Assembly: GCA_036374335.1 (NCBI GenBank)
Contig: DASUUC010000063.1
Coordinates: 42,811 to 106,810 of the forward strand
DNA from: Acidimicrobiia bacterium
Lineage (GTDB): Bacteria > Actinomycetota > Acidimicrobiia > Spongiisociales > ZC4RG35
DNA length: 64,000 nucleotides
Direction of reading: 5' to 3'
The translations under genes and the position numbers were made by a program. The notes below the pieces were generated by a model. The model was not told where the DNA came from and did not search any database. It saw only the letters and a program-made list of their open reading frames with translations. This document shows positions 1 through 64,000 of the stretch, piece after piece (the first letter of the stretch is position 1; each line of letters begins with the position of its first letter).

Positions 1-637
1 CTCGGCGGCCCCGTGGGTGGCGGACCCGATCGTCCGCAACCTGGGAACCGTCTGCGGATCCGTCGCACACCACGACCCCGAAGGCGACTGGGCGTCGGTC
101 ATGCTCGCCCTCGACGCCGAAGTGGTCGTCAGGTCCAAAGAAGGCCAGGCTCACTTCCACCCAGGAGCCGATGGCGAGCGATCCACTGGTGGTGAACGCG
201 TGGTTCCGATCAGCCAATTTCTCATCGACATGTTCGCCACCTCGCTACACCCGACCGAGATGGTCATCGAGATCAGGGTGCCGCGTTACCAGCGCGGCGG
301 CGGCAACTACCACAAGCTCGAGCGCAAGATCGGTGACTACGCCACCGTTGGTGTCGCAGCTCATCTCGAGCTGGGCGACGACGATCGAATCAGCAAGGCT
401 GGTCTCGCCCTCACCTCGGTCGCTCCGTCCAACCTCAAAGTCGGCGCCGCGGAGGATGTATTGGTCGGGGAGACCCCAAGCGAAGAACTGTTCTCAGAAG
501 CGGCCCGTATAGCTGCCGAGGCGTGCGATCCGGCCTCTGACGTCAGAGGCAGCGCCGAATACAAGCGGCACGTCGTAGACGTCTTCACACAACGTGCCCT
601 CGCCAAATCACTGGGGATCGCACAAGGAGGTCGGTAA
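1..637 (+). CDS. coxM: Mo-hydroxylase (CO dehydrogenase) FAD-binding medium subunit, 5' end cut by window edge
   Basis: The ORF runs to the window edge. Its translation looks like the C-terminal half of CoxM/XdhB-type flavoprotein subunits (..VRGSAEYKRHV..). Its stop TAA (635-637) overlaps the ATG of the next subunit by 1 nt, and the gene order is M-S-L. Confidence 0.8.
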   Translation, partial: SAAPWVADPIVRNLGTVCGSVAHHDPEGDWASVMLALDAEVVVRSKEGQAHFHPGADGERSTGGERVVPISQFLIDMFATSLHPTEMVIEIRVPRYQRGGGNYHKLERKIGDYATVGVAAHLELGDDDRISKAGLALTSVAPSNLKVGAAEDVLVGETPSEELFSEAARIAAEACDPASDVRGSAEYKRHVVDVFTQRALAKSLGIAQGGR

Positions 638-1109
638 TGAAGATCACGGTGACAGTCAACGGGACGGAGCACAGCCCCGACGTAGAGCCGCGTCTTCTCC
701 TCGTCGACTTCCTCAGGTCGACACTGAAGCTCACGGGCACCCACATCGGCTGTGACACCACCAGCTGCGGGGTTTGCACCGTGCTCGTGGACGGAACTCC
801 GGTGAAGTCGTGCACCTACTTCGCGGTCCAGGCCAACGGCCGGTCGATCACGACTGTCGAAGGGCTCAAGCAGAACGGACAGCTCGCCCCGATCCAGGAG
901 GCTTTCAAGGAGCATCACGGTCTTCAATGCGGCTTCTGCACACCCGCGATGATGCTGGTGGGCAGCGCACTGATCGAGGAGAACCCCAACCCGTCCGAGG
1001 ACGACGTTCGGTGGGCGATCTCAGGCAATCTCTGCCGGTGCACCGGGTACATGAACATCGTCAAGTCGATCCAGGCGGCGGCCGAGACCACCAGACAGGG
1101 AGCGAGCTC

Positions 1110-1113
<4 letters not shown>
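637..1113 (+). CDS. coxS: CO dehydrogenase small subunit, (2Fe-2S)-binding
   Basis: 158 aa with two Cys clusters typical of Mo-hydroxylase iron-sulfur subunits (GCDTTSCGVCTV and CGFCTP...CRCTGY). An AAGGAGG RBS lies at 624-630. Confidence 0.92.
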
Positions 1114-3475
<2,362 letters not shown>

Positions 3476-3479
<4 letters not shown>

Positions 3480-4393
3480 ATCGCGAGCTGCTGGAGCTGT
3501 CGGCCGAGTTGAGCCGCCGGCACCAGCCCTTCCTCACGGCCACCGTGGTGTGGGCACGCGGCCCGTCCTCGGGTAAACGAGGCTCGACCGCGGTGGTCGA
3601 GCCCGATGGCACGGTCCACGGCTGGATCGGTGGGGCCTGCGCCGAGCCCGTGGTCATCCGCGAGGCGCTCGATGCAATGACCGATGGCAAGCCCAGACTG
3701 CTGTTCCTCGGCACAGAGGCAGACATCGCATCTGTCGAGTCCCGACCTGACGTGACCACGGTTCCGATATCGTGCACATCCGAAGGAGCCCTGGAAGTCT
3801 TCTTGGAGCCGATGCTTCCTCAGCCTCATCTAGTCGTCATCGGAGATTCCCCGGCCGTACACACTCTGGTCACCCTCGCCGAGACCCTCGACTGGAGAGT
3901 GGACGTGGTCGGCGAGGATCTGGAGATACCCGAGGTGTCGCCGGCCACCGCCCTGGTCGTCGCCACGCAGGGTCACTACGACGAGCCAGCGGTGGAGGCG
4001 GCATTGGCCACGGAAGCGGGTTACATCGGGCTTGTCGCATCGAGGAAGAGAGCGGAGACGATCGTCGGCTACCTCACCGACAGGGGGGTCGACGATGACC
4101 AGGTATCCCGAGTCGTCGCACCCGCCGGAATCGACCTCGGTCACATCGCGCACGATGAGATTGGGGTCTCAATCGTGGCCGACCTGGTGCAACGGCGCGC
4201 CGTCGGGGAACTACGCGGCTGGCCGATCCCCACCGAGAGGCCACACGTCGCCATCGACCCGGTGTGCAACATGAATGTAGAGGTGGCCACCGCGAGGTGG
4301 ATCACCGAACACGATGGAGAGACCTATTACTTCTGTGCCCCCGGATGTAAGGCAACGTTCGTGAAGGCACCGGCGCAATACGCTGGGGTGTGA
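3476..4393 (+). CDS. XdhC/CoxI-family maturation protein fused to a C-terminal YHS (TRASH-like) metal-binding domain
   Basis: ATG 3476 overlaps the coxL stop (ATGA). It has an N-terminal XdhC_CoxI-like region (TATVVWARGPSSGKRGSTAVV..GWIGGACAEP) and a Rossmann-like XdhC_C region (LVVIGDSPAVH..YIGLVASRKR..PAGIDLG). The C-terminus DPVCNMNV...ETYYFCAPGCKATF matches the YHS pattern. Confidence 0.8.
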
Positions 4394-4405
4394 TACAACA
4401 GTCTC

Positions 4406-4714
4406 ATGAGAAATCAGCTGGCGATCCGTGATCGATGGGCCGACGAGGGCAAGAAGGTTGCCGTCGCCACCGTCATCCGGGTTCACGGCAGCGCGCCCAG
4501 ACCCGAAGGATCCAAGTTCTTGGTCTCCTCAGACGGGGACATGGAGGGCTCGGTCAGCGGGGGGTGTGTCGAAAACGACGTCTTCCTCCACGCCCAAGAG
4601 GTCATCGAGACCGGGAAGCCGAAGAAGGTCACCTACGGAATTGCCGACGAGGACGCCTTCGAGGTCGGCATGTCATGTGGAGGGACCATCGACGTGTTCA
4701 TCGAGCCTTGGTAG
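4406..4714 (+). CDS. XdhC/CoxI-family protein, N-terminal domain only (probably the 5' part of a frameshifted gene)
   Basis: 102 aa with the XdhC_CoxI motif ([45 protein letters not shown]). It ends abruptly where long XdhC proteins continue. Confidence 0.7.
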
Positions 4715-5484
4715 CGGGAGTCAACCAGGCGATCCAGGAGATCCTCGACGCCGAGACGTTTGGCTCGGTGGTGACCGTGGTCGAGGGCCCATCGACCGGC
4801 GAAAAAGCCATCATCGACCACTTGGGGAATGTCATCGCCGGATCCCTTCCCGATGAGATCGCATCCGATGTCATAGAGGATGCTCTCACCCTGATGACCC
4901 ACGAGCAGCACCGGTCGCTGGAATACGGAAAGCATTCCGCTTTCATCGAAACCCTCGCTCCCCCGCCCGATCTCTTGGTTTTCGGAGCGGTCCATATCGG
5001 GCAGGCTCTGGCCTCGTTTGGCACGCAAATGGGTTATCGGGTGACGGTGGTCGACTCACGAGCGCCGTTCGTGACCGAAGAGCGCTTCCCGACGGCTCAT
5101 CGGCTTCTCGTCGGTTGGCCCAAGGACCTGATCGATCAGATCGGCTTCGACCGACGCACCTGGGTGGTTGTGCTATCCCACGATCCCCGGCACGAGACCC
5201 CCCCACTCGAAGCCGCGCTGAAATCCGACACCCGATACATCGGGGCGATGGGATCTCGGCGCACCCACGGCCAGCGAGTCGATCGTCTCAAGGCGCTCGG
5301 TTTTGGCGACGAGGATCTGAAGCGGATCCACTCCCCCATCGGGTTGGACATCGGAGCCGAGACACCACAGGAAGTCGCCGTCTCCATCCTTGCCGAAATG
5401 ACTCTGGTCAGATATGGAGCGGGCACCGGGTTGTCCCTCAGGGGCACCGAGGGGCGTGTCCACAAACAACGCGGGGACGACTGA
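4675..5484 (+). CDS. XdhC-family protein, second XdhC_CoxI-like plus Rossmann (XdhC_C) domains (probably the 3' part of a frameshifted gene; start uncertain)
   Basis: The translation from about 4708 on ([13 protein letters not shown]...[51 protein letters not shown]) is XdhC_C-like. Possible starts are ATG 4675 or TTG 4708. The frame differs from 4406..4714 by one nucleotide. Confidence 0.65.
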
Positions 5485-5490
5485 GCCGGC

Positions 5491-5928
5491 CTACTCGACC
5501 CGGCTCCAGAGATCGATGACGTTGCCCTCCGGATCCCGCATATAGACGAATCTGGCGACGGCCCCGGATGGCGCCTGCCACTCGACCACATCTCCGAGGC
5601 TGCTCCCGCCGGAGGCCATCACCCTGCCGATCGATGTTTCCAGGTCTTCGACTTCAAAAGCAAGCTGACTCTGCCCGGGCCGATAGCTCCAGTCTGCCGG
5701 AACCTGTCCATCGACCTCGTATAGCTCGAGGACTGGCCCGTGGTCTCCACGCCCGGGGAGACGCAGGACTGTCAGGGTCACCTCGGCATCGGGGACACCC
5801 ACCCCACGTGCCGCCACATGATCGGTTGTCTGGATCGGAACCACTGTCACACAGTCGAGGGCCTCCCCATAGAAGGGCGCAAGGGCTCCGAGATCGCCGG
5901 CCAGGATCTTGACTTGGTCGAATCGCAC
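5491..5928 (-). CDS. VOC (glyoxalase/bleomycin-resistance/dioxygenase) family protein
   Basis: Only the C-terminal 145 aa of the tracked 305-aa ORF look like a real protein (VRFDQVKILAGDL..QLAFEVEDLE..FVYMRDPEGNVIDLW). A GTG start at 5928 leaves a short divergent gap to the regulator at 5972. Confidence 0.7.
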   Translation of the reverse strand: MRFDQVKILAGDLGALAPFYGEALDCVTVVPIQTTDHVAARGVGVPDAEVTLTVLRLPGRGDHGPVLELYEVDGQVPADWSYRPGQSQLAFEVEDLETSIGRVMASGGSSLGDVVEWQAPSGAVARFVYMRDPEGNVIDLWSRVE

Positions 5929-5971
5929 GGAAGCAACGATAAACGAGGAAAATCGGCGCCGGTAGCCTGGT

Positions 5972-8563
5972 GTGATGCTCTTGGAGAGAGAGGGCCTCCT
6001 GGAGTCACTCGGCGAGAGACTCCGGGACGCCAGAGAGGGGAAGGGATCACTCGTCCTGATTGCCGGTGAGGCGGGTGCGGGAAAGACGTCTTTGGTCCGG
6101 GCGTTCGTCGAGACGCTCGATGAAGAGACTCTGGTCATACAGGGAGCGTGCGATCCGTTGTCCACACCACGTCCCCTGAGCCCGCTGCGTGACTTCGCCG
6201 CCGACCCCAACTCGGGTCTGTCCGGATTAGCCGAGGAGGACAAGCCAGCGATCGAGATCTTCGGCGAGGTTCTCGACCGTCTGAGAAACACGATCCGACC
6301 AATACTCCTCGTTGTCGAGGACATCCACTGGGCTGATGAGGGAACGCTTGACTTCCTCCGATTCATCGGGCGTCGAATCGACGACAGCAAAGCGGTCATG
6401 CTGTGCACCTACCGCGATGACGAAGTAGGGCCCGATCATCCCATGCGACCGGTGCTCGGACAGCTCATCCCTCTCGAGTCGACGCAACGTGTCGTCGTAC
6501 CCCCATTGTCTCTCGCTGCCGTGACCACACTCGCCTCCGACCACGCCTTCGACCCACGCGAGCTGCTGCGGTTGACCGACGGGAACGCCTTCTTCGTTAC
6601 CGAGATCCTGGCCAGCGGCGAAGGCCTGCCCCACACCGTCCAGGAAGCCGTTCTCTCCCGTGTCGCCCAACTCGACGAGAGGCCGCGCCGCGTGGTGGAA
6701 GGAGTTTCGGTGGCTCCTCGCTCCCTGGCGATCGAGCATGCCGCGGTCATCGTGGGCGGCTCGCTCGAAGACATCGATGCTGCCCTCGCTGCAGGAGTCC
6801 TGATCAGCGATGGACACGGTCTTCGATTTCGACATGAGCTGGCTCGGTCAGCAGTCGAGGAGTCTCTCCCCCCCGCACGCAGGCTCAGTTTGCACATGCG
6901 AATGCTCGCAATCCTCGAAGAAGAGCAGAACCCGGATCTTGCCCGTCTCGCCCACCATGCAGTTCAAGCCGGCAGGTCTGATCTGATCGTGGAGTATGCG
7001 CCACAGGCCGGCGACGAAGCCGTTCGACGTGGATCGCGCCGGGAGGCCGTCGCCTTCTACCGGGCCGCGCTCGATCATGCGGACGAACTGGGCTCGGATC
7101 GGGCGGCTGAGCTTCGGGTCAAGCTGGGGGCGGAGCTCCGCATCCTCGACGAGCCCGGCGCAGCAGAGACCGAGTTGCGTCGCGCCGTCGATCACTACCG
7201 GCGATCCGGACAGGTCGAGTCGCTGGCCGATGCCCTCGGCCAGCTACAGGGGGCTCTGTGGAACCTCAGGAGATTCGACGAGGGATGGCAGGCGATGGAC
7301 GAGGCCATCAACGAATTGCGCCCCCGTGGTCCGAGTGAGGCACTGGGTACGGCCCTTTACAGGATCGCCCACCACCACATGCTGGCCCGCCATGGCCAGC
7401 TCGCATTCACGCACATCGAAGAGGCACGACAGATTGCGGACGAAATCGACAGCGACGATGTGGACTGGCTTGTTCTGATGATGACGGGTTGCATCCACGT
7501 CGTGCTCGGCGACGCCGATCAGGGCATTCGCCTCCTCCACGAGTCGGTGGAGAGAGCGAAGACGCTGGACAACCCCAATTTTCTGGCGATCGGGCTCGGG
7601 ATGCTGGGGTCGGGAGGTGGAGAGGCGAGACGGTATGAGGCCGCCATCCCGGCCCTAGAACGCGGTGTGGAGCAGGGGCTGGCCACCGACGCCGACTACA
7701 GCGTGGCCTACAACCGTTCCTGGCTGGCCCGGATCGCGTTCGAGCAGGGTCGCTGGGACGACGCCGTCGGCTATGCCGAGCTCGTGGACCGGACCACCCT
7801 GCAGAGAGAGGGCATCGCCTACATAACCGCGATGAGTGCCTTGGGCCGGGTACGGGTGAGACGAGGCGATCCGGGAGGCCTCCCATTACTCGAGGAGATG
7901 ACGGAGCTCGCCAGAGATCACGAGCTCCAACACGGCTGGAACGCCATCTGCGGACGTGCGGAGTACCACTGGTTGGTGGGCAATCCCGAAGCCGGATCAG
8001 ATGAGCTGGCGCCGGCCTACCAACGGGCCCTCGATACAGATAGCGAATGGGCGCGCGGAGAGATCGGCTTTTGGTTGTGGAGGTCCGGCGCCATCGAAAC
8101 TCCACCCGACGGAGCCGCCGAGCCCTTCGCTCTCCAAATGGCTGGCGACTGGAAGGGCGCCGCAGACAGCTGGAGTGAGATCGGATGCCCCTACGAGACA
8201 GCTCTGGCGCTGGCCGATGGGCCCGAGAACGCGAAGCTGGAGGCCCTGGCGATCTTCGACTCACTTGGTGCACGTCCCATGGGTGACCGATTGAGGAAGG
8301 TGTTGCGGGACCTTGGGGTGGACGCCGTTCCGCGCGGCCCGACCAAGGAGACTCTCGCCAATCCAGGGGGACTGACCAACAGACAGCTAGAGGTCCTCCG
8401 TCTCATCGTCGGCGGCCTCGACAACACCCAAATCGCCAAGGAGCTCTATGTGTCGAAGAAGACCGTGGAGCATCACGTATCAGCCATCTACTCGAAACTC
8501 GGTGTCGACTCCCGGACGAAGGCGGTCAATGCTGCCCTGGAGGTAGGCGCGGTCGAGCGATAG
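5972..8563 (+). CDS. LAL-type (large ATP-binding LuxR-family) transcriptional regulator
   Basis: Walker A GEAGAGKTS, Walker B-like LLVVEDIHWAD, a long helical-repeat middle region, and a C-terminal LuxR HTH (LTNRQLEVLRLIVGGLDNTQIAKELYVSKKTVEHHVSAIYSKLGV). Confidence 0.88.
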   Translation: MMLLEREGLLESLGERLRDAREGKGSLVLIAGEAGAGKTSLVRAFVETLDEETLVIQGACDPLSTPRPLSPLRDFAADPNSGLSGLAEEDKPAIEIFGEVLDRLRNTIRPILLVVEDIHWADEGTLDFLRFIGRRIDDSKAVMLCTYRDDEVGPDHPMRPVLGQLIPLESTQRVVVPPLSLAAVTTLASDHAFDPRELLRLTDGNAFFVTEILASGEGLPHTVQEAVLSRVAQLDERPRRVVEGVSVAPRSLAIEHAAVIVGGSLEDIDAALAAGVLISDGHGLRFRHELARSAVEESLPPARRLSLHMRMLAILEEEQNPDLARLAHHAVQAGRSDLIVEYAPQAGDEAVRRGSRREAVAFYRAALDHADELGSDRAAELRVKLGAELRILDEPGAAETELRRAVDHYRRSGQVESLADALGQLQGALWNLRRFDEGWQAMDEAINELRPRGPSEALGTALYRIAHHHMLARHGQLAFTHIEEARQIADEIDSDDVDWLVLMMTGCIHVVLGDADQGIRLLHESVERAKTLDNPNFLAIGLGMLGSGGGEARRYEAAIPALERGVEQGLATDADYSVAYNRSWLARIAFEQGRWDDAVGYAELVDRTTLQREGIAYITAMSALGRVRVRRGDPGGLPLLEEMTELARDHELQHGWNAICGRAEYHWLVGNPEAGSDELAPAYQRALDTDSEWARGEIGFWLWRSGAIETPPDGAAEPFALQMAGDWKGAADSWSEIGCPYETALALADGPENAKLEALAIFDSLGARPMGDRLRKVLRDLGVDAVPRGPTKETLANPGGLTNRQLEVLRLIVGGLDNTQIAKELYVSKKTVEHHVSAIYSKLGVDSRTKAVNAALEVGAVER

Positions 8564-8665
8564 GGGCGATTTTGCGCCGAGATAGGGGTGCGCTCCGATG
8601 CGGGTGCGGTTATCTCTCCATACGTTCCCGGTAGCCGGAGATACCGGTGGGAAAGGAGAGATGAG

Positions 8666-8950
8666 ATGCCCAGATACATGGTGGAACGTGAGTTCTCCAA
8701 GGGTCTGGAGATCCCGACGACACCCGAGGGTCAGAAGGCCATGCTTGGCGTGGTCGAGAACAACCTGACCGAACGGGTCACCTGGGTGCAGTCGTTCGTC
8801 ACCGAGGACCACACCAAGACCTTCTGCGTCTATGACGGTCCGTCTCCGGAGGCGATCCGTAGGGCTGCGGGGTTGAGTGATCTCCCGGTGAACCGGATTT
8901 CGGAGATCTCGATCCTCGATCCGTACTTCTATGTGGGGGCGGGCGCATGA
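8666..8950 (+). CDS. DUF4242-like small protein
   Basis: ATG 8666 is preceded by GGAAAGGAGAG. The N-terminus MPRYMVEREF and the later ..TFCVYDGPSPEAIRRAA.. fit the DUF4242 pattern as I recall it. Confidence 0.65.
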   Translation: MPRYMVEREFSKGLEIPTTPEGQKAMLGVVENNLTERVTWVQSFVTEDHTKTFCVYDGPSPEAIRRAAGLSDLPVNRISEISILDPYFYVGAGA

Positions 8951-9456
8951 GACGGTTGGCGGCTCTGGCGTTGGCGGCGACCGTCGCATTCACGGCCTCT
9001 CCGGCTTTGGGACAGGGACAGTCCGAGCTGGCAGAGACAAGGCAGGGAACGGCGAGGTTCCACAAGGTGGGCCACGCAGAGGCCGCCGGATATGGAAGCA
9101 CTCTGGATCTTCTGGGCTGCTTTGAGAAGCCTGGCCAAGGTGGCATGGGACTCCACTATCTAAACGGCGCGCTCCTCGATGGCACGGTGGATGCTGCGGA
9201 GCCCGAGGCTCTCGTATACGAGATGCGGGAAGACGGAAAGCTCAATCTGGTAGGTCTTGAATACCTGGTCCCAGAAGCGTTGGTTGATTCCGAAAACCCA
9301 CCCGAGCTTCTCGGGCATCAGCTCCATCCCCATGGGGTGCTGCCGTTCTGGATCCTCCATGTCTGGATTTGGCGTCCGAACCCATCTGGAATGTTCTCCG
9401 ACTACAACCCTGCGGTGGCGATGTGCCCTGAAGGGGTCCCGGTATTCGGGAGCTGA
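8947..9456 (+). CDS. Secreted hypothetical protein
   Basis: The start overlaps the previous stop (ATGA). The N-terminus MRRLAALALAATVAFTASPALG resembles a signal peptide. I recognise no family motif. Confidence 0.6.
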   Translation: MRRLAALALAATVAFTASPALGQGQSELAETRQGTARFHKVGHAEAAGYGSTLDLLGCFEKPGQGGMGLHYLNGALLDGTVDAAEPEALVYEMREDGKLNLVGLEYLVPEALVDSENPPELLGHQLHPHGVLPFWILHVWIWRPNPSGMFSDYNPAVAMCPEGVPVFGS

Positions 9457-9480
9457 CCTGAGGTAGCAATCGGAGGGCGA

Positions 9481-9513
9481 GGAAAGGAGCCGGAGTTTCT
9501 CCGGCTCCTTTCC
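9481..9513 (+). terminator. Perfect 15-bp stem / 3-nt loop hairpin after the secreted-protein gene
   Basis: GGAAAGGAGCCGGAG-TTT-CTCCGGCTCCTTTCC (9481-9495 pairs with 9499-9513), 25 nt after the stop at 9456. There is no clear T-tract, as is common in GC-rich genomes. Confidence 0.6.
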
Positions 9514-9548
9514 TTAGTCTCTGGAACCCATCGCGTGTTCCCAGTCGT

Positions 9549-10979
9549 TTGGATGTTGTGTCCAAGCGGAGAACCTCTTCCTTCGGGGCGGCGATGCGTT
9601 CAACCGTCGTCCCCGGCTGGGGTCAACTCGCCACCAATAGGACCGTGATCGGCAAGATCCTCGTCTTCATCACCGGCCTCATCGCCATCGCCGCACTCAC
9701 GGTTTTCCTGTTCGTCGAGCCGATCGAGTTGGCTGCCTGGCTGGCCAACCCTGATGTCCTGCTTGGCGTTGTCCTGGCCAACCTCGCCTTTGCCGCAATC
9801 CGTCTCTTCTCGACCGGTCACGCCTGGGTGGTCGGTGGTGGCCGGCGATTGTTCGGGGTGGTGCTGCTCGGTTTCTTCGTGGCCATCCCTCATGCGGCCA
9901 TTGCCTGGGTCGGCCTGGAGACCCGCGACTCGATGATGAAAGTGTTCCCCACCGCCGCCCCGGTTGCCGCGCCGCCAAGTGCCAGCACAGTCCCTCCGAC
10001 GACCACGACGACAATGCCGAACACCACGTCGACACGGCTGGAGTTGACCCCGGTGGTCACCGCCCCGGGCGAATACGGTATCGATGACATCAACCTGAAG
10101 AAGGTCCCACTCTGGCGACCATTCGGCGAGGAGCGGCTCAACATCCTCTTGCTCGGGGGTGACGCCGGTCCCCGTCGGAGCGGGTTGCGAACCGACACGA
10201 TGATCGTGGTCTCCATCGACCCGGTGAGCGGAGACGCCGCCCTCATCGGGATCCCCCGCAACTTCGGAGGAGTCACCCTCAAGGACGGGACGGAAGTGCC
10301 GGTGGAGATCCTCAATGCCGTCTACGGATGGGGACAGAATCATCCTGAAAGATTCGACGGGCCTGATCCCGGAGCCTCCGCGGCCGTCGAGGTTCTCGAG
10401 AACATAACGGGGCTCGAGTTCGACTACTACATGCTTGTCGACCTGACAGGGTTCGCCGAGTTGGTTGACGCCTTCGGAGGAGTGCACTTAGTTGTGCCAA
10501 GGGCAGTCGACGGCCCGCTCTACGACCCGGCCACGGGCGGCTACGAGATGGTGCGGATCGAGGCGGGCGAGCAGTTCCTCGATGGTGCCCACGCTCTCGC
10601 ATATGCACGGGTCAGGCACGACTCGACGGACTATGTGCGCATGGGACGACAACGCTGCCTCCTCGCTGCGATGACCCGTGACGCCGATCCCCTCGGCCTG
10701 CTCTCCCGCCTCGGCGACCTGCTCGATGTGATCGAGACCCACGTGACCACTGATTTTCCCGTCGATCTGATCCCCGAGCTAGTCCGACTCTCCCCTCGCA
10801 TCTCGAGCGGAGACATACGGGTCATCGGATTCGATCACAAGTGGAAAGTGGGACGAACGGCAGACGGGGCCGCCATCCCCGACATCGAGCGAATACGGGA
10901 AGCCGTGCGCAGGACGGTGGAGAACCGTGATGATGCGGCCGAGCTCGGGGTCACTACGGCGGAGGAGGCGTGCGGTTGA
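9549..10979 (+). CDS. LCP (LytR-CpsA-Psr) family cell-envelope phosphotransferase
   Basis: N-terminal TM segments are followed by the LCP core (LNILLLGGDAGPRRSGLRTDTMIVVSID...GIPRN...AYARVRHDSTDYVRMGRQRCLL). The start could be TTG 9549 or the ATG of MRSTVV a few codons downstream. Confidence 0.85.
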   Translation: MDVVSKRRTSSFGAAMRSTVVPGWGQLATNRTVIGKILVFITGLIAIAALTVFLFVEPIELAAWLANPDVLLGVVLANLAFAAIRLFSTGHAWVVGGGRRLFGVVLLGFFVAIPHAAIAWVGLETRDSMMKVFPTAAPVAAPPSASTVPPTTTTTMPNTTSTRLELTPVVTAPGEYGIDDINLKKVPLWRPFGEERLNILLLGGDAGPRRSGLRTDTMIVVSIDPVSGDAALIGIPRNFGGVTLKDGTEVPVEILNAVYGWGQNHPERFDGPDPGASAAVEVLENITGLEFDYYMLVDLTGFAELVDAFGGVHLVVPRAVDGPLYDPATGGYEMVRIEAGEQFLDGAHALAYARVRHDSTDYVRMGRQRCLLAAMTRDADPLGLLSRLGDLLDVIETHVTTDFPVDLIPELVRLSPRISSGDIRVIGFDHKWKVGRTADGAAIPDIERIREAVRRTVENRDDAAELGVTTAEEACG

Positions 10980-10993
10980 CCTAGCCTTGCCCG

Positions 10994-13702
10994 GTGACAG
11001 GCAGGGACGACGCCCTTCGCACCGACATCAGACGTCTCGGCAATCAGCTCGGCGAGGCGTTGGTGCGCCAGCATGGAAAAGACCTGCTCGACCTCGTGGA
11101 GGAGGTCAGATCGCTGGGAAAGTCGGCTCGACGGGGCGGCAGTGCCGAAGCGGCAGAAGACCTCAACCGTCTGTTGGCAAAACTCGACACGGCAGCGGTG
11201 ATCCCTTTGGTCAGAGCGTTCACCACCTACTTCTATCTGGCCAATGTCGCCGAACAGGTCCACCGGATCGAGGAGATGGCCAGTGACGATCGCTATCTCC
11301 GCCAGACCGTCGACCGGATCCTCGACGCCCATCTCAACCAGGAGCTCCTCGATGACATCGTCTGCCGATTCGAGGTGCGGCCGGTCTTCACCGCCCATCC
11401 CACGGAGGCGGCCCGGCGCAGCATTCTGACGAAACGTGGCGAGGTGGCGGATCTCATAAACCGGCGTCTTCAGACAGCCAATCAGGATCAGATCGAACTG
11501 ATCGACCGTCGCTCCTCGGAGCTGATCGACCAGATCTGGCAGACCGACGAGTTGAGGACAGAACGGCCGACCGTCGTCGACGAGGCACGTTCGGCTCTGT
11601 ACTACCTCGTCGCCCTGGCCGAAAACGTGTTACCGCGGCTGACCGAGATCATCGAGGCCCAGCTGCAGCGTCTCTCCCCAGGGACTGACACCGCACCGCT
11701 CCGGTTCGGGACTTGGGTCGGTGGCGATCGGGACGGGAATCCGGGAGTCACGGCGGACACGACCCTCGAAGCGCTCGCCCTTCAGCACGACCGTGGCCTG
11801 ACCCTCCTCATCGATTGGATCGAGGAGCTGAGTGAGGAGCTGTCGATGTCGAGCGAGCTGACAGATCCCAGCGAGGAGCTGATGGCGTCACTCGAGGACG
11901 ACCGACAGCTGCTGCCGGACGTATGGCAGAGAGAGCGGGGTCGAACGGGAGGTGCCCCCTACCGTCTCAAATGCTCCTACATCCACGCCCGGCTGATCAA
12001 TGCGAGAATGCGGATCAAGACCGGCGCCGCCCACTCCCCCGGCCTCGATTACAGCCATCCGAGTCAGCTCGTCGACGAGCTGGACCTCATCGCCGACTCG
12101 CTCAGGGAGTCCCGAGGACAGCTCATCGCCAGTGGCGCCGTCGCCAGGGTGCGCAGGGCGGTGACATTGCTCGGCTTTCAAATCGCCATCCTCGACATCC
12201 GCCAGCACTCGGCACGACTCACCTCCGCAACGACGGAGTTGTTCGACAGGATTGGGATCGACTTTGGAACGTTGCGCGACGACGAGAAGCTGAAGATCCT
12301 GTCGGCAGAGCTCTCCGGGACCCGTCCTCTGTCGGGCCCGACGACTTCGCTCAGTGACGACGGCTCCGAGACGCTGGCGACCTTCCACTCGATCCGGGAG
12401 GCACAGCGACGATACGGCCAGCAGGTGATCGAGAGCTACATCATCTCCATGACAGAGTCACCTTCTCATGTGTTGGAGGCGGCCGTGCTCGCCCGCGAGG
12501 CGGGTCTCGTGGACCTCAACCAGGATATCGCCACCATCGGCTTCGTCCCGCTCGTGGAGACGATCCAAGACCTCCGGGGCTCCGGCGAGTTGCTCGATGG
12601 GCTGCTCGGTGATCCCAACTACCGCAAGATCGTTTCCCTGCGCGGCAACCACCAGGAGGTCATGCTGGGGTACTCCGATTCGAACAAAGTTGGGGGGATC
12701 ACCGCCTCGCAGTGGGAGATCTACAAGGCACAGCGGGTCATGCGCAACATTGCCGAACAACACGGGGTTCGTCTGAGTTTGTTCCACGGTCGGGGTGGAA
12801 CCATCGGGAGAGGCGGCGGCCCCACGCACGCCGCCATCCTGGCCCAGCCCTTCGGCACCGTCGACGGCACCATCAAGGTCACCGAACAGGGTGAAGTCAT
12901 CTCCGAGAAGTATGGGAACCCCGAGATTGCTGCCCGGAATCTGGAGCTGATGGTCGCCTCGGTGTTGGAGAGCTCGCTGCTTCACCGTCAGTCCCGTCGC
13001 TCCAAGGAGACCCTCGACTCGTGGACGGAAGCCATGGATTGCTTCGCCTCTGAGGCGTACGACTCCTATCGCGAGCTGGCGAGCGATCCTGGTCTCGTCC
13101 CCTATTTCCTGTCGTCGACGCCCGTCGAGGAGCTGGGCAAGATGAACATCGGGAGCCGACCCTCCCGTCGTCCCGGCGGCGTGGGTGGGATCGACGACTT
13201 GCGCGCCATCCCATGGGTGTTCGGGTGGACACAGACCCGCCAGATCGTTCCCGGGTGGTTCGGCGTCGGTTCCGGGTTGCGTCAGGCTCGTGCCGCTGGA
13301 TACGAAGACTTGATACTCCAGATGGCCGAGGAGTGGAGCTTCATGGCCACCTTCATCTCCAACGTCGAGATGACTCTCTTCAAGACGGACCTCGAGATCT
13401 CTGGGTCGTATGTCAAGGAGCTGGTCGACCCGGAGCACCGATATGTGCTCGATGTCATCCGCGAGGAGTATGAGATCACCATCGAAGAGGTGCTTGCACT
13501 CAAGGGGACCTCCGAGCTCCTCGAGGACTCGGCCCTGCTGCAGCGGACCCTTTCGGTGAGAGACATCTATCTCGACCCCATCAATTACCTGCAGGTGTCG
13601 CTCCTCGCCCGAAATCGCGCCGGCGAGGAGTCACCGGAACTGGACAGGGCGCTGCTGCTCACGGTCAACGGGATCGCTGCCGGCATGCGCAACACCGGTT
13701 AG
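10994..13702 (+). CDS. ppc: Phosphoenolpyruvate carboxylase
   Basis: 902 aa with hallmark motifs VFTAHPTE, GYSDSNK and FHGRGGTIGRGGGP, and a C-terminal ..MRNTG. Confidence 0.95.
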   Translation: MTGRDDALRTDIRRLGNQLGEALVRQHGKDLLDLVEEVRSLGKSARRGGSAEAAEDLNRLLAKLDTAAVIPLVRAFTTYFYLANVAEQVHRIEEMASDDRYLRQTVDRILDAHLNQELLDDIVCRFEVRPVFTAHPTEAARRSILTKRGEVADLINRRLQTANQDQIELIDRRSSELIDQIWQTDELRTERPTVVDEARSALYYLVALAENVLPRLTEIIEAQLQRLSPGTDTAPLRFGTWVGGDRDGNPGVTADTTLEALALQHDRGLTLLIDWIEELSEELSMSSELTDPSEELMASLEDDRQLLPDVWQRERGRTGGAPYRLKCSYIHARLINARMRIKTGAAHSPGLDYSHPSQLVDELDLIADSLRESRGQLIASGAVARVRRAVTLLGFQIAILDIRQHSARLTSATTELFDRIGIDFGTLRDDEKLKILSAELSGTRPLSGPTTSLSDDGSETLATFHSIREAQRRYGQQVIESYIISMTESPSHVLEAAVLAREAGLVDLNQDIATIGFVPLVETIQDLRGSGELLDGLLGDPNYRKIVSLRGNHQEVMLGYSDSNKVGGITASQWEIYKAQRVMRNIAEQHGVRLSLFHGRGGTIGRGGGPTHAAILAQPFGTVDGTIKVTEQGEVISEKYGNPEIAARNLELMVASVLESSLLHRQSRRSKETLDSWTEAMDCFASEAYDSYRELASDPGLVPYFLSSTPVEELGKMNIGSRPSRRPGGVGGIDDLRAIPWVFGWTQTRQIVPGWFGVGSGLRQARAAGYEDLILQMAEEWSFMATFISNVEMTLFKTDLEISGSYVKELVDPEHRYVLDVIREEYEITIEEVLALKGTSELLEDSALLQRTLSVRDIYLDPINYLQVSLLARNRAGEESPELDRALLLTVNGIAAGMRNTG

Positions 13703-13760
13703 CCGCTCAGAGGAATTCGGGCCACCTCGTCGGGTGCACCGTATTCTCCAATCCATGGCC

Positions 13761-14375
13761 ATGACGATCCTGGAACATCCGCTTGCAGCTGACCTGCTGA
13801 CCGTCCTTCGTGACAAGGAGACTGCCCCTCCCGAATTTCGCCAGATCGCGGAGCGACTCGGCTATCTCTTGGTGGCTGAGGCGCTATCCGATATGTCGAC
13901 AGAAGAGATCGAAATCGAGACCCCCCTGGAGAAGACGGTTGGCACCCGGCTGCGGCGGCCAGTCGTCGCCGTCGCCGTCCTCCGCGCCGGGCTGGGTCTG
14001 CTGCACTCGGTGCTGACTCTCGTTCCCGACGCCGCCATTGGCTTTGCCGGAGTGCAGCGCAACGAGGAGACGGCGGAACCAATGGAGTACTACAGCAAGT
14101 TCCCGACGCTGGACTCCGCCCGCGTTTTGATTCTCGAGCCGATGCTGGCGACCGGTGGGTCGCTGTCATGGGCCATCGACAAGGCAAAGGAGAATGGGGC
14201 GAAAGACATCGTCGCGGTGTGTGTTGTCGCCGCTCCCGAAGGCGTCAAGGCGATTGAGGAGACCCATCCCGATGTCCGGATCGTGGCTGCCACCCTCGAT
14301 CGTGAGCTCAATCCGAACTTTTACATCGCCCCTGGTCTCGGCGATATGGGCGACCGTCTCTTCGGAACTCTGTGA
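13761..14375 (+). CDS. upp: Uracil phosphoribosyltransferase
   Basis: MTILEHPL..LTVLRDKET..FRQ.. plus a PRPP-binding loop (LILEPMLATGGS) and the C-terminal YIAPGLGDMGDRLFGT. Earlier in-frame starts at 13734 and 13755 are possible. Confidence 0.9.
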   Translation: MTILEHPLAADLLTVLRDKETAPPEFRQIAERLGYLLVAEALSDMSTEEIEIETPLEKTVGTRLRRPVVAVAVLRAGLGLLHSVLTLVPDAAIGFAGVQRNEETAEPMEYYSKFPTLDSARVLILEPMLATGGSLSWAIDKAKENGAKDIVAVCVVAAPEGVKAIEETHPDVRIVAATLDRELNPNFYIAPGLGDMGDRLFGTL

Positions 14376-14638
14376 CCGAGTTCGAGGGTGCGGTGATCTC
14401 GGTCATCTTATCTCTCGAGCCGGGAGATGTGGTGACCTACGGGGAGGTGGCCGCCGAAGCCGGCTATCCAGGGGCCGCGCGGGCCGTGGGAACTGTCCTG
14501 CGTACCAGCGAAGGGCTCCCTTGGTGGCGGGTAGTTGGAGCGGGTGGTCGAATCCGAACGCCCGATCCGCAGCGACAAATCGAGTTGTTGACCGACGAAG
14601 GCGTGTTGGTGATGGGCAACCGGGTGGTTTCGGTGTGA
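14372..14638 (+). CDS. Alkyltransferase-like (ATL) / MGMT DNA-binding-domain protein lacking the acceptor cysteine
   Basis: 88 aa. GTGA overlap with the upp stop. It has the MGMT-type helix-turn-helix region (VTYGEVAAEAGYPGAARAVG), but the PCHRV active site reads LPWWRVV, with Trp at 14522-14524. Confidence 0.75.
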   Translation: MTEFEGAVISVILSLEPGDVVTYGEVAAEAGYPGAARAVGTVLRTSEGLPWWRVVGAGGRIRTPDPQRQIELLTDEGVLVMGNRVVSV

Positions 14639-14649
14639 ACCAGGCTCGG

Positions 14650-16036
14650 TCAGTCGGGTGGGCCTCGCTCGGTGATATATATGTGGCTGAGGGGGCTGGT
14701 CCACTGGTGGTGGCCGTTGGGGAGTCGTTTCATCTGCCATCGGGTGTGGTGTTTGACCATGTGATGGTGCCGGCAGAGTGGTCCGAGGTTGTCGTTGTGA
14801 GTGGCACCGCCTCGAGAGTGGGGGCGGCGGTGGTCGAGGTCACAGTCGTAGACGGGTTGGCGGCAGCCCACGATGACACATGTGGCATATGCGGCCTGTA
14901 TCTGGCGTCGTTGGGAGAGGGTGGGCCTACGGTTCAGAGTTCCGGTGGCTACGGGTCGGCCGTTGTCGGTGACGGTGAACACCCATTCCCCGTCGATGTT
15001 CTCATAGACGGTTTTGCGGGCGATCTCAGCAAACACCGGCCCGTACCCTTCCAACACACCCGGAGCGTCAGACAATCCGGCCAGGGTCTCTGCAGAGACG
15101 GTGATATTGACACGGCCACCACCGGTGGTTGTGAGGTGCCGGTAGTGGCCGCATTTGCCTTGTAACAGGTCCAAAGCCACATCGGGGGCTCTGATCTGAT
15201 CCAAGCTCCGGCCACCGTCGTCGACAGCTTTGATGTGTCGGGCCAGTTTCTCGACATGGCGACGAGCCGCAGTGACATCTTCGGGACGTCCCGAGTAGAC
15301 ACCGAAGTTGGCGGTGTGATCCGGATTCGAAGACACCGCCACGCTACGTTCCTCCAAGCCTGCTTCGAACGAAGACTTCGACCCGTCGGGGTCTGTCTCC
15401 AACACGAGTTTGGAGAGCCGGGCGCGTAGCTGGCCGGTGTCAAATCGGAAGCCTCATCCAACATCCGGTCCAACACGACGTCGACAGTGTCGTCGGGCAG
15501 ATGACCGAGGGTCTCCTCGAATACCCGGACTTTGGGTAGGTCGACCCTCCCAGCAGCGAAAGCCTCGAACACACGGCACAGACTTCCGGTCAGCGACACC
15601 GCCCTGGAGAGCTGAATCTGAGAGGACCGGCGGGTCAACCGCAAGGCGGCCGCAATCTCCACCGCGGCATACTCCAACTCCTCACAAGAACGCTGCACAC
15701 CCGAATCAGGGTCCGAAGGCGGCGCATGGGTAATCTCGGCCATCACCGAGTATTTGCCCGCCTCGAAACGAGAAGCAAGCCGATCCTGAGCCCGCAGCAG
15801 ACGGACCAGGTCATGACCATTCAACCGGGAGACATCAGCCGCCGAGACCGCCACGGCCAGGAACGGGTCGGGACCATCTCCTCCAAACCAGACGGGAGAA
15901 CATCCCGATCCGAATCCACCCAGCCATCGGCCAGTTCCCGGCGGGTCAGCTGATAAGCCAGCCGGTCCTCAGCCTCCAAATCCTCAGGTCCCTCCCCCGG
16001 CCAGAGCCCTACCCCACAATCCGGATGGTCGAACAT
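14650..16036 (-). pseudogene. DUF222 / HNH endonuclease (REP13E12-like) gene disrupted by at least 2 frameshifts
   Basis: Three minus-strand ORFs in different frames (16075..15821, 15854..14949, 15405..14650) together spell one protein. The N-terminus is MFDHPDCG.., the middle is DUF222-like (..DLVRLLRAQDRLASRFEAGKY..AAALRLTRRSS..), and the C-terminus carries an HNH motif (CDLDHRRPHSRGGATHNDNLGPLCRHHHMVKH). Frames switch near 15860-15900 and at about 15436. Confidence 0.75.
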
Positions 16037-16181
16037 ATGTTCGAAACCTACACCCGGGCACCCACCAAGTGTCAAGACCCCTATCCCAACATTCTCAAAC
16101 GAAACCCATCACTACACACGTCGCGTTAATGCCTGGATCGCGTACCCGACCGCACATGACAGACGTCACCGAGAGTCGCGG

Positions 16182-19100
16182 TCAGGCGGACTCCAACCGA
16201 TCGATCCACGCGGACAACCCGCGCCCGCCTGCCGCATCGGCCAGGCTTCGAGCGTGATCGGCGAACCTCGACCGATCCGGCCCGTCGGGCAACAGGGCCG
16301 CACCGACGGCCGCTGTGAACAGCTCGTCGGCTTTCGTACCTGCGTCGGTAGCGCTCGCGATGGTGCGGTCGAGCAGTTCGACGGCCTCCGGAACCGAGCC
16401 CTCTACGATCGCCAGCGCGGCCATGGCCCTGTTTCGTAGGGCATCGTTGATTGGGTTCTTCGGTTGGGACTCGATGTTCTCCAGCGCCTCAGAGATCACA
16501 GCCGGGTCGCCGGTGAAGACGGCGCCGTCGGTCATCCCTGATAGCGCCACGCTAGGAGCAAAAGGCGTCTCTTCGAAGTGTCGCTTGTGGATCTCGAAGC
16601 AAAGGCGGGGCTCCCCGTGATTGAGTGCCAAGTAGGCCCTGTTGCGCTCCACCTCGAGTCGCGCCTGCGCATCGGACACAGTATCGAACAGTGACTCGGC
16701 TTCGGCGAGCAGCGCATGAGCTTCCTCGTCCTCCCCCATCGATTCCAGGAGACCAGCGCGCGCGGCCATCCACGCCATACGATCCGTCTCCGTCGCGATA
16801 AAGGTCTCGTCGAGGATGGCCGCTGCATCCTCGAGCCGAAGGACATATCGGTAGGCGCCCTGGAGGTTGCCGGCGACGTAGGTGGCGTGGTTGCGATCGC
16901 CGATCCTTCGAGACTCCTCGTAGCAGCGTCTGGTGGCATCGATGGTGGTCTCCAGGTCAGGAGACGCGTATCCGAGATTGATGAGGCCGCGCAGCTTCTC
17001 ATCCATGAACCCGTGCTCCTCGCATATCTCGATGGCTCCCTTGATGAGGGCTACACCCTGGTGCGGCCGCACACTGGAGAGCACGGTTCCGAGGGTCGTC
17101 ATCGTGCTCGCCACGTCTTCGAGCAGCCCGTGCTTTTCCGCGGCACCGAGCGTCTTGTCGGCGAGAGCTATGGCCTCATCGCTGTCGTCCCCGGTCAATA
17201 GCAGGGCACGCGCCAGCTGGGCCGCGGCCCGGGTCAGATTCGGATCGGAGTCCAGCTTGGGGTGTGCATCGACATGTGGGGTGACAATGTCCACGACCTT
17301 CTCCGCTTGGCGAAACCCGTTGTAGACGCCTCCGGTCACGGCCATCGCCAGATGGACCAAGGCCGGGTCCTCTGATGCTCTCGCCAGAGCCATGAGACTC
17401 GCGACGTGACGCCCGGCCTCAGCCTCGTCCGAGATCCTGGTCGCGGCACGTGCCGCCGTCGCGTGGATCTCCGCGGCCCGTTCGGAGGAGACCACGTCGA
17501 GAGCCATCTCGGACAGCGAGATCACCTGCTCGTGAGCGTGGAGAAGTAGCGCCCTCTCGAGGGCGGCGTCGAGCGCTTCGCCCAACTCGGCATCCAGGTC
17601 CTCCGCGTCACCGGGGGCGGTCTCCCGTGCCGAGACGTAATGTGAGGCTGCCACGGGTGCCAGCTCGGGATCCTCCAGATCACGGAAGTACCGAGCGGCG
17701 TGAAGGTGGATATCGTGCCTGTCGCCCTTCGAGACCCGTGCATAGGCGACCTCGCGCAGCAGGCTCTGCACCCAGTGGTACTGACCCCGCTCTGGTGAAC
17801 GTGTGTCTCGCACCATCGCCAGGATCTCATGGCGAACCAATCCGGCGAGACGACGCTCGACCTTGTCGGGCTCCTCCTCACGCAATGCGGCGAGGGCGTC
17901 GAGGCTGAATGACTGACCGAGTACAGCCGCGTCACGAGCCAGCTCCCGCTCATCGGGTGGGAGACGGTCGAGTCGCGCCGCGATCACCGCCTGCACCGTC
18001 GATGGGATCTCGAGGACGGCCAGGTCACCCTCGACGGTGGGCCCCTCGTCGCGCATGACCAATCGACCGTCGCCCAGAAGCATTCTCAGGGTCTCGACGG
18101 CGAAGAGCGGCACCCCTCCGGCAGAGACGGTGATCGCATTCACGGCCTGGTCCGGGATGCCGGGCACCGCGCCCCGCACCAACTCACCCATCTCGTCGTC
18201 GGTGAGGGGTGGGAGATAGATGGACGCGAATCCCCGACGCCCGGATCCCCAATCCGGTCGATTGTCGAGGAGATCGGGCCGGGTCACCGTGACGATCAGT
18301 ATCGGGTGGTTCTGCGACCAGTCGGGGAGTTCCTCGATGAACTCGAGGAGCCCGGGGTCTGCCCACTGGAGGTCCTCGAAGACGAGAACTGCAGTTCCAC
18401 GCTCTGAGATAGCTTCGAAGAGTGACCTGGCCGCGGCAAAGAGCTCGGTGCGCTCGCTGCCGATCGAGTCTCCTAGACCCAGCAGCGTCGCCAGACGCTC
18501 CCGCACCCATGTCTCCTGGTCGGGGTCGTCGATGAACTCGGCGACCATCTCGTCCAGCCGGGCGGCGGTAGTCTCGTCATCGTCGAGCTCGGTGACTCCT
18601 GCCCGTTGGCGGATCATCTCCCCCAGAGCCCACAGGGACAACCCGTTCCCGAACGATGGCGAGCGACCTTGATGCCAGTAGACCACTTCGGCGATACCGT
18701 CGACGTATTTGAGGAACTCCCATACGAGACGGCTCTTGCCGATGCCGCCCTGGCCGACCAAGGACACGAGTCGCGACCGCCGCTCCCGGCCCGTTGCATG
18801 CAGCGAGTCTTTCAGCAGACGCAGCTCGGAGTCCCGGCCCACGAAAGGAGGCTCGAGTACGTCGGCCTTTCCGGCCCCACCCCGTTCCGCGAGCACGCGG
18901 GTGGCACGGTGCGCCACGATCGGCTCCTCCCTGCCCTTCACCTTGTGCGTCCCCACCGGGCTGACCTCTATGGCCGTGCGGACGAGGGTTGCCGTTGTGT
19001 CGCCGACGTAGACCGTCCCCGGTTCGGCTATCGATTGCAGCCGTGAGGTGGCGTTGACCATGTCTCCGAGCAGGAGGCCTTTCTCATTTCCGCCCGGGCC

Positions 19101-19628
19101 TACCGCAGCCTGGCCGGTCATCACCCCGGCTCGTGCCGCGAGGTCCGGGATCAGATGAGTCTCCCCGAGCTGAGCGACCCGATCCACTATCTCGAGTCCG
19201 CTGCGGACCGCCCGCTCGGCGTCGTCTTCGTTGGAGGTCTCCGCCCCCCACCATGCCATCACGGCGTCACCGATGAACTTGTCGACCGTGCCGCCGAAAT
19301 GGTCGACGACGTCCTTGGCGACGTCGAAGTAGTCGGTGATCAGATTCCGCACGTCCTCCGAGTCACGACCTTCGGAGAGTGTCGTGAACCCGACGAGATC
19401 GACGAAGAGGACGGACACGACCCGCCGCTCGACCGCGGTCACCTGCTCGGCTGTCTGTCCCGGTTCCAGGAGGGGCGTCCCGCACGAGCCGCAGAAGCGA
19501 TGGTCGGGCGGGTTCTCTGTACCACAGTTCGGGCAATCTCGAGCGAGCGAGGTGCCGCAATGCCCGCAGAAACGTTGGCCCGGCTGAGCCACCGTGGCGC
19601 AGTTGGCGCATTCAATATCGGATCCCAC
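16182..19628 (-). CDS. Multidomain signalling protein: double zinc ribbon + class III adenylate/guanylate cyclase + P-loop (AAA_16/STAND-like) NTPase + TPR-like repeats
   Basis: The N-terminus is CANC..CGHC..CPNC..CGSC. The cyclase core is VLFVDLVGFT...FIGDAVMAWWG. Walker A is LVGQGGIGKSRL and Walker B-like is VLVFEDLQWAD. About 500 aa of helical repeats form the C-terminus. Confidence 0.88.
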   Translation of the reverse strand: MGSDIECANCATVAQPGQRFCGHCGTSLARDCPNCGTENPPDHRFCGSCGTPLLEPGQTAEQVTAVERRVVSVLFVDLVGFTTLSEGRDSEDVRNLITDYFDVAKDVVDHFGGTVDKFIGDAVMAWWGAETSNEDDAERAVRSGLEIVDRVAQLGETHLIPDLAARAGVMTGQAAVGPGGNEKGLLLGDMVNATSRLQSIAEPGTVYVGDTTATLVRTAIEVSPVGTHKVKGREEPIVAHRATRVLAERGGAGKADVLEPPFVGRDSELRLLKDSLHATGRERRSRLVSLVGQGGIGKSRLVWEFLKYVDGIAEVVYWHQGRSPSFGNGLSLWALGEMIRQRAGVTELDDDETTAARLDEMVAEFIDDPDQETWVRERLATLLGLGDSIGSERTELFAAARSLFEAISERGTAVLVFEDLQWADPGLLEFIEELPDWSQNHPILIVTVTRPDLLDNRPDWGSGRRGFASIYLPPLTDDEMGELVRGAVPGIPDQAVNAITVSAGGVPLFAVETLRMLLGDGRLVMRDEGPTVEGDLAVLEIPSTVQAVIAARLDRLPPDERELARDAAVLGQSFSLDALAALREEEPDKVERRLAGLVRHEILAMVRDTRSPERGQYHWVQSLLREVAYARVSKGDRHDIHLHAARYFRDLEDPELAPVAASHYVSARETAPGDAEDLDAELGEALDAALERALLLHAHEQVISLSEMALDVVSSERAAEIHATAARAATRISDEAEAGRHVASLMALARASEDPALVHLAMAVTGGVYNGFRQAEKVVDIVTPHVDAHPKLDSDPNLTRAAAQLARALLLTGDDSDEAIALADKTLGAAEKHGLLEDVASTMTTLGTVLSSVRPHQGVALIKGAIEICEEHGFMDEKLRGLINLGYASPDLETTIDATRRCYEESRRIGDRNHATYVAGNLQGAYRYVLRLEDAAAILDETFIATETDRMAWMAARAGLLESMGEDEEAHALLAEAESLFDTVSDAQARLEVERNRAYLALNHGEPRLCFEIHKRHFEETPFAPSVALSGMTDGAVFTGDPAVISEALENIESQPKNPINDALRNRAMAALAIVEGSVPEAVELLDRTIASATDAGTKADELFTAAVGAALLPDGPDRSRFADHARSLADAAGGRGLSAWIDRLESA

Positions 19629-19759
19629 CTTGCCGTGAGAGAGTAGCCCTCAGAAGGTACCTCATCCAGACTTGACCTTTCCGCCCTCCCCGCACGACAC
19701 TTGAACCGATCAGACACTTCCTCAACACCTATGACTGGTCACGCCCCGAACTGCAGGTC

Positions 19760-20710
19760 ATGCTCGACCAAGCGCGCTCTTTCAAAGAGTCGCCGCTGAG
19801 CGACGACCTGGCCGGAAAGACCATCGCCCTCCTCTTCCTCAACAACTCCCTTCGGACCAGGACCTCGTTCGACGTGGGGGCCTATCAGATGGGCGGACAC
19901 GCCGTCGTCCTCACCCCCTCCGGCGGCATGTGGCCGCTCGAGTTCGAGAAAGGGGCGGTCATGATGGGCGAGGCTGAGGAGCATGTGAAGGAAGCAGCCA
20001 AGGTGCTCTCCCGGTACTGCGACCTCATCGCGGTGAGGGCCTTTCCCAAGTTCGAGAAATGGGAAGAGGACCGCAAGGACCTCATCCTCAACGCACTCGC
20101 CGACCACTCCGAGGTGCCGGTGATCAACATGGAGACCATCACCCACCCCTGCCAGGAGATGGCTCTGGCCATGACTCTCCAGGAACATCTCGATGACCTC
20201 GATGGAAAGCGCTTCCTCCTCACGTGGAGTTATCACCCCAAGCCGCTGAACACTGCCGTCGCCAACTCAGCTCTCGTCATGGCCGCCAAGTTCGGGATGG
20301 ACGTGACTCTGCTCTGTCCCAGCGATGAATACATCCTCGATCAGCGCTACCTCGACATCGCAGAAGCGGACACATCGGCCCATGATCGGGCTTTCGAGAT
20401 CACCCACGACATCGACGAGGCCTACCGAGGGGCCGACATCGTCTACGCGAAGAGCTGGGGAGCGCTCCCCTACTTCGGGAGGTGGGATGAGGAAAAGCCG
20501 ATCCGGGATCAGTACAGGCATTTCATCGTCGACGAGGACAAGATGGCGAAGACCGACGGGGCCCTGGTCAGCCACTGCCTCCCCATGCGTCGCAATGTGA
20601 TCATGACCGACGGGGTCTTCGACAGTCCCAGTTGCATCGCATACGACGAGGCGGAGAACAGACTCCACGTCCAGAAGGCGATCATGAAACGCCTGATATC
20701 GGATCTTTGA
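19760..20710 (+). CDS. argF': N-acetylornithine carbamoyltransferase (AOTCase-type transcarbamylase); true start probably upstream (about 19709, non-canonical codon)
   Basis: SLRTR, HPCQ and HCLP motifs are present. It shows near-colinear similarity to the recalled Xanthomonas AOTCase (AVRAFPKF..W..DR, VPVINMETITHPCQE, KPLNTAVANSAL, YAKSWGALPYFG, EKPIRDQYRHFIVDE, AENRLHVQKAIM). 19760 is the first canonical start in frame. Confidence 0.88.
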   Translation: MLDQARSFKESPLSDDLAGKTIALLFLNNSLRTRTSFDVGAYQMGGHAVVLTPSGGMWPLEFEKGAVMMGEAEEHVKEAAKVLSRYCDLIAVRAFPKFEKWEEDRKDLILNALADHSEVPVINMETITHPCQEMALAMTLQEHLDDLDGKRFLLTWSYHPKPLNTAVANSALVMAAKFGMDVTLLCPSDEYILDQRYLDIAEADTSAHDRAFEITHDIDEAYRGADIVYAKSWGALPYFGRWDEEKPIRDQYRHFIVDEDKMAKTDGALVSHCLPMRRNVIMTDGVFDSPSCIAYDEAENRLHVQKAIMKRLISDL

Positions 20711-20721
20711 ACGTGGCACCC

Positions 20722-22047
20722 ATGCGAGACACCCGCCAAACCATCGTCCAGCTGCTGTCGAATGTCAGCGACGGCAAGGAGATCCACATCTATCTGCAGC
20801 GATTCTCCGAGCTCGATCAGACCCGCTTCGCGGTGATCAAGATCGGTGGGGCGATCCTCCGCGACCGTCTCGAGGAGACCGCTGCATCACTGGCGCTGCT
20901 GCACACGGTTGGCCTCACTCCGATCGTCATCCACGGTGGGGGTCCCCAACTCGACGACAGACTGGAGCGCGACGGCGTCACATCCGAGAAGGTCGACGGG
21001 CTCCGGGTCACCACCCCCGAGGTGCTCGACGCCGCCCGGCAGGTGTTCACCGAGCAGAACATCCGCCTGGTCGAGGCGATCCGTGCCCAGGGGGTCGACG
21101 CTCACGGGCTCACTCAGGGTGTCTTCGACGCAGAATTCGTGGACTCCGATCGCTACCGCCTCGTTGGGGAGCCGACCTCGGTCCATCTCGATCTCCTGCG
21201 GTCGATCATCAAATCGGGCGCAATCCCGATCCTCACCTGTCTCGGGGTGGCACCTGGTGGCCAACTGGTGAACATCAACGCCGACGCCGCCACCCGCATA
21301 CTCGTGCATGAGACGCGGCCGATGAAGATCATCTTCCTCGTCGACTCCGGCGGTTTACTCGATGTCGACGGCAACGTCATCGACTCGATCAACCTCGCCA
21401 CCGACTTCGACCAGCTGATGTCCGAGGACTGGGTTCATTCCGGGATGCGACTCAAGCTGAACGAGATCAAACGTCTCCTCGATGACGCTCCCCTCACGAC
21501 CTCGGTCTCCATCACATCACCGGCGGCCCTGGCCAGGGAGCTGTTCACCCACAGTGGTGCCGGAACACTCGTCCGCAAAGGGGAGCAGATCTCCAAGCTC
21601 ACCGACAAACGAGATGTCCAAGGAGAAAGGCTGGTGACTCTCATCGAGGGCGCCTTCGAGCAACGACTCCTGCCCGCCTGGTGGGACGGCATCGACCTGA
21701 TCGCGGCGTACATCTCCGAGAGCTACCGGGCCGCCGCGGTGGTCACCGAGCTGGATGAATTCGTCTACCTCGACAAATTCGCCATCGACGAGACCGCCCG
21801 AGGCGAAGGGCTGGCCCGCACCGTCTGGGATCACATGGTCAGGGACTTCCCCGATTTCGTCTGGCGATCTCGCTCAGACAATCAGTTCAACGCCTTCTAT
21901 GAGAAAGAGTCGGATGGCCGGGTGACGACCGGTCAGTGGACGATCTACTGGAAGGGAGTCACCGACTTCGACGTCGTCGGTCGCGCGGTGAAACTGTTGT
22001 CGGACATGGACGCATCATTCGTCAAGGGTGATGGCCATGACGGATAG
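20722..22047 (+). CDS. argB: Bifunctional N-acetylglutamate synthase/kinase (AAK domain + vertebrate-like NAT domain)
   Basis: Amino-acid-kinase N-domain (FAVIKIGGAIL..PIVIHGGGPQLD..NINADAA) plus a C-terminal acetyltransferase-like domain (YLDKFAIDETARGEGLARTVW..VWRSRSDNQFNAFY). ATG 20722 (or GTG 20713) lies just after the argF' stop. Confidence 0.8.
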   Translation: MRDTRQTIVQLLSNVSDGKEIHIYLQRFSELDQTRFAVIKIGGAILRDRLEETAASLALLHTVGLTPIVIHGGGPQLDDRLERDGVTSEKVDGLRVTTPEVLDAARQVFTEQNIRLVEAIRAQGVDAHGLTQGVFDAEFVDSDRYRLVGEPTSVHLDLLRSIIKSGAIPILTCLGVAPGGQLVNINADAATRILVHETRPMKIIFLVDSGGLLDVDGNVIDSINLATDFDQLMSEDWVHSGMRLKLNEIKRLLDDAPLTTSVSITSPAALARELFTHSGAGTLVRKGEQISKLTDKRDVQGERLVTLIEGAFEQRLLPAWWDGIDLIAAYISESYRAAAVVTELDEFVYLDKFAIDETARGEGLARTVWDHMVRDFPDFVWRSRSDNQFNAFYEKESDGRVTTGQWTIYWKGVTDFDVVGRAVKLLSDMDASFVKGDGHDG

Positions 22048-22960
22048 CTACCGAGTCGGCGTCATCGGGGCCCGCGGTCACACCGGTGCGGAACTGATGC
22101 GGATCCTCGGCAACCACCCCCATGTCGGGGTGACTCTCGCCGGCTCACGAGAGCTGGCCGGCCAGCCCGTTGTGTCGATCGATGGTCTCAGCTACGAATC
22201 GGTGGGCCCCGACGAGGTGGCCAACCGTGACCTGGATGCCCTGTTCCTGGCTCTTCCCGATGGTGTCGGAGGCCCATGGACCGAGGCTGTGCCCAGTGAG
22301 ACGGTGATAGTGGACATATCGGCTGATCACAGATTCGACGACGGATGGGTCTACGGCCTGCCCGAGTTGCACCGGGACAAGATCGCCGGTGCTCGGCGCA
22401 TCGCCAACCCCGGCTGCTACGCCACAGCCCTGCAGTTGGCGATTGCACCATTCTCAGACCGGATCGAAGGCAGCCCAACAGTGTTCGGCGTCTCCGGATA
22501 CTCCGGAGCGGGGACCACCCCATCACCGAGAAACGATCCGGACAACCTGCGGGACAACCTGATTCCTTACCGGCTCACCGGCCACAACCACGAGCGAGAG
22601 GGCATCCGTTACCTGGGCCATCAGGTCAGGTTCATGCCCCATGTCCATCCCGCCTTTCGCGGTCTCTTGGTCACGGCTCACATGCCGCTGGCCAAACCAA
22701 CCACCGTCGAAGCTGCGTTTGCCGAGCTGACGGAGGCGTATGGCAAGGAGCCCCTGGTCGACGTGCAAGAGGAGATTCCAACACTGAAAGACGGCACCGA
22801 GCTGATCGGTGTTCTCATCGGCGGAACCAGCGTGAGCGAAGATGGACTCGGGCTGACCGTGGTAGCCGTCGAAGACAACCTTCTCAAGGGCGCCGCCGTT
22901 CAGGCCGTCCAGAACCTGAACCTCGCACTCGGGGTGCCTGAGACGTCCGGAATCCTGTAG
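22028..22960 (+). CDS. argC: N-acetyl-gamma-glutamyl-phosphate reductase (short type)
   Basis: RVGVIGARGHTGAELMRIL, the catalytic Cys region IANPGCYATA, and a length of about 305-310 aa. Alternative starts lie at 22031 and 22037. It overlaps the preceding gene. Confidence 0.88.
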   Translation: MMAMTDSYRVGVIGARGHTGAELMRILGNHPHVGVTLAGSRELAGQPVVSIDGLSYESVGPDEVANRDLDALFLALPDGVGGPWTEAVPSETVIVDISADHRFDDGWVYGLPELHRDKIAGARRIANPGCYATALQLAIAPFSDRIEGSPTVFGVSGYSGAGTTPSPRNDPDNLRDNLIPYRLTGHNHEREGIRYLGHQVRFMPHVHPAFRGLLVTAHMPLAKPTTVEAAFAELTEAYGKEPLVDVQEEIPTLKDGTELIGVLIGGTSVSEDGLGLTVVAVEDNLLKGAAVQAVQNLNLALGVPETSGIL

Positions 22961-22973
22961 GACTCCCTCTCGA

Positions 22974-23483
22974 TCAGCGGACGATCCGGCCCAGAGCGGC
23001 GAAACGAAGCATGTGCGCCTGCCCGCTGTGCAACGCGTACTCGTCGATCATCTTGACCAGGGTGGCTCCCAGTGGTCGTCCGTGACCGAGCCCGGGTGAG
23101 TCCAGGGAGCCAAGAGCGGCGATGGCACCATCGGCCTTCTCGATTTCGGCGAAGTACAACCTGAGATCTTCCTCGACGGTGTCGACAGAGCCGCCGGCGT
23201 AATCGTCGTCGCCGTAGACCATCGATCTCTCCCCGCCGCCGAGACCCCAGGCGAGATAGACATGCTCCATCTGCTGCATGTGGCGCACCAGACCCAAGAC
23301 GGACAGCTCGACCGGGGGGATCGACCACTCGACCAGGCCTTCGGGGGTCAGGTCACGCAGCTTCCTCTGGAACTCATGGCGCTGGTAGTGGAGCCATCCC
23401 GTGAGCGTCGCCCGGAGGTCGATACTTGGCTCCGGCTCGTCCCATCTCGCGAAATCGAGCGAATCACGCAACTCAGGTGTCAT
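22974..23483 (-). CDS. DinB/DUF664-family (mycothiol-transferase-like) protein
   Basis: 169 aa with the pattern ..LTGWLHYQRHEFQRKLRDLTPEGL..LSVLGLVRHMQQMEHVYL.. and the C-terminal ..DEYALHSGQAHMLR, typical of DUF664/DinB_2 proteins. Confidence 0.7.
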   Translation of the reverse strand: MTPELRDSLDFARWDEPEPSIDLRATLTGWLHYQRHEFQRKLRDLTPEGLVEWSIPPVELSVLGLVRHMQQMEHVYLAWGLGGGERSMVYGDDDYAGGSVDTVEEDLRLYFAEIEKADGAIAALGSLDSPGLGHGRPLGATLVKMIDEYALHSGQAHMLRFAALGRIVR

Positions 23484-23518
23484 CTCAGGTTCGTAAACCC
23501 GAAGCTAGCTTGTCGCCG

Positions 23519-24829
23519 ATGACATACACGGCCGTCGAGCTGATCGAGTTGAAGCGTGATGGGAGACACCTGCCCGTCGACGGCATCGAGTGGCTGATCG
23601 GCTCCTACACCGACGGATCGGTGCCTGACTACCAGATGTCGGCAATGGCCATGGCCATCGTCTTCAACGGCCTCAATGCCGAAGAGCTCGCCGCGTGGAC
23701 CAAGGCGATGCTCCATTCCGGAGATGTGATGGAATTCTCCCACATCCCAGCGAGCAAGGTCGACAAGCACTCGACCGGCGGCGTGGGTGACAAGATCTCC
23801 ATCCCGCTCGCTCCCCTGGTGGCGGCGTGCGGGGTTGCCGTCCCTATGATGTCCGGACGTGGCCTTGGCCACACCGGTGGGACTCTCGACAAGCTGGAGT
23901 CGATCCCCGGTTTCATCACAGAATTGGATCCCGAACGTTTCACAGAGATCCTGACTAGTCACGGCCTGGTGCTCGCCGGCCAGTCTGCGACATTGGCTCC
24001 CGCAGACCAGAAGCTGTACGCACTCCGTGATGCCAGTGGCACCGTCCCATCGATCCCTCTCATCTCGAGCTCGATCATGTCCAAGAAGCTGGCGGAAGGT
24101 CTCGACGGGCTCCTTCTCGATGTGAAGACGGGCGCTGGGGCCCTGATGAAGGAGCTCGGCCAGTCCCGGGAGTTGGCGCGGACGATGGTTGGCATCGGGG
24201 AGTCATACGGTGTCAACACGATCGCCTTCATCACTTCGATGGAGCAGCCGTTGGGCAGCGAGGTGGGCAACGCCAACGAGATCAGAGAATCGATAGAGGT
24301 TCTTCGTGGCGAGGGGCCTGAAGATGTCACCGAGCTCACCAAGACATTTGCACGGGCCATGCTCATCCTGGGAGGAATCGACGGTGGCCGGGAACGACTG
24401 GATCAGGCAATCGAGTCGGGGGCCGCTCTCGACAAGTTCATCGAAGTCACGATCGCCCACGGTGGAGACCCCAAGGTGATCGAAGACCCGTCTTTGCTGG
24501 CCAGGGCTCCCCACGAGGCGGTGGTCGCGGCCCCATACGACGGATACGTGACCCGCTGCGATGCACTCACGATCGGATCGGCGGCGGTGAGACTCGGAGC
24601 GGGTCGGGCACAGAAGGACGACACCATCGACCCGGGCGTGGGGATCAGCGTCGTGGCCAAGCTAGGAGAGTCGGTGTCTGCCGGCGATCCGCTGGCAGTT
24701 GTCAGGTATGCCGATGAATCGCGGTGGGCGGGACAGAGACGTCATTTGGCATCCGCCTGGGAGATCTCCAATGAGTACGTCGAACCCCCGCCTCTCGTAA
24801 TCGAGCGCATCGAAGCGACAGCTTTTTGA
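23519..24829 (+). CDS. deoA: Thymidine (pyrimidine-nucleoside) phosphorylase
   Basis: It starts at MTYTAVELIELKRDG (ATG 23519). Motifs include KHSTGGVGDK and SGRGLGHTGGTLDKLESIPG. The 23426-23518 part of the tracked ORF is taken as an extension. Confidence 0.9.
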   Translation: MTYTAVELIELKRDGRHLPVDGIEWLIGSYTDGSVPDYQMSAMAMAIVFNGLNAEELAAWTKAMLHSGDVMEFSHIPASKVDKHSTGGVGDKISIPLAPLVAACGVAVPMMSGRGLGHTGGTLDKLESIPGFITELDPERFTEILTSHGLVLAGQSATLAPADQKLYALRDASGTVPSIPLISSSIMSKKLAEGLDGLLLDVKTGAGALMKELGQSRELARTMVGIGESYGVNTIAFITSMEQPLGSEVGNANEIRESIEVLRGEGPEDVTELTKTFARAMLILGGIDGGRERLDQAIESGAALDKFIEVTIAHGGDPKVIEDPSLLARAPHEAVVAAPYDGYVTRCDALTIGSAAVRLGAGRAQKDDTIDPGVGISVVAKLGESVSAGDPLAVVRYADESRWAGQRRHLASAWEISNEYVEPPPLVIERIEATAF

Positions 24830-24896
24830 GCGCATGCTCAATAGTGGTGGGTCTGGTTACCATCCCCCTCTCACTGATCACAAGGAGTAACCCGGT

Positions 24897-25655
24897 ATGA
24901 AGGTCGTTGTCTGCGTAAAGCAGATTCCTGACCCGGCCACCCCCTACACGCTCGAAGAGGGCACCAACTGGCTGGTGAGACCAGCCGAGCAGATCCTCGA
25001 CGACACCGACCGCTACGGGGTGGAGATGGGTCTTCAGCTAGCCCAGGCCAACGAGGGGACGGTCACCCTGGTGAGCATGGGCCCGATGGGCAATGCCCAG
25101 GGGATTCGCCAGGCGTTAGCGATGGGCGCCGACAAGGCGGTGATCATCGAAGACGACAGTCTGCGCGGGTCCGATGCCCTGACCACGGCCCGGGTGCTGG
25201 CGAAAGCCATCGCCAGCGAGGGTTTCGATCTGGTGATCGCAGGCACCGAGTCGACCGACGGTTACTCCGGGGTGGTGCCCCAGATGGTCGCAGAGTTGCT
25301 GGATGCCCCCGCGCTCACCTATGCCACCAATGTGGAGACCGACGGCAGTGATGTGACCATCCACCGTCAGACCGCCAACGGCTACGACGTGGTGTCCGCA
25401 TCTCTACCGGCCGTGGTGACGGTCACCGCAGGTGTGGTCGAGCCCCGCTACCCGACCTTCAAGGGGATCATGGACGCCAAGAAGAAGCCGATGGATACCG
25501 TCAGCCTCTCCGACGTCGGTGTGGAGCCCTCGGACGGTCAGACCGTGAAGTCGATCACCGAGGCGCCAGAGCGCTCCGCAGGACGCAAGATCGAGGACGA
25601 AGGTGAGGCGTTTGCCGAGATCGTCGCCCTCCTCGAGGAGAGGAAGGTGATCTGA
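24897..25655 (+). CDS. etfB: Electron transfer flavoprotein beta subunit
   Basis: MKVVVCVKQIPD.., with AAGGAG upstream and 252 aa. It is directly followed by etfA. Confidence 0.92.
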   Translation: MKVVVCVKQIPDPATPYTLEEGTNWLVRPAEQILDDTDRYGVEMGLQLAQANEGTVTLVSMGPMGNAQGIRQALAMGADKAVIIEDDSLRGSDALTTARVLAKAIASEGFDLVIAGTESTDGYSGVVPQMVAELLDAPALTYATNVETDGSDVTIHRQTANGYDVVSASLPAVVTVTAGVVEPRYPTFKGIMDAKKKPMDTVSLSDVGVEPSDGQTVKSITEAPERSAGRKIEDEGEAFAEIVALLEERKVI

Positions 25656-25656
25656 G

Positions 25657-26604
25657 ATGGCCAGCATCTGGGTTTTCGTCGAAGAGACCGATGGGGCGCC
25701 GTCGACCCTCGGGCTGGAGTTGCTCACCAAGGGCCGCGACCTCGGCGACATCACCGCGGTCTACCTCGGAGAGGGCAACGATGACGTCTTCGCAACCCTC
25801 GGCGACCACGGGGCATCCGCCCTCTTCCACGCCCACGCCGGTGATCGGCTCCCCTCCGCTCCTCTGGCCGCGGCACTCGCCGCAAGGGTGAGCGAGGAAC
25901 AGCCCGACCTGATCATGTTCGGCCAGGCATACACCGACCGAGATGTGGCGGGACGTCTCGCCGCCCGTCTCGGAGTCGGGGTCCTCTCCAACGCTTCTGA
26001 TATCCGGATCACCGACCAGGGCGTGGAAACTGATCACGAGATCTTCGGGGGCTCACAGGTCGCCACCGCCGCGATGAGCGGCGCTCCCCACATCGTCCTG
26101 GTCCGACCCAAGTCCTTCACCGCTGAACCATCTGGCGGCGAAGCACCCACGGTGACGATGCTCGACCTGCCCGATGTCGGCGCCTCCGAGGCGAAGGTGA
26201 CCGAGTCACACGTCGAGGAACGAGAGGGCCCCCAGCTCGGCGACGCCAAAGTGGTCGTCTCGGGAGGGCGTGGTCTCGGCTCGGCGGAGGCCTACGAGCT
26301 GATCGAGAAGGTGGCCAAGCCTCTCGGTGCCGCCAGCGGAGCCACCCGCGCCATCGTCGACGCCGGGTGGGTCCCCTATGCCAAGCAGGTGGGTCAGACC
26401 GGAAAGACCGTCAAGCCCGACATCTACATAGCGGCAGGCATCTCCGGTGCCATGCAGCACCTGGTCGGGATGAAGGACTCGGGAATCATCATCGCCATCA
26501 ACAAGGACCCGGATGCCCCGATCTTCTCGGTCGCCGATCTCGGCATCGTCGGAGACGTTCACAAGGTCCTCCCTCAACTGATCGAGGCGCTGGAGAGCCG
26601 CTGA
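25657..26604 (+). CDS. etfA: Electron transfer flavoprotein alpha subunit
   Basis: C-terminal FAD-binding region ([20 protein letters not shown]....QVGQTGK.V.P.LYIA.GISGA.QH..G). Confidence 0.92.
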
Positions 26605-26615
26605 TCCCGATGTGC

Positions 26616-30989
<4,374 letters not shown>

Positions 30990-31052
30990 GTCGCTCCGGG
31001 AGGGAACCCCGGATAATAGGGCCGGATCCCCGATCCCCGAGATTCGATCTCG

Positions 31053-31583
31053 CTAGTGAGGAGTCGAGCCCGTCTGCTCGAACATCTTCTCCCCGGCCTC
31101 GATGGGCACCTGCAGCCAGTTCTCGATCGGCGGGATCGGGCAGGAGTAGCCGTCGCTGTATACACATGACGGGTTGTAGGCCATGTTGAAGTCGATGGTC
31201 ACGGTCCCGTCGTCGTCGGACTCGATGTCGAGATAGCGGCCGGCGCCGTATGTCGCCTTCCCGGATGTCTTGTCACGGAAGGGGATGAAGTACCCGGGAT
31301 GGCCGCTGTCATACAGCGTCAGCTCGGCGGGCTCACCACCTACCTCGAACCGGACCTTCCCCGCTCTGCGATAGGTCTTGACCCTGTTGTCGGAGGTCTC
31401 GAAGGAGATCTCCGAGCCGTCCCCGGGATCGACGGTCAATGTGAAGACCAGGTCGGGATTGGGCTCGTAGTAGTCGAGACCTTCGAACCCATGACGATCG
31501 GCGTGGGCCAACGGGGAGTCGTGGCTGGTGCGGAAGAACTCGTCTTTGTTGTGTCTGTAGTCCAGGAGCTGGGCTGTGTCCAT
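31053..31583 (-). CDS. DUF1684-family protein
   Basis: It starts at MDTAQLLDYRH (ATG 31583). The C-terminal motif AYNPSCVYSDGYSCPIPPIENWLQVPIEAGEK is typical of DUF1684. Confidence 0.75.
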   Translation of the reverse strand: MDTAQLLDYRHNKDEFFRTSHDSPLAHADRHGFEGLDYYEPNPDLVFTLTVDPGDGSEISFETSDNRVKTYRRAGKVRFEVGGEPAELTLYDSGHPGYFIPFRDKTSGKATYGAGRYLDIESDDDGTVTIDFNMAYNPSCVYSDGYSCPIPPIENWLQVPIEAGEKMFEQTGSTPH

Positions 31584-31650
31584 GCTCGTGGCAACGGCGC
31601 CCGGTGATGTGAGATTCCCGAGGAGCGCCACGCCGTGCATAATCCCCCGC

Positions 31651-32082
31651 ATGGCCGGTGACAGCGGAACCCCGCTTGCCGAGAAGCTCGGCATCAAAGA
31701 GGGAATGGCAGTCAGCATCTTCAATGCGCCCAACTACTTCGAGTTGGATCTGGGTGAGCTACCCGACGACGTCGAGGTCTACCGGGACGCAGACGACGCA
31801 CCAGCCGATCTCTACCTGATCTTCGCCGATCGCTCTGACGAGGCTCAGCGCGGATTCGAACGTGCCGTGACTCAGCTCCCCCCGGATGGGGCTATCTGGT
31901 TCGCATGGCCGAAGAAGTCCTCCGACCGGGCCAGCGACATCACCGAAGACACTCTCAGAGAGCTGTTCCTGCCCACGGGGATGGTGGACAACAAGGTCTG
32001 CGCCATCGACGACACGTGGTCGGGTCTGCGCTTCGTCGTCCGCAAGGAGAACCGGGCCGACTGGCCCCCGGATCTCGAGTAG
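31651..32082 (+). CDS. DUF3052-family protein
   Basis: MAGDSGTPLAEKLGIKEGM..IWFAWPKKSS..TEDTLRE..GMVDNKVCAIDDTWSGLRFVVRKENR matches the recalled DUF3052 pattern. Confidence 0.7.
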   Translation: MAGDSGTPLAEKLGIKEGMAVSIFNAPNYFELDLGELPDDVEVYRDADDAPADLYLIFADRSDEAQRGFERAVTQLPPDGAIWFAWPKKSSDRASDITEDTLRELFLPTGMVDNKVCAIDDTWSGLRFVVRKENRADWPPDLE

Positions 32083-32085
32083 CAG

Positions 32086-32475
32086 CTAGAGATCGAACCG
32101 GTAGGGCAGCAACTCGTCGAGGGTGTGCTCCCGCACTTCCGATCCCTCACCCGCGGTCACGATTACCCGTCCGACATCGAACTCGGACATGATCTGGCGG
32201 CACTTCCCACACGGATACGCGCCGTCGGTGTCATCGGCGTCGATGCATGCAACAGCGACGATCTCGAGGTCCCGCACCCCGTGAGAGACGCCGGCTGCCA
32301 CCGCGTTGGCCTCGGCACACGAACCGGAGGGGTAGGCGGCGTTCTCGACGTTGGCCGCCGTGAAGACCTCACCATTCGAGCCGACGACGACGGCACCGAC
32401 CCGGAACCCTGAGTAGGGCGAATAAGAGCCTTCGGCTGCCGCTCGAGCCGCTTCTGCCAACTCATTCGAATCCAT
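32086..32475 (-). CDS. cdd: Cytidine deaminase
   Basis: 129 aa with zinc ligand motifs CAEANAV and PCGKCRQ. Confidence 0.9.
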   Translation of the reverse strand: MDSNELAEAARAAAEGSYSPYSGFRVGAVVVGSNGEVFTAANVENAAYPSGSCAEANAVAAGVSHGVRDLEIVAVACIDADDTDGAYPCGKCRQIMSEFDVGRVIVTAGEGSEVREHTLDELLPYRFDL

Positions 32476-32478
32476 CGC

Positions 32479-33441
32479 TCACTCCATCAACGAATCGACG
32501 AAAGCATCTGGATCGAAGGCGACGAGGTCGTCGAGACTCTCACCTGTCCCGACGAGTTTCACCGGGACATCGAGAGTCCGCTCGATCGCGATCACGATGC
32601 CTCCTTTGGCGGTCCCGTCCAATTTGGTGAGGACGATGCCGCTGATCGGGATCGCATTGGAGAATTCGCGCACCTGAGCCAGCCCATTCTGCCCGGCAGT
32701 GGCATCGAGCACCAAGAGCACCTCGCTGACCTCATCACCGCCGGCGACCCTATAGATCTTCTGCAACTCGGCCATCAGGTTTTTCTTGCCGTGAAGACGA
32801 CCGGCAGTGTCGATGATCACCACGTCCATCCCTTTTGCCCGTGCCGACTCGAGCGTGTCGTAGACCACCGCCGCCGGATCACCTCCCTCCTGACCACGCA
32901 CCACCTGAGAGCCCACCCGGTCTCCCCAGGTCTGCAGCTGGTCACCGGCCGCCGCCCGGAAGGTGTCGGCCGCACCCAGAGTGACCGTCTTGCCCGAATC
33001 CTGGAAGCGCTTGGCGAGCTTGGCGATCGTGGTGGTCTTCCCGGTCCCGTTCACCCCGACAATGACGATGGATGCTGGTGATCCTGTGAGAATCAGACTT
33101 CGGTCAGCTTCGACGAGCTCGGCTCGCAGCGCATTGCGAATGGCGGTTCTCGCCTCGTCCACGGATTCGGGGCGGGACTGCCTGACCGAGGACACGATGT
33201 CGCTTGTTGCTTCGACTCCGACATCGGCTGCCAGGAGAGCCGCCTCGATCTCATCCCAGGTTGCATCGTCGAGACCCGAGGCCAGGGCACGGCGAATCGC
33301 AGAGCCCAGAACCGACCTGATGGGCGGTGCCGCCGGGGTGGTGTCCTCAACCGGGTGGGTCGAACTCCGTTGCCAGAGCACGAGACCCACGATGAGGGCA
33401 ACGACCACCACAGCCACGATGATCAGAAGTGGTCCATCCAT
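32479..33441 (-). CDS. ftsY: Signal recognition particle receptor FtsY
   Basis: N-terminal TM segment and an SRP GTPase domain (GVNGTGKTTTIAKLA, DTAGR, TKLDGTAKGG). Confidence 0.95.
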   Translation of the reverse strand: MDGPLLIIVAVVVVALIVGLVLWQRSSTHPVEDTTPAAPPIRSVLGSAIRRALASGLDDATWDEIEAALLAADVGVEATSDIVSSVRQSRPESVDEARTAIRNALRAELVEADRSLILTGSPASIVIVGVNGTGKTTTIAKLAKRFQDSGKTVTLGAADTFRAAAGDQLQTWGDRVGSQVVRGQEGGDPAAVVYDTLESARAKGMDVVIIDTAGRLHGKKNLMAELQKIYRVAGGDEVSEVLLVLDATAGQNGLAQVREFSNAIPISGIVLTKLDGTAKGGIVIAIERTLDVPVKLVGTGESLDDLVAFDPDAFVDSLME

Positions 33442-33453
33442 TACGGGTCGAAG

Positions 33454-36400
33454 CTAGGCGACCTGATCGGAAGCAAATGCCTGGCGCATGTCCTTGCGGA
33501 CGGCTTGTGATGACCCACCCGGTTCCATGGTCACTCCATAGAGGACATCGGCAGCTCCCATCGTCTGCTGCTGGTGGGTCACGATGATGAGCTGAGCGCG
33601 TTCTCGAAACTCATCGACGATCCGGAGGAAACGGCGCAGGTTGGCGTCGTCGAGAGCCGCTTCCACCTCGTCGAGGACATAGAAAGGGCTCGGTCTGGCC
33701 TCAAACACGGCGAAGAGAAAGGCGAGAGCGGCCAGGCTGCGCTCGCCTCCCGACAGGAGCGTCATCTGTGAGACCTTCTTGCCGAGTGGCTGGGCATCGA
33801 TGACGACGCCTGACTGCGGGTCCTCGGAGTCCATCAACCTGATCGTGCCCCGTCCGCCGGGGAACAACACCTCGAAATACTTCTCATAAGCCTCTGCGAC
33901 TTCGCCGAAGGCAGTGTCGAATCGGTTCTGGATCTCGGTCTCCAGAGCGGAGATGACCTTGCGCAACTCGAACCGCGAGCTCTCCACGTCTGCCATCTGC
34001 TCGGAGAGGAAGGTGTGACGTTCTTCGAGGTCTCGATACTCCCGCGCCGCGAGAGGGTTGATCGGGCCGAGACGACGCAACCGTGTCACCAGCCCCTCCA
34101 TGAGCTCCTCGAGATCAGCATCCTCGGGAAGATCGGGACGAGACGCGCCCATGGCTTCTTCGAGGTCGGCGTCGGCGTCACGGCTTATGGATTCGATCAC
34201 CGACTCCTTCCTCATGCGGAGCTCGGTCAAACGAACGTCGATTTCCCCGATGCGGCTCCTGGCGCCGGCGAGACGCTCGCTTCGTGCCTGATGCTCCCGA
34301 CGCACGGCGTCCAGCTCGGAGCGCACCGTTTCGTTGCGTTCGCGGAAACCGGCCTGACGGTCCCGCAGTTCGTTGAGCCGTGAGTCCAGGATGGTCACCG
34401 CCCGACGGGCATGATCTCCGATCGCCTCCAGGCGGCCCGGATCGGTGTTGTCGACCCAGCCGAGATCGAGCCGGCCGAGCTCGTCGATGATTCGCTGTCG
34501 ACGGTCGGCGAGCAGCTTCTGGCGTTCGTCCACGGCGCGCAGCGCCGTGGCGGCCTCCTGCCACTCCGACCTCGCCGACTCCCGGTCGGCAGCCAGTTGG
34601 GCTCGACGCCCTTCCAGCTCTTCCCACATGGCGAGACGCTCCGACTCCTCGCCTTCCAGGGCGGAGAGACGGGCACGCAAAGTCTCGACCTGCTGATGGC
34701 CCACCGTCAAGGACTCATCCAGCGAGACCCGACGCTCATCGAGACGGGACCTCTCTTCGGCGAGACCCCGTACCGAGGCCTGGAGGCGATGCATGGCCTC
34801 GGACAGCCCGGCCAGGGCACTCTCCGCCTGCTCGAGGGTCTCGAGAGCGCCTCGCTCGGTCTGTCTCGTGTTCTCGAAGTCACGCTTGGCGGCTGTGTGC
34901 AACGACTCGGCCCGGGCCAGCGCGGTGGAGGCCTGCTCGCCGGCAACCTCAGCAGCTTCCAGCATGGCCGACCCGACTCCATCGGGGTCGGCGATACGGA
35001 CCCCTGAGACCGCGATCAGGTCCCCTTCGGGCGTGACGGCTCGTAGTGCCGGGTGCTTGGCGATGAGCGCCCACCCGGCGCCCCAGCCCTCGACCAGCAC
35101 CACGTCACCGAGGAGACGACTGGCCAAGCCGTGGTGACGGCGAGATCCCAGACGGCTGATCAGGGCTTCGAGACCCAACGCTTCGGCCACCTCTGTGGCA
35201 GGGCAGGCCGTCTCGGACACCGACGACACCACCGAAACCGATCCCCCTCCGCTTCCTTTGACCTTCTCGACCGCCTGATGAACGGACTCAGCGTCCTCGA
35301 AGGCAACCGCATCGGCCCACCCTCCCAGCGCTGCGCTCACTGCCGCTTCGAGACCGTCGGGTATGTCGAGTTGAGATGTGAGCGAGCCGAGGGTCCCCGG
35401 CGCCGACTCGGCCGTCTCATGGGCTCCGGCATCGAAACGCGCCTCTAGCGCAGCGGAAATGGCCTCGACCCGGGCATTGGCGGAGGCCACCTCGATGCGG
35501 GCCCCGTCGAGTGTCTCCTCTGCTTGGGACCAACGTTGCTGGGTCATGTTGCGCTTGCTCGACGCCGACTCGTAGGCCTGCTGCAAGCCGCCGATCGAAG
35601 AATCCATGGCCTGGATCTCGACGTTGATCCGGTCGATCTCCTGCTGTTCTTCATCGATCTGTGATCCCAGGACGTCGATACGGTGGACGACCTTTTCCAT
35701 TTCCCTTTCGTCCCGCGAAATCGAAGACTCGAGCGCGCTCAGCTCGCCTCGCACCGCGGCGAGAGCACCTTCGGGAGACAGCGAATTCTGGGTGGCGATG
35801 GCCCGTTCCTCGTCTTCGAAGCGGCGGAAAGCCGACTCAGCCGACGTGGCCACGATCTCGGCCTGCTTGTGCTCTGCCTCGATCGCAGCCAGCTCTGAGC
35901 CGATCGCAGTCGACTCTGCCTCGAGGTCGCTGCGTCGTTCCGCCGCAGCCTCGCGTCGACCTGATAGAGCCCGGCCCCTCTCCTGAGCCACCGAGGCGAC
36001 GCGGCGGAGACGCTCGGCCGTCGTCTCCAGCATCGCGGCGGCCGAGGTGTCCCGGTCGAGCTCGGCTCCTACGGTTGCTGCGGTTTCGGTCAGGTGCTGA
36101 AGCCGGTCCGAGAGCTCTTGGAGACGCTTCTGGTCGACTTCGATGCCCTCGGTGAGAATCGACTTCTCCGAAACGGCCATCGTCAGGTTGCGGTCGATCC
36201 TGGCGAGGTCCTGGCCGGCGAGATAGAGGCGAAGTGCGGTCACCTGTGACTTGAGCCCGTCGTAGCGCTCGGCGGCCTTGGCCTGACGTCGAAGTGGTCG
36301 CATCTGCCGGTTGATCTCACCGAGCAGATCCCGGAGACGGACCATGTCATCATCGGTGCGTTCCAGTCGTCGTTCGGAGCGCTCCTTTCGACGTCGGTGC

Positions 36401-36906
36401 TTGAGGATTCCCGCCGCCTCTTCGATCACGGCGCGGTGCTCCTCCGGTGAGGCGTTGAGCACGCGCCCGATCTCGCCCTGCCCGATGATCACATGTTGGT
36501 GGCGGCCGACACCCGAGTCGGAGAGGAGGTCCTGGATGTCGAGAAGACGGCATCCGATCCCATTCAACTCATAGTCACTCGACCCGTCGCGATACAGCCT
36601 ACGGGTGATCGAGATCTCATCGAGGTCGAGGTCGATGAGACGCTCCTCATTGTCGATGACGAGTGTCGCCTCGGCCTTTCCCAGGGAAGGACGGGTTGCC
36701 GTCCCCGCGAAGATGACGTCCTCCATCTTGGGGGTCCGCAACGACCTGGTCGATTGGGTCCCCAAGACCCAGGAGAGGGCGTCTACCAGGTTCGACTTGC
36801 CCGCTCCGTTGGGACCCACGACCACGGTGACCCCCGGCCGGAACTCGAGACGAGTCCTGTCGGCGAAGGACTTGAAGCCCGCGACTTTCAGAGACTTGAG
36901 ATACAC
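33454..36906 (-). CDS. smc: Chromosome segregation protein SMC
   Basis: 1150 aa with Walker A GPNGAGKSN, long coiled coils, a hinge, signature LSGGE and Walker B FYVLDEVEAALD. Confidence 0.96.
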   Translation of the reverse strand: MYLKSLKVAGFKSFADRTRLEFRPGVTVVVGPNGAGKSNLVDALSWVLGTQSTRSLRTPKMEDVIFAGTATRPSLGKAEATLVIDNEERLIDLDLDEISITRRLYRDGSSDYELNGIGCRLLDIQDLLSDSGVGRHQHVIIGQGEIGRVLNASPEEHRAVIEEAAGILKHRRRKERSERRLERTDDDMVRLRDLLGEINRQMRPLRRQAKAAERYDGLKSQVTALRLYLAGQDLARIDRNLTMAVSEKSILTEGIEVDQKRLQELSDRLQHLTETAATVGAELDRDTSAAAMLETTAERLRRVASVAQERGRALSGRREAAAERRSDLEAESTAIGSELAAIEAEHKQAEIVATSAESAFRRFEDEERAIATQNSLSPEGALAAVRGELSALESSISRDEREMEKVVHRIDVLGSQIDEEQQEIDRINVEIQAMDSSIGGLQQAYESASSKRNMTQQRWSQAEETLDGARIEVASANARVEAISAALEARFDAGAHETAESAPGTLGSLTSQLDIPDGLEAAVSAALGGWADAVAFEDAESVHQAVEKVKGSGGGSVSVVSSVSETACPATEVAEALGLEALISRLGSRRHHGLASRLLGDVVLVEGWGAGWALIAKHPALRAVTPEGDLIAVSGVRIADPDGVGSAMLEAAEVAGEQASTALARAESLHTAAKRDFENTRQTERGALETLEQAESALAGLSEAMHRLQASVRGLAEERSRLDERRVSLDESLTVGHQQVETLRARLSALEGEESERLAMWEELEGRRAQLAADRESARSEWQEAATALRAVDERQKLLADRRQRIIDELGRLDLGWVDNTDPGRLEAIGDHARRAVTILDSRLNELRDRQAGFRERNETVRSELDAVRREHQARSERLAGARSRIGEIDVRLTELRMRKESVIESISRDADADLEEAMGASRPDLPEDADLEELMEGLVTRLRRLGPINPLAAREYRDLEERHTFLSEQMADVESSRFELRKVISALETEIQNRFDTAFGEVAEAYEKYFEVLFPGGRGTIRLMDSEDPQSGVVIDAQPLGKKVSQMTLLSGGERSLAALAFLFAVFEARPSPFYVLDEVEAALDDANLRRFLRIVDEFRERAQLIIVTHQQQTMGAADVLYGVTMEPGGSSQAVRKDMRQAFASDQVA

Positions 36907-37065
36907 GGCTGCCTACCTGGCAAATGACACGCTTGTCATTGGCGGTTCAGGCTAACTCGGTCGCCAGGTATCCCGCGCATTTGGAGCTCGCCGGGCTGTG
37001 AACCCCGGCGATCGAGTGTGCACGCCCACCGTGAACGCGCATCGCTGCACATTCGCCGCACCCTT

Positions 37066-37368
37066 TCACGGCACCCAAGGCCGGCGGCGGGCAGGATTCG
37101 GCTGGATGTAGAAATCGGTGAGGGTGGCATCGGGCGCCACCACGTCGGATTCCACCCCGACCACCCGTGCCCCGGCCGGACCGGCCCAGATCCAGTCGAG
37201 GATCTCGTCCACTCCCTCATCATGCCCCTGGGCGAAGATCTCGACCCGACCGTCGCTGAGGTTGCGCACCCATCCCACGAGATCCAGTCCGCGCGCCATT
37301 TGCCGGCAGGCCTGTCGGTAGCCGACGCCCTGCACATCGCCGGAGACATGGACATGCACCGCCTTCAT
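37066..37368 (-). CDS. acyP: Acylphosphatase
   Basis: It starts at MKAVHVHVSGDVQGVGYR (ATG 37368), overlapping the mutM stop by 4 nt. About 100 aa. Confidence 0.85.
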   Translation of the reverse strand: MKAVHVHVSGDVQGVGYRQACRQMARGLDLVGWVRNLSDGRVEIFAQGHDEGVDEILDWIWAGPAGARVVGVESDVVAPDATLTDFYIQPNPARRRPWVP

Positions 37369-38195
37369 CCGCGAGCCTGACAGTGTGGGCAGAAATGTGT
37401 TGATCGGGCTCGGATCACCGTCCTTTCGATGAGGGTCCCACAGACCAGACATGGCTCATCGGCACGGCCGTAGACCCGGAGACGGACCATGTTGTCCCCG
37501 GCGCTGCCATCTGGGAGCAGGTAGGCGAGGTCGTCGAGGGTGGTGCCACCACCGGCGATAGCGTCGGCGAGCACCGAGCGCACCGCCTTCAACAGTCGCT
37601 CCAGGTCGTCCAGGGTGAGCTCTCTGCCCGGTGTGAGTGGGTGGATCCCGGCGAGGTGGAGGGCCTCGTCGGCATAGATATTGCCCAGGCCCGCGATCGG
37701 GCCTTGATCGAGGAGAAGCGCTTTGACGGGTGCCGTCCTCGCCGAAAATCTCGCGGCCAGCTCGGCTGGTTGAGGCGGGTGTGCCCATGCATCGGGACCG
37801 AGTCTTCCCAACCCTGAGGTGGCGAGGTCGTCCTCGTCGTACACGGCCACGAAGCCAAAAGTCCTCGGGTCGATGAACCTCACCGCCGCACCATCGTCGA
37901 GCCTGGCCACGAAGTGGGTGTGAGGCACCTCGTCGTCGCCGTTCACCGACCAGCGGCCGGACATCCCGAGATGAGCCACCATGGTCTGACCGTCGTCGAG
38001 ACGGATAGCCAGGAACTTGCCGACCCGCTCGACGGCAACCACCCGTCTCCCCTCGAGGCGGGTGACGACCTCCTCGGGTGAGGCGTTGTGGCGCGCCGTC
38101 CGCACATGGCCGACGGTCACCTCCTCGAGGACTCGATCAACCAGGGCGGACTCGAGATGACGTCGGGTGATCTCGACTTCTGGCAACTCGGGCAA
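37365..38195 (-). CDS. mutM: Formamidopyrimidine-DNA glycosylase
   Basis: The N-terminus is (M)PELPEVE with a TTG start at 38195-38193. A C-terminal zinc finger is present (CLVCG...CPHCQ). Confidence 0.93.
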   Translation of the reverse strand: MPELPEVEITRRHLESALVDRVLEEVTVGHVRTARHNASPEEVVTRLEGRRVVAVERVGKFLAIRLDDGQTMVAHLGMSGRWSVNGDDEVPHTHFVARLDDGAAVRFIDPRTFGFVAVYDEDDLATSGLGRLGPDAWAHPPQPAELAARFSARTAPVKALLLDQGPIAGLGNIYADEALHLAGIHPLTPGRELTLDDLERLLKAVRSVLADAIAGGGTTLDDLAYLLPDGSAGDNMVRLRVYGRADEPCLVCGTLIERTVIRARSTHFCPHCQARG

Positions 38196-39130
38196 TGGTC
38201 GTCTCCTGGCCGCTTGCGGTTACCGTACCCAGGCCCATGGTCATAGTCCCTCGCGAGTTCGGTCAGGTCCTCACCGACGCCATAAATGGACTCGCCGGTG
38301 TCTGGCGAGTCCTCGTTTGGCCTGCGCTTCTCGTCTCGATTCCGGTGAGCATCGCCACGATCGTGGCGTTTGCGACCACGGGAGGCGCCGACTTCCTCGA
38401 CCTCGCGCTAAACAGCCCGGAGAGGCTGCAGGCCCTGCCCGAGGAGGTCTTTTGGGAGGTGGTGCGGCCGTTCTACATCGCCATCGCGATCGCCACCGCG
38501 CTGCAACTCGTCGCCGGGGTCTTCCTTGCTCTGCTCAGCCATCGCGCCGTCGCTTCCCATCTCAGCGGGCGACCGGTATCCAGCAGAGAGGCGGCTCGCC
38601 ACGCTCTGAGGCGATATCCCACGGGGCTCGGGGCGGCGCTGATCCTCACCCTGTTCGTCGGCATCCTCATTGCCATCGGAACCGTGCTTTGGCTGATGCC
38701 ATTGATATCGGTGGGCGTCCCCAACGCGGCGAGCGCTCTGGTGGCAATCGTCCTCCTCGTGGTGGTTCTCGGCCCCGGTATCTGGGCTGGAGTATCGGTC
38801 TCGATGACGACATCGGCGATCGCAGTCGAGAGCCGAGGGGCGGTCGATTCGATTCGACGCAGCATCAGGCTGGTCCGGGGCAGGTGGTGGGCCACTGCCG
38901 GTTTCCTCCTACTCGTGGGCCTCCTCGGCGGCATCGCCATCCAGCTCATCCAGCTCATCGCACTCCCCCTCGCAGTCGTAGGAGATGGCGGGCCCGCGCT
39001 GACCATCACCTCGGGTCTCGGCGCGTTGGCTCAGGGCCTTCTGGTCGCCGCCATTGCCGCGATGTACACCCACTGGTATGTGGACCTGCGATCTCGTACC
39101 GAAAGACTCTCTACCGAGAGTCTCGGGTGA
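38195..39130 (+). CDS. Polytopic membrane protein of unknown function
   Basis: About 6 hydrophobic segments. It is the only plus-strand gene inside the minus-strand smc..recG block. The start may be ATG 38195 or ATG 38237 (MVIVPREF). Confidence 0.65.
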   Translation: MVVSWPLAVTVPRPMVIVPREFGQVLTDAINGLAGVWRVLVWPALLVSIPVSIATIVAFATTGGADFLDLALNSPERLQALPEEVFWEVVRPFYIAIAIATALQLVAGVFLALLSHRAVASHLSGRPVSSREAARHALRRYPTGLGAALILTLFVGILIAIGTVLWLMPLISVGVPNAASALVAIVLLVVVLGPGIWAGVSVSMTTSAIAVESRGAVDSIRRSIRLVRGRWWATAGFLLLVGLLGGIAIQLIQLIALPLAVVGDGGPALTITSGLGALAQGLLVAAIAAMYTHWYVDLRSRTERLSTESLG

Positions 39131-39788
39131 GGGTCTGAATCGCCTGCCGGGCTGCCGCCTGCTCCGCTTCCTTCTTCGAACGTCCCTCCCCGGTCCCGTA
39201 CTCGGTCCCATTGACCGTGACCACCGCACGGAATCGCCGGGCGTGGTCGGGGCCAGTTCCGTCGACGTCATACACGGGACGGCTCCCGTCCCTGGCGGTC
39301 AGCTCCTGGAGCCGGGTCTTGTAGTCCTTCACGCCGGGCTGTTTGGCCCTTTCGGCGACCCGGTCGGCCCACAGCTCGAGAATCGCGGCGCGGGTCGGCT
39401 CCAGACCGCCATCTAGATACATGGCACCGATCACTGCTTCGACCGCATCGGCCAGGATCGAGTCCTTCTCCCGACCTCCCGTTGCTTCTTCGCTCGGAGC
39501 GAGCTCGACGTGGGTTCCCACCTCGAGAAAACGGGCTACTTCCGCCAGGGCACTCCGGCTGACGACCGCAGCACGGACCTTGGCCATCTGACCCTCGGCG
39601 AGTTGGGGGTAGGCCGCGTAGAGCAGATCGGTCACCACGAGCTGCAGCACGGCATCCCCGAGGAATTCGAGGCGTTCGTTGTCTTTTCGAGCCGGGTCAG
39701 CGGAGCTGACGGAACGGTGGGTGAGTGCCAGTCTCAAGAGTGCGGGCTCGGAGAAGCTGTAGCCCAGCCGCCCTTCGAGACTCATCAC
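39111..39788 (-). CDS. rnc: Ribonuclease III
   Basis: RNase III signature ERLEFLGDAVL and a C-terminal dsRBD (..GEGRSKKEAEQAAA). Confidence 0.95.
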   Translation of the reverse strand: MMSLEGRLGYSFSEPALLRLALTHRSVSSADPARKDNERLEFLGDAVLQLVVTDLLYAAYPQLAEGQMAKVRAAVVSRSALAEVARFLEVGTHVELAPSEEATGGREKDSILADAVEAVIGAMYLDGGLEPTRAAILELWADRVAERAKQPGVKDYKTRLQELTARDGSRPVYDVDGTGPDHARRFRAVVTVNGTEYGTGEGRSKKEAEQAAARQAIQTLTRDSR

Positions 39789-40786
39789 GACGGGCCTGTC
39801 GGATCCGACCCATCAGACTGCCCGAGAGCCCGGGCGATTCGGCCCGGGAGGTCTCGGTCAGCACTGTCGTGAGCCATCACCAGGGCGTTGGCGATCGCCC
39901 GCCGACTCGAGCTGCCATGTGCGATCAGAGCCGAGCCACGGACACCGAGGAGTTGGGCGCCCCCGTAGGTCTCCCAATCCATCCTCTCTCTGACCTGCAC
40001 GAGCACCGGGAGGACCGCAGACTGGATGTCGTCGCCCAGGGTGGAAAGCGCGTCAGCGATGTAGGTGTTCATCAGCGATGCGGTGCCCTCGGTGGCTTTG
40101 AGGAAGACGTTCCCGGTGAAACCGTCCGTGACGATGACGTCGACCTTGTCGGTGGCTACGTCTCTGCCTTCGATGTTCCCGACGAAATCAACAGGTCCTG
40201 CCTCGATCAACTCGTAAGCAGCCTTTTCCAGGGGACGCCCTTTACCTTTCTCCTCTCCAATCGACAGAAGACCGACTCGGGGTGGATCAGCACCGAGCAA
40301 TGCCCTGGCAGCCACCGAGCCCATGACCGCGAACTGCGCGAGCTGCTCGGCCGTGACTTCAGGGTTGGCTCCGGAGTCGAGGAGGAGCGTCGGCGTTCCC
40401 GAAGTTGGGATGATGGTGGCGATGGCGGGCCGCGCAACTCCCGGGATCCGTCCGATGATGATGGCGGCAGCGGCCATCGCGGCACCGGTGGAACCGGCAG
40501 ACACGAATCCGCCTGCCTCGCCGGAGGCGACGAGTTTGGCGCAGACACTGATCGAAGCCTCCGGCTTGTCGCGGAGGGCGCGGGCAGGGTCGTCTCCCAT
40601 GCCGATGACGTCGGGAGCATCCGTGATCGGAAGCTCGGTGTCGTGTCGTGCAAGCTGCTCCTCGAGGAGCTCCCGACTCCCGACCAGGAGAACATCTACC
40701 CCCCGGCGCGCAGCGTCGACCGCACCGGCAACCGTTTCGGAAGGGGCGTGATCGCCCCCCATTGCGTCGAGGGCGATGCGGGCCAA
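39785..40786 (-). CDS. plsX: Phosphate acyltransferase PlsX
   Basis: MARIALDAMGGDHAP.. N-terminus, 333 aa. Its stop overlaps the rnc start. Confidence 0.93.
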   Translation of the reverse strand: MARIALDAMGGDHAPSETVAGAVDAARRGVDVLLVGSRELLEEQLARHDTELPITDAPDVIGMGDDPARALRDKPEASISVCAKLVASGEAGGFVSAGSTGAAMAAAAIIIGRIPGVARPAIATIIPTSGTPTLLLDSGANPEVTAEQLAQFAVMGSVAARALLGADPPRVGLLSIGEEKGKGRPLEKAAYELIEAGPVDFVGNIEGRDVATDKVDVIVTDGFTGNVFLKATEGTASLMNTYIADALSTLGDDIQSAVLPVLVQVRERMDWETYGGAQLLGVRGSALIAHGSSSRRAIANALVMAHDSADRDLPGRIARALGQSDGSDPTGPS

Positions 40787-40790
40787 GGTC

Positions 40791-40967
40791 TCAGTCGACT
40801 TCTAGGACTTCGCGACCCGCATAGGTTCCGCATTCGCGACATGCGCGATGAGGCAGCTTGGGCTTGCCACACTGCTCGCAGGCAACCGTGCGCGGTGCCT
40901 GCACCTTCCAGGCCGCCTTGCGCTGACGTGTGCGGGACCGCGACATCTTCTTCTTGGGCACCGCCAT
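40791..40967 (-). CDS. rpmF: 50S ribosomal protein L32
   Basis: MAVPKKKMSRSRTRQRKA.. with a CxxC..CxxC zinc-ribbon form, 58 aa. The longer tracked ORF is a 5' extension. Confidence 0.93.
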   Translation of the reverse strand: MAVPKKKMSRSRTRQRKAAWKVQAPRTVACEQCGKPKLPHRACRECGTYAGREVLEVD

Positions 40968-40986
40968 CGGCGCACTCCTTGATCGA

Positions 40987-41478
40987 TCAGGAATCAAACA
41001 GGTCTTTGAGGACGGCGAAAGGAGAGTCGGATTCCTCTCCGTGGCCGTCACACGGGTCCACATTCAAGTCGGTTCCACAGATTGGGCAAAGTCCCTGACA
41101 GTCCGGGCGGCACAAAGGCGCCGCCGGCATGCTCAGTGCCAGCTCGTCTGTGGCCGGACCGCTGAGGTCTACCTGGCGGTCCACGATGGCGTAACCATCC
41201 TCGTCGGGAACCGTGGCGAAGTGCTGGGACCCACTTGCCTCGATCTCGCCCGACCATTCGGTGAGACACCGGACACAGACGAAGTGAGCCGGGGCGCGCG
41301 CGGCGAAATCGGCAATAACCCCGTCGACAGTCCCCCGGACCTCGCCCTTCACCTGCATCGGTCCTTGCACCGTGACCTCACCGAGACGCAATGAGACCGG
41401 ATGCTCACCGGAGACTTCTTTGATGGCTCCGGGATGTCCGACCAGGTCGGAAACGTCGACAATCAGTTCTCCGCTCAC
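40987..41478 (-). CDS. YceD/DUF177 family protein
   Basis: It sits in the conserved position upstream of rpmF and has the C-terminal Cys motif CRPDCQGLCPICGTDLN. Confidence 0.85.
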   Translation of the reverse strand: MSGELIVDVSDLVGHPGAIKEVSGEHPVSLRLGEVTVQGPMQVKGEVRGTVDGVIADFAARAPAHFVCVRCLTEWSGEIEASGSQHFATVPDEDGYAIVDRQVDLSGPATDELALSMPAAPLCRPDCQGLCPICGTDLNVDPCDGHGEESDSPFAVLKDLFDS

Positions 41479-41513
41479 CCTTGCGATGTTATTGGCGAGT
41501 GGTGCGCAATCGA

Positions 41514-42071
41514 CTAGACAGGCACATCGGGTGGCTTGGGGCGGGCCTGGTGAAACTCGGCGCGGGACCGCTGGACTCGGGAGGTCAATTCGACGAGCAG
41601 GTGCTCCAACTTCTGGAGATTCCGCTCGATGTCGTCCTCCGACTCGAGACGGAGCCGGCGAGCGTCTCCCTCGGCTCGGCGAACGAGGATATTGGCCTCT
41701 TCGACAGCCTCGGCCACGATGTTCGACTCGGCGACGAGAGCGTCCGCCTCCTGGCGGGCCTTGTCGATGATCTCGCGGGCTTTCTCATTGGTTCTGGCGA
41801 TGAAGGCTTCGCGTTCACGCACCATCCACCGGGCTGCCCGGAGCTCATCGGGCAGGCTGGCCCGCAGGGTCTCCAGCTTGGTGAGGAAGATATCTCGATC
41901 GACCAAGGCATTGGAGGACAAGGGCATCATCTTCGCCTCATGGAGGTGGACGATGAGATCGTCGACTATGTCGAGAATGTCTTCGGTCTCCGGCTGGGCG
42001 TTTGCCTGTGCATCAGCGGGCTCGGTGGCGTCGACGACCACCTCGGCTTCGGTGTCGGTGTCCTGGGTCAT
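41514..42071 (-). CDS. Acidic coiled-coil protein of unknown function (ATP-synthase-b-like / DivIVA-like helices)
   Basis: 185 aa with an acidic N-terminus followed by heptad-rich helices (..AREIIDKARQEADALVAESN..). It overlaps the coaD stop by 4 nt. Confidence 0.7.
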   Translation of the reverse strand: MTQDTDTEAEVVVDATEPADAQANAQPETEDILDIVDDLIVHLHEAKMMPLSSNALVDRDIFLTKLETLRASLPDELRAARWMVREREAFIARTNEKAREIIDKARQEADALVAESNIVAEAVEEANILVRRAEGDARRLRLESEDDIERNLQKLEHLLVELTSRVQRSRAEFHQARPKPPDVPV

Positions 42072-42547
42072 GACAGCTTCTCCTTGAGTGCTTTCTCCAC
42101 CACATCGGGGACCAGTCCGCCCACTGAGCCTCCCAAACGTGCGACTTCTCTCACCAGCGACGACGAGATGAACCTGTACTGAGGACGCGTCGGCAGGAAC
42201 AAGGTCTCCATGCCCGTCAGGTGATGGTTCATCTGAGCCATCTGCGTCTCGAATTCGTAGTCCTCCACGGTCCGCAGACCCTTGACCACCGTGTCGGCGC
42301 CAACGTCTCGGACGTGCTCGACGAGCAGGCCGCGAAACGATGTCACCTCGACGGCGTCTCCGAAGATCTCTGCGAGCAAGCTCGATCGTTCGGCCGGCGT
42401 GAACATCGATCGCTTCGATGGGTTGTCGATGACCGCCACCACCACCCTGTCGAAGAGGGAGATGGTGCGGCCGATCACGTCGACATGGCCATTGGTCGGC
42501 GGATCAAAGCTCCCCGGGCACAATGCCGTTCGCTGGGCCGTCTTCAT
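42068..42547 (-). CDS. coaD: Phosphopantetheine adenylyltransferase
   Basis: PGSFDPPTNGHVDVI motif, 159 aa. Confidence 0.93.
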   Translation of the reverse strand: MKTAQRTALCPGSFDPPTNGHVDVIGRTISLFDRVVVAVIDNPSKRSMFTPAERSSLLAEIFGDAVEVTSFRGLLVEHVRDVGADTVVKGLRTVEDYEFETQMAQMNHHLTGMETLFLPTRPQYRFISSSLVREVARLGGSVGGLVPDVVEKALKEKLS

Positions 42548-43088
42548 CTTCTTCTACCTTCTCGTATCTGATGATTCTGGTATCCCCGTAGCGTCTATCG
42601 GTGGCAACCCGCCAGGTTTCCGGTTGCTGTGGCACCCGATCGGTGTGCCGCCGGGAGACGACGACCTCGGCGTTGGGGAGCAGCAAACGGTCCAACTTGG
42701 CGAGGTCCTCCTCCATCTGTTCGGTGGGCTGGTCCCATGGAGGGTCGAGGAACACGAGATGGAAACGATGGTTGGCCTGGGCCAGGTAGTCCTGGACGGT
42801 GCTCTCGATGACGCTCCCGCCAAGCCCGATGGTCTCGACGTTGTGACGCAACGCTGCCAGTGCTTTTCTGCCCTTCTCGACGAAGACCACCGAGTTCGCC
42901 CCCCGCGACAGGGCCTCCAGGCCAAACGAGCCCGACCCGGCATAGAGGTCACCGACCAACGAGTCGACGACCCAGCTTCCGATCGAGGAAAAGACCGCCT
43001 CCCGCACCCGGTCGGTGACCGGTCTGGTCCCTTTGGTTTCGGGAGATTTGAGCTTCCGGCCCCCTGCCTCCCCGGCGATGATCCTCAC
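42504..43088 (-). CDS. rsmD: 16S rRNA (guanine966-N2)-methyltransferase RsmD
   Basis: MRIIAGEAGGRKLK.., with a SAM motif (DLYAGSGSFGLEALSRGA) and the DPPW motif (VFLDPPW). Confidence 0.9.
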   Translation of the reverse strand: MRIIAGEAGGRKLKSPETKGTRPVTDRVREAVFSSIGSWVVDSLVGDLYAGSGSFGLEALSRGANSVVFVEKGRKALAALRHNVETIGLGGSVIESTVQDYLAQANHRFHLVFLDPPWDQPTEQMEEDLAKLDRLLLPNAEVVVSRRHTDRVPQQPETWRVATDRRYGDTRIIRYEKVEEDEDGPANGIVPGEL

Positions 43089-43095
43089 GGCGCCC

Positions 43096-45294
43096 TCAGC
43101 TCACAAAGAGCCAGGCGACCTCATCACCGAGCAGTGCGGCGACCTCATCGCGAAGGCCAGGATGATTGGACAAGCTGGGGTCGGCATCGACCAGAGCGAA
43201 CGCGTCGCGCCGGGCGACGGTCAGAGTCTCGAAGTCGGAGAGGATGTCGGCCAGCTTCAGATCCTTGATCCCGGACTGCCGGGTCCCAAAGACCGTCCCC
43301 TGTCCCCGGATCCTCAGGTCCTCTTCGGCGAGGCGGAACCCGTCGTTGGTACCCACCATGGCGCCCAGCCTCTCTTCGCCCTCGCTGGTAGTTGGATCGG
43401 CGAGCAGCAGACAAACACCAGGGTGCTTGCCTCGGCCGACCCGGCCCCTGAGCTGATGGAGCTGGCTGAGACCGAATCGGTGGGCATCTTCGATCACCAT
43501 CACCGTGGCATTGGGCACATCGATGCCGACCTCGATAACGGTGGTCGAGACGAGAACGTCGAGCTCTCCGTCGCGGAATTCGGCCATGGTCTCCTCTTTG
43601 TCTGCAGGCCTCATCTGACCGTGGATGAGTCCCACTCGCAGGTGGGACATCAAACCGGAGAGACGTTCGTGCTCGGCGGTGGCCGAGGCGGCCTCGACCT
43701 TGGGGCTGTCTTCCACAAGCGGGCAGACCACGAAGGCCTGCCTGCCCTGGGCCACCTCATCGTCGATGATCTTCCAGGCGGCGCGCTCCTCCAATTTGGA
43801 CATCAGCTTTGTCTTGACCGGAGTGCGGCCGGGAGGCATTTCGTCGATCACGGACACGTCGAGATCGCCGTAGAGGGTCATGGACAAGGTTCTCGGGATC
43901 GGGGTCGCCGTCATGATGAGCAGGTCTGGCTCGGCGATTTCCGCCTTCTCTTTGAGCAATACCCGCTGGGCGACCCCGAACCGGTGCTGCTCGTCGACCA
44001 CAGCCACCCCCAGCCGGTGGAACTCCACACCCTCCTGAATCAGCGCGTGGGTACCAACCACCAAATCGACCTGACCGGAGGCGATGTCCTTTGCCAGCCC
44101 CACCCGACTGATGTCCGGGGCGTAATTGCAGGTTGCGGTCGAACCGGTGAGGAGGGCGACATGGACTGCGGGACCGTCTGATTTCTCGGCGAAGAGACTG
44201 TCCATTCCCAAATGGGTCTCCCCCAGCGGCGGGGTGAGACCGGCTTCGGCCAGCAACTCGCGGACACCGAGATAATGCTGTTCGGCGAGGACCTCGGTGG
44301 GAGCCATGAGCGCGCCCTGCCATCCTCCTTCGATACCCCGGAGAAGAGTCGCCACGGCGACCACGGTCTTTCCCGAGCCGACCTCTCCCTGAAGGAGTCG
44401 ATGCATTGGGTGGGCCGCCTTCAGGTCGGACTCGATCTCGTCGACGACCCGTTGCTGGGCTCCCGTCAGGTCATAGGGAAGGTCACCGAGGAAGCGATCC
44501 ACCAGCTCTCCGGTCGGCTCGTGTGGAATACCGACCGAGGCGGCCATCTGATGCCGCTTCTGGATGGCCAGGGCGAGTTCGAGGCGGAACAGCTCGTCGT
44601 AGACGAGACGCCGCCGGGCCGGGGCTACTTCTTCGAGGGACTCGGGGAAATGGATCGAGTCGAACGCTTGGGGGCGGTCCATGAGGCCGTTGGCTGCCTT
44701 CAATTCGGTCGGGATGGTGTCATCGATTGGCTGGGATCGGGTGAGGGCGTTGTGGATCGCCCTCCTCAGGTGACCGGGTCCCACTCCCCCGGCGGTGGGG
44801 TGAACGGGGACCACCCGCCCCACCGTGAGACCCTCCGAATCGTTCGACAGCACGTCCACTGCCGGCGTTTTCATCTGCAAAGAGCCGCGAAAGCTCTCCA
44901 CGACGCCCGAAAGGGCAACTTCCTCGGCATTCTTCAGCTGGTTGACCAGATAGCCCTGGTTGAACCAGACCGCTTTGATCACGGCGCTGTCGTCTTCGAT
45001 CATCGCCTCGACGATCTGGAGGTTGCGTCGGGGCCGACGATGATTGACGGACCTGACCCGACCGATGATGGTCACCTCTGATCCGATTGGAACCTGCGCG
45101 ATCGGCGCCTTTCGGGTGCGATCGATGTAGCGACGGGGGACATGGTGCAACAGTTCGGCGACGGTGCTGATCCCGGCGTCGGCGAGACTTTGGGATCGCT
45201 TGCCGCCGAGACCCTTGACCTGACCGACATCGACGGTGGCGAGTCGAGCGAGAGAAGCCACGTGAATACGGTAACCCCCGAGTGGGAGTTCCAC
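43096..45294 (-). CDS. recG: ATP-dependent DNA helicase RecG
   Basis: 732 aa with a wedge/OB N-domain, helicase motifs GEVGSGKT, DEQHRFG and ATPIPRT, and the RecG-specific QLRGRVGRG. Confidence 0.95.
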   Translation of the reverse strand: MELPLGGYRIHVASLARLATVDVGQVKGLGGKRSQSLADAGISTVAELLHHVPRRYIDRTRKAPIAQVPIGSEVTIIGRVRSVNHRRPRRNLQIVEAMIEDDSAVIKAVWFNQGYLVNQLKNAEEVALSGVVESFRGSLQMKTPAVDVLSNDSEGLTVGRVVPVHPTAGGVGPGHLRRAIHNALTRSQPIDDTIPTELKAANGLMDRPQAFDSIHFPESLEEVAPARRRLVYDELFRLELALAIQKRHQMAASVGIPHEPTGELVDRFLGDLPYDLTGAQQRVVDEIESDLKAAHPMHRLLQGEVGSGKTVVAVATLLRGIEGGWQGALMAPTEVLAEQHYLGVRELLAEAGLTPPLGETHLGMDSLFAEKSDGPAVHVALLTGSTATCNYAPDISRVGLAKDIASGQVDLVVGTHALIQEGVEFHRLGVAVVDEQHRFGVAQRVLLKEKAEIAEPDLLIMTATPIPRTLSMTLYGDLDVSVIDEMPPGRTPVKTKLMSKLEERAAWKIIDDEVAQGRQAFVVCPLVEDSPKVEAASATAEHERLSGLMSHLRVGLIHGQMRPADKEETMAEFRDGELDVLVSTTVIEVGIDVPNATVMVIEDAHRFGLSQLHQLRGRVGRGKHPGVCLLLADPTTSEGEERLGAMVGTNDGFRLAEEDLRIRGQGTVFGTRQSGIKDLKLADILSDFETLTVARRDAFALVDADPSLSNHPGLRDEVAALLGDEVAWLFVS

Positions 45295-45368
45295 CTGGGT
45301 GTAGCTATGATTACTTCCGGTCTACGGGATCCCCCGTGCCTCACTGACCACTCCAGGAGCGATTCGCC

Positions 45369-45557
45369 ATGTCCTATCGGTGCGAGATCTGCGGCAAAGC
45401 GCCCGGCTACGGCAAGTCCGTCAGCTTCTCCCACAAGCGCAACAACCGCCGCTGGCTTCCCAACATCCAAAAGATCCGGGTCAAGCACGGCTCGAACACC
45501 CGTCGTGCCCGCGTCTGCACCTCCTGCATCCGGGCCGGCAAGGTCGTCAAGGCCTAG
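45369..45557 (+). CDS. rpmB: 50S ribosomal protein L28
   Basis: [10 protein letters not shown]...[17 protein letters not shown].., 62 aa, divergent from recG. Confidence 0.93.
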
Positions 45558-45573
45558 CGTCTAGTCTCCTCGC

Positions 45574-45789
45574 ATGGACCAAGGTGTCGTCAAGACCTAC
45601 GACCCCGTCACCGGGGTGGGCATTGTGGTGCGTGACGATGACCGCTCCGAGGTCTTCCTGCGTCCCGGGTCTCTGAATGGCTCCGTCTTCCTCACCCTGC
45701 GGCAAGGGCAACGCATCATCTTCGACGCCATCGACGAGGACGGCCGCACCTACGTCAGCTCCATCCGTCTCGGCCAAGACGGGTACTAG
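45574..45789 (+). CDS. Small cold-shock-domain-like (OB-fold) protein, degenerate RNP motifs
   Basis: 71 aa. The pattern GVVKTYDPVTGVGIVV..DD..EVFL......G.....L..GQRIIFD is colinear with CspA-type proteins but lacks the aromatic KGFGFI/VFVH residues. Confidence 0.55.
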   Translation: MDQGVVKTYDPVTGVGIVVRDDDRSEVFLRPGSLNGSVFLTLRQGQRIIFDAIDEDGRTYVSSIRLGQDGY

Positions 45790-45810
45790 CGCTTGACGAC
45801 ACAAGGCGTC

Positions 45811-45828
45811 CTCGAGACATGCCTCGAG
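45811..45828 (+). terminator. Possible hairpin after the rpmB/CSD-like pair
   Basis: CTCGAG-ACATGC-CTCGAG (6-bp stem), 22 nt after the stop at 45789. This is weak and there is no T-tract. Confidence 0.25.
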
Positions 45829-45981
45829 ATCTGATTCCGATATATCCCGAGCCAGGTCATCAGAGTCGCTACGGGCGGAAACCACTCGAATCAACCCCCT
45901 CGCTGTGAGCACGCGTATCCTGAACGGCACACGATGCTCGCGAGCACGAGCCAGGCGACGTCCCGCTACGGTTGAAAGGCC

Positions 45982-47580
45982 GTGACCTCAGGATCATCGC
46001 CGGACCGGGACAAAGTCCGGTCCGCCGAGATCGTCGCATCGCTCTGCCTGGCCACTGACATCGGGATGGGTTTCCCCTTCGAACACGGGTTCCACGCCAC
46101 CCTGATGGCGATGCGACTCGCCGACCTCATGCACGTGGACGAAGAGACGAAGAGGCATACCTACTACGCCTGTCTCATGACCTATATGGGCTGCACCACC
46201 GACGCCTTCGTGGGGTCCCGGGTCTTCGCCGGCCCGCAGACCGAGAACTTCATTCCCTATCTCTTCGGGTCGACTACCGAGAAGGCCAGAGGAGCGTTGC
46301 GCGCCATGCCGCCGCCCGATGCCAGCGGTGCGCGTCGGCTCTACGAAACCGCGAAGCGGATCCCACGAGCCCTCGCCGAGAACAAGAACCACCAGCGGTC
46401 ACTGTGTGAGGTGGCCGAGAGGTTCTCCCGTCGCCTCGGAATGTCCGCCGAGTACACACAAATGTTCTATTACTTCACCGAGCGGTGGGATGGAAGTGGC
46501 TTGCTGGGCCGCGCGGCGGCCGACGAGATACCTATGCCGCTGCGAATCGGCATGATCGCCAGGGACATCGCCTTTCAACGTCTGATCGGGGGCGAAGACC
46601 ACGCACTGGGCACGGTGACCAGGCGAGGAGGTCACGCCTTCGACCCTGACATCGTCAAGGTCTTCGCCCGGAATGCCGGCGAGGTGTTCGAGGCGGGACG
46701 CCCGGGCGACTCGGCGTGGAAGTCGATCCTGTCCGCCGAACCCTGGCCGCACCTGTACGTCGAGGACGACGGGGTCGATCGCGCCCTCGCCGCGATCGCC
46801 GACTTCGCCGACCTGCTCACACCTTCCCTGGCCGGTCACTCATCGGGAGTGGCAGGTCTCGCCGAGCGAGCAGCACGCGTCGCCGGCTTCGGTGCGGACG
46901 ATGTGTCGAGTGTTCGCTGGGCGGCGCTGATCCACGACGTGGGGCGGGTGGCGGTGAGTGCAGCTGTCTGGGAGAAGCCAGGGGCCCTGACCGCCGACGA
47001 ACTGGAACAGGTCAGGTTGCACCCATATCACGCAGAACGTGCCTTCGCCCGAAGCCCGTTCCTGGCGGATCTGGCCGAGTTGGCGTGTTGTCATCATGAG
47101 TATCTCGACGGGTCCGGCTATCACCGTGGGTTGACCGCACAGACCATGAACCACAGGTCGCGCCTCATAGCCGCAGCCGACACATTGCACGCCCTCACCG
47201 AACCAAGGGCCTACCGGGACCCGCTGGAGGCCGAACAGGCAACCGACATCGTGGTCGCAAAGGCCAACTCAGGTCTTCTCGATCCGGTCATGGTTCGGGC
47301 AGTGGTCGAGGCGTCCGGGGAGCCCACGCCACAGGTAGAGCACCCGGCCGGTCTCACCGAGCGCGAGGTCGAGGTATTGGGGCTGCTGGCAAGAGGTCTG
47401 CAAACCAAACAGATCGCCCACCACTTCGAGGTCTCGCCGAAGACGGTCGATACTCACATCCAGGCGGCATATCGCAAGATCGGGGTGTCGACCCGGGCCG
47501 CAGCCACCCTCTATGCCATGGAGCACGGGCTCATACCCTCGGGAGAATTCCCGATCGTCAGCCGGAGGTTCACTCCTTAG
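45982..47580 (+). CDS. Tandem HD-GYP-type domains (first degenerate) fused to a LuxR-type HTH
   Basis: The second domain has HD (LIHDVGRV) and HHEYLDGSGYHRG (GYP is replaced by GYH). The first domain is degenerate (LATDIGM..FTERWDGSG). The C-terminus is LTEREVEVLGLLARGLQTKQIAHHFEVSPKTVDTHIQAAYRKIGV. Confidence 0.8.
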   Translation: MTSGSSPDRDKVRSAEIVASLCLATDIGMGFPFEHGFHATLMAMRLADLMHVDEETKRHTYYACLMTYMGCTTDAFVGSRVFAGPQTENFIPYLFGSTTEKARGALRAMPPPDASGARRLYETAKRIPRALAENKNHQRSLCEVAERFSRRLGMSAEYTQMFYYFTERWDGSGLLGRAAADEIPMPLRIGMIARDIAFQRLIGGEDHALGTVTRRGGHAFDPDIVKVFARNAGEVFEAGRPGDSAWKSILSAEPWPHLYVEDDGVDRALAAIADFADLLTPSLAGHSSGVAGLAERAARVAGFGADDVSSVRWAALIHDVGRVAVSAAVWEKPGALTADELEQVRLHPYHAERAFARSPFLADLAELACCHHEYLDGSGYHRGLTAQTMNHRSRLIAAADTLHALTEPRAYRDPLEAEQATDIVVAKANSGLLDPVMVRAVVEASGEPTPQVEHPAGLTEREVEVLGLLARGLQTKQIAHHFEVSPKTVDTHIQAAYRKIGVSTRAAATLYAMEHGLIPSGEFPIVSRRFTP

Positions 47581-47683
47581 CTTTGATGACGGAGTCCCGG
47601 CTGTCCCCGGCGGTTTGCTCACAACCGACCTGAACGTCGGGTCCGGCACCAAGCAATGATCGGCGAAGGGTGAGGAGCAATAC

Positions 47684-48604
47684 ATGTCGAGACAAGACTT
47701 TCTCGAGGCACAAGAGCGCGTGTTCCGGCGCTACGGCGTGAATTCCGAGTCCCGCCTGGTCGCGGTTCCCAGCATCGCAGGGCATGCCCACGTCATCGTC
47801 ACCGGCGAAGGACCTCCGGTCTTCATGGTCATCGGAGGTGGGATCGTGGCCGGAACCTGGGCACCACTCATGGCCGAGCTCACCGGCTACACGCTGCATG
47901 CGGTCGATCTCCCCGGTCAAGGGCTCACCGACCCCACTCGATTAGCGGTCGGGAACTTCCGGACGGCTGCTGTTTCCTTCCTCGAACAGGTGATGGACGG
48001 TCTGGACCTGGAGACGGCCCCCTTTGTCGGCCAGTCCACCGGTGGCACATGGTCGACATGGATGGCTCTGGATCGACCCGAGCGCGTGTCCGCGATCTCC
48101 TACGTAGCGTGCCCCGCGGCCATCCTGGGAACCTCTGCCCCGTTCCCGCTCAGACTGGGGACGATCCCTTGGATCAACCGCCTCGTCCGTCGCCTCGATC
48201 CGCCCTCGACGAAGCAGGTGGAACGTCTGGGAAAGATGGCCGGCGAGCCCCTGAGCGACAAGCCGGAGCTCCGCGATCTCATGCTCGAGTACCAGCGGCT
48301 TCCCGGGACGGATGCCTCATTGCTGGAAATGCACCGGGCCCTCGTCCGGCTGCGCGGACCCCAACCGGCCACAGAGATGACCGAGAGCCAAATCGCCCGG
48401 GTGGCCACGCCCGTCCAGTTCATCTGGGGCGAGAACGACCCGTTCGGACCGCCCTCGGTCGGGGTCCGGGCGGTCGAGGTCATGCCCGCGGCCGAGCTCC
48501 ATGTCGTCCCCGGAGGACATGCACCCTGGTTCGGTCACCCGGAAGGAGTGGGCGCCATCGTGAGACCATTCCTCGCCAAGCACACGACAGGAGTACACAC
48601 ATGA
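47684..48604 (+). CDS. Alpha/beta hydrolase
   Basis: 306 aa with a nucleophile elbow GQSTGG and the C-terminal ..VPGGHAPW. Its stop overlaps the next start (ATGA). Confidence 0.8.
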   Translation: MSRQDFLEAQERVFRRYGVNSESRLVAVPSIAGHAHVIVTGEGPPVFMVIGGGIVAGTWAPLMAELTGYTLHAVDLPGQGLTDPTRLAVGNFRTAAVSFLEQVMDGLDLETAPFVGQSTGGTWSTWMALDRPERVSAISYVACPAAILGTSAPFPLRLGTIPWINRLVRRLDPPSTKQVERLGKMAGEPLSDKPELRDLMLEYQRLPGTDASLLEMHRALVRLRGPQPATEMTESQIARVATPVQFIWGENDPFGPPSVGVRAVEVMPAAELHVVPGGHAPWFGHPEGVGAIVRPFLAKHTTGVHT

Positions 48605-49701
48605 GCCAGACGGTCAACACCATCGTTATCGGAGGCGGCCAGGCCGGACTGGCCACCGGATACCAGCTGAAGCGACTGGGGGTGGATCACGTCATCCTGG
48701 ACGAGAATGAGGATGTCGGGGCGGCCTGGAGGAAAAGGTGGGACTCGCTGCGTCTGTTCACCCCGGGTCGATACAGCGTCCTTCCCGGTATGCCCTTCCA
48801 GGGCCCGCCCCACTCCTTGCTCGGAAAGGACGACATCGCCGACTATCTCCAGCATTACGCGGACAGGTTTGATCTTCCGGTGAGGACGGGTGTCAAGGTG
48901 GACCAGGTCACCGCCGACGGTGATCGGTTGGTCGTTGAGGCAGGTGACGACCGGATATTGGCGGACAACGTGGTGGTGGCGACAGGAGCCTTCCACAATC
49001 CCCGTGTTCCGGACTTCGCCGACACGTTGGATCCGAGCATCATCCAGATGCACTCCTCCGACTACCGGAGACCATCGCAGATCCAGGAGGGTCCGGTCCT
49101 CGTGGTGGGCGCCGGCCAATCGGGCGCCGAAATCGCCCTCGACTTGATCAGGGACCATGAGGTGTGGCTTTCGGGCGAAGACCGTGGAGAGCAGCCCGCC
49201 GGGCCCGGCCCAGTCGCTGATCGGATCGTCGAGCCAATCATGGTGTTCGCGGCCACCAAGGTGATCAACGTGGCCAACCCGATCGGGCGAAAGGTGCGCG
49301 ATCACTTCCTCTACCCGCCCCGGGGGATTCCGCGCGCCGGCGGAACACGAAAAACGATTCTCGAATCCGGCATCGAGTGGGTGGGGAGGACTACAGGGAC
49401 AAAAGAGGGTCACCCCGAGTTGGAGGACGGCAGGGTTCTGGAGGTGGACAACGTCATCTGGTGCACCGGTTTCGTACCTGACTACTCATGGATCGACTTC
49501 CCGATCTTCGACGGCTTCGGGTATCCGATCCACGAACGAGGAGTGGTCGCATCCCAACCCGGTCTCTACTTCATGGGGCTGTTGTTCCAGCGCACCCTGA
49601 GCTCTGCCCTGATCATGGGCGTGGGCAAGGACGCCGCATACGTCGCGGAACATATCAGGCACCGCCAGCCGGCAAGGCACCCCAGCGACGTCGTCCACTA
49701 G
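48601..49701 (+). CDS. FAD/NAD(P)-binding flavin monooxygenase-like oxidoreductase
   Basis: It starts at MSQTVNTIVIGGGQAGLATG (ATG 48601). A second dinucleotide fold is present (VLVVGAGQSGAEIA). The 48049-48600 part of the tracked ORF overlaps the hydrolase out of frame. Confidence 0.8.
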   Translation: MSQTVNTIVIGGGQAGLATGYQLKRLGVDHVILDENEDVGAAWRKRWDSLRLFTPGRYSVLPGMPFQGPPHSLLGKDDIADYLQHYADRFDLPVRTGVKVDQVTADGDRLVVEAGDDRILADNVVVATGAFHNPRVPDFADTLDPSIIQMHSSDYRRPSQIQEGPVLVVGAGQSGAEIALDLIRDHEVWLSGEDRGEQPAGPGPVADRIVEPIMVFAATKVINVANPIGRKVRDHFLYPPRGIPRAGGTRKTILESGIEWVGRTTGTKEGHPELEDGRVLEVDNVIWCTGFVPDYSWIDFPIFDGFGYPIHERGVVASQPGLYFMGLLFQRTLSSALIMGVGKDAAYVAEHIRHRQPARHPSDVVH

Positions 49702-49735
49702 TGTCGCTGGCCCATAGAGCGATAGGAGGCTCAAC

Positions 49736-49969
49736 TTGGTCCAGGCGTATGTCCTGATCCAGACGGAGGTCGGTAAGGCAGCCGTCGTTGCAGAGGAAGT
49801 CCGTAACATCCCGGGTGTGGACACGGCCGACGATGTAACCGGTCCCTACGACGTGATCGTGCGGGCGAGTAGTGAAGACGTCGACTCACTCGGCAAGCTC
49901 GTCGTTGCTCGCATCCAGGCGGTCGACGGGATCACCCGAACCCTCACCTGTCCCGTAGTACACCTCTAA
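49736..49969 (+). CDS. Stand-alone Lrp/AsnC ligand-binding (RAM) domain protein
   Basis: 77 aa, with a TTG start 8 nt after AGGAGG. VQAYVLIQTEVGK...V..I.GV.....VTGPYDVIV. Confidence 0.75.
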   Translation: MVQAYVLIQTEVGKAAVVAEEVRNIPGVDTADDVTGPYDVIVRASSEDVDSLGKLVVARIQAVDGITRTLTCPVVHL

Positions 49970-50053
49970 GCGTCCCACGCCCCTGAATGACTGGAAAGCC
50001 TCGCTCGCGGGCTTGAACTAGCGGTCTCCCATGGCCGTAGACCGGCTGATGGC

Positions 50054-51130
50054 CTAGCCGAGTTTCGAGGCGATCGTCCCGGCACTGCGTAGTGCCGTCC
50101 CGTCGCTGCCCGCGGTGGAAAAGACCCGGGTGCGCCCGCCGGCTGCCTCTGCGAGCATGTCCTTGAACAACTGAGCCCGCTCGATGGTCGGATCGACCCA
50201 GAGATAGACGGCCATCGAGCCGGGAATCGTGTTCACCTCGTTTACGAACAACTCGCCGCCCTTTTCGAGGAAGTCGATGCGGGCGATCCCTCGCAGCCCG
50301 GCGACATCGGTGACCCGCTGCGACAGGTCGGCGATGCCCTGAGCGATCGAATCCTCGAGGCTGGCGGGCAGCTCCCTCCCCCCGGTGACCTCACCGCCCC
50401 AAGCCAGGTACTTCTGGTCGTAGCTGTAGATGCCACCCTCGGCCCGCAGCGGCGCCTCGACAGCAGACATCTCCCACCGGGGATAGGTGCGAACGGCCAC
50501 CTGCAGATCGCGGCTCCCCGTGAAGAACGGCTCAACGACGGCTCCCTGGTCGAAGAAGCGCGAGGACGACTTGAGAGCCGTGACCGTGCTCCAGTCCTCG
50601 GCGATCTCGATACCGATCGAAGATCCACCGAACCGGGGCTTGACGATATAAGGGCCCTCGAAGTCGGGTGCCTCCTGATCCCCCTTGGTCACCAACGTCC
50701 GAGGCAGAGTGGGCAGGCCGGCCGCCGCCATGGCCGCCCCGAACGCCAGCTTGTCCATGCCCAGGGCAGATGCGGCTTGACCTGGGCCCGTGTAGCGAAG
50801 ACCGGCGAGGTCGAACAGTCCCTGCAGTGTGCCGTCCTCGCCCGGCCCCCCGTGACAGGCGATGAGCACCGCGTCGAGATCGAGCGGCTTTCTCTTCATC
50901 ACAAATCCCTGACCTGGCGCCGCCACGAACGCCATCTCCCGAGCTTTGCGGGGGGCACCGTCGATGAAGTCGACAGCCTCGGATTCAGGATCGACCGAAT
51001 ACCACTCGCCCGACTTCGTCCAATAGATGGCCTCGATGTCCTCGAGCGCCCTGGCTACCTGGAGACCGGTCAGTATGGAGATGTCGTGCTCGTCGGAGGG
51101 GCCTCCGAACACAACTGCTGATCTGCTCAT
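50054..51130 (-). CDS. ddl: D-alanine--D-alanine ligase family ATP-grasp enzyme
   Basis: It starts at MSRSAVVFGGPSDEHDISILTG. Other motifs are HGGPGEDGTLQGLFDLAG, KPRFGGSSIGI, ARIDFL and VNEVNTIPG. It lies 13 nt downstream of the MurF-like gene. Confidence 0.8.
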   Translation of the reverse strand: MSRSAVVFGGPSDEHDISILTGLQVARALEDIEAIYWTKSGEWYSVDPESEAVDFIDGAPRKAREMAFVAAPGQGFVMKRKPLDLDAVLIACHGGPGEDGTLQGLFDLAGLRYTGPGQAASALGMDKLAFGAAMAAAGLPTLPRTLVTKGDQEAPDFEGPYIVKPRFGGSSIGIEIAEDWSTVTALKSSSRFFDQGAVVEPFFTGSRDLQVAVRTYPRWEMSAVEAPLRAEGGIYSYDQKYLAWGGEVTGGRELPASLEDSIAQGIADLSQRVTDVAGLRGIARIDFLEKGGELFVNEVNTIPGSMAVYLWVDPTIERAQLFKDMLAEAAGGRTRVFSTAGSDGTALRSAGTIASKLG

Positions 51131-51143
51131 ATTCGACTCATGC

Positions 51144-52616
51144 TCAGGGATAGTGGTCAGGGAGATCGTTCTCGTAAAGAACCGCGTCGCCCACACCGAG
51201 ATTGGCCCGGGCCCACTCGACGGCCTCGTCTCGTGAGGCGACGACGGTAACTGAAGCCTTCCCGTGGGCGGAACCCTCGCGCAGGGGCTTGCGGTTGGTG
51301 CGTCCCACGATCACCAGATGATCGACGCGCGACGCCGACTCCTCGGCGAACGCACGATTCTCCTCGTACTGGACGGGGCCGAGCTCGACCATGCCCGGGG
51401 TGATGACTGCGGTCCGTCCCTGAGCGCCCACCTCTGTCAGCAGCTCCAGAGCAGAGCGCGCCCCGGCCGGGTTCGAGTTGAAGGTGTCGTCGATGATGGT
51501 GAATCCGGCCACCCCGGTGGTGACCGACTGGCGATGCTCTGCGGTCGGCAGATCGGCCGCTCGTGCGATCACCTCATCCGGATCGACACCGAGTGCTCTG
51601 CAAATCCCGAGGGCCACAGCGAGATTTGCCCCAAAGACACCGTCGGGGACATCCATCACGCCAGCTCCGGAGACCGCGATACGGTTGCCGGCAGACACCT
51701 CGACTATCTCCTTCGTCGCCGCTCTATCTTCCGCAACCTGGGCAAGCAGGGGATGGTCAACGCAAATCACCCCGATCTCGGCGCGCTCGAGGATCTCCGC
51801 CTTGGATCGGACGATGTTCTCCAGGGTCTTGAAACGCTCCAGATGGACCGGCCCGATGGCCACTATTGCACCCACCTTCGGCGGGATCCACTCACACAAC
51901 TCGGCGATCTCACCCGGCCCATATGTGCCCATCTCCGCGACGAAGACCTCGGTGCCAGGTGTGAGATTCTCGTTGATCGCTCTCGCCAGACCCATGCGGT
52001 TGTTGAACGAGGCCGGGCTGGCAACGACTCGTTTGGTCCCGGCGAGCAGGTGGGCGACATAGTTCTTGGTGGTGGTCTTGCCATAGGAGCCGGTGATGGC
52101 AACCACGTCCAGATCCATGGACCGCAGCGTGGCAGCCGCCTTCTCGACCCATTTGGCACCCAACCGTTTTTCGTATGGCGCCAGGACCCAGAGCGAAATG
52201 TCGACAACGACGTAGACGAGGTGAACTGGCACCACGATGAGGAGGGCGAGATCGAGGAGGGCGCCCGCGGTGAAAGCCGAGATGAGGATGGCGGCGACGG
52301 TGATGGCGAGACGACGGAGTCGATCGGTCCAGGCCAGCGGCGAGGTCCGTCCTTTCAGGGACAGCCCGATGGGCCAGAGGGCAGCGACCACAGGAACGAT
52401 GACGGCCCAGCGGGCATCGAGAATCAGCATGGCGACGATTCCGAACAGGCTCACCAAATCGAGAACGAAGTTGAGCAGTGAGCTACGCCGCCATCGATCG
52501 GCGAACGTGCTCGCCGAGCCAGGCAGATAGTGCTCGCGTTGGGCCACCCGGAGCCAGCGCAGCCCGGCCAGAACGGAGACAGCAGCGCATGCCATCGCAA
52601 GGAGCCAGAACATCAC
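51144..52616 (-). CDS. Membrane-anchored MurF-like Mur ligase (N-terminal 4-5 TM segments replace the UDP-MurNAc-binding domain)
   Basis: The first ~150 aa are hydrophobic helices. The Mur ligase central and C-terminal domains follow (ITGSYGKTTTKNY, NNRMGLA, EMGTYGPGEI, DDTFNSNP). Its start overlaps the upstream hydrolase stop. Confidence 0.8.
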   Translation of the reverse strand: MMFWLLAMACAAVSVLAGLRWLRVAQREHYLPGSASTFADRWRRSSLLNFVLDLVSLFGIVAMLILDARWAVIVPVVAALWPIGLSLKGRTSPLAWTDRLRRLAITVAAILISAFTAGALLDLALLIVVPVHLVYVVVDISLWVLAPYEKRLGAKWVEKAAATLRSMDLDVVAITGSYGKTTTKNYVAHLLAGTKRVVASPASFNNRMGLARAINENLTPGTEVFVAEMGTYGPGEIAELCEWIPPKVGAIVAIGPVHLERFKTLENIVRSKAEILERAEIGVICVDHPLLAQVAEDRAATKEIVEVSAGNRIAVSGAGVMDVPDGVFGANLAVALGICRALGVDPDEVIARAADLPTAEHRQSVTTGVAGFTIIDDTFNSNPAGARSALELLTEVGAQGRTAVITPGMVELGPVQYEENRAFAEESASRVDHLVIVGRTNRKPLREGSAHGKASVTVVASRDEAVEWARANLGVGDAVLYENDLPDHYP

Positions 52617-53347
52617 AGGGCTTCCTCGATGGCGTTGCGCAGGGCGCCGGGTGCCTGCATCGGCACCAAGTGTCCCACCCCCGGGAGGACTTCGAGAGTT
52701 GCCTTCTCGATGAGCCGTTCACCAGCATGGGCAACCGCGACCGGCACTTCGGTGTCTTCGGCACCCCAGATCAGCCGGACCGGGTTGCTGATCTCCGAGA
52801 GCTGGGATTCGTACGACTCGTTGACGACCTTGACCAGAATGTCCCTCATCACCCCGCTTGCCGACCGGTAGTCAGCCGAACCGCGGCGTCTCTTCTCCTG
52901 TTCCAAGCGCTGGTCGGAGACGATGCCGACACGGTTGAGCCATCGGACCAATCGATAGCCGATCTCGGGGGTCCGGGGCCTCTGGAGACGGATCAGCGGA
53001 ACGCCGGTCAACACCAGCGGCCCAACCCGATCGGGTTGTTTGGCAGCGAGACAAACCGCGATCCTCCCTCCGAAGGAGTGTCCGACCAGGACCGGCGGCC
53101 TATCGAACGAATCCAGGAGTTGCGACACAATATCCGCGTAGGCGTCTGCGCCGATGACCCCTGTTGGTGCGGGCGTCGCCCCGAATCCCGGGAGGTCGGG
53201 AGCGATGCCGGAAAATCCCTCGAGAACCGCTGCAAAGTCCCTCCCCCGTCGCCCCCACCCATGCAAAGCCAGAACGTTCGGAGACCCCTCGCCGTACACC
53301 TCGGCGAAGAGCGCGCCGTCAAGAAAAGAGCGCAGAGCCAATAACAA
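52613..53347 (-). CDS. Alpha/beta hydrolase (first gene of the hydrolase/MurF-like/Ddl-like operon)
   Basis: LALHGWGRRG, a nucleophile elbow GHSFGG, and the C-terminal GVGHLVP. A TTG start at 53347 preceded by GAGGA is favoured. The ORF is open up to 53434, which would overlap the kinase gene. Confidence 0.75.
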   Translation of the reverse strand: MLLALRSFLDGALFAEVYGEGSPNVLALHGWGRRGRDFAAVLEGFSGIAPDLPGFGATPAPTGVIGADAYADIVSQLLDSFDRPPVLVGHSFGGRIAVCLAAKQPDRVGPLVLTGVPLIRLQRPRTPEIGYRLVRWLNRVGIVSDQRLEQEKRRRGSADYRSASGVMRDILVKVVNESYESQLSEISNPVRLIWGAEDTEVPVAVAHAGERLIEKATLEVLPGVGHLVPMQAPGALRNAIEEAL

Positions 53348-53401
53348 TCCTCGATCAGACCGGGAGAAACGCCGAGAATACTTAGTGAAGCCCCAAATCC
53401 C

Positions 53402-55216
53402 ATGACCAACGACATGCTGAGCGCAAGCGTCCACGAGTCGATGGCCCGATTCAGGTCGTCGCTGCTTCGTCGCGCTTCGGCCGTGGCCTGGGTGGTGCTC
53501 ATCATCATCGGCTACCAGGCGGTGCGCAGCCCGCTGCCAGATGGCACACAGTTGTTCACCCGGCCCCAGTTCTACATTCCAATGTCCGGACTGGCGTTGC
53601 TGCTGATCCTCTCCTCGGCGTTGCGATGGGATCGGATCATGCGCTCCCCTGCCGCTCCTTGGGCTGCCACCGGCTGGCTACTGGGGATGATCGCCGGGCT
53701 GTCAGGCCTCGCCCTGATTCCCGACCTCAATGCCACCACCGAACCGGTGCTGTTCGGGATGGCCGCAGTGTCGGGTCTCTTGTTGGTCTGGTGGACCCAC
53801 GGCCTGGTGACCGTGATCATCAGCCTGGCCATCGCCTTCATCAACTTCGGCCTCGGCGAGGCCAATGTGATCGCAGACGTCCTCGCCCCCATCGTCGTGG
53901 TCCTGGTCGTCGCAGCGGCTACGGCACTCGTCGGCTTTGAATTCGAGAGGGAGGCGGTCACCTCGTTCTCCAACGAGGCCAAGCTGGAACAGCAACGTCT
54001 CGACTTCGAGCGTCTCTACGCGGTCAGTGCCACCCTCGCCCGAGCCGAGTCGTTGGCAGAGATCGTCCCCCACCTGGTGGGCACGATCTGCAAATACCTC
54101 GACGCCCAGGTGGGAGTGGTCCTGCTCAACGATCAACAGTTGCAGCGTCTCGAAGTGATGAGCCCGATCTGGGTCAACGGGTATCCGCTGGAAACCGATC
54201 CGATTTCGGTTGAGATCAATGCACCAAGTGTGGTTGCGCAGACCTATAGAGCTGCCAAACCCATCTACGTCAAACGGGTCGACGAGGACACCGAGTCACA
54301 CATCCTGTTGAAGGACCTCGGGCTGAAACAAGCTCTGGTCGCCCCGCTGAAAGTCGAGTCGATGAGAGTTGGCGTCATCGTGGTCGGCGACCCCTACGAG
54401 GGCGACTTCTCCGAAGATCAGCTCGAGCAGCTCGGCTCCCTGGCCGCCCCTGCCGGTCTCGTCCTCAGCCAAATCGGGCGATACGAGGCCCAAGCCGAGA
54501 TGACCCGCCGTCTCGAGGAAGTGGCACAAATGAAGACCGATTTCGTCTCCACGGTCAGCCACGAGCTGCGCAGCCCACTCACTTCGATCATCGGGTCGCT
54601 GGACACCGTCAACCGTCCCGAGCTGGCCCCTCAGGAGCCGATGTCTCAACAACTCCTGGTGAGTGCGCGTCGCCAGGCGGGACGTCTCCAGCGTCTCATC
54701 GAGGACCTCCTGGTCGTGTCTCGCATAGATCGCGGTGTGATTCCGGTCCATCCGGAGGTGGTCGAGGTCAAGGAGATCTTCGACGAGGTCAACCGGGTGG
54801 TGTCGATCGAGCCCACCTCGACGGTGGAGCCGGCCAACCTCGCGGTGTACGCCGACCGGGATCACTTCCAGCGAATCCTCATCAACCTGGTTGAGAACGC
54901 CGCCAAGTACGCGCCCGACTCGCCGGTCGAGCTCTACGCCTGGCAAAAGGGGAACCGGGCGATGATGGCGGTTGTCGACCACGGCCCGGGGATTCCGGAG
55001 ACCTCACGAGAGAGCATCTTCGAGCGTTTCACCCAGCTCGACCAGTCTGACACCAGATCGAGAGGGGGCACAGGCCTCGGCCTGTCCATCGTGAAGAGCC
55101 TCACCGAGGTCATGCAGGGGTCGGTCCGTGTCGAGGCCACTGAAGGCGGTGGAGCCACGTTCCTCGTCGACCTGCCCGCTGCGACATCCGAAGGGATGCC
55201 TGCCGCCCGGTACTAG
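53402..55216 (+). CDS. Sensor histidine kinase (multi-TM + GAF + HisKA + HATPase_c), no adjacent response regulator
   Basis: About 5 N-terminal TM segments, a GAF-like region, the H-box SHELRSPLTSI, the N-box LINLVENAAKY, and G-boxes DHGPGI / GGTGLGLSIV. The start may be 53402, 53414 or 53444. Confidence 0.88.
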   Translation: MTNDMLSASVHESMARFRSSLLRRASAVAWVVLIIIGYQAVRSPLPDGTQLFTRPQFYIPMSGLALLLILSSALRWDRIMRSPAAPWAATGWLLGMIAGLSGLALIPDLNATTEPVLFGMAAVSGLLLVWWTHGLVTVIISLAIAFINFGLGEANVIADVLAPIVVVLVVAAATALVGFEFEREAVTSFSNEAKLEQQRLDFERLYAVSATLARAESLAEIVPHLVGTICKYLDAQVGVVLLNDQQLQRLEVMSPIWVNGYPLETDPISVEINAPSVVAQTYRAAKPIYVKRVDEDTESHILLKDLGLKQALVAPLKVESMRVGVIVVGDPYEGDFSEDQLEQLGSLAAPAGLVLSQIGRYEAQAEMTRRLEEVAQMKTDFVSTVSHELRSPLTSIIGSLDTVNRPELAPQEPMSQQLLVSARRQAGRLQRLIEDLLVVSRIDRGVIPVHPEVVEVKEIFDEVNRVVSIEPTSTVEPANLAVYADRDHFQRILINLVENAAKYAPDSPVELYAWQKGNRAMMAVVDHGPGIPETSRESIFERFTQLDQSDTRSRGGTGLGLSIVKSLTEVMQGSVRVEATEGGGATFLVDLPAATSEGMPAARY

Positions 55217-55223
55217 TGGTCGA

Positions 55224-56021
55224 CTAAGCCTGGTCGTCCTCTGGTCCGACTCCAGCCGCGATGGCGTGGAAGCCACCGTCGACATGGACTATCTCCCCCG
55301 ACGTCATCTTCGCCCAATCGCTGAGCAGGACGCAGACCATGCGCGCCACCGGGTCGGGATCAGAGGTGTCCCATCTCAGCGGCGACCTTTCGCTCCACAC
55401 CTCGTCGAACCTGGCAAACCCTGGAATGGACTTGGCAGCGACGGTGCTCAGGGGTCCCGCTGACACCGCGTTGACCCGTATATGGTGTGGGCCCAGGTCA
55501 CGGGCGAGGTATCGGGTCACACTCTGCAGAGCCGACTTGGCCACGCCCATCCAGTCGTATGCGGGCCACGCTTGGCTGTTGTCGAAGTCCATTGCCACGA
55601 GAGCACCGCCCCCCGCCTTCTCCAACAGCGGTAACAAGCCAACTGCCAGCGTCTTGTACGAGAAAGCCGAAACCGTGAACGCGGTCTGAGCCGACTCGAC
55701 TGGCGTATTGAGGAAGTTGCCTCCCAGGGCGTCGTCGGGAGCGAAGGCAATGGCGTGCAATGCACCGTCAACCCGCCCCCAGCGGCTGTCGAGGTCGCCG
55801 ACCACGGCTTCGACATGGCCGGGATCGTTGATGTCGAGCTCGAGGACGTCACAGGGCTCTGGGAGTCGTTGCACCGACCGCTCGGTGAGCCGCAAACCCC
55901 GCCCAAAACCGGTGCAGACCACTTCCGCGCCTTCCTCCTGGGCGACCCGCGCGGTGTGCCAGGCGATCGAGTCGTCGGTGAGCACACCGGTGATGAGAAG
56001 TTTCTTGTCTTCGAGCAGCAT
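55224..56021 (-). CDS. fabI: Enoyl-[acyl-carrier-protein] reductase (NADH), FabI/InhA type
   Basis: LEDKKLLITGVLTDDSIAWHTARVAQEEGAEVVCTGF.. is closely colinear with the recalled InhA N-terminus. 265 aa. Confidence 0.88.
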   Translation of the reverse strand: MLLEDKKLLITGVLTDDSIAWHTARVAQEEGAEVVCTGFGRGLRLTERSVQRLPEPCDVLELDINDPGHVEAVVGDLDSRWGRVDGALHAIAFAPDDALGGNFLNTPVESAQTAFTVSAFSYKTLAVGLLPLLEKAGGGALVAMDFDNSQAWPAYDWMGVAKSALQSVTRYLARDLGPHHIRVNAVSAGPLSTVAAKSIPGFARFDEVWSERSPLRWDTSDPDPVARMVCVLLSDWAKMTSGEIVHVDGGFHAIAAGVGPEDDQA

Positions 56022-56383
56022 CAGAAGCTCACGCCAAATGTCATCATCCCTCGTATTCCTAGACCCATCGCGAACAGTAGAAGCAACCCGTAGTACAGGG
56101 CGGGCCGTTTCCTGAACTGGCCGCGGTATATATAGGCAAAGGCAAATGCAACAGCTATTAGGACACCGTAGAAGGCATGCTGGTTACCAGGGTCGACCCC
56201 GTCGGTCGACATCAAGACCACACCCACCACCACCTGAAGGAGCATGGCGGTGATGGCGACGCCCACCGCCCACAAGAAAGTCTTGGGGACCTTTTCGCGG
56301 TTCAACATGACCACTCCCCAGAGACCCACGATCCCGTTGATCCAGATCGCGATCACAGCCCATACGGTGTGGAAGGAGCTCAA
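56021..56383 (-). CDS. Small 4-TM membrane protein
   Basis: 120 aa with four hydrophobic segments. Its stop overlaps the fabI start by 1 nt. Confidence 0.6.
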   Translation of the reverse strand: MSSFHTVWAVIAIWINGIVGLWGVVMLNREKVPKTFLWAVGVAITAMLLQVVVGVVLMSTDGVDPGNQHAFYGVLIAVAFAFAYIYRGQFRKRPALYYGLLLLFAMGLGIRGMMTFGVSF

Positions 56384-56450
56384 GCCGGCCGGAGCATAAA
56401 CGCACTCACTCTGCGTGAGCGATGGCTAAGGTTCGGCCAGGAGGTTGAAG

Positions 56451-56717
56451 ATGTTCGAGGCTGTGCAGTTCATCGAGCGTCGTGGCTTGCCCGAGCCCGA
56501 CGAAACAGTGCTTGGCGACTATGCGCAAGAGACCGAGGCCATCGAGTCGGCACGGATCTCCCGAACCATATTCATGGAGAACGGGTCGGACGATTATGCA
56601 TGGTGGATCGTCCGGAAGAAAGGCGCCCGTCTCGCCAACTTCATCGCCGACTCCAAGAGCGACAAGGAGTTCGTCCTCGACCTCAGCTCGGGTGAGCTGG
56701 TCGAGGTGACCATCTGA
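56451..56717 (+). CDS. Small hypothetical protein
   Basis: ATG 56451 lies 8 nt after AGGAGG. 88 aa and acidic. I recognise no motif. Confidence 0.5.
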   Translation: MFEAVQFIERRGLPEPDETVLGDYAQETEAIESARISRTIFMENGSDDYAWWIVRKKGARLANFIADSKSDKEFVLDLSSGELVEVTI

Positions 56718-56763
56718 GCCCCGACTCCAACTGGTGACCACTCAGTGTGGTCAATGGCCGGGG

Positions 56764-58377
56764 TCACTCCTCCATCAGGAGATCGGCGTACCGGTCCCTG
56801 ACCACCTTCTTGTCGAACTTCCCGGTGCCGGTCTTCGGGATCTCGTCGATGAACACGATCTCGTCGGGCAGCCACCACTTGGCAACCCTCTGACTCAAGT
56901 GGTTCAGCAACTCCTCTTCGGTGACCTCGGCTCCAGAGGCGACCACGACGAAGGCGGCGGGTCGCTCCTGCCACTTGGCGTGTTTGAGCCCGACCACGGT
57001 CGCCTCGGCAACCGCGGGGTGAGCCATGAGCTGATTCTCCACGTCGAGTGAGCTGATCCACTCGCCACCGGATTTGATGACGTCTTTGGCCCGGTCGGTG
57101 ATCCGCACGTACCCCTCGGGAGTGATCTTGCACACATCTCCGGTTCGCAGCCATCCGTCTTCGAATGACTGCGGGGTCCGTTCGTCTTTGTAGTACTCGG
57201 CGGCGATCCACGGGCCGCGGATGAGCAACTCGCCGGATGCCTCCCCGTCGTGGGGCAGCTCCTCGCCGACCTCGTCGACGATCTTCACCTGCAGGCCCGG
57301 AGTGGGGATCCCCGCGGTCTCCAGGCGATCGAGCTGGTCCTCGAGGTCCCAGGTCTCCATATGCGGTTTGAGATAGGCCATCGAGGCGATGGGATTGGTC
57401 TCGGTCATCCCCCAGCCCTGGACCACTCTGATGCCCCGGTCTTCCCAATACGCCTTGATCATCGCTCGGGGAACGGCAGAGCCGCCGCAGAGGAAAGCTC
57501 GAATCGACGACACGTCGATCTCGGGATGAGCGTCGAGATATTGCTTGATGCCCAGCCAGACCGTGGGCACACCGGCACTGAAGGTCACCTGCTCCTGGGT
57601 GAAGAGGGTGACCAGGCCCTCCGGCGACAGATCGGGACCGGGATAGGTGATTTTGGCGCCCTTGGTGGTGGCCATGAACGGATAACCCCATGCTGCAGCG
57701 TGGAACATGGGGACGACCGGCAACACGTTGTCCTCGGGCTCGATGGCGAAGTTGGCCAGGTTGGAGATCGTGTGCAGGTAGGTGGACCGTTGCGTGTAGG
57801 CGACCCCCTTGGGGTTCCCCGTGGTGCCGGACGTGTAGCAGAACATCATCGGGGACCGCTCGTCGAGCATGGGCCAATCGCCATGCTGGACCTGGTCCGA
57901 GAGCAGGTCTTCGTATGAGATGGAACCGGGGATGGCGTCACTGGCATCTTCATCCATGACCACGATCGCCTGAACCGTCTCCAACTTGTCGACGAGTGGT
58001 GCCAGCAACGGGACCAGATCGGGGTCGACGAAGATCGCCTTGTCCTGGGCGTGGTTGACGATATAGACGATCTGGTCGGCGAACAGCCTGATATTGAGTG
58101 TGTGACACACCCGCCCGGTGTTCGCCGTCGCCCAGTAGAGCTCATGGTGCCGGTGGTTGTTCCAGGCAAACGTCCCCACCGGCTCCCCGACGCCGATGCC
58201 GAGGGCGTCGAAGGCAGAGGCGAGACGGCGAATGCGGCCGTCGAGCTGGCCGTAGCTCCACCGGGTCTGGCTTCGGTCGCCTTCTACCGACACCACCTGC
58301 TGGTCGGGGTGCACCCACACGGCGTGGTCGTAGAGAGTGCTCAGCAGGAGAGGGAAGTCGTCCTGCATGTGCATCAC
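56764..58377 (-). CDS. fadD: Long-chain fatty-acid--CoA ligase (AMP-dependent synthetase)
   Basis: AMP-binding motif [12 protein letters not shown], plus ..GWGMTE.. and ..GWLRTGD... 537 aa. Confidence 0.88.
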
Positions 58378-59000
58378 GCACCTCCTAATAGCTTGGCCTT
58401 CTCTGCCTCGAACTCCGCGTCGGAGAGCTTGCCCTGGTCGTGGAGTCTCGCCAGCTTCTCCAATTGAGATGCCGTCGACTCACCCTCGCCCGGACGACGA
58501 TCGGTACGCGCCGCATTCCCCGATTCCACCTCGGAGATCCTGATCTCGCGCATGCGGTAGATGAGTGACTGCACTCCTTCCGGGTTGGGGATGTCCCGGT
58601 ACCTGGTCTGGCCATGCGTCCCCGCCGATTCGATCATCAGGTCTCCGGTTCCAAAGAGCCGCTCGATCATGGTCTGGTTGAAAGCCACGTTCTGGATCAC
58701 TTCGAGCGGGATCTCGGTCCCCTGCTTGGCGATGAAACCGGCTCGATATATGAGACGTTCGTTGGTGATGACATGAAGCGTCGTGGCCCAGCGGATCAGC
58801 CCGCCGGCGATGAGGAGCAGGACCAATCCGGCCAGAGCGAGATATACCCCGTAATGGAGGTTGAAGAAGATGAGGAGGACGATGGCCAGGGCAATCGCTA
58901 TCAGAACGAGGAGGCCCTCACGCAGAATTCCTGACCAGTGCGGTCTGAACTGGCTCTCGATGACCTCGTCATCGCTGAGCAATCGAGTGGGGTATCCCAT
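58374..59000 (-). CDS. Membrane bPH2 (YdbS/YdbT-like PH) domain protein with C-terminal SHOCT domain
   Basis: Two TM helices, a PH-like region (..NQTMIERLFGTGDLMIESAG..) and a SHOCT tail (QLEKLARLHDQGKLSDAEFEAEKAKLLG). It overlaps the fadD start by 4 nt. An AAGGAG RBS is present. Confidence 0.75.
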   Translation of the reverse strand: MGYPTRLLSDDEVIESQFRPHWSGILREGLLVLIAIALAIVLLIFFNLHYGVYLALAGLVLLLIAGGLIRWATTLHVITNERLIYRAGFIAKQGTEIPLEVIQNVAFNQTMIERLFGTGDLMIESAGTHGQTRYRDIPNPEGVQSLIYRMREIRISEVESGNAARTDRRPGEGESTASQLEKLARLHDQGKLSDAEFEAEKAKLLGGA

Positions 59001-59198
59001 CTCTTGTGGCTCCTTGACTCGTTTCGCCGGAGCCTAACCAGGAGTGGTGGCCGCGGACGCCCGTTCCAGCTCGCCGTGGAGGACCCGCGCCACCCTCCAA
59101 GTTCCCTATCGAAGACCTCCGGCGGTCCTCGAGCTCGGCGTAGAGGACCTCCAGTAGTCGGGGATTTGAGGGGAGTCATCCCCCCTCATGGTCAGGAC

Positions 59199-59252
59199 GC
59201 GAGAAACCCCGAGGGAGTCTCCGCCGAAGCTTCAACCCTCTCGGGGTTCTCA
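59199..59252. repeat. 54-nt hairpin element, copy A
   Basis: GCGAGAAACCCCGAGGG..loop with GCCGAAGC..CCCTCTCGGGGTTCTCA. It matches copy B at 43/54 positions without gaps. Confidence 0.7.
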
Positions 59253-59665
59253 AACCGCACGGTGTCGGGCCGGGGACCCAACTCCGTCCGGTCGCAGCAG
59301 AAACAAGTCCTACTGCTGCGTGATTCTTGCGAATCACTGGCGTCGGTCTCGCGACCTGGCCACCTGGCTGATCTCTCGATCTGCCTGTGACCGACCTCTC
59401 GGTCCGCCGTGGCAAACCTCTCGATTTGCCGTGGTCGTCGACCGCTCGACGATCCCGAAGGATCCCCGTCCGGTGCTTCGACCGAACCTTCGGCCTGCAG
59501 TTTCCCGCAGACTTCCGGCTGACCTTCCTGCCGGCAAGCCGGCTCTCCGGTCCGACCGGTCCGGCGGTTGCCCGCCGAGTTGGTCGCCGTCGTCGGGTTT
59601 CCCCTTCGACGTGGCGGGAAAAGTAGACGAGCCCCCATGGGCTGACAAGTCGAAACCCTCATTGT

Positions 59666-59697
59666 TTTTCGCGAGTTGTGATTCAGTTTTCGCGGAG
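59666..59697 (+). promoter_or_regulatory. Direct repeats TTTTCGCGAG / TTTTCGCGGAG (21-nt spacing) upstream of the membrane gene; TATTTT -10-like box at 59712-59717
   Basis: The repeats lie at 59666-59675 and 59687-59697. TATTTT ends 6 nt before ATG 59724 and there is no SD, which suggests a leaderless transcript. Confidence 0.35.
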
Positions 59698-59723
59698 CGC
59701 TCACCCGCCGATATTTTTGCCCC

Positions 59724-60293
59724 ATGGGAGCCCTGAGAGATTGCGAAGCTGTGGTTCACGGGGTCCTCGGCCAGCCCGTGAACTCGATCACGACGTTGGC
59801 TTTTGTCGTCGCCGGGCTCATCATCATCCGGCGGACAAACCACATCTGGATTGGCATTGCATCCATCGCCACCGGTCTCGGCTCGTTTCTCTTCCACGGC
59901 CCCATGCCGCCGTTTGGCGAGTGGATCCACGATGCCACCCTCGCTTGGCTGCTGCTGGTGGTGGCCGCCCACGGCCGAACGTGGCAGAGGTGGGCGGGTC
60001 TGCCCGGCCTCTTGGCTGTCAGCGCGGTCACGATCATTCCGGGAACATCCGATCCGGTGGGGGCCGCTCTGGCCGGACTGGCTGTGGTGGGAGTCGTGAT
60101 CAGCGACCGCTCCATCTCGACGCTCGGACCGCTGGCTCTCCTTGCAGCAGTTGCCATAGTGGGAAGGCTCGGCGCCACTGACGGGCCGCTGTGCCACCCA
60201 GACAGTATCTGGCAGCCTCACGGGTTGTGGCACATCGGTGCCGCCGTGGCTATCACCTGGTGGGCAGTCGCGCGGTCGAGCGCGACCCGATGA
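59724..60293 (+). CDS. Ceramidase-like (PF05875-like) integral membrane protein, putative
   Basis: 189 aa and about 6 TM segments. N-terminal ..CE......QPVNSITTLAF.., an internal FLFHGP and the C-terminal HGLWHIGAA resemble alkaline-ceramidase-family motifs from memory. Confidence 0.6.
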   Translation: MGALRDCEAVVHGVLGQPVNSITTLAFVVAGLIIIRRTNHIWIGIASIATGLGSFLFHGPMPPFGEWIHDATLAWLLLVVAAHGRTWQRWAGLPGLLAVSAVTIIPGTSDPVGAALAGLAVVGVVISDRSISTLGPLALLAAVAIVGRLGATDGPLCHPDSIWQPHGLWHIGAAVAITWWAVARSSATR

Positions 60294-60300
60294 TCCCGGC

Positions 60301-60354
60301 GCGAGAAACCCCAAGAAAGCCTTGGCCGAAGCCGCAGCCCTCTTGGGGCTCTCA
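60301..60354. repeat. 54-nt hairpin element, copy B
   Basis: GCGAGAAACCCCAAGAAAG..GCCGAAGC..CCCTCTTGGGGCTCTCA. It starts 8 nt after the stop at 60293. One stem pair is changed compensatorily relative to copy A. Confidence 0.7.
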
Positions 60355-60500
60355 TGCCACTCACCGGGAAAGCGGGCCCCCGGATGGGTGGCTGTCCGGA
60401 GAGACCGAAATCTCTCCTTCCCCGATTGAGGTTGCCCTCATTCGGTAGGGAGGGAAAGTACGCACAGGCCCCGTGGCCGTCAACAAGATCCCCACCTAAG

Positions 60501-60530
60501 ATTTCGCGTTTTTCGAGGACTTTTCGCGAG
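60501..60530 (+). promoter_or_regulatory. Direct repeats ATTTCGCG / TTTTCGAGG / TTTTCGCGAG upstream of the MFS gene
   Basis: The TTTCGCG cores at 60502 and 60522 are 20 nt apart, the same motif and phasing as at 59666-59697. Confidence 0.3.
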
Positions 60531-60577
60531 GGACGATTCGCCGGCCAGACCCGATCTTCCTCGTTACCGTCCCGCCG

Positions 60578-61825
60578 ATGTGGTCAGACCGAAATGTCCG
60601 TTCGGTGGTCCTGGCGCGCTTCATTTCCAGGGTGGGTGGTGAGGCGGCCTTCTTCGTCGGGATCTGGGGCAAGGCCGCCTACGACCTCGAATCCACTCCC
60701 GCCCAGCTTGCGGCCGTGATGGCAGCTCTGGGCGTGGCTTCGCTCGTCGGCGCTTCCGTCGCCGGGGTCCTGGTGGACAGGTTCGATCCACGTCGTGTCG
60801 TCATTTGGGGCGAGCTGGCGTTCATCCCCACCGCCCTTTCACTCGTCTTCGCCAACACCATCCCCAGCCTGGTGGTTGCCACATTCGTTCTGGGCCTGGT
60901 GGGCACGCCGGTGTTCACCGCCATCTCCTCGTTCGGCCCCTTCCTGACCTCCGACGAAGAACGGCTCGCCAAGGTCAACTCCTGGATCGAAGGTGCCTCC
61001 TGGACGGCATTCGTCGTCGGGCCGGCCATGGGAGCGATCCTGGCCGGGTCGATCGGCGTGGATTCGATCTTTGCGCTCGATGCTGCCACGTCGCTGATCG
61101 CCGCGGCGCTGCTCTGGCCGGTGAAGGTGAGGCCTCTCGCCAAAGACGTGCCAGGCGGCGGAGGCTGGAGCGAGCTGCGCGAGGGCTTCAGAGTCGCCTA
61201 CCGGAATCCCCGGCTTCGCTTCTACATATGGTTGGGATCGTCGGTATGGCTCCTCTTCGGGGTGTTCAGCGCCTTGGAGCCTCTCTTCTACCGGGACATC
61301 CTCGGCGTTGAGGTAGAGGCCCTCGGCTGGGTCAACTCCATCTTCGGGGTTGGGTTGATCGGTGGCACGCTCATCGCAGGACGTCTGCCCCGACGGTTCC
61401 GGAGCGCACAATGGCTGACGATTCTGGTGGGCATGAATGCGCTCGGTGTGCTCGCCTATGTGGGCACCGACATCCTGACGGTCGTCGTCATCGCCGCGCC
61501 GTTCTGGGGTTTGATAATCGGCCAGATGGCACCGCTGCACCGAACCATGGTGCAGATCAACTCACCGGAGCAAGCGGTGGGCCGGATCATGGGCGTGAAC
61601 CACATCCACGCCGAAGTCGGCCATCTCCTGCCACTCGCCTTCGCTCCGGCTGTCGCCGCGGCCCTGGGAGTCCAGGAGACCCTTCTCGCATCCGGCACCA
61701 TCGTCGCCGTGGTTGCGATCGGTTTCATCATCCCGGCACGTCGTCTCGACCGCACCCGAGTCGTGGAGGTACCCCCTCCCGGGTTGCCCGACCCGGTCGA
61801 CGAGCCGAAGTCTGTGAGCCACTGA
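60578..61825 (+). CDS. MFS transporter
   Basis: 415 aa and about 12 TM segments, with an MFS-like loop motif (GVLVDRFDPRRV). Confidence 0.85.
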   Translation: MWSDRNVRSVVLARFISRVGGEAAFFVGIWGKAAYDLESTPAQLAAVMAALGVASLVGASVAGVLVDRFDPRRVVIWGELAFIPTALSLVFANTIPSLVVATFVLGLVGTPVFTAISSFGPFLTSDEERLAKVNSWIEGASWTAFVVGPAMGAILAGSIGVDSIFALDAATSLIAAALLWPVKVRPLAKDVPGGGGWSELREGFRVAYRNPRLRFYIWLGSSVWLLFGVFSALEPLFYRDILGVEVEALGWVNSIFGVGLIGGTLIAGRLPRRFRSAQWLTILVGMNALGVLAYVGTDILTVVVIAAPFWGLIIGQMAPLHRTMVQINSPEQAVGRIMGVNHIHAEVGHLLPLAFAPAVAAALGVQETLLASGTIVAVVAIGFIIPARRLDRTRVVEVPPPGLPDPVDEPKSVSH

Positions 61826-61862
61826 CGCGTTTCTGTCGGAGGTCGTTCCTAAGATCCTCGAT

Positions 61863-62651
61863 GTGACAGTCGAACTCGAACAACCCCGTCTCGAGAACCT
61901 ATCCCCCAGTCGGGCGGGCGACTTCAAGACGTGCCCTCAGTTGTTCAAGTTCAGGGCCATCGACCGGATCCCCGAGCCGCCGTCGATCTATCAGGCACGA
62001 GGGACCACAGCCCATCTCGCGCTGCAACGTCTCTTCGACGATGTCGAGACCGAGCGGACACCCGAGCGGCTCTATGACCTGTTCCGGGAGGCATGGACCG
62101 AAGTCCGCGGCGAGGACGAGTTCGCCGGCCTGTTCGATGGCCTCGACGCGGAACGGGAATGGGGCATCGAGAGCATGGAACTGCTTGCCAATTACTTCTC
62201 CATCGAGGACCCCACCTCTATCGAACCCGAAGACCGCGAGCTCGACATGCTCGAAGACCTCGACGGGATCATCATCCGTGGCATCCTCGACCGGATCGAT
62301 CGTGACACCGACGGTCATCTCGTGATCACCGACTACAAGACCGGCAAAGCCCCGCCCGAGCGTTACGCCCTGTCTTCGTTCTTCGCTCTCAAGATCTATT
62401 CGCTGTTGATCCGCAACAAGTTTGGGGAGACTCCCAAGGAGGTCCGTCTCCTCTATCTCAACGGACCCACCCTCTACCGTCTGCCCATCGACGACCGACA
62501 GCTCGATGCCATGGACGGTCAGCTGCGGGCACTATGGGCAGCCATCGAGCGAGCTATGGCGACGGACCGCTTCCCGGCCCGTCCAGGACGGCTTTGCGAC
62601 TGGTGCTCCTATCAGGAGATCTGCCCGGCGTTCGCCGACGCGGCCGACTGA
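61863..62651 (+). CDS. PD-(D/E)XK (RecB/Cas4-like) nuclease with Cys4 cluster
   Basis: One N-terminal Cys (FKTCPQLF), the nuclease core GILDRIDR..LVITDYKTGK, and the C-terminal CDWCSYQEIC, as in AddB/Cas4-type Fe-S nucleases. Confidence 0.8.
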   Translation: MTVELEQPRLENLSPSRAGDFKTCPQLFKFRAIDRIPEPPSIYQARGTTAHLALQRLFDDVETERTPERLYDLFREAWTEVRGEDEFAGLFDGLDAEREWGIESMELLANYFSIEDPTSIEPEDRELDMLEDLDGIIIRGILDRIDRDTDGHLVITDYKTGKAPPERYALSSFFALKIYSLLIRNKFGETPKEVRLLYLNGPTLYRLPIDDRQLDAMDGQLRALWAAIERAMATDRFPARPGRLCDWCSYQEICPAFADAAD

Positions 62652-62668
62652 AACACGGCCGACTGAAA
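62642..62668. repeat. Short direct repeat GGCCGACTGAAA x2 (period 15) spanning the nuclease stop codon
   Basis: The copies at 62642-62653 and 62657-62668 are identical. Confidence 0.8.
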
Positions 62669-62693
62669 ACGCGGCCCGAGCGTCACGTAGACG

Positions 62694-62820
62694 TCAACCC
62701 GCGAACCCAGGGTTCCAGACACCGCTCAGCGAAGTCCAGCGCCCAAAGTTTGGGCAACCGCCACTCAACCCGCGAACCCAGGGTTCCAGACACCGCTCAG
62801 CGAAGTCCAGCGCCCAAAGT
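62694..62820. repeat. Two identical 56-nt direct repeats separated by 15 nt, each containing the 13-bp palindrome GAACCCAGGGTTC
   Basis: Units 62694-62749 and 62765-62820 are 56/56 identical. The palindromes lie at 62703-62715 and 62774-62786. The repeats sit between convergent genes. Confidence 0.9.
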
Positions 62821-62834
62821 CCGGACGACACGCT

Positions 62835-64000
62835 CTACGGGAACACCCCACGTACCAGCTTGGCGTCGGCGACGCGTCGGATGCCTTTGATCAGGGCGGC
62901 CGTGCGCATGTCGACGTTCTCACTACGGGCGATGTTGTGCACGTCGTCGAACGCCCGGGTCAGGATCTCCCGCAGCCGACCCACCGTCTCGTTCTCAGAC
63001 CAGAAATACTTCTGCACGTCCTGAACCCACTCGAAATAGCTGACGGTCACACCGCCGGCGTTGGCCAGGATGTCGGGCACGATCAGCACCCCTCTCTCCC
63101 GGAGAAGATCGTCGGCTTCCAGGGTGGTGGGGTTGTTGGCCCCTTCGATGATCAACCTCGCCTTGACGTCAGCGGCGTTGTCGGCCCGAATCACGTTCTG
63201 TATCGCCGCCGGCACGAGCACATCGACATCGACACCGAAGATGGCGTTTCCCTCGATGAAGTCTGCGTCGGGGTAGCCCTCGAGGAATCGGTTCTCGTCG
63301 ACCCACTTGCCCACCGCGGGTATGTCGAGACCATCGGGGTCGTAGACACACCCGGAGATGTCGGACACCGCCACCACCCGGGCCTTCATCTCGTGGGCGG
63401 CCACTGCTGCATATCGCCCCACATTCCCGAACCCGTGAATGCCGATGGTCGCCTCGACAGGATTGAGATCGATCGCAGCCGCCGCCTGTGGCAAGAGAAA
63501 AATCAAGCCGCGCCCCGTGGCCTCACGCCGGGCGACGCTGCCACCGAGAGCAGGTGGTTTGCCGGTGACGATGGCCGGCACCGCATGACCGACATGCTGG
63601 GAGTAGGTGTCCATCATCCAGGCCATGACCTGTTCGTTGGTGCCCAGATCCGGCGCCGGGATATCAGTGTCGGGCCCGATGACGTTGATGATCTCCATGG
63701 TGAAGCGACGGGTGACCCGTTGTAGCTCTGCCCGGGAGAGGTTCATCGGGTTGATACGAACACCCCCCTTGGCGCCACCGAAGGGGACCCCGACGATGGA
63801 GCACTTCCAGGTCATCCACATCGCCAGGGCGGCGACCTCTCCGAGATCGACGTCGGTGTCGAACCGGATCCCGCCTTTGGTGGGGCCCATCGTCGTCAGG
63901 TGCTGGACCCGGTAGCCGAAGATGGTCTCGACTTCGGTGTAGTTGTCGTGCCGGAAGGGGAAGCTGACGACCGTCGACTTCTGCGGAACCCGAAGTCGGT
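62835..64000 (-). CDS. gdhA: Glutamate dehydrogenase (Glu/Leu/Phe/Val dehydrogenase family), 5' end beyond window
   Basis: GPTKGGIRF, MTWKCSIVGVPFGGAKGG and a Rossmann motif GFGNVG. The reading frame stays open upstream of the tracked Met at 63890 (..FGYRVQHLTTMGPTKGG), so the gene continues past 64000. Confidence 0.88.
   Translation of the reverse strand, partial: RLRVPQKSTVVSFPFRHDNYTEVETIFGYRVQHLTTMGPTKGGIRFDTDVDLGEVAALAMWMTWKCSIVGVPFGGAKGGVRINPMNLSRAELQRVTRRFTMEIINVIGPDTDIPAPDLGTNEQVMAWMMDTYSQHVGHAVPAIVTGKPPALGGSVARREATGRGLIFLLPQAAAAIDLNPVEATIGIHGFGNVGRYAAVAAHEMKARVVAVSDISGCVYDPDGLDIPAVGKWVDENRFLEGYPDADFIEGNAIFGVDVDVLVPAAIQNVIRADNAADVKARLIIEGANNPTTLEADDLLRERGVLIVPDILANAGGVTVSYFEWVQDVQKYFWSENETVGRLREILTRAFDDVHNIARSENVDMRTAALIKGIRRVADAKLVRGVFP

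What the first reader, a model, noticed from the sequence alone, without database searches (positions are those of the whole stretch)
50054..53347. Operon of alpha/beta hydrolase + membrane-anchored MurF-like ligase lacking the UDP-binding domain + Ddl-like ATP-grasp enzyme
Three minus-strand genes are tightly linked, with a 4-nt overlap and then a 13-nt gap. The middle protein has a complete Mur-ligase central and C-terminal domain (ITGSYGKTTTKNY, NNRMGLA, DDTFNSNP). The ~80-aa N-domain that in MurF holds the UDP-MurNAc-tripeptide nucleotide is replaced by ~150 aa forming 4-5 TM helices. The downstream gene is a Ddl-family ATP-grasp ligase with all the usual motifs. No other dcw genes (mraY, murD, murG, ftsW) occur in the window. 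A Mur ligase plus an ATP-grasp enzyme parallels cyanophycin synthetase, and PgsB is a membrane-associated Mur-like ligase. The trio could therefore add a D-Ala-D-Ala-type dipeptide to a membrane-associated, non-UDP acceptor, with the hydrolase trimming or recycling it. A divergent orphan GAF histidine kinase sits next door.
Basis: partly seen in the sequence, partly recalled or inferred. Interest (0 to 1): 0.65.

Follow-up and report, generated by a model that had tools for sequence, protein, structure and literature searches.

The report
Membrane-anchored MurF–Ddl–hydrolase cell-wall module
The three genes are a real, ancient and very widespread cell-wall module, most likely this bacterium's way of adding D-Ala-D-Ala to the peptidoglycan precursor, in which MurF has swapped its nucleotide-sugar-binding head for a membrane domain and always travels with an unexplained serine hydrolase.

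Summary
Three co-directional, translationally coupled genes encode an alpha/beta serine hydrolase, a MurF-like ligase and a Ddl. In the ligase, a conserved 5-helix membrane domain replaces the first ~64 positions of the MurF model. The membrane domain is not a mis-called extension: it is homologous across phyla and models at pLDDT 93.6.

The trio is not an Acidimicrobiia oddity. The same hydrolase–TM-ligase–Ddl module occurs in 160 fetched loci with GC from 26 to 72%, from Acidimicrobiia, other Actinomycetota, Bacteroidales/Muribaculaceae, Poribacteria and unnamed metagenomic lineages.

In four independent loci the module sits inside the dcw cluster in the murF slot (murE–HYD–TM-ligase–Ddl–mraY), with no canonical murF in the cluster. 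The Ddl is the Helicobacter pylori type (PDB 2PVP). The hydrolase's best family match is H. pylori EstV. Campylobacter jejuni has ddl, an alpha/beta hydrolase and murF as neighbours, and the hydrolase is possibly essential.

The best reading is a housekeeping D-Ala-D-Ala branch built on a membrane-tethered MurF. One locus carries a canonical murF, a VanX-like dipeptidase and the module together. The hydrolase's role and the ligase's acceptor are open. I could not test whether a canonical murF lies elsewhere in this genome.

The parts
52613..53347 (-). EstV-like alpha/beta serine hydrolase, ~244 aa and cytoplasmic (no signal peptide). It has an HGW oxyanion motif, a GHSFGG nucleophile elbow (Ser91), Asp198 and His226, plus a family-specific lid motif GSxDY...R.
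   Evidence: Pfam Abhydrolase_1/6. The best NCBIfam match is the EstV family lipase at 84.8 bits, below the 300-bit cutoff. The triad and lid motif are invariant or at least 95% conserved in 69 orthologues from all phyla. The gene lies directly upstream of the ligase in 72/75 and 55/64 readable loci.
52137..52616 (-). N-terminal membrane domain of the ligase (aa 1-160). It has five predicted TM helices, probably N-out/C-in, and two conserved K/R-rich cytoplasmic loops. Family-wide invariants are Q26, Y30, W42, T97, R99, P147 and E149 (motifs LRWLRVAQREHY and SPLAWTxRLRR).
   Evidence: Hydropathy. AlphaFold pLDDT is 88-98 per 10-residue block over this region. A profile of this domain finds 342 clusters at 50% identity, in nearly all full-length hits at the N-terminus of ~500-aa proteins. 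The invariants hold across phyla. hhalign of the actinobacterial profile against the Bacteroidales/Poribacteria profile gives 95.8% probability, E 7e-9. No Pfam family covers it.
51144..52136 (-). MurF-type ligase body. It comprises a linker helix, the central ATP-binding domain (P-loop GSYGKTTTK) and the C-terminal domain. The protein ends in the family-specific YENDLPDHYP.
   Evidence: Pfam Mur_ligase_M and Mur_ligase_C. TIGR01143 scores 168.8 bits on model positions 65-402. PDB sequence search and Foldseek both rank MurF structures first. BLAST on the ligase part alone gives 143-396 bits against other TM-type ligases, 54-160 bits against canonical MurF and under 80 bits against MurE/D/C.
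50054..51130 (-). Helicobacter-type D-alanine--D-alanine ligase, 358 aa. All ATP-grasp and Ddl catalytic residues and K215-Y216 are kept. The loop after the NTxPG motif is altered (PGSMAVYLW).
   Evidence: Pfam Dala_Dala_lig_N/C. TIGR01205 scores 195.1 bits, below the 245.65 cutoff. Residue table. The window segment aligns without gaps to PDB 2pvp, H. pylori Ddl. A Ddl lies directly downstream of the ligase in 61/71 and 35/60 readable loci.

Best explanation
The trio is the Acidimicrobiia copy of an old, widely distributed three-gene module that carries out the D-Ala-D-Ala branch of peptidoglycan precursor synthesis.

Proposed steps:
1. The Helicobacter-type Ddl condenses two D-alanines.
2. 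The MurF-type ligase activates the stem-peptide carboxylate of UDP-MurNAc-tripeptide with ATP and adds the dipeptide. It is held at the inner face of the membrane by a 5-helix domain, whose two conserved basic cytoplasmic loops stand in for the lost N-domain.
3. The pentapeptide product is released next to MraY.
4. The EstV-like serine hydrolase is a catalytically competent, translationally coupled partner with an unknown role. Candidates are proofreading or trimming of wrong precursors, or an activity needed by the ligase complex.

Shown here: the gene architecture, the homology, the conservation, the intact catalytic residues and the placement in the murF slot in other phyla.

Inferred: the substrates, complex formation, and that this is the organism's working MurF and Ddl.
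For: 1. MurF is the nearest family for the ligase body by HMM, by PDB sequence search and by fold. MurF-type motifs (NNxxG, EMGxxxxGEI, HLExF, DDT(F/Y)NSNP, GMVELG) are invariant or nearly invariant across the family. On the ligase part alone, non-actinobacterial members are as similar to canonical MurFs (120-160 bits) as canonical MurFs are to each other (146-151 bits).

2. In Poribacteria (L067, L078) and in metagenome loci L092 and L102 the order is ftsI-murE-HYD-TM-ligase-Ddl-mraY. L067, L078 and L092 continue murD-ftsW-murG-murC. There is no canonical murF or second ddl in the cluster. Other loci put the module next to mraY or ftsW (L097, L108, L140, L141).

3. The Poribacteria and Bacteroidales Ddl partners pass NCBI's curated Ddl cutoffs: 342.9 and 333.8 bits against 262.

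4. The window Ddl keeps E15, K97, K144, S150, K215, Y216, R255, D257, E270 and N272. Tyr216 is the dipeptide-type residue.

5. It shares its distinctive C-terminal motif with H. pylori Ddl, PDB 2pvp.

6. In C. jejuni, ddl (Cj0798c), an alpha/beta hydrolase (Cj0796c) and murF (Cj0795c) are neighbours. Attempts to delete Cj0796c failed (PMC5530802). H. pylori MurF is called essential and co-purifies with the membrane protein Csd5 (PMC9507126). Its gene is 1485 bp, about 40 codons longer than E. coli murF.

7. In the window the trio lies in the conserved rpmB-recG-rsmD-coaD-plsX-rnc-mutM region. That is the classical actinobacterial ddlA neighbourhood; compare gpsA/thiL/recG around the module in Nocardioides L050.

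8. In Muribaculaceae the gene is a very abundant core chromosomal gene.
Against: 1. The window ligase and Ddl score below NCBI's curated MurF and Ddl cutoffs: 168.8 against 288.6, and 195.1 against 245.65.

2. The part of MurF that helps hold the UDP moiety is missing, so recognition of UDP-MurNAc-tripeptide is an assumption.

3. Locus L104 has a full canonical murF (388 bits), a VanX/DdpX-like dipeptidase, the hydrolase and the TM-ligase in one dcw operon. The TM-ligase is therefore not always the only MurF.

4. In Nocardioides and three other actinobacterial loci a second Ddl-like gene lies nearby, directly beside the module in L034, L041 and L050.

5. The reported H. pylori Ddl kinetics are anomalous: Km for the second D-Ala is 627 mM (PMC6899670).

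6. I could not determine whether a canonical murF or ddl exists elsewhere in this genome.

7. I could not verify with sequence that the Helicobacter and Campylobacter MurF carry the membrane domain.

8. This model does not require a universally linked active hydrolase.
Confidence: 0.58

Rival explanations
1. The membrane domain binds a lipid-linked or otherwise membrane-bound acceptor, for example undecaprenyl-pyrophosphoryl-MurNAc-tripeptide (a lipid I lacking D-Ala-D-Ala). The ligase would add the dipeptide after, not before, the MraY step. The hydrolase would act on the same membrane-proximal substrate.
For: The N-domain that contacts the nucleotide in canonical MurF is gone. A polytopic domain replaces it, with invariant polar and basic residues in loops facing the ligase. 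There is a precedent in MurT, a Mur-ligase homologue named in the PDB as 'Lipid II isoglutaminyl synthase subunit MurT'; it appears among distant matches. One family member is paired with a PF04185 phosphoesterase instead of the alpha/beta hydrolase (L005). The hydrolase profile's best PDB match is 6i8w, which I recall, from memory only, to be the membrane phospholipase PlaF. Position next to mraY fits either order of steps.
Against: No direct evidence. The ligase body is as MurF-like as canonical MurFs are to each other. The module replaces murF between murE and mraY without any other change in the cluster. A membrane anchor alone explains tethering to MraY. The phosphoesterase pairing is a single case.
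Confidence: 0.17
2. The module is a self-contained precursor-remodelling system. Its Ddl would prefer a second substrate other than D-Ala. The dedicated ligase would add that D-Ala-D-X unit. The hydrolase would remove ordinary precursors or dipeptide, playing the part of VanX or VanY. The result would be an altered stem-peptide terminus, either constitutive or conditional.
For: A VanX/DdpX-like dipeptidase with an SPHNTGGAVD stretch, which I recognise from memory as VanX-type metal-binding, lies between canonical murF and the module in L104. A Peptidase_M15 gene follows the module in L007. These are two unrelated lineages. H. pylori Ddl has a very poor Km for the second D-Ala. The loop that binds the second substrate's carboxylate is remodelled in every module Ddl. 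The module coexists with canonical murF (L104) and with second Ddl-like genes (L034, L041, L050, L064).
Against: Only 2 of about 168 loci have such a dipeptidase. The module Ddl keeps Lys215-Tyr216, typical of dipeptide ligases, and its Poribacteria and Bacteroidales members pass the Ddl, not the Van, NCBIfam cutoffs. No VanH or VanRS is in the window. From my own knowledge, not tested here: Helicobacter and Campylobacter peptidoglycan carries ordinary D-Ala-D-Ala pentapeptides, and Wu et al. 2008 reported that HpDdl complements an E. coli ddl mutant.
Confidence: 0.13
3. Annotation artefact. The transmembrane stretch would be a mis-called 5' extension of an ordinary or degenerate murF, and the gene linkage would be coincidental.
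For: High-GC genomes produce long spurious ORF extensions. The hydrolase's longest ORF is indeed over-extended by 29 codons.
Against: The 160-aa N-domain is conserved residue by residue in hundreds of clusters and across phyla. It models with very high confidence. Its start is coupled to the stop of the upstream gene. The gene order is kept in 160 loci.
Confidence: 0.01

Closest known systems
[quoted passage not shown]
   Same: The central ATP-binding and C-terminal domains, the P-loop and the MurF-type motifs are shared. MurF is the best HMM, sequence and fold match. The module occupies the same slot between murE and mraY in several lineages.
   Different: The first ~64 model positions (the N-domain) are replaced by a conserved 5-TM domain. 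The C-terminal end motif is YENDLPD(H/T)Y; from memory, canonical MurF has (V/I)KGSR here. The window protein scores below the curated cutoff. It is always accompanied by an alpha/beta hydrolase.
Helicobacter pylori Ddl (HpDdl, PDB 2PVP; Wu et al. 2008, cited in PMC6899670)
   Same: The remodelled loop after NTxPG is the same: HpDdl NEINPIPGSLANYLFDD against window NEVNTIPGSMAVYLWVD, aligned without gaps. The catalytic residues are the same.
   Different: Overall similarity is modest: 96 bits over residues 5-313. The window protein has not been assayed. HpDdl's reported Km2 of 627 mM has no explanation yet.
EstV (H. pylori family V carboxylesterase) and C. jejuni Cj0796c
   Same: EstV family is the best NCBIfam match. 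The fold is alpha/beta hydrolase with a Ser-Asp-His triad. In C. jejuni the homologous neighbourhood holds ddl and murF, and the hydrolase may be essential.
   Different: The window protein scores far below the EstV equivalog cutoff (84.8 against 300 bits). EstV is known only as a short-chain esterase on artificial substrates (PMC3741291). No physiological substrate is known for any member.
MurT/GatD (lipid II isoglutaminyl synthase)
   Same: MurT is a Mur-ligase homologue that lacks the UDP-binding N-domain, works on a membrane-linked precursor and needs a hydrolytic partner subunit.
   Different: The relationship is only distant: PDB E 7e-5 and Foldseek rank 35 or lower. MurT has a DUF1727 C-domain, no TM domain, and a glutaminase partner rather than an alpha/beta hydrolase.
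Cyanophycin synthetase and PgsB/CapB
   Same: These are Mur-ligase-type domains combined with an ATP-grasp activity (CphA) or with membrane association (PgsB).
   Different: The cyanophycin synthetase model scores 16.8 bits against a cutoff of 850, and no PgsB/CapB model hits. The ATP-grasp partner here is a bona fide Ddl-type enzyme and a separate protein.

Membership tests
MurF (TIGR01143 / Mur ligase family) | Mur ligase central ATP-binding domain with P-loop, plus the C-terminal domain | tested here: met
   PF08245 scores 90.1 bits and PF02875 53.2 bits, both above their cutoffs. GSYGKTTTK is invariant.
MurF (TIGR01143 / Mur ligase family) | MurF N-terminal domain (model positions 1-64; PF01225-type) | tested here: not met
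   The alignment starts at model position 65, which is residue 160. There is no PF01225 hit. The canonical MurF of L104 aligns from model position 1.
MurF (TIGR01143 / Mur ligase family) | Whole-protein score at or above NCBI's curated cutoff (288.6 bits) | tested here: not met
   The window protein scores 168.8 bits. Relatives score 194.7-272.7 bits.
MurF (TIGR01143 / Mur ligase family) | MurF is the nearest Mur ligase by sequence and by fold | tested here: met
   The top 8 PDB sequence matches are MurF or MurF-containing chains. Foldseek ranks 1-10 are all MurF.
MurF (TIGR01143 / Mur ligase family) | Genomic role: the gene between murE and mraY in dcw clusters | tested here: inconclusive
   Met for orthologues in L067, L078, L092 and L102. 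Not met in the window, where the trio lies in the ddlA/recG region. In L104 it lies downstream of a canonical murF.
MurF (TIGR01143 / Mur ligase family) | Catalyses UDP-MurNAc-tripeptide + D-Ala-D-Ala + ATP to give the pentapeptide | not testable with these tools
   This needs an enzyme assay or complementation.
D-alanine--D-alanine ligase (TIGR01205 / NF002528) | Ddl N- and C-terminal (ATP-grasp) domains and catalytic residues | tested here: met
   PF01820 scores 82.2 bits and PF07478 84.6 bits. E15, H63, K97, K144, S150, K215, Y216, R255, D257, E270, N272 and G276 are kept.
D-alanine--D-alanine ligase (TIGR01205 / NF002528) | Score at or above the curated cutoff | tested here: not met
   The window protein scores 195.1 against 245.65. 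The Poribacteria and Bacteroidales module Ddls pass, at 342.9 and 333.8 against 262.
D-alanine--D-alanine ligase (TIGR01205 / NF002528) | Canonical second-substrate loop (PG-xTxx-S-(L/M)) | tested here: not met
   It is replaced by PGSMAVYLW. The same remodelled loop is in H. pylori Ddl, PDB 2pvp.
EstV family lipase (NF058580) | Equivalog-level score (300 bits) | tested here: not met
   This is the best-scoring family, but at 84.8 bits. The L104 orthologue scores 127.8 bits.
Alpha/beta serine hydrolase | Nucleophile elbow GxSxG, acid and histidine, and an oxyanion motif | tested here: met
   HGW, GHSFGG (Ser91), Asp198 and His226 are invariant in 15 sequences and at least 95% conserved in 69.
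VanA-type glycopeptide-resistance cluster | VanH dehydrogenase, VanX dipeptidase, VanRS, and a ligase with a depsipeptide-type omega-loop residue | tested here: not met
   No such genes were seen in the ORFs around the trio. The Ddl has Lys215-Tyr216. Van NCBIfam models score far below their cutoffs. VanX-like genes occur in only 2 related loci.
Cyanophycin synthetase / PgsB-CapB | Family HMM match | tested here: not met
   cya_phycin_syn scores 16.8 bits against 850. No CapB/PgsB family is listed.

The most novel reading that the evidence does not exclude
The three proteins form a membrane-bound machine that differs mechanistically from textbook MurF. The polytopic domain would recognise the pyrophosphate-lipid (or another membrane-embedded) part of the acceptor, so the D-Ala-D-Ala step happens on a lipid-linked tripeptide. 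Alternatively the dipeptide would be channelled directly from a Ddl that is nearly inactive on its own. The always-present, possibly essential serine hydrolase would perform a so far unknown catalytic step in making the precursor. That would add a new step or a new order of steps to peptidoglycan precursor synthesis in Acidimicrobiia, Muribaculaceae, Poribacteria and probably Campylobacterota.
Probability: 0.2. Interest if true: 0.85.

Novelty: new variant of a known kind. Interest (0 to 1): 0.5.

Why it matters
MurF and Ddl are textbook essential enzymes and antibiotic targets. This work shows that a large, phylogenetically scattered set of bacteria uses a MurF whose substrate-holding N-domain is replaced by a conserved membrane domain. 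These bacteria include dominant gut Muribaculaceae, freshwater and soil Acidimicrobiia, sponge Poribacteria and, very probably, Helicobacter and Campylobacter. This MurF is almost always genetically welded to an active serine hydrolase of unknown function. Campylobacter workers could not delete that hydrolase.

This ties together three loose ends in the Helicobacter and Campylobacter literature:
- the odd kinetics of HpDdl;
- the 'lipase' EstV, which has no physiological substrate;
- MurF co-purifying with membrane proteins.

It also turns them into a testable hypothesis about a membrane-tethered three-enzyme complex. If the hydrolase or the membrane domain is essential, both are lineage-specific drug targets. 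For the window itself the practical result is an annotation: these are most likely the organism's murF and ddl plus an obligate partner, not an exotic pathway.

Tried and rejected
1. Canonical murF elsewhere in Acidimicrobiia. No tool gives access to whole genomes. Contig look-ups return only +/-10 kb. Protein searches list only the nearest 120 hits. The literature had nothing: 'Acidimicrobiia'+'murF' gave 0 papers, and dcw-evolution papers do not mention the class.

2. Hydrolase-ligase fusions (P0198, P0216, P0243). I considered them evidence of physical coupling and then down-weighted them. A cytoplasmic hydrolase fused to an N-out first helix is topologically awkward. There are only a few, and the 4-nt overlap makes frameshift artefacts likely.

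3. P0259 (894 aa) as a possible MurE fusion. Its contig is full of truncated genes, so I treat it as an assembly artefact.

4. Plasmid-borne or mobile module. No TM-type copy is in 72,556 plasmid records; only canonical murF is found.

5. A universal fourth partner. All-against-all clustering of neighbours found nothing beyond the trio; the next cluster occurs in at most 23 loci and looked to be local synteny from where its members lie.

6. Naming the low-GC gut lineage that carries the module. No source names were available.

7. Retrieving the EstV paper and Blair et al. 2018 to check the HP0738-0740 gene order and the MurF membrane helices. Neither paper is held.

8. Profile search of the hydrolase against the PDB. 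It returned only generic esterases and C-C hydrolases.

9. No tRNA or Rfam element is in the window.

Full report
**The observation.** The window holds three co-directional minus-strand genes.
- An alpha/beta hydrolase at 52613-53347. The longest ORF reaches 53434. That extension overlaps the divergent kinase start at 53402 and is absent from homologues.
- A 490-aa Mur ligase at 51144-52616.
- A 358-aa Ddl at 50054-51130.

Pfam finds Abhydrolase_1/6, Mur_ligase_M plus Mur_ligase_C, and Dala_Dala_lig_N/C. The NCBI MurF model aligns only from model position 65, at residue 160. It scores 168.8 bits against a cutoff of 288.6. Residues 1-147 form five hydrophobic helices. The two lysine/arginine-rich loops lie on the ligase side. 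tblastn with 13 E. coli dcw proteins finds nothing else in the window.

**The membrane domain is real.**
- Full-length homologues at 61-88% identity fill the first protein search. The named ones are Acidimicrobiia.
- The N-terminal 160 residues contain invariant motifs: LRWLRVAQREHY and SPLAWTxRLRR.
- A profile of this domain alone finds 342 clusters at 50% identity. In nearly all full-length hits it sits at the N-terminus of ~500-aa proteins.
- Pfam on six of those full-length proteins found Mur ligase domains in every one.
- AlphaFold gives pLDDT 93.6 and pTM 0.88.
- Foldseek and PDB sequence searches put MurF structures first. MurE, pseudomurein ligases, MurD, MurC, CphA and MurT come well behind.

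**The trio is a module, and it is widespread.** In Acidimicrobiia the hydrolase, ligase and Ddl are always together. In the closest relatives the GAF kinase and a FabI-like gene accompany them, inside a housekeeping region (rpmB, recG, rsmD, coaD, yceD, plsX, rnc, mutM). The window has the same synteny, plus a 3.7-kb insertion.

A scan of one genome per GTDB species returned 80 loci. The record titles name:
- Acidimicrobiia;
- other Actinomycetota: Nocardioides sp. YR527, Gulosibacter, Microbacteriaceae, Propionibacteriaceae, Frankiales and Egibacteraceae;
- Bacteroidales: Muribaculaceae, 'Bacteroides' and Porphyromonadaceae MAGs;
- an Acutalibacteraceae MAG;
- Candidatus Poribacteria.

A metagenome scan seeded with the Poribacteria and Bacteroidales forms gave 80 more loci, with GC from 26 to 72%.

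| Gene position | GTDB loci | Metagenome loci |
|---|---|---|
| Hydrolase directly upstream, same strand | 72 of 75 | 55 of 64 |
| Ddl directly downstream | 61 of 71 | 35 of 60 |
| Ddl anywhere in the locus | 64 of 71 | 50 of 60 |

Counts are of loci where the flank is readable. Clustering of all neighbouring ORFs found no fourth conserved partner.

The N-domains of the actinobacterial and the Bacteroidales/Poribacteria forms are homologous: hhalign gives 95.8% probability, E 7e-9, over 150 columns. They share the invariants Q26, Y30, W42, T97, R99, P147 and E149, and the C-terminal ENDLPD motif. On the ligase part alone:

| Comparison | BLAST bits |
|---|---|
| TM-type against TM-type, across phyla | 143-396 |
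| TM-type against canonical MurF | 54-160 |
| TM-type against MurE, MurD or MurC | under 80 |
| Canonical MurF against canonical MurF | 146-151 |

This is one old subfamily within MurF diversity.

**What the context says about function.** The most telling loci are L067 and L078 (two Poribacteria MAGs) and L092 and L102 (metagenomes, GC 0.38-0.40). Their order is rsmH-ftsI-murE-HYD-TM-ligase-Ddl-mraY. L067, L078 and L092 continue murD-ftsW-murG-murC-ftsA. There is no room for another murF, and no ddl between murC and ftsA. The extra ORF in L067 is a UPF0236 family gene, which I take to be a transposase. Other lineages place the module beside mraY or ftsW (L097, L108, L140, L141). The Ddl partners in Poribacteria and Bacteroidales pass NCBI's curated Ddl thresholds. 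In Muribaculaceae the gene is extremely common. One exact protein is indexed in 274 blocks of the collection, in ordinary chromosomal context next to an MltG/YceG gene. This is what one expects of a working MurF/Ddl pair.

**Links to studied organisms.**
- *Hydrolase.* Its best NCBIfam match is the H. pylori 'EstV family lipase'. EstV is known only as a short-chain carboxylesterase in vitro (PMC3741291).
- *Ddl.* The window Ddl's peculiar loop after NTxPG aligns without gaps to H. pylori Ddl, PDB 2pvp: NEINPIPGSLANYLFDD against NEVNTIPGSMAVYLWVD. A later study lists HpDdl as 'the least related Ddl', with Km1 1.89 mM and Km2 627 mM (PMC6899670).
- *Campylobacter gene order.* In C. jejuni, murF (Cj0795c), an alpha/beta-fold hydrolase (Cj0796c) and ddl (Cj0798c) are neighbours. 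The authors suspected a role in peptidoglycan synthesis. They could not delete Cj0796c (PMC5530802).
- *Helicobacter MurF.* H. pylori MurF is described as essential and co-purifies with the transmembrane protein Csd5 (PMC9507126). Its gene is 1485 bp, or 494 codons against 452 in E. coli.

Two points rest on memory or inference, not on a tool result: that HP0738-HP0739-HP0740 are ddlA-estV-murF, and that the Helicobacter and Campylobacter MurF carry the membrane domain.

**Evidence that complicates the simple reading.**
- *Coexistence with canonical murF.* Locus L104 (GC 0.44) reads ftsI, murE, a full canonical murF (TIGR01143 388 bits, aligned from model position 1), a VanX/DdpX-like dipeptidase, the hydrolase, then a TM-ligase (272.7 bits). 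The ORFs abut or overlap. The two kinds of MurF can therefore coexist. A D-Ala-D-Ala dipeptidase is linked to the module there and, independently, in the actinobacterial locus L007.
- *Nocardioides.* In Nocardioides sp. YR527 the module sits between gpsA and thiL/recG, the classical ddlA position. Beside it is a second, DdlB-like gene with unusual substitutions, K215R and N272A.
- *A different partner.* One family member is paired with a PF04185 phosphoesterase and has no Ddl nearby.
- *Active hydrolase.* The hydrolase keeps its oxyanion motif, Ser-Asp-His triad and a lid motif (GSxDY...R) in every phylum. It is an enzyme, not a scaffold, and nothing in the textbook pathway requires it.

**Verdict on mechanism.** I consider it most likely (about 0.58) that the trio is the organism's D-Ala-D-Ala branch. 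The Ddl makes the dipeptide. A membrane-tethered MurF adds it to UDP-MurNAc-tripeptide beside MraY. The hydrolase is an obligate accessory of unknown chemistry.

- *Shown:* the domain architecture, the homology and conserved residues, and the genomic placement.
- *Inferred:* the substrates and any physical complex.
- *Rivals:* the lipid-linked-acceptor version (about 0.17) and the altered-terminus or remodelling version (about 0.13). Both remain open because nobody has assayed this subfamily's ligase. The artefact reading is refuted.

**Limits.** I could not learn whether this genome, or Acidimicrobiia in general, also has a canonical murF or ddl. The tools give only +/-10 kb around a hit, and the literature is silent. 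That single check would move the probabilities most.

Noticed in passing
L104:3314-7534 (metagenome contig VAPH01058142.1): One dcw operon carries murE, a full canonical murF, a 205-aa VanX/DdpX-like D-Ala-D-Ala dipeptidase, the EstV-like hydrolase and a TM-type MurF. It may be an evolutionary intermediate or a two-route system.
   Followed up: partly
L050:12767-13723 (-), also L034:7917-9104, L041:8335-9288, L064:9547-10536: A second, DdlB-like gene lies near the module in four actinobacterial loci, directly beside it in L034, L041 and L050. It has K215R in all four, the metal-binding Asn272 replaced by Ala in all four, and S151A in three of the four. It scores just below the NCBI Ddl cutoffs. 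Its function is unclear.
   Followed up: partly
L005:8481-11548 and L006:1636-4703: A TM-type ligase 47% identical to the window's is coupled by a 1-nt overlap to a PF04185 phosphoesterase (I recall this to be the phospholipase C/acid phosphatase family) instead of the alpha/beta hydrolase. No Ddl lies within 10 kb.
   Followed up: no
L007:13563-13964: A Peptidase_M15 (VanX/VanY-type) gene lies two genes downstream of the module in a distant actinobacterial member found in a different genomic context (cysS, ispDF, carD).
   Followed up: partly
window 45982-49701: A 3.7-kb block is inserted here relative to related Acidimicrobiia contigs (L001-L003), between the AsnC-type regulator (49736-49966) and the CSD/rpmB/recG genes. 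It holds an HD_5 + LuxR (GerE) fusion protein, a second alpha/beta hydrolase (47684-48604) and a large ORF (within 48049-49701) that I did not run against any family library.
   Followed up: partly
window 53402-55216 (+) and 55224-56021 (-): A membrane GAF histidine kinase has no adjacent response regulator. It is conserved together with a FabI-like reductase only in the closest Acidimicrobiia relatives of the window. It is not part of the module elsewhere.
   Followed up: partly
L067:8475-9794: A UPF0236 family ORF, which I take to be a transposase, is inserted between the hydrolase and the TM-ligase in one Poribacteria dcw cluster. It splits the otherwise tightly coupled pair.
   Followed up: no
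L137 and proteins P0396-P0515: A very abundant, unnamed low-GC (26%) human-gut lineage carries the full module. No source gives it a name, so its taxon is unknown.
   Followed up: partly

What the first reader, a model, noticed from the sequence alone, without database searches (positions are those of the whole stretch)
59001..59723. 723-bp gene-free, hairpin-dense region: candidate long structured RNA, long leader or palindrome array
This is by far the longest non-coding stretch in a window where most genes overlap or are under 100 bp apart. It separates the divergent starts of the PH/SHOCT-fadD operon (59000, minus) and a ceramidase-like membrane gene (59724, plus). All tracked ORFs here are Arg/Pro/Ser-rich GC artefacts. 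The region is packed with perfect GC-rich stem-loops, several with 4-nt loops. They are 59124-30/59143-49, 59167-73/59182-88, 59201-15/59236-51, 59293-300/59313-20, 59320-26/59331-37 (loop TTGC) and 59389-94/59399-404. Further ones are 59411-16/59425-30, 59435-41/59446-52, 59451-55/59460-64 (loop CGAA) and 59562-67/59572-77 (loop TTGC). There are also imperfect tandem 19-mers, ACCTCTCGGTCCGCCGTGG and ACCTCTCGATTTGCCGTGG (59393-59434). I could not fit it to tmRNA, RNase P, SRP RNA or the ydaO riboswitch by signature motifs (see rejected items).
Basis: seen in the sequence. Interest (0 to 1): 0.7.

Follow-up and report, generated by a model that had tools for sequence, protein, structure and literature searches.

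The report
Two new structured small-RNA genes
The "empty" 723-bp gap holds a gene on the opposite strand for a roughly 416-nt, very stably folded non-coding RNA that is conserved in uncultured soil and sediment Acidimicrobiia, matches no catalogued RNA family, and has a shorter sister gene next door; its function is unknown.

Summary
The region has 19 perfect stem-loops, against 5.6±2.7 in shuffles, and it is non-coding.

It is not a uniform hairpin field. On the MINUS strand, 59612→~59200 is an independent gene for a ~416-nt structured RNA, which I call "e1". Its parts are:
- a conserved promoter, TTGTCA-17 nt-TACTTT (59648→59620);
- two upstream CGCGAAAA boxes;
- a nearly sequence-invariant terminal hairpin that resembles a terminator (59251→59201).

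The rest of the gap is the 5'UTR and -10 box of the PH/SHOCT gene (59001-59036) and a non-conserved spacer.

A ~150-nt paralogue, "e2" (60447→60296), lies just beyond the ceramidase-like gene. It has the same promoter layout and the same terminal hairpin.

The evidence is as follows:
- e1 is 74-86% identical in DNA in genomes whose flanking PH protein is only 67-76% identical.
- 28 of 120 e1 base pairs and 20 of 45 e2 base pairs show compensatory changes (0/500 shuffles reach this).
- G·U versus A·C cells are 329:14 for e1 and 172:4 for e2, which fixes the strand.
- Hairpin caps are GNRA, UUCG or CUUG tetraloops.
- Folding z-score is -9.6.
- Rfam 15 and ARAGORN give no match.
- The family is found in well over 100 Acidimicrobiia MAGs and metagenome contigs, always between a Cas4-like nuclease gene and the PH-fadD operon.

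Function is inferred only. The most likely role is an abundant, stable trans-acting RNA.

The parts
59200..59612 (-). e1 RNA, about 413-416 nt. The ends are predicted, not mapped. The 5' end is placed near A59612, 8 nt after the -10 box. The 3' end is placed in the UUUCUCGCG run after the terminal hairpin.
   Evidence: Homologues are 74-86% identical in DNA. RNAalifold gives 120 pairs in 20 helices, 28 with compensatory changes against 11.0±2.0 in shuffles. MFE is -234.5 kcal/mol with z -9.6, against -189.2 and z -4.05 for the plus strand. G·U:A·C cells are 329:14.
59201..59251 (-). Terminal hairpin of e1, GAGAACCCCGAGAGGGUU..GC-UUCG-GC..GACUCCCUCGGGGUUUCUC, presumed to be an intrinsic terminator. 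It is the hallmark shared by e1, e2 and all family members.
   Evidence: It is a direct repeat with 60290-60354. It is nearly invariant in 150 aligned members, with compensatory G-C to A-U changes in the stem.
59255..59291 (-). Conserved hairpin CCG-GA-CGG-A-GUUGGGUC-[CCC]-GGCCCGAC-A-CCG-UG-CGG, with an invariant CCC triloop and G·U pairs.
   Evidence: Helix 18, 14 pairs, 2 with double changes. It is invariant in 24 of 25 loci that were found by protein synteny alone.
59294..59337 (-). Two hairpins: GCAGUAGG..UUCUGCUGC (59316-59294) and GUGAUUC-GCAA-GAAUCAC (59337-59320).
   Evidence: Helices 17 and 16, with compensatory U-A to C-G changes at two pairs of helix 16. Together with 59194-59293 this stretch aligns end-to-end to the e2 covariance model at 67.9 bits.
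59345..59430 (-). Variable array of four GNRA-capped hairpins (three GAGA, one GCGA). Copy number differs between genomes, and in other clades the caps are UUCG, UCAC or similar.
   Evidence: Whole-hairpin indels are visible. Helices 12-15 hold 12 pairs with double changes.
59433..59483 (-). Long conserved hairpin GGUCG..CCG..GAC-GGG-GAUCC-UUCG-GGAUC-GUC..CGG..CGACC. This is the most conserved block of e1.
   Evidence: Helices 10 and 11. GGGATCCTTCGGGATCGTCG is present once per contig in 83 metagenome contigs.
59487..59611 (-). 5' domain. It comprises the hairpin CGUCG-AA-GGG-GAAA-CCC-GA-CGACG (59611-59588), two stems that each enclose a tetraloop hairpin (GCAA and CUUG caps), and a GAAA-capped hairpin (59507-59498).
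   Evidence: Helices 2-9. U-A to C-G covariation in the first hairpin between clades.
59620..59648 (-). e1 promoter: -35 TTGTCA (59648-59643), a 17-nt spacer, -10 TACTTT (59625-59620).
   Evidence: TTG[TC]CA-N17-TAC[TCG]TT is found in 24 of 25 loci with a variable spacer sequence of fixed length; one locus has an 18-nt spacer. The consensus scanner does not flag it because TACTTT matches only 3 of 6 positions of TATAAT.
59666..59695 (-). Two phased CGCGAAAA boxes (plus strand TTTTCGCG at 59666-59674 and 59687-59695) upstream of the -35. They could be UP-element-like or a regulator binding site.
   Evidence: Conserved in nearly all loci. In the window the exact or near-exact motif occurs only at the e1 and e2 promoters among intergenic sites.
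59001..59036 (-). 5'UTR of the PH/SHOCT gene, with SD AAGGAG (59015-59010) and a -10-like TAGGCT (59036-59031).
   Evidence: A GTTAGGCTCC-type box about 30 nt before the PH start codon is visible in 13 of the 14 spacers printed (strict regex: 20 of 78), and.
59037..59196 (.). Variable spacer with local hairpins (59124-59149, 59160-59188). It is not part of the conserved RNA.
   Evidence: Not alignable between relatives; the gap from the PH start codon to the GAGAAACCCC block at the RNA's 3' end is about 70-530 nt. Folding z is -2.7.
60296..60447 (-). e2 RNA, about 150 nt, a paralogue of e1 with four hairpins: H1 (GNRA or UUCG cap), H2 (UUCG cap), H3 (invariant loop GGCCCGCUUU) and H4, the shared terminal hairpin.
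   Evidence: Alignment A1 gives 45 pairs, 20 with double changes against 6.7±1.8 in shuffles. The covariance model scores 165.8 bits here. G·U:A·C cells are 172:4.
60455..60529 (-). e2 promoter: -10 TACTTT (60460-60455), -35 TTGACG (60483-60478), and two TTTCGCG boxes (60501-60508, 60521-60529).
   Evidence: TTGAC-N18-TA..TT is found in 24 of 25 loci. The boxes are seen.

Best explanation
The gap contains an independent, chromosomally encoded non-coding RNA gene on the minus strand (e1, 59612→~59200, about 416 nt).

How it is made:
- It is transcribed from a housekeeping-type promoter (TTGTCA-17-TACTTT).
- Two phased CGCGAAAA boxes precede the promoter, and a G+C-rich stretch lies between the -10 box and the start.
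- It ends at a long, nearly sequence-invariant hairpin followed by UUUCUC.

How it folds:
- The RNA folds into about 18 mostly local helices.
- Nearly every helix is capped by a GNRA, UUCG or CUUG tetraloop.
- Invariant hairpins alternate with arrays of interchangeable hairpins whose number varies between genomes (total length 268-533 nt).

Its 3' third is homologous to the whole of a second, ~150-nt RNA gene (e2, 60447→60296). e2 has the same promoter layout and terminal hairpin, so the two are tandem paralogues. The ceramidase-like gene was inserted between them in this clade.

Shown: conservation, strand, secondary structure, non-coding nature, promoter and terminator signatures, and the distribution and synteny of the family.

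Inferred: that both are abundant, long-lived, trans-acting RNAs. My ranking of how they act is:
- About 0.35: a protein-binding scaffold or sequestering RNA. The sequence-invariant helices and the invariant terminal hairpin (with its conserved A•C mismatch and G·U pairs) would be protein recognition sites, and the variable tetraloop hairpins would be stabilising 'expansion segments'.
- About 0.25: a base-pairing regulator that uses the invariant C-rich loops (CCC triloop in e1, GGCCCGCUUU in e2), by analogy with 6C RNA.
- About 0.1: mainly cis-acting on the PH-fadD operon downstream.
- The remainder: something else.
For: Conservation exceeds that of the flanking protein. 59195-59720 is 74-86% identical in DNA over 500-545 nt in seven genomes whose PH protein is 67-76% identical, and blocks persist where the PH protein is 54-62% identical.

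Structure. e1 has 120 pairs with 98.5% of cells paired, and 28 pairs with double changes against 11.0±2.0 in shuffles (0/500); slid controls give 2-11. e2 has 45 pairs with 97.9% paired, and 20 double-change pairs against 6.7±1.8 (0/500). MFE z-score is -9.6.

Strand. G·U:A·C cells are 329:14 for e1 and 172:4 for e2. The minus strand folds 45 kcal/mol better than the plus strand. Hairpin caps are canonical tetraloops only on the minus strand and interchange between GAGA, UUCG, GCAA and others across genomes.

Transcription unit. The -35 and -10 hexamers are essentially invariant, with a spacer that is 17 nt in nearly all loci and variable in sequence, for both genes. The terminal hairpin is shared.

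Non-coding. Shown.

Independence from neighbours. Cer and MFS genes are present only in the close clade. Unrelated genes are inserted between PH, e1 and e2 in other genomes while the RNAs stay intact.

Family. The covariance model finds 160 hits in Acidimicrobiia loci and none in chance loci from other phyla. 117 loci carry e1 plus e2. 83 metagenome contigs carry the e1 core once each.

No known family matches. Rfam 15 gives nothing at gathering or permissive thresholds, and ARAGORN finds nothing.
Against: There are no expression data, so the transcript, its ends and its abundance are all predicted.

The generic promoter and terminator scanner flags neither signal. The -10 box is TANNNT-type and the U-tract has only 3 U's. 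I regard both as normal for Actinobacteria, but that rests on my own knowledge.

The most conserved helices never vary, so they give no covariation support.

Control (a) can be exceeded by related sequences, although the pair-count measures are robust.

The e1 sets were retrieved with an e1 sequence pattern, so their invariance at that block is circular. The 25 synteny-derived loci are not affected by this.

Function is unsupported by any direct test. The complement of the e2 H3 loop is not enriched in the window (11 matches against 9.2±3.1 expected).

119 of 121 PH genes have a family hairpin upstream on the same strand, and 78 of them within 260 nt. A cis role therefore cannot be dismissed.
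Confidence: 0.8

Rival explanations
1. e1 is mainly a long cis-acting leader or attenuator of the PH/SHOCT-fadD operon. Transcription would start at 59612, and the conserved terminal hairpin would decide whether RNA polymerase reads through into the operon.
For: e1 is on the same strand as the operon and directly upstream of it. In 119 of 121 non-redundant PH genes a family terminal hairpin lies upstream on the same strand, and in 78 it is within 260 nt, with modes near 54 and 75-90 nt. The same arrangement holds in distant Acidimicrobiia. A sequence-invariant terminator could reflect a requirement for alternative pairing.
Against: In about a third of genomes, 0.3-1.8 kb separate e1 from the PH gene. 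This includes genes on the opposite strand, and e1 is unchanged. In those cases the RNAs stay next to the nuclease gene.

e2 has the same build but is followed by the e1 promoter or by a convergent gene.

A conserved TANNCT box about 30 nt before the PH start codon indicates that the PH gene has its own promoter.

I found no conserved anti-terminator segment complementary to either arm of the hairpin. This was by inspection only.
Confidence: 0.1
2. e1 and e2 are highly diverged members of a known stable-RNA class. Candidates are 6S RNA or actinobacterial Ms1 (RNA-polymerase-binding), 6C RNA, SRP RNA, RNase P RNA or tmRNA, diverged too far for the available models to see.
For: The strong housekeeping-type promoter and high structural stability fit a stable RNA. 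Ms1 homologues are notoriously invisible to covariance models outside Mycobacterium relatives and had to be found by synteny (PMC9130861). In M. tuberculosis, 6C and Ms1 are also two neighbouring sRNA genes; this last point is from my own knowledge.
Against: No Rfam match was found even at E≤10 over 58800-60700, nor at E≤1 in 8 diverse loci. ARAGORN finds no tmRNA.

The consensus structures are chains of local hairpins. They lack the 5'-3' closing stem and central bubble of 6S-like RNAs.

The Ms1 synteny marker, a HAD-IB hydrolase gene, is absent. The flanks here are a PD-(D/E)XK nuclease, MFS, ceramidase-like, PH/SHOCT and FadD genes. Acidimicrobiia are not among the 14 orders reported to have Ms1.

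I saw no RNase P CR-I or CR-V motifs and no tRNA-like end, by inspection.
Confidence: 0.07
3. The region is a DNA-level feature: an array of palindromes (REP or MITE-like repeats, or recombination or protein-binding sites) rather than an RNA gene. The locus is an insertion hotspot.
For: Variable genes are inserted next to the shared hairpin modules in different genomes. The same 55-nt inverted repeat flanks the ceramidase-like gene on both sides.
Against: DNA palindromes are strand-symmetric, but here non-Watson-Crick cells are G·U on the minus strand 23-43 times more often than A·C.

The elements are single-copy and syntenic across well over 100 genomes. Apart from the two genes themselves they are not dispersed in the 64-kb window, and they are absent from viral contigs.

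A promoter with fixed spacing sits exactly at the 5' edge of the covarying region.
Confidence: 0.02
4. The hairpins are a chance by-product of a G+C-rich, non-functional intergenic region, or the region encodes a small protein.
For: High G+C content gives long stop-free frames; ORFs of 177-182 aa span the gap.
Against: Shuffles never reach the observed hairpin count or folding energy. The region is more conserved than the neighbouring protein. Indels are out of frame and there is no codon periodicity. There is no Pfam match.
Confidence: 0.01

Closest known systems
Sibling (multicopy, tandem) bacterial sRNAs, for example PrrF1/2, OmrA/B, AbcR1/2, CcsR1-4 and LhrC1-5. This comparison rests on my own knowledge.
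   Same: There are two or more paralogous sRNA genes in tandem. Each has its own similar promoter and a similar terminator hairpin, and they are conserved within one lineage.
   Different: e1 is far longer (268-533 nt) and far more structured than typical base-pairing sRNAs. Nearly all its loops are closed tetraloops rather than exposed seed sequences. The terminal hairpin is nearly invariant in sequence across the family. No target or chaperone is known.
Ms1 RNA and 6S RNA, the RNA-polymerase-binding stable RNAs. Ms1 is described in Actinobacteria in PMC4191392 and PMC9130861.
   Same: It is an actinobacterial, intergenic, 200-400-nt stable structured RNA with its own promoter and terminator. 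It is poorly conserved in primary sequence outside its lineage. Like Ms1 homologues outside Mycobacterium relatives, it is not detected by Rfam's models.
   Different: It has no rod-plus-central-bubble architecture and no HAD-IB hydrolase neighbour. No covariance-model match was found. Acidimicrobiia are not in the reported Ms1 range. RNA polymerase binding is untested.
6C RNA (Rfam RF01066), the actinobacterial sRNA with C-rich loops. Its properties are given from my own knowledge.
   Same: It belongs to the phylum Actinomycetota. It has invariant C-rich hairpin loops (CCC in e1, GGCCCGCUUU in e2) followed by a terminator, and it would act without Hfq.
   Different: There is no match to the 6C model even at E≤10. 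The loops are not the two runs of six or more C's that define 6C. The sizes are 150 and 416 nt against about 90 nt for 6C, and the synteny differs.
Large orphan structured ncRNAs (OLE, GOLLD, ROOL, HEARO, raiA). Their properties are given from my own knowledge; raiA is covered in PMC10861870.
   Same: The length is above 250 nt. There are many covarying helices and abundant GNRA tetraloops. The RNA is lineage-restricted, of unknown function, and detectable only by comparative genomics.
   Different: No Rfam match was found. The structure is mostly a linear chain of hairpins, and I found little evidence of long-range or multistem junction architecture. There is no association with phage, tRNA or transposase genes.

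Membership tests
Any Rfam 15 family (4227 covariance models) | Score at or above the family's gathering threshold, or at least a consistent sub-threshold match. | tested here: not met
   There are 0 hits at gathering thresholds in the whole window. Over 58800-60700 at E≤10 only unrelated noise appears, at E≥0.69. Eight diverse homologous loci give 0 hits at E≤1.
tmRNA | A tRNA-like domain and a tag reading frame. | tested here: not met
   ARAGORN finds no tRNA or tmRNA in the window.
6S RNA | A long irregular duplex closed by 5'-3' end pairing, with a large central bubble that mimics an open promoter. | tested here: not met
   The consensus structures of e1 and e2 are chains of local hairpins, and the first helix is a local 5' hairpin supported by covariation. 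There is no Rfam 6S match.
Ms1 RNA | Conserved synteny with a HAD-IB hydrolase gene (PMC9130861). | tested here: not met
   The flanking genes are PD-(D/E)XK nuclease, MFS, ceramidase-like, PH/SHOCT and AMP-binding FadD. This synteny is conserved in well over 100 loci.
Ms1 RNA | Binds RNA polymerase core. | not testable with these tools
   Testing this needs co-immunoprecipitation or a gradient assay.
6C RNA | Two hairpins whose loops each carry a run of at least 6 C's; match to RF01066. | tested here: not met
   There is no RF01066 match at E≤10. The loops are CCC (e1) and GGCCCGCUUU (e2).
Riboswitch or transcription-attenuating leader | Lies in the 5' leader of the regulated gene, on the same strand, in every member. 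| tested here: not met
   e1 is on the same strand and upstream of the PH gene in 119 of 121 cases, but it is within 260 nt in only 78. Elsewhere it is separated by inserted genes. e2 is never a leader.
Riboswitch or transcription-attenuating leader | An expression platform with mutually exclusive terminator and anti-terminator pairings. | tested here: inconclusive
   No conserved segment complementary to a terminator arm was seen on inspection of alignments A1, A2 and A4. No dedicated search was done.
Independent sRNA gene | Its own promoter at the 5' edge of the conserved structured region. | tested here: met
   The -35 and -10 hexamers are essentially invariant, with a 17-nt spacer (18 nt in one e1 locus) that varies in sequence, for e1 (25/25 loci) and for e2 (24/25). 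This is sequence evidence only.
Independent sRNA gene | An intrinsic terminator at the 3' edge. | tested here: inconclusive
   A G+C-rich 17-20-bp hairpin is followed by UUUCUCGCG. The U-run is short, so the scanner does not flag it.
Independent sRNA gene | A discrete transcript of the predicted size. | not testable with these tools
   No RNA-seq data are available. The metagenome contigs carrying e1 are all longer than 1 kb and look genomic.
REP / MITE / palindromic DNA repeats | Many dispersed copies per genome and strand-symmetric conservation. | tested here: not met
   There are two syntenic copies in 64 kb and none elsewhere in the window. The G·U / A·C asymmetry is strong.

The most novel reading that the evidence does not exclude
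e1, together with its short paralogue e2, is the founding member of a new class of large, highly structured bacterial RNAs. It would work as the RNA component of a ribonucleoprotein, or as a protein-sequestering decoy, in a major uncultured soil and sediment lineage of Acidimicrobiia. The invariant terminal hairpin would be the docking site for a still-unknown RNA-binding protein, in a phylum that lacks Hfq and ProQ. The RNA may be functionally tied to the Cas4/AddB-like nuclease gene, which is transcribed divergently from e2 in 88 of 94 loci.
Probability: 0.3. Interest if true: 0.8.

Novelty: new member of a known kind. Interest (0 to 1): 0.6.

Why it matters
Acidimicrobiia are abundant in soils, sediments and waters, but they are almost entirely uncultured and I found no small RNA described for them.

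A pair of RNA genes whose DNA identity (74-86%) exceeds the amino-acid identity of the adjacent PH protein (67-76%), with housekeeping-type promoters, implies an important and probably abundant cellular RNA that current annotation (Rfam 15) misses completely.

RNAs longer than about 300 nt with this much conserved structure are rare in bacteria. In the past they have turned out to be ribozymes, RNP scaffolds or global regulators.

The nearly invariant terminal hairpin shared by all family members is a concrete handle for finding an actinobacterial sRNA-binding protein. That is an open question, because this phylum lacks Hfq and ProQ.

In practical terms, the covariance model and the promoter and terminator signatures allow the family to be annotated in hundreds of MAGs. 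They also make it directly testable in existing soil metatranscriptomes.

Tried and rejected
- **Rfam.** I ran the whole window at gathering thresholds, 58800-60700 at E≤10, and eight homologous loci at E≤1. Nothing usable came back.
- **ARAGORN.** No tRNA or tmRNA.
- **Generic promoter and terminator scanner.** It flags nothing relevant. The signals emerged only from comparative alignment.
- **Ms1/6C hypothesis.** I read PMC9130861. The synteny marker (HAD-IB hydrolase) and the taxonomic range do not fit, so I dropped it as a membership claim and kept it only as a functional analogy.
- **Long-range pairing idea.** My early idea that GGGGAAACCC (59605-59596) pairs with GGGUCCCC (59273-59266) was abandoned. 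Both segments sit in local hairpins that are supported by covariation.
I rejected the plus-strand 'CCUCUC' loop motif as an anti-SD-like seed. It is on the wrong strand, and the caps interchange with UUCG, GCAA and UCAC in other genomes.
- **Target search.** The complement of the e2 H3 loop is not enriched in the window.
- **Transcript-sized contigs.** I looked for them in the metagenome collection. All 83 contigs are longer than 1 kb, so this gives no expression evidence.
- **Viral contigs.** No match.
- **Literature.** Searches for Acidimicrobiia sRNAs or 6S RNA found nothing relevant.
- **Longest-gap claim.** A crude GC3-based gene map misclassified real genes and was not used.
- **Full-family e1 alignments.** MAFFT alignments of all e1 sequences were too poor in the variable arrays for a single consensus. 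I therefore restricted the formal test to the 26-sequence clade of the window.
Full report
**1. Checking the observation**

The 723-bp gap lies between the PH/SHOCT ORF (58374-59000, minus; Pfam bPH_2 and SHOCT) and the ceramidase-like ORF (59724-60293, plus; a weak Ceramidase match).

It contains 19 perfect stems of at least 6 bp with loops of 3-20 nt, against 5.6±2.7 in 300 dinucleotide-preserving shuffles; none of the shuffles reaches 19. Sliding 723-bp frames peak here at 22. The only comparable place, 34.3-35.2 kb with 20, is inside a 1150-aa ORF.

The two long ORFs across the gap have no Pfam match. In an alignment of homologues, 196 of 204 indel events are out of frame, and substitutions show no 3-base periodicity. 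The region is therefore non-coding and more hairpin-rich than chance allows.

I could not verify that it is the longest gap in the window.

**2. Conservation**

The window comes from an uncultured member of the class Acidimicrobiia. The best relatives of the PH protein among GTDB species genomes are 75% identical.

BLASTN of the gap against the 80 loci fetched through the PH protein gave an unexpected result:
- 59195-59720 is 74-86% identical in DNA over about 500-545 nt in seven genomes whose PH protein is only 67-76% identical.
- Three blocks (59197-59286, 59441-59473, 59588-59694) persist in genomes where the PH protein is 54-62% identical.
- The next intergenic region, 60294-60577 beyond the ceramidase-like gene, is conserved in the same way (80-87%).
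- Both regions begin, on the plus strand, with the same ~60-nt hairpin module (59188-59252 and 60290-60354; 77% identical, with a compensatory change).

The first ~195 nt of the gap (59001-59196) are not alignable between relatives.

**3. Strand and transcription signals**

Four independent lines put the functional strand on minus.

- (a) Hairpin caps that read CGAA, TTGC and CTCTCG on the plus strand are UUCG, GCAA and C-GAGA-G on the minus strand. These are canonical stable tetraloops, and they interchange between genomes (GAGA, UUCG, GCAA, GCGA) while the stems covary.
- (b) In the consensus helices, non-Watson-Crick cells are G·U on the minus strand far more often than A·C: 329 against 14 for e1, and 172 against 4 for e2.
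- (c) The minus-strand RNA folds to -234.5 kcal/mol (z -9.6). The plus strand reaches -189.2 kcal/mol (z -4.05).
- (d) A promoter sits exactly at the edge of the structured region on the minus strand.
  - For e1 it is TTG[T/C]CA, a 17-nt spacer of variable sequence (18 nt in one locus, L025), then (GTC)TAC[T/C/G]TT, in 25 of 25 loci. In the window these are 59648-59643 and 59625-59620.
  - For e2 it is TTGAC(G), 17 nt, then TA..TT, in 24 of 25 loci. In the window these are 60483-60478 and 60460-60455.

Upstream of each -35 lie two CGCGAAAA boxes about 21 nt apart (59666-59674 and 59687-59695; 60501-60508 and 60521-60529). In the window, exact copies occur only at these two promoters.

On the minus strand the shared hairpin module is followed by UUUCUCGCG, which resembles an intrinsic terminator.

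The generic scanner does not flag either signal. TACTTT matches only 3 of 6 positions of TATAAT, and the U-run is short. I take both to be usual for Actinobacteria, on my own knowledge. The case therefore rests on comparative evidence, not on the scanner.

**4. Anatomy**

*e1.* I predict it runs from about A59612 to about 59200, roughly 416 nt. RNAalifold on 26 sequences of the window's clade gives 120 pairs in 20 helices. The helices map as follows on the minus strand:
- a 5' hairpin, CGUCG-AA-GGG-GAAA-CCC-GA-CGACG (59611-59588);
- two stems that each enclose a tetraloop hairpin (59586-59553 with a GCAA cap; 59552-59521 with a CUUG cap);
- a GAAA-capped hairpin (59507-59498);
- the long, nearly invariant hairpin GGUCG..CCG..GAC-GGG-GAUCC-UUCG-GGAUC-GUC..CGG..CGACC (59483-59433);
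- GUGAUUC-GCAA-GAAUCAC (59337-59320);
- a further hairpin (59316-59294);
- the invariant hairpin with a CCC triloop (59291-59255);
- the terminal hairpin (59251-59201).

On this alignment 98.5% of cells are paired. 28 pairs show changes on both sides, against 11.0±2.0 in shuffles (0/500) and 2-11 in the slid controls.

e1 length varies from 268 to 533 nt among 109 distinct sequences, through gain and loss of whole hairpins.

*e2.* It runs from about 60447 to 60296, roughly 150 nt, and has four hairpins. 97.9% of cells are paired, and 20 of 45 pairs have double changes against 6.7±1.8 in shuffles (0/500). Its third hairpin carries the invariant loop GGCCCGCUUU.

A covariance model of e2 scores 165.8 bits on e2. 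It also aligns end-to-end, at 67.9 bits, to the last 146 nt of e1 (59339-59194). The 3' third of e1 is therefore homologous to the whole of e2.

**5. The rest of the gap**

- 59001-59036 carries the Shine-Dalgarno sequence of the PH gene (AAGGAG, 59015-59010) and a TAGGCT box (59036-59031). Versions of this box recur about 30 nt before the PH start codon in other genomes.
- 59037-59196 is a variable spacer with local hairpins (z -2.7).
- 59700-59723 contains TATTTT, ending 6 nt before the ATG of the ceramidase-like gene. That spacing suggests a leaderless mRNA. This is inference only.

**6. Family, distribution and context**

About 100 of these are in Acidimicrobiia MAGs. Some MAGs are labelled otherwise but carry the same gene order.
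- The covariance model found 160 matches in those loci and none in the chance loci from other phyla.
- The e1 core occurs once per contig in 83 soil and sediment metagenome contigs. It does not occur in viral contigs.
- Across 150 aligned members, the only nearly invariant part is the terminal hairpin, gagAgcCCCGAGAGGGuuGaGGCUUCGGcc..ggCUccCUCGGGGuuUcucgcgu, including a conserved A•C mismatch and G·U pairs.
- 117 loci carry both e1 and e2.
- The gene order is conserved: nuclease gene (opposite strand), [MFS], e2, [ceramidase-like], e1, [variable inserts], then PH/SHOCT-fadD...fabI.
- e2 is divergent from a Cas4/AddB-like PD-(D/E)XK nuclease gene in 88 of 94 loci that have enough sequence on that side.
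- 119 of 121 PH genes have a family hairpin upstream on the same strand.
- The ceramidase-like and MFS genes occur only in the window's close clade. Elsewhere peptidase, SnoaL-like, HNH/DUF222 and other genes are inserted at different points while the RNAs stay intact.

The RNAs are therefore autonomous units in an insertion-prone but syntenic locus.

**7. What it does**

Nothing here tests function, so what follows is inference.

These features point to abundant, long-lived RNAs:
- a near-consensus -35 box;
- the optimal 17-nt spacer;
- A-tract boxes upstream;
- a G+C-rich stretch between the -10 box and the start;
- hairpin caps that are stable tetraloops in nearly every case.

Loop sequences in the variable arrays are freely exchanged, so those hairpins are structural and do not act as seeds. 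Several helices and the terminal hairpin are invariant in sequence, which is more than pairing requires and suggests recognition by a protein or a tertiary contact.

My ranking is:
- protein-binding scaffold or sequestering RNA, about 0.35;
- base-pairing regulator through the invariant C-rich loops, in the manner of 6C, about 0.25;
- mainly cis-acting on the PH-fadD operon, about 0.1;
- something else, the remainder.

The complement of the e2 loop is not enriched in the window, but 64 kb is too small a search space for that to count as a test.

**8. Comparison with what is known**

- No Rfam 15 family matches at any threshold tried, and ARAGORN finds nothing.
- 6S-type architecture is absent.
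- The defining synteny of Ms1 (a HAD-IB hydrolase gene) and its reported taxonomic range do not fit.
- The defining loops of 6C are absent.
- Literature searches found no description of sRNAs in Acidimicrobiia.

The closest analogies are sibling sRNA pairs, for the gene organisation, and orphan large structured RNAs such as OLE, GOLLD or raiA, for size, tetraloop richness and unknown function. These comparisons rest on my own knowledge.

**9. Verdict**

The region encodes a long structured RNA, but on the other strand, with sharper borders and with a neighbouring paralogue.

It is a previously uncatalogued RNA family within a known kind of element, namely chromosomal structured sRNA genes. I have high confidence that the gene is real (about 0.9). 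I have low confidence in any specific function.

Noticed in passing
window 60296-60529 (minus strand): A second conserved sRNA gene, e2 (~150 nt), lies outside the finding's coordinates. It has four covarying hairpins, the promoter TTGACG-17-TACTTT and two TTTCGCG boxes. It is a paralogue of the 3' third of e1.
   Followed up: yes
window 61863-62651 (+), and loci L001-L279: A Cas4/AddB-like PD-(D/E)XK nuclease gene is transcribed divergently from e2 in 88 of 94 loci. It starts 125-300 nt from e2 when directly adjacent. Whether this reflects shared regulation or function is unknown.
   Followed up: partly
window 62694-62829: Two tandem 71-bp-spaced direct repeats (65 nt, 94% identical) lie just after the nuclease stop codon. 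Each contains short palindromes (GAACCC-A-GGGTTC and GCCCAAA-G-TTTGGGC). They sit between convergent genes.
   Followed up: no
window 59712-59723 and 60565-60580: TANNNT boxes (TATTTT and TACCGT) end 6-7 nt before the ATG of the ceramidase-like gene and of the MFS gene. This spacing suggests leaderless mRNAs.
   Followed up: no
window 34300-35200: This is the only other stretch of the window with a comparable density of perfect stem-loops (20 per 723 bp). It lies inside a 1150-aa ORF (33454-36906, minus).
   Followed up: no
L004:3641-4000, with similar sequence at L026 and at window 59160-59188: In L004 the spacer between the e1 terminator and the PH gene is expanded by ~100-nt tandem repeats. 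Each repeat contains a GAGGGGGG..CCCCCCTC hairpin. A single similar hairpin follows the e1 terminator in the window and in L026.
   Followed up: no
loci L011-L021, L028, L029 (between the PH gene, e1, e2 and the nuclease gene): The locus is an insertion hotspot. Different genomes carry unrelated genes at different junctions, including a peptidase-like 419-aa ORF, a SnoaL-like ORF, HNH/DUF222-type ORFs and a PH-domain ORF. The ceramidase-like gene in the window fails a GC3 coding filter that its neighbours pass.
   Followed up: partly
L011, L013, L016, L019, L023, L028, L029, L033 and others: Several MAGs labelled 'uncultured Acidobacteriota' (MFD bins), and one labelled Boseongicola (L199), carry the Acidimicrobiia-type synteny and the RNA family. 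Their taxonomic labels are probably wrong.
   Followed up: no
L103 and L173 (three or four family members within 3 kb): More distant Acidimicrobiia carry three or more tandem family members. Their bodies differ (mostly UUCG-capped hairpins) but they have the same terminal hairpin. Only that hairpin is common to the whole family.
   Followed up: partly
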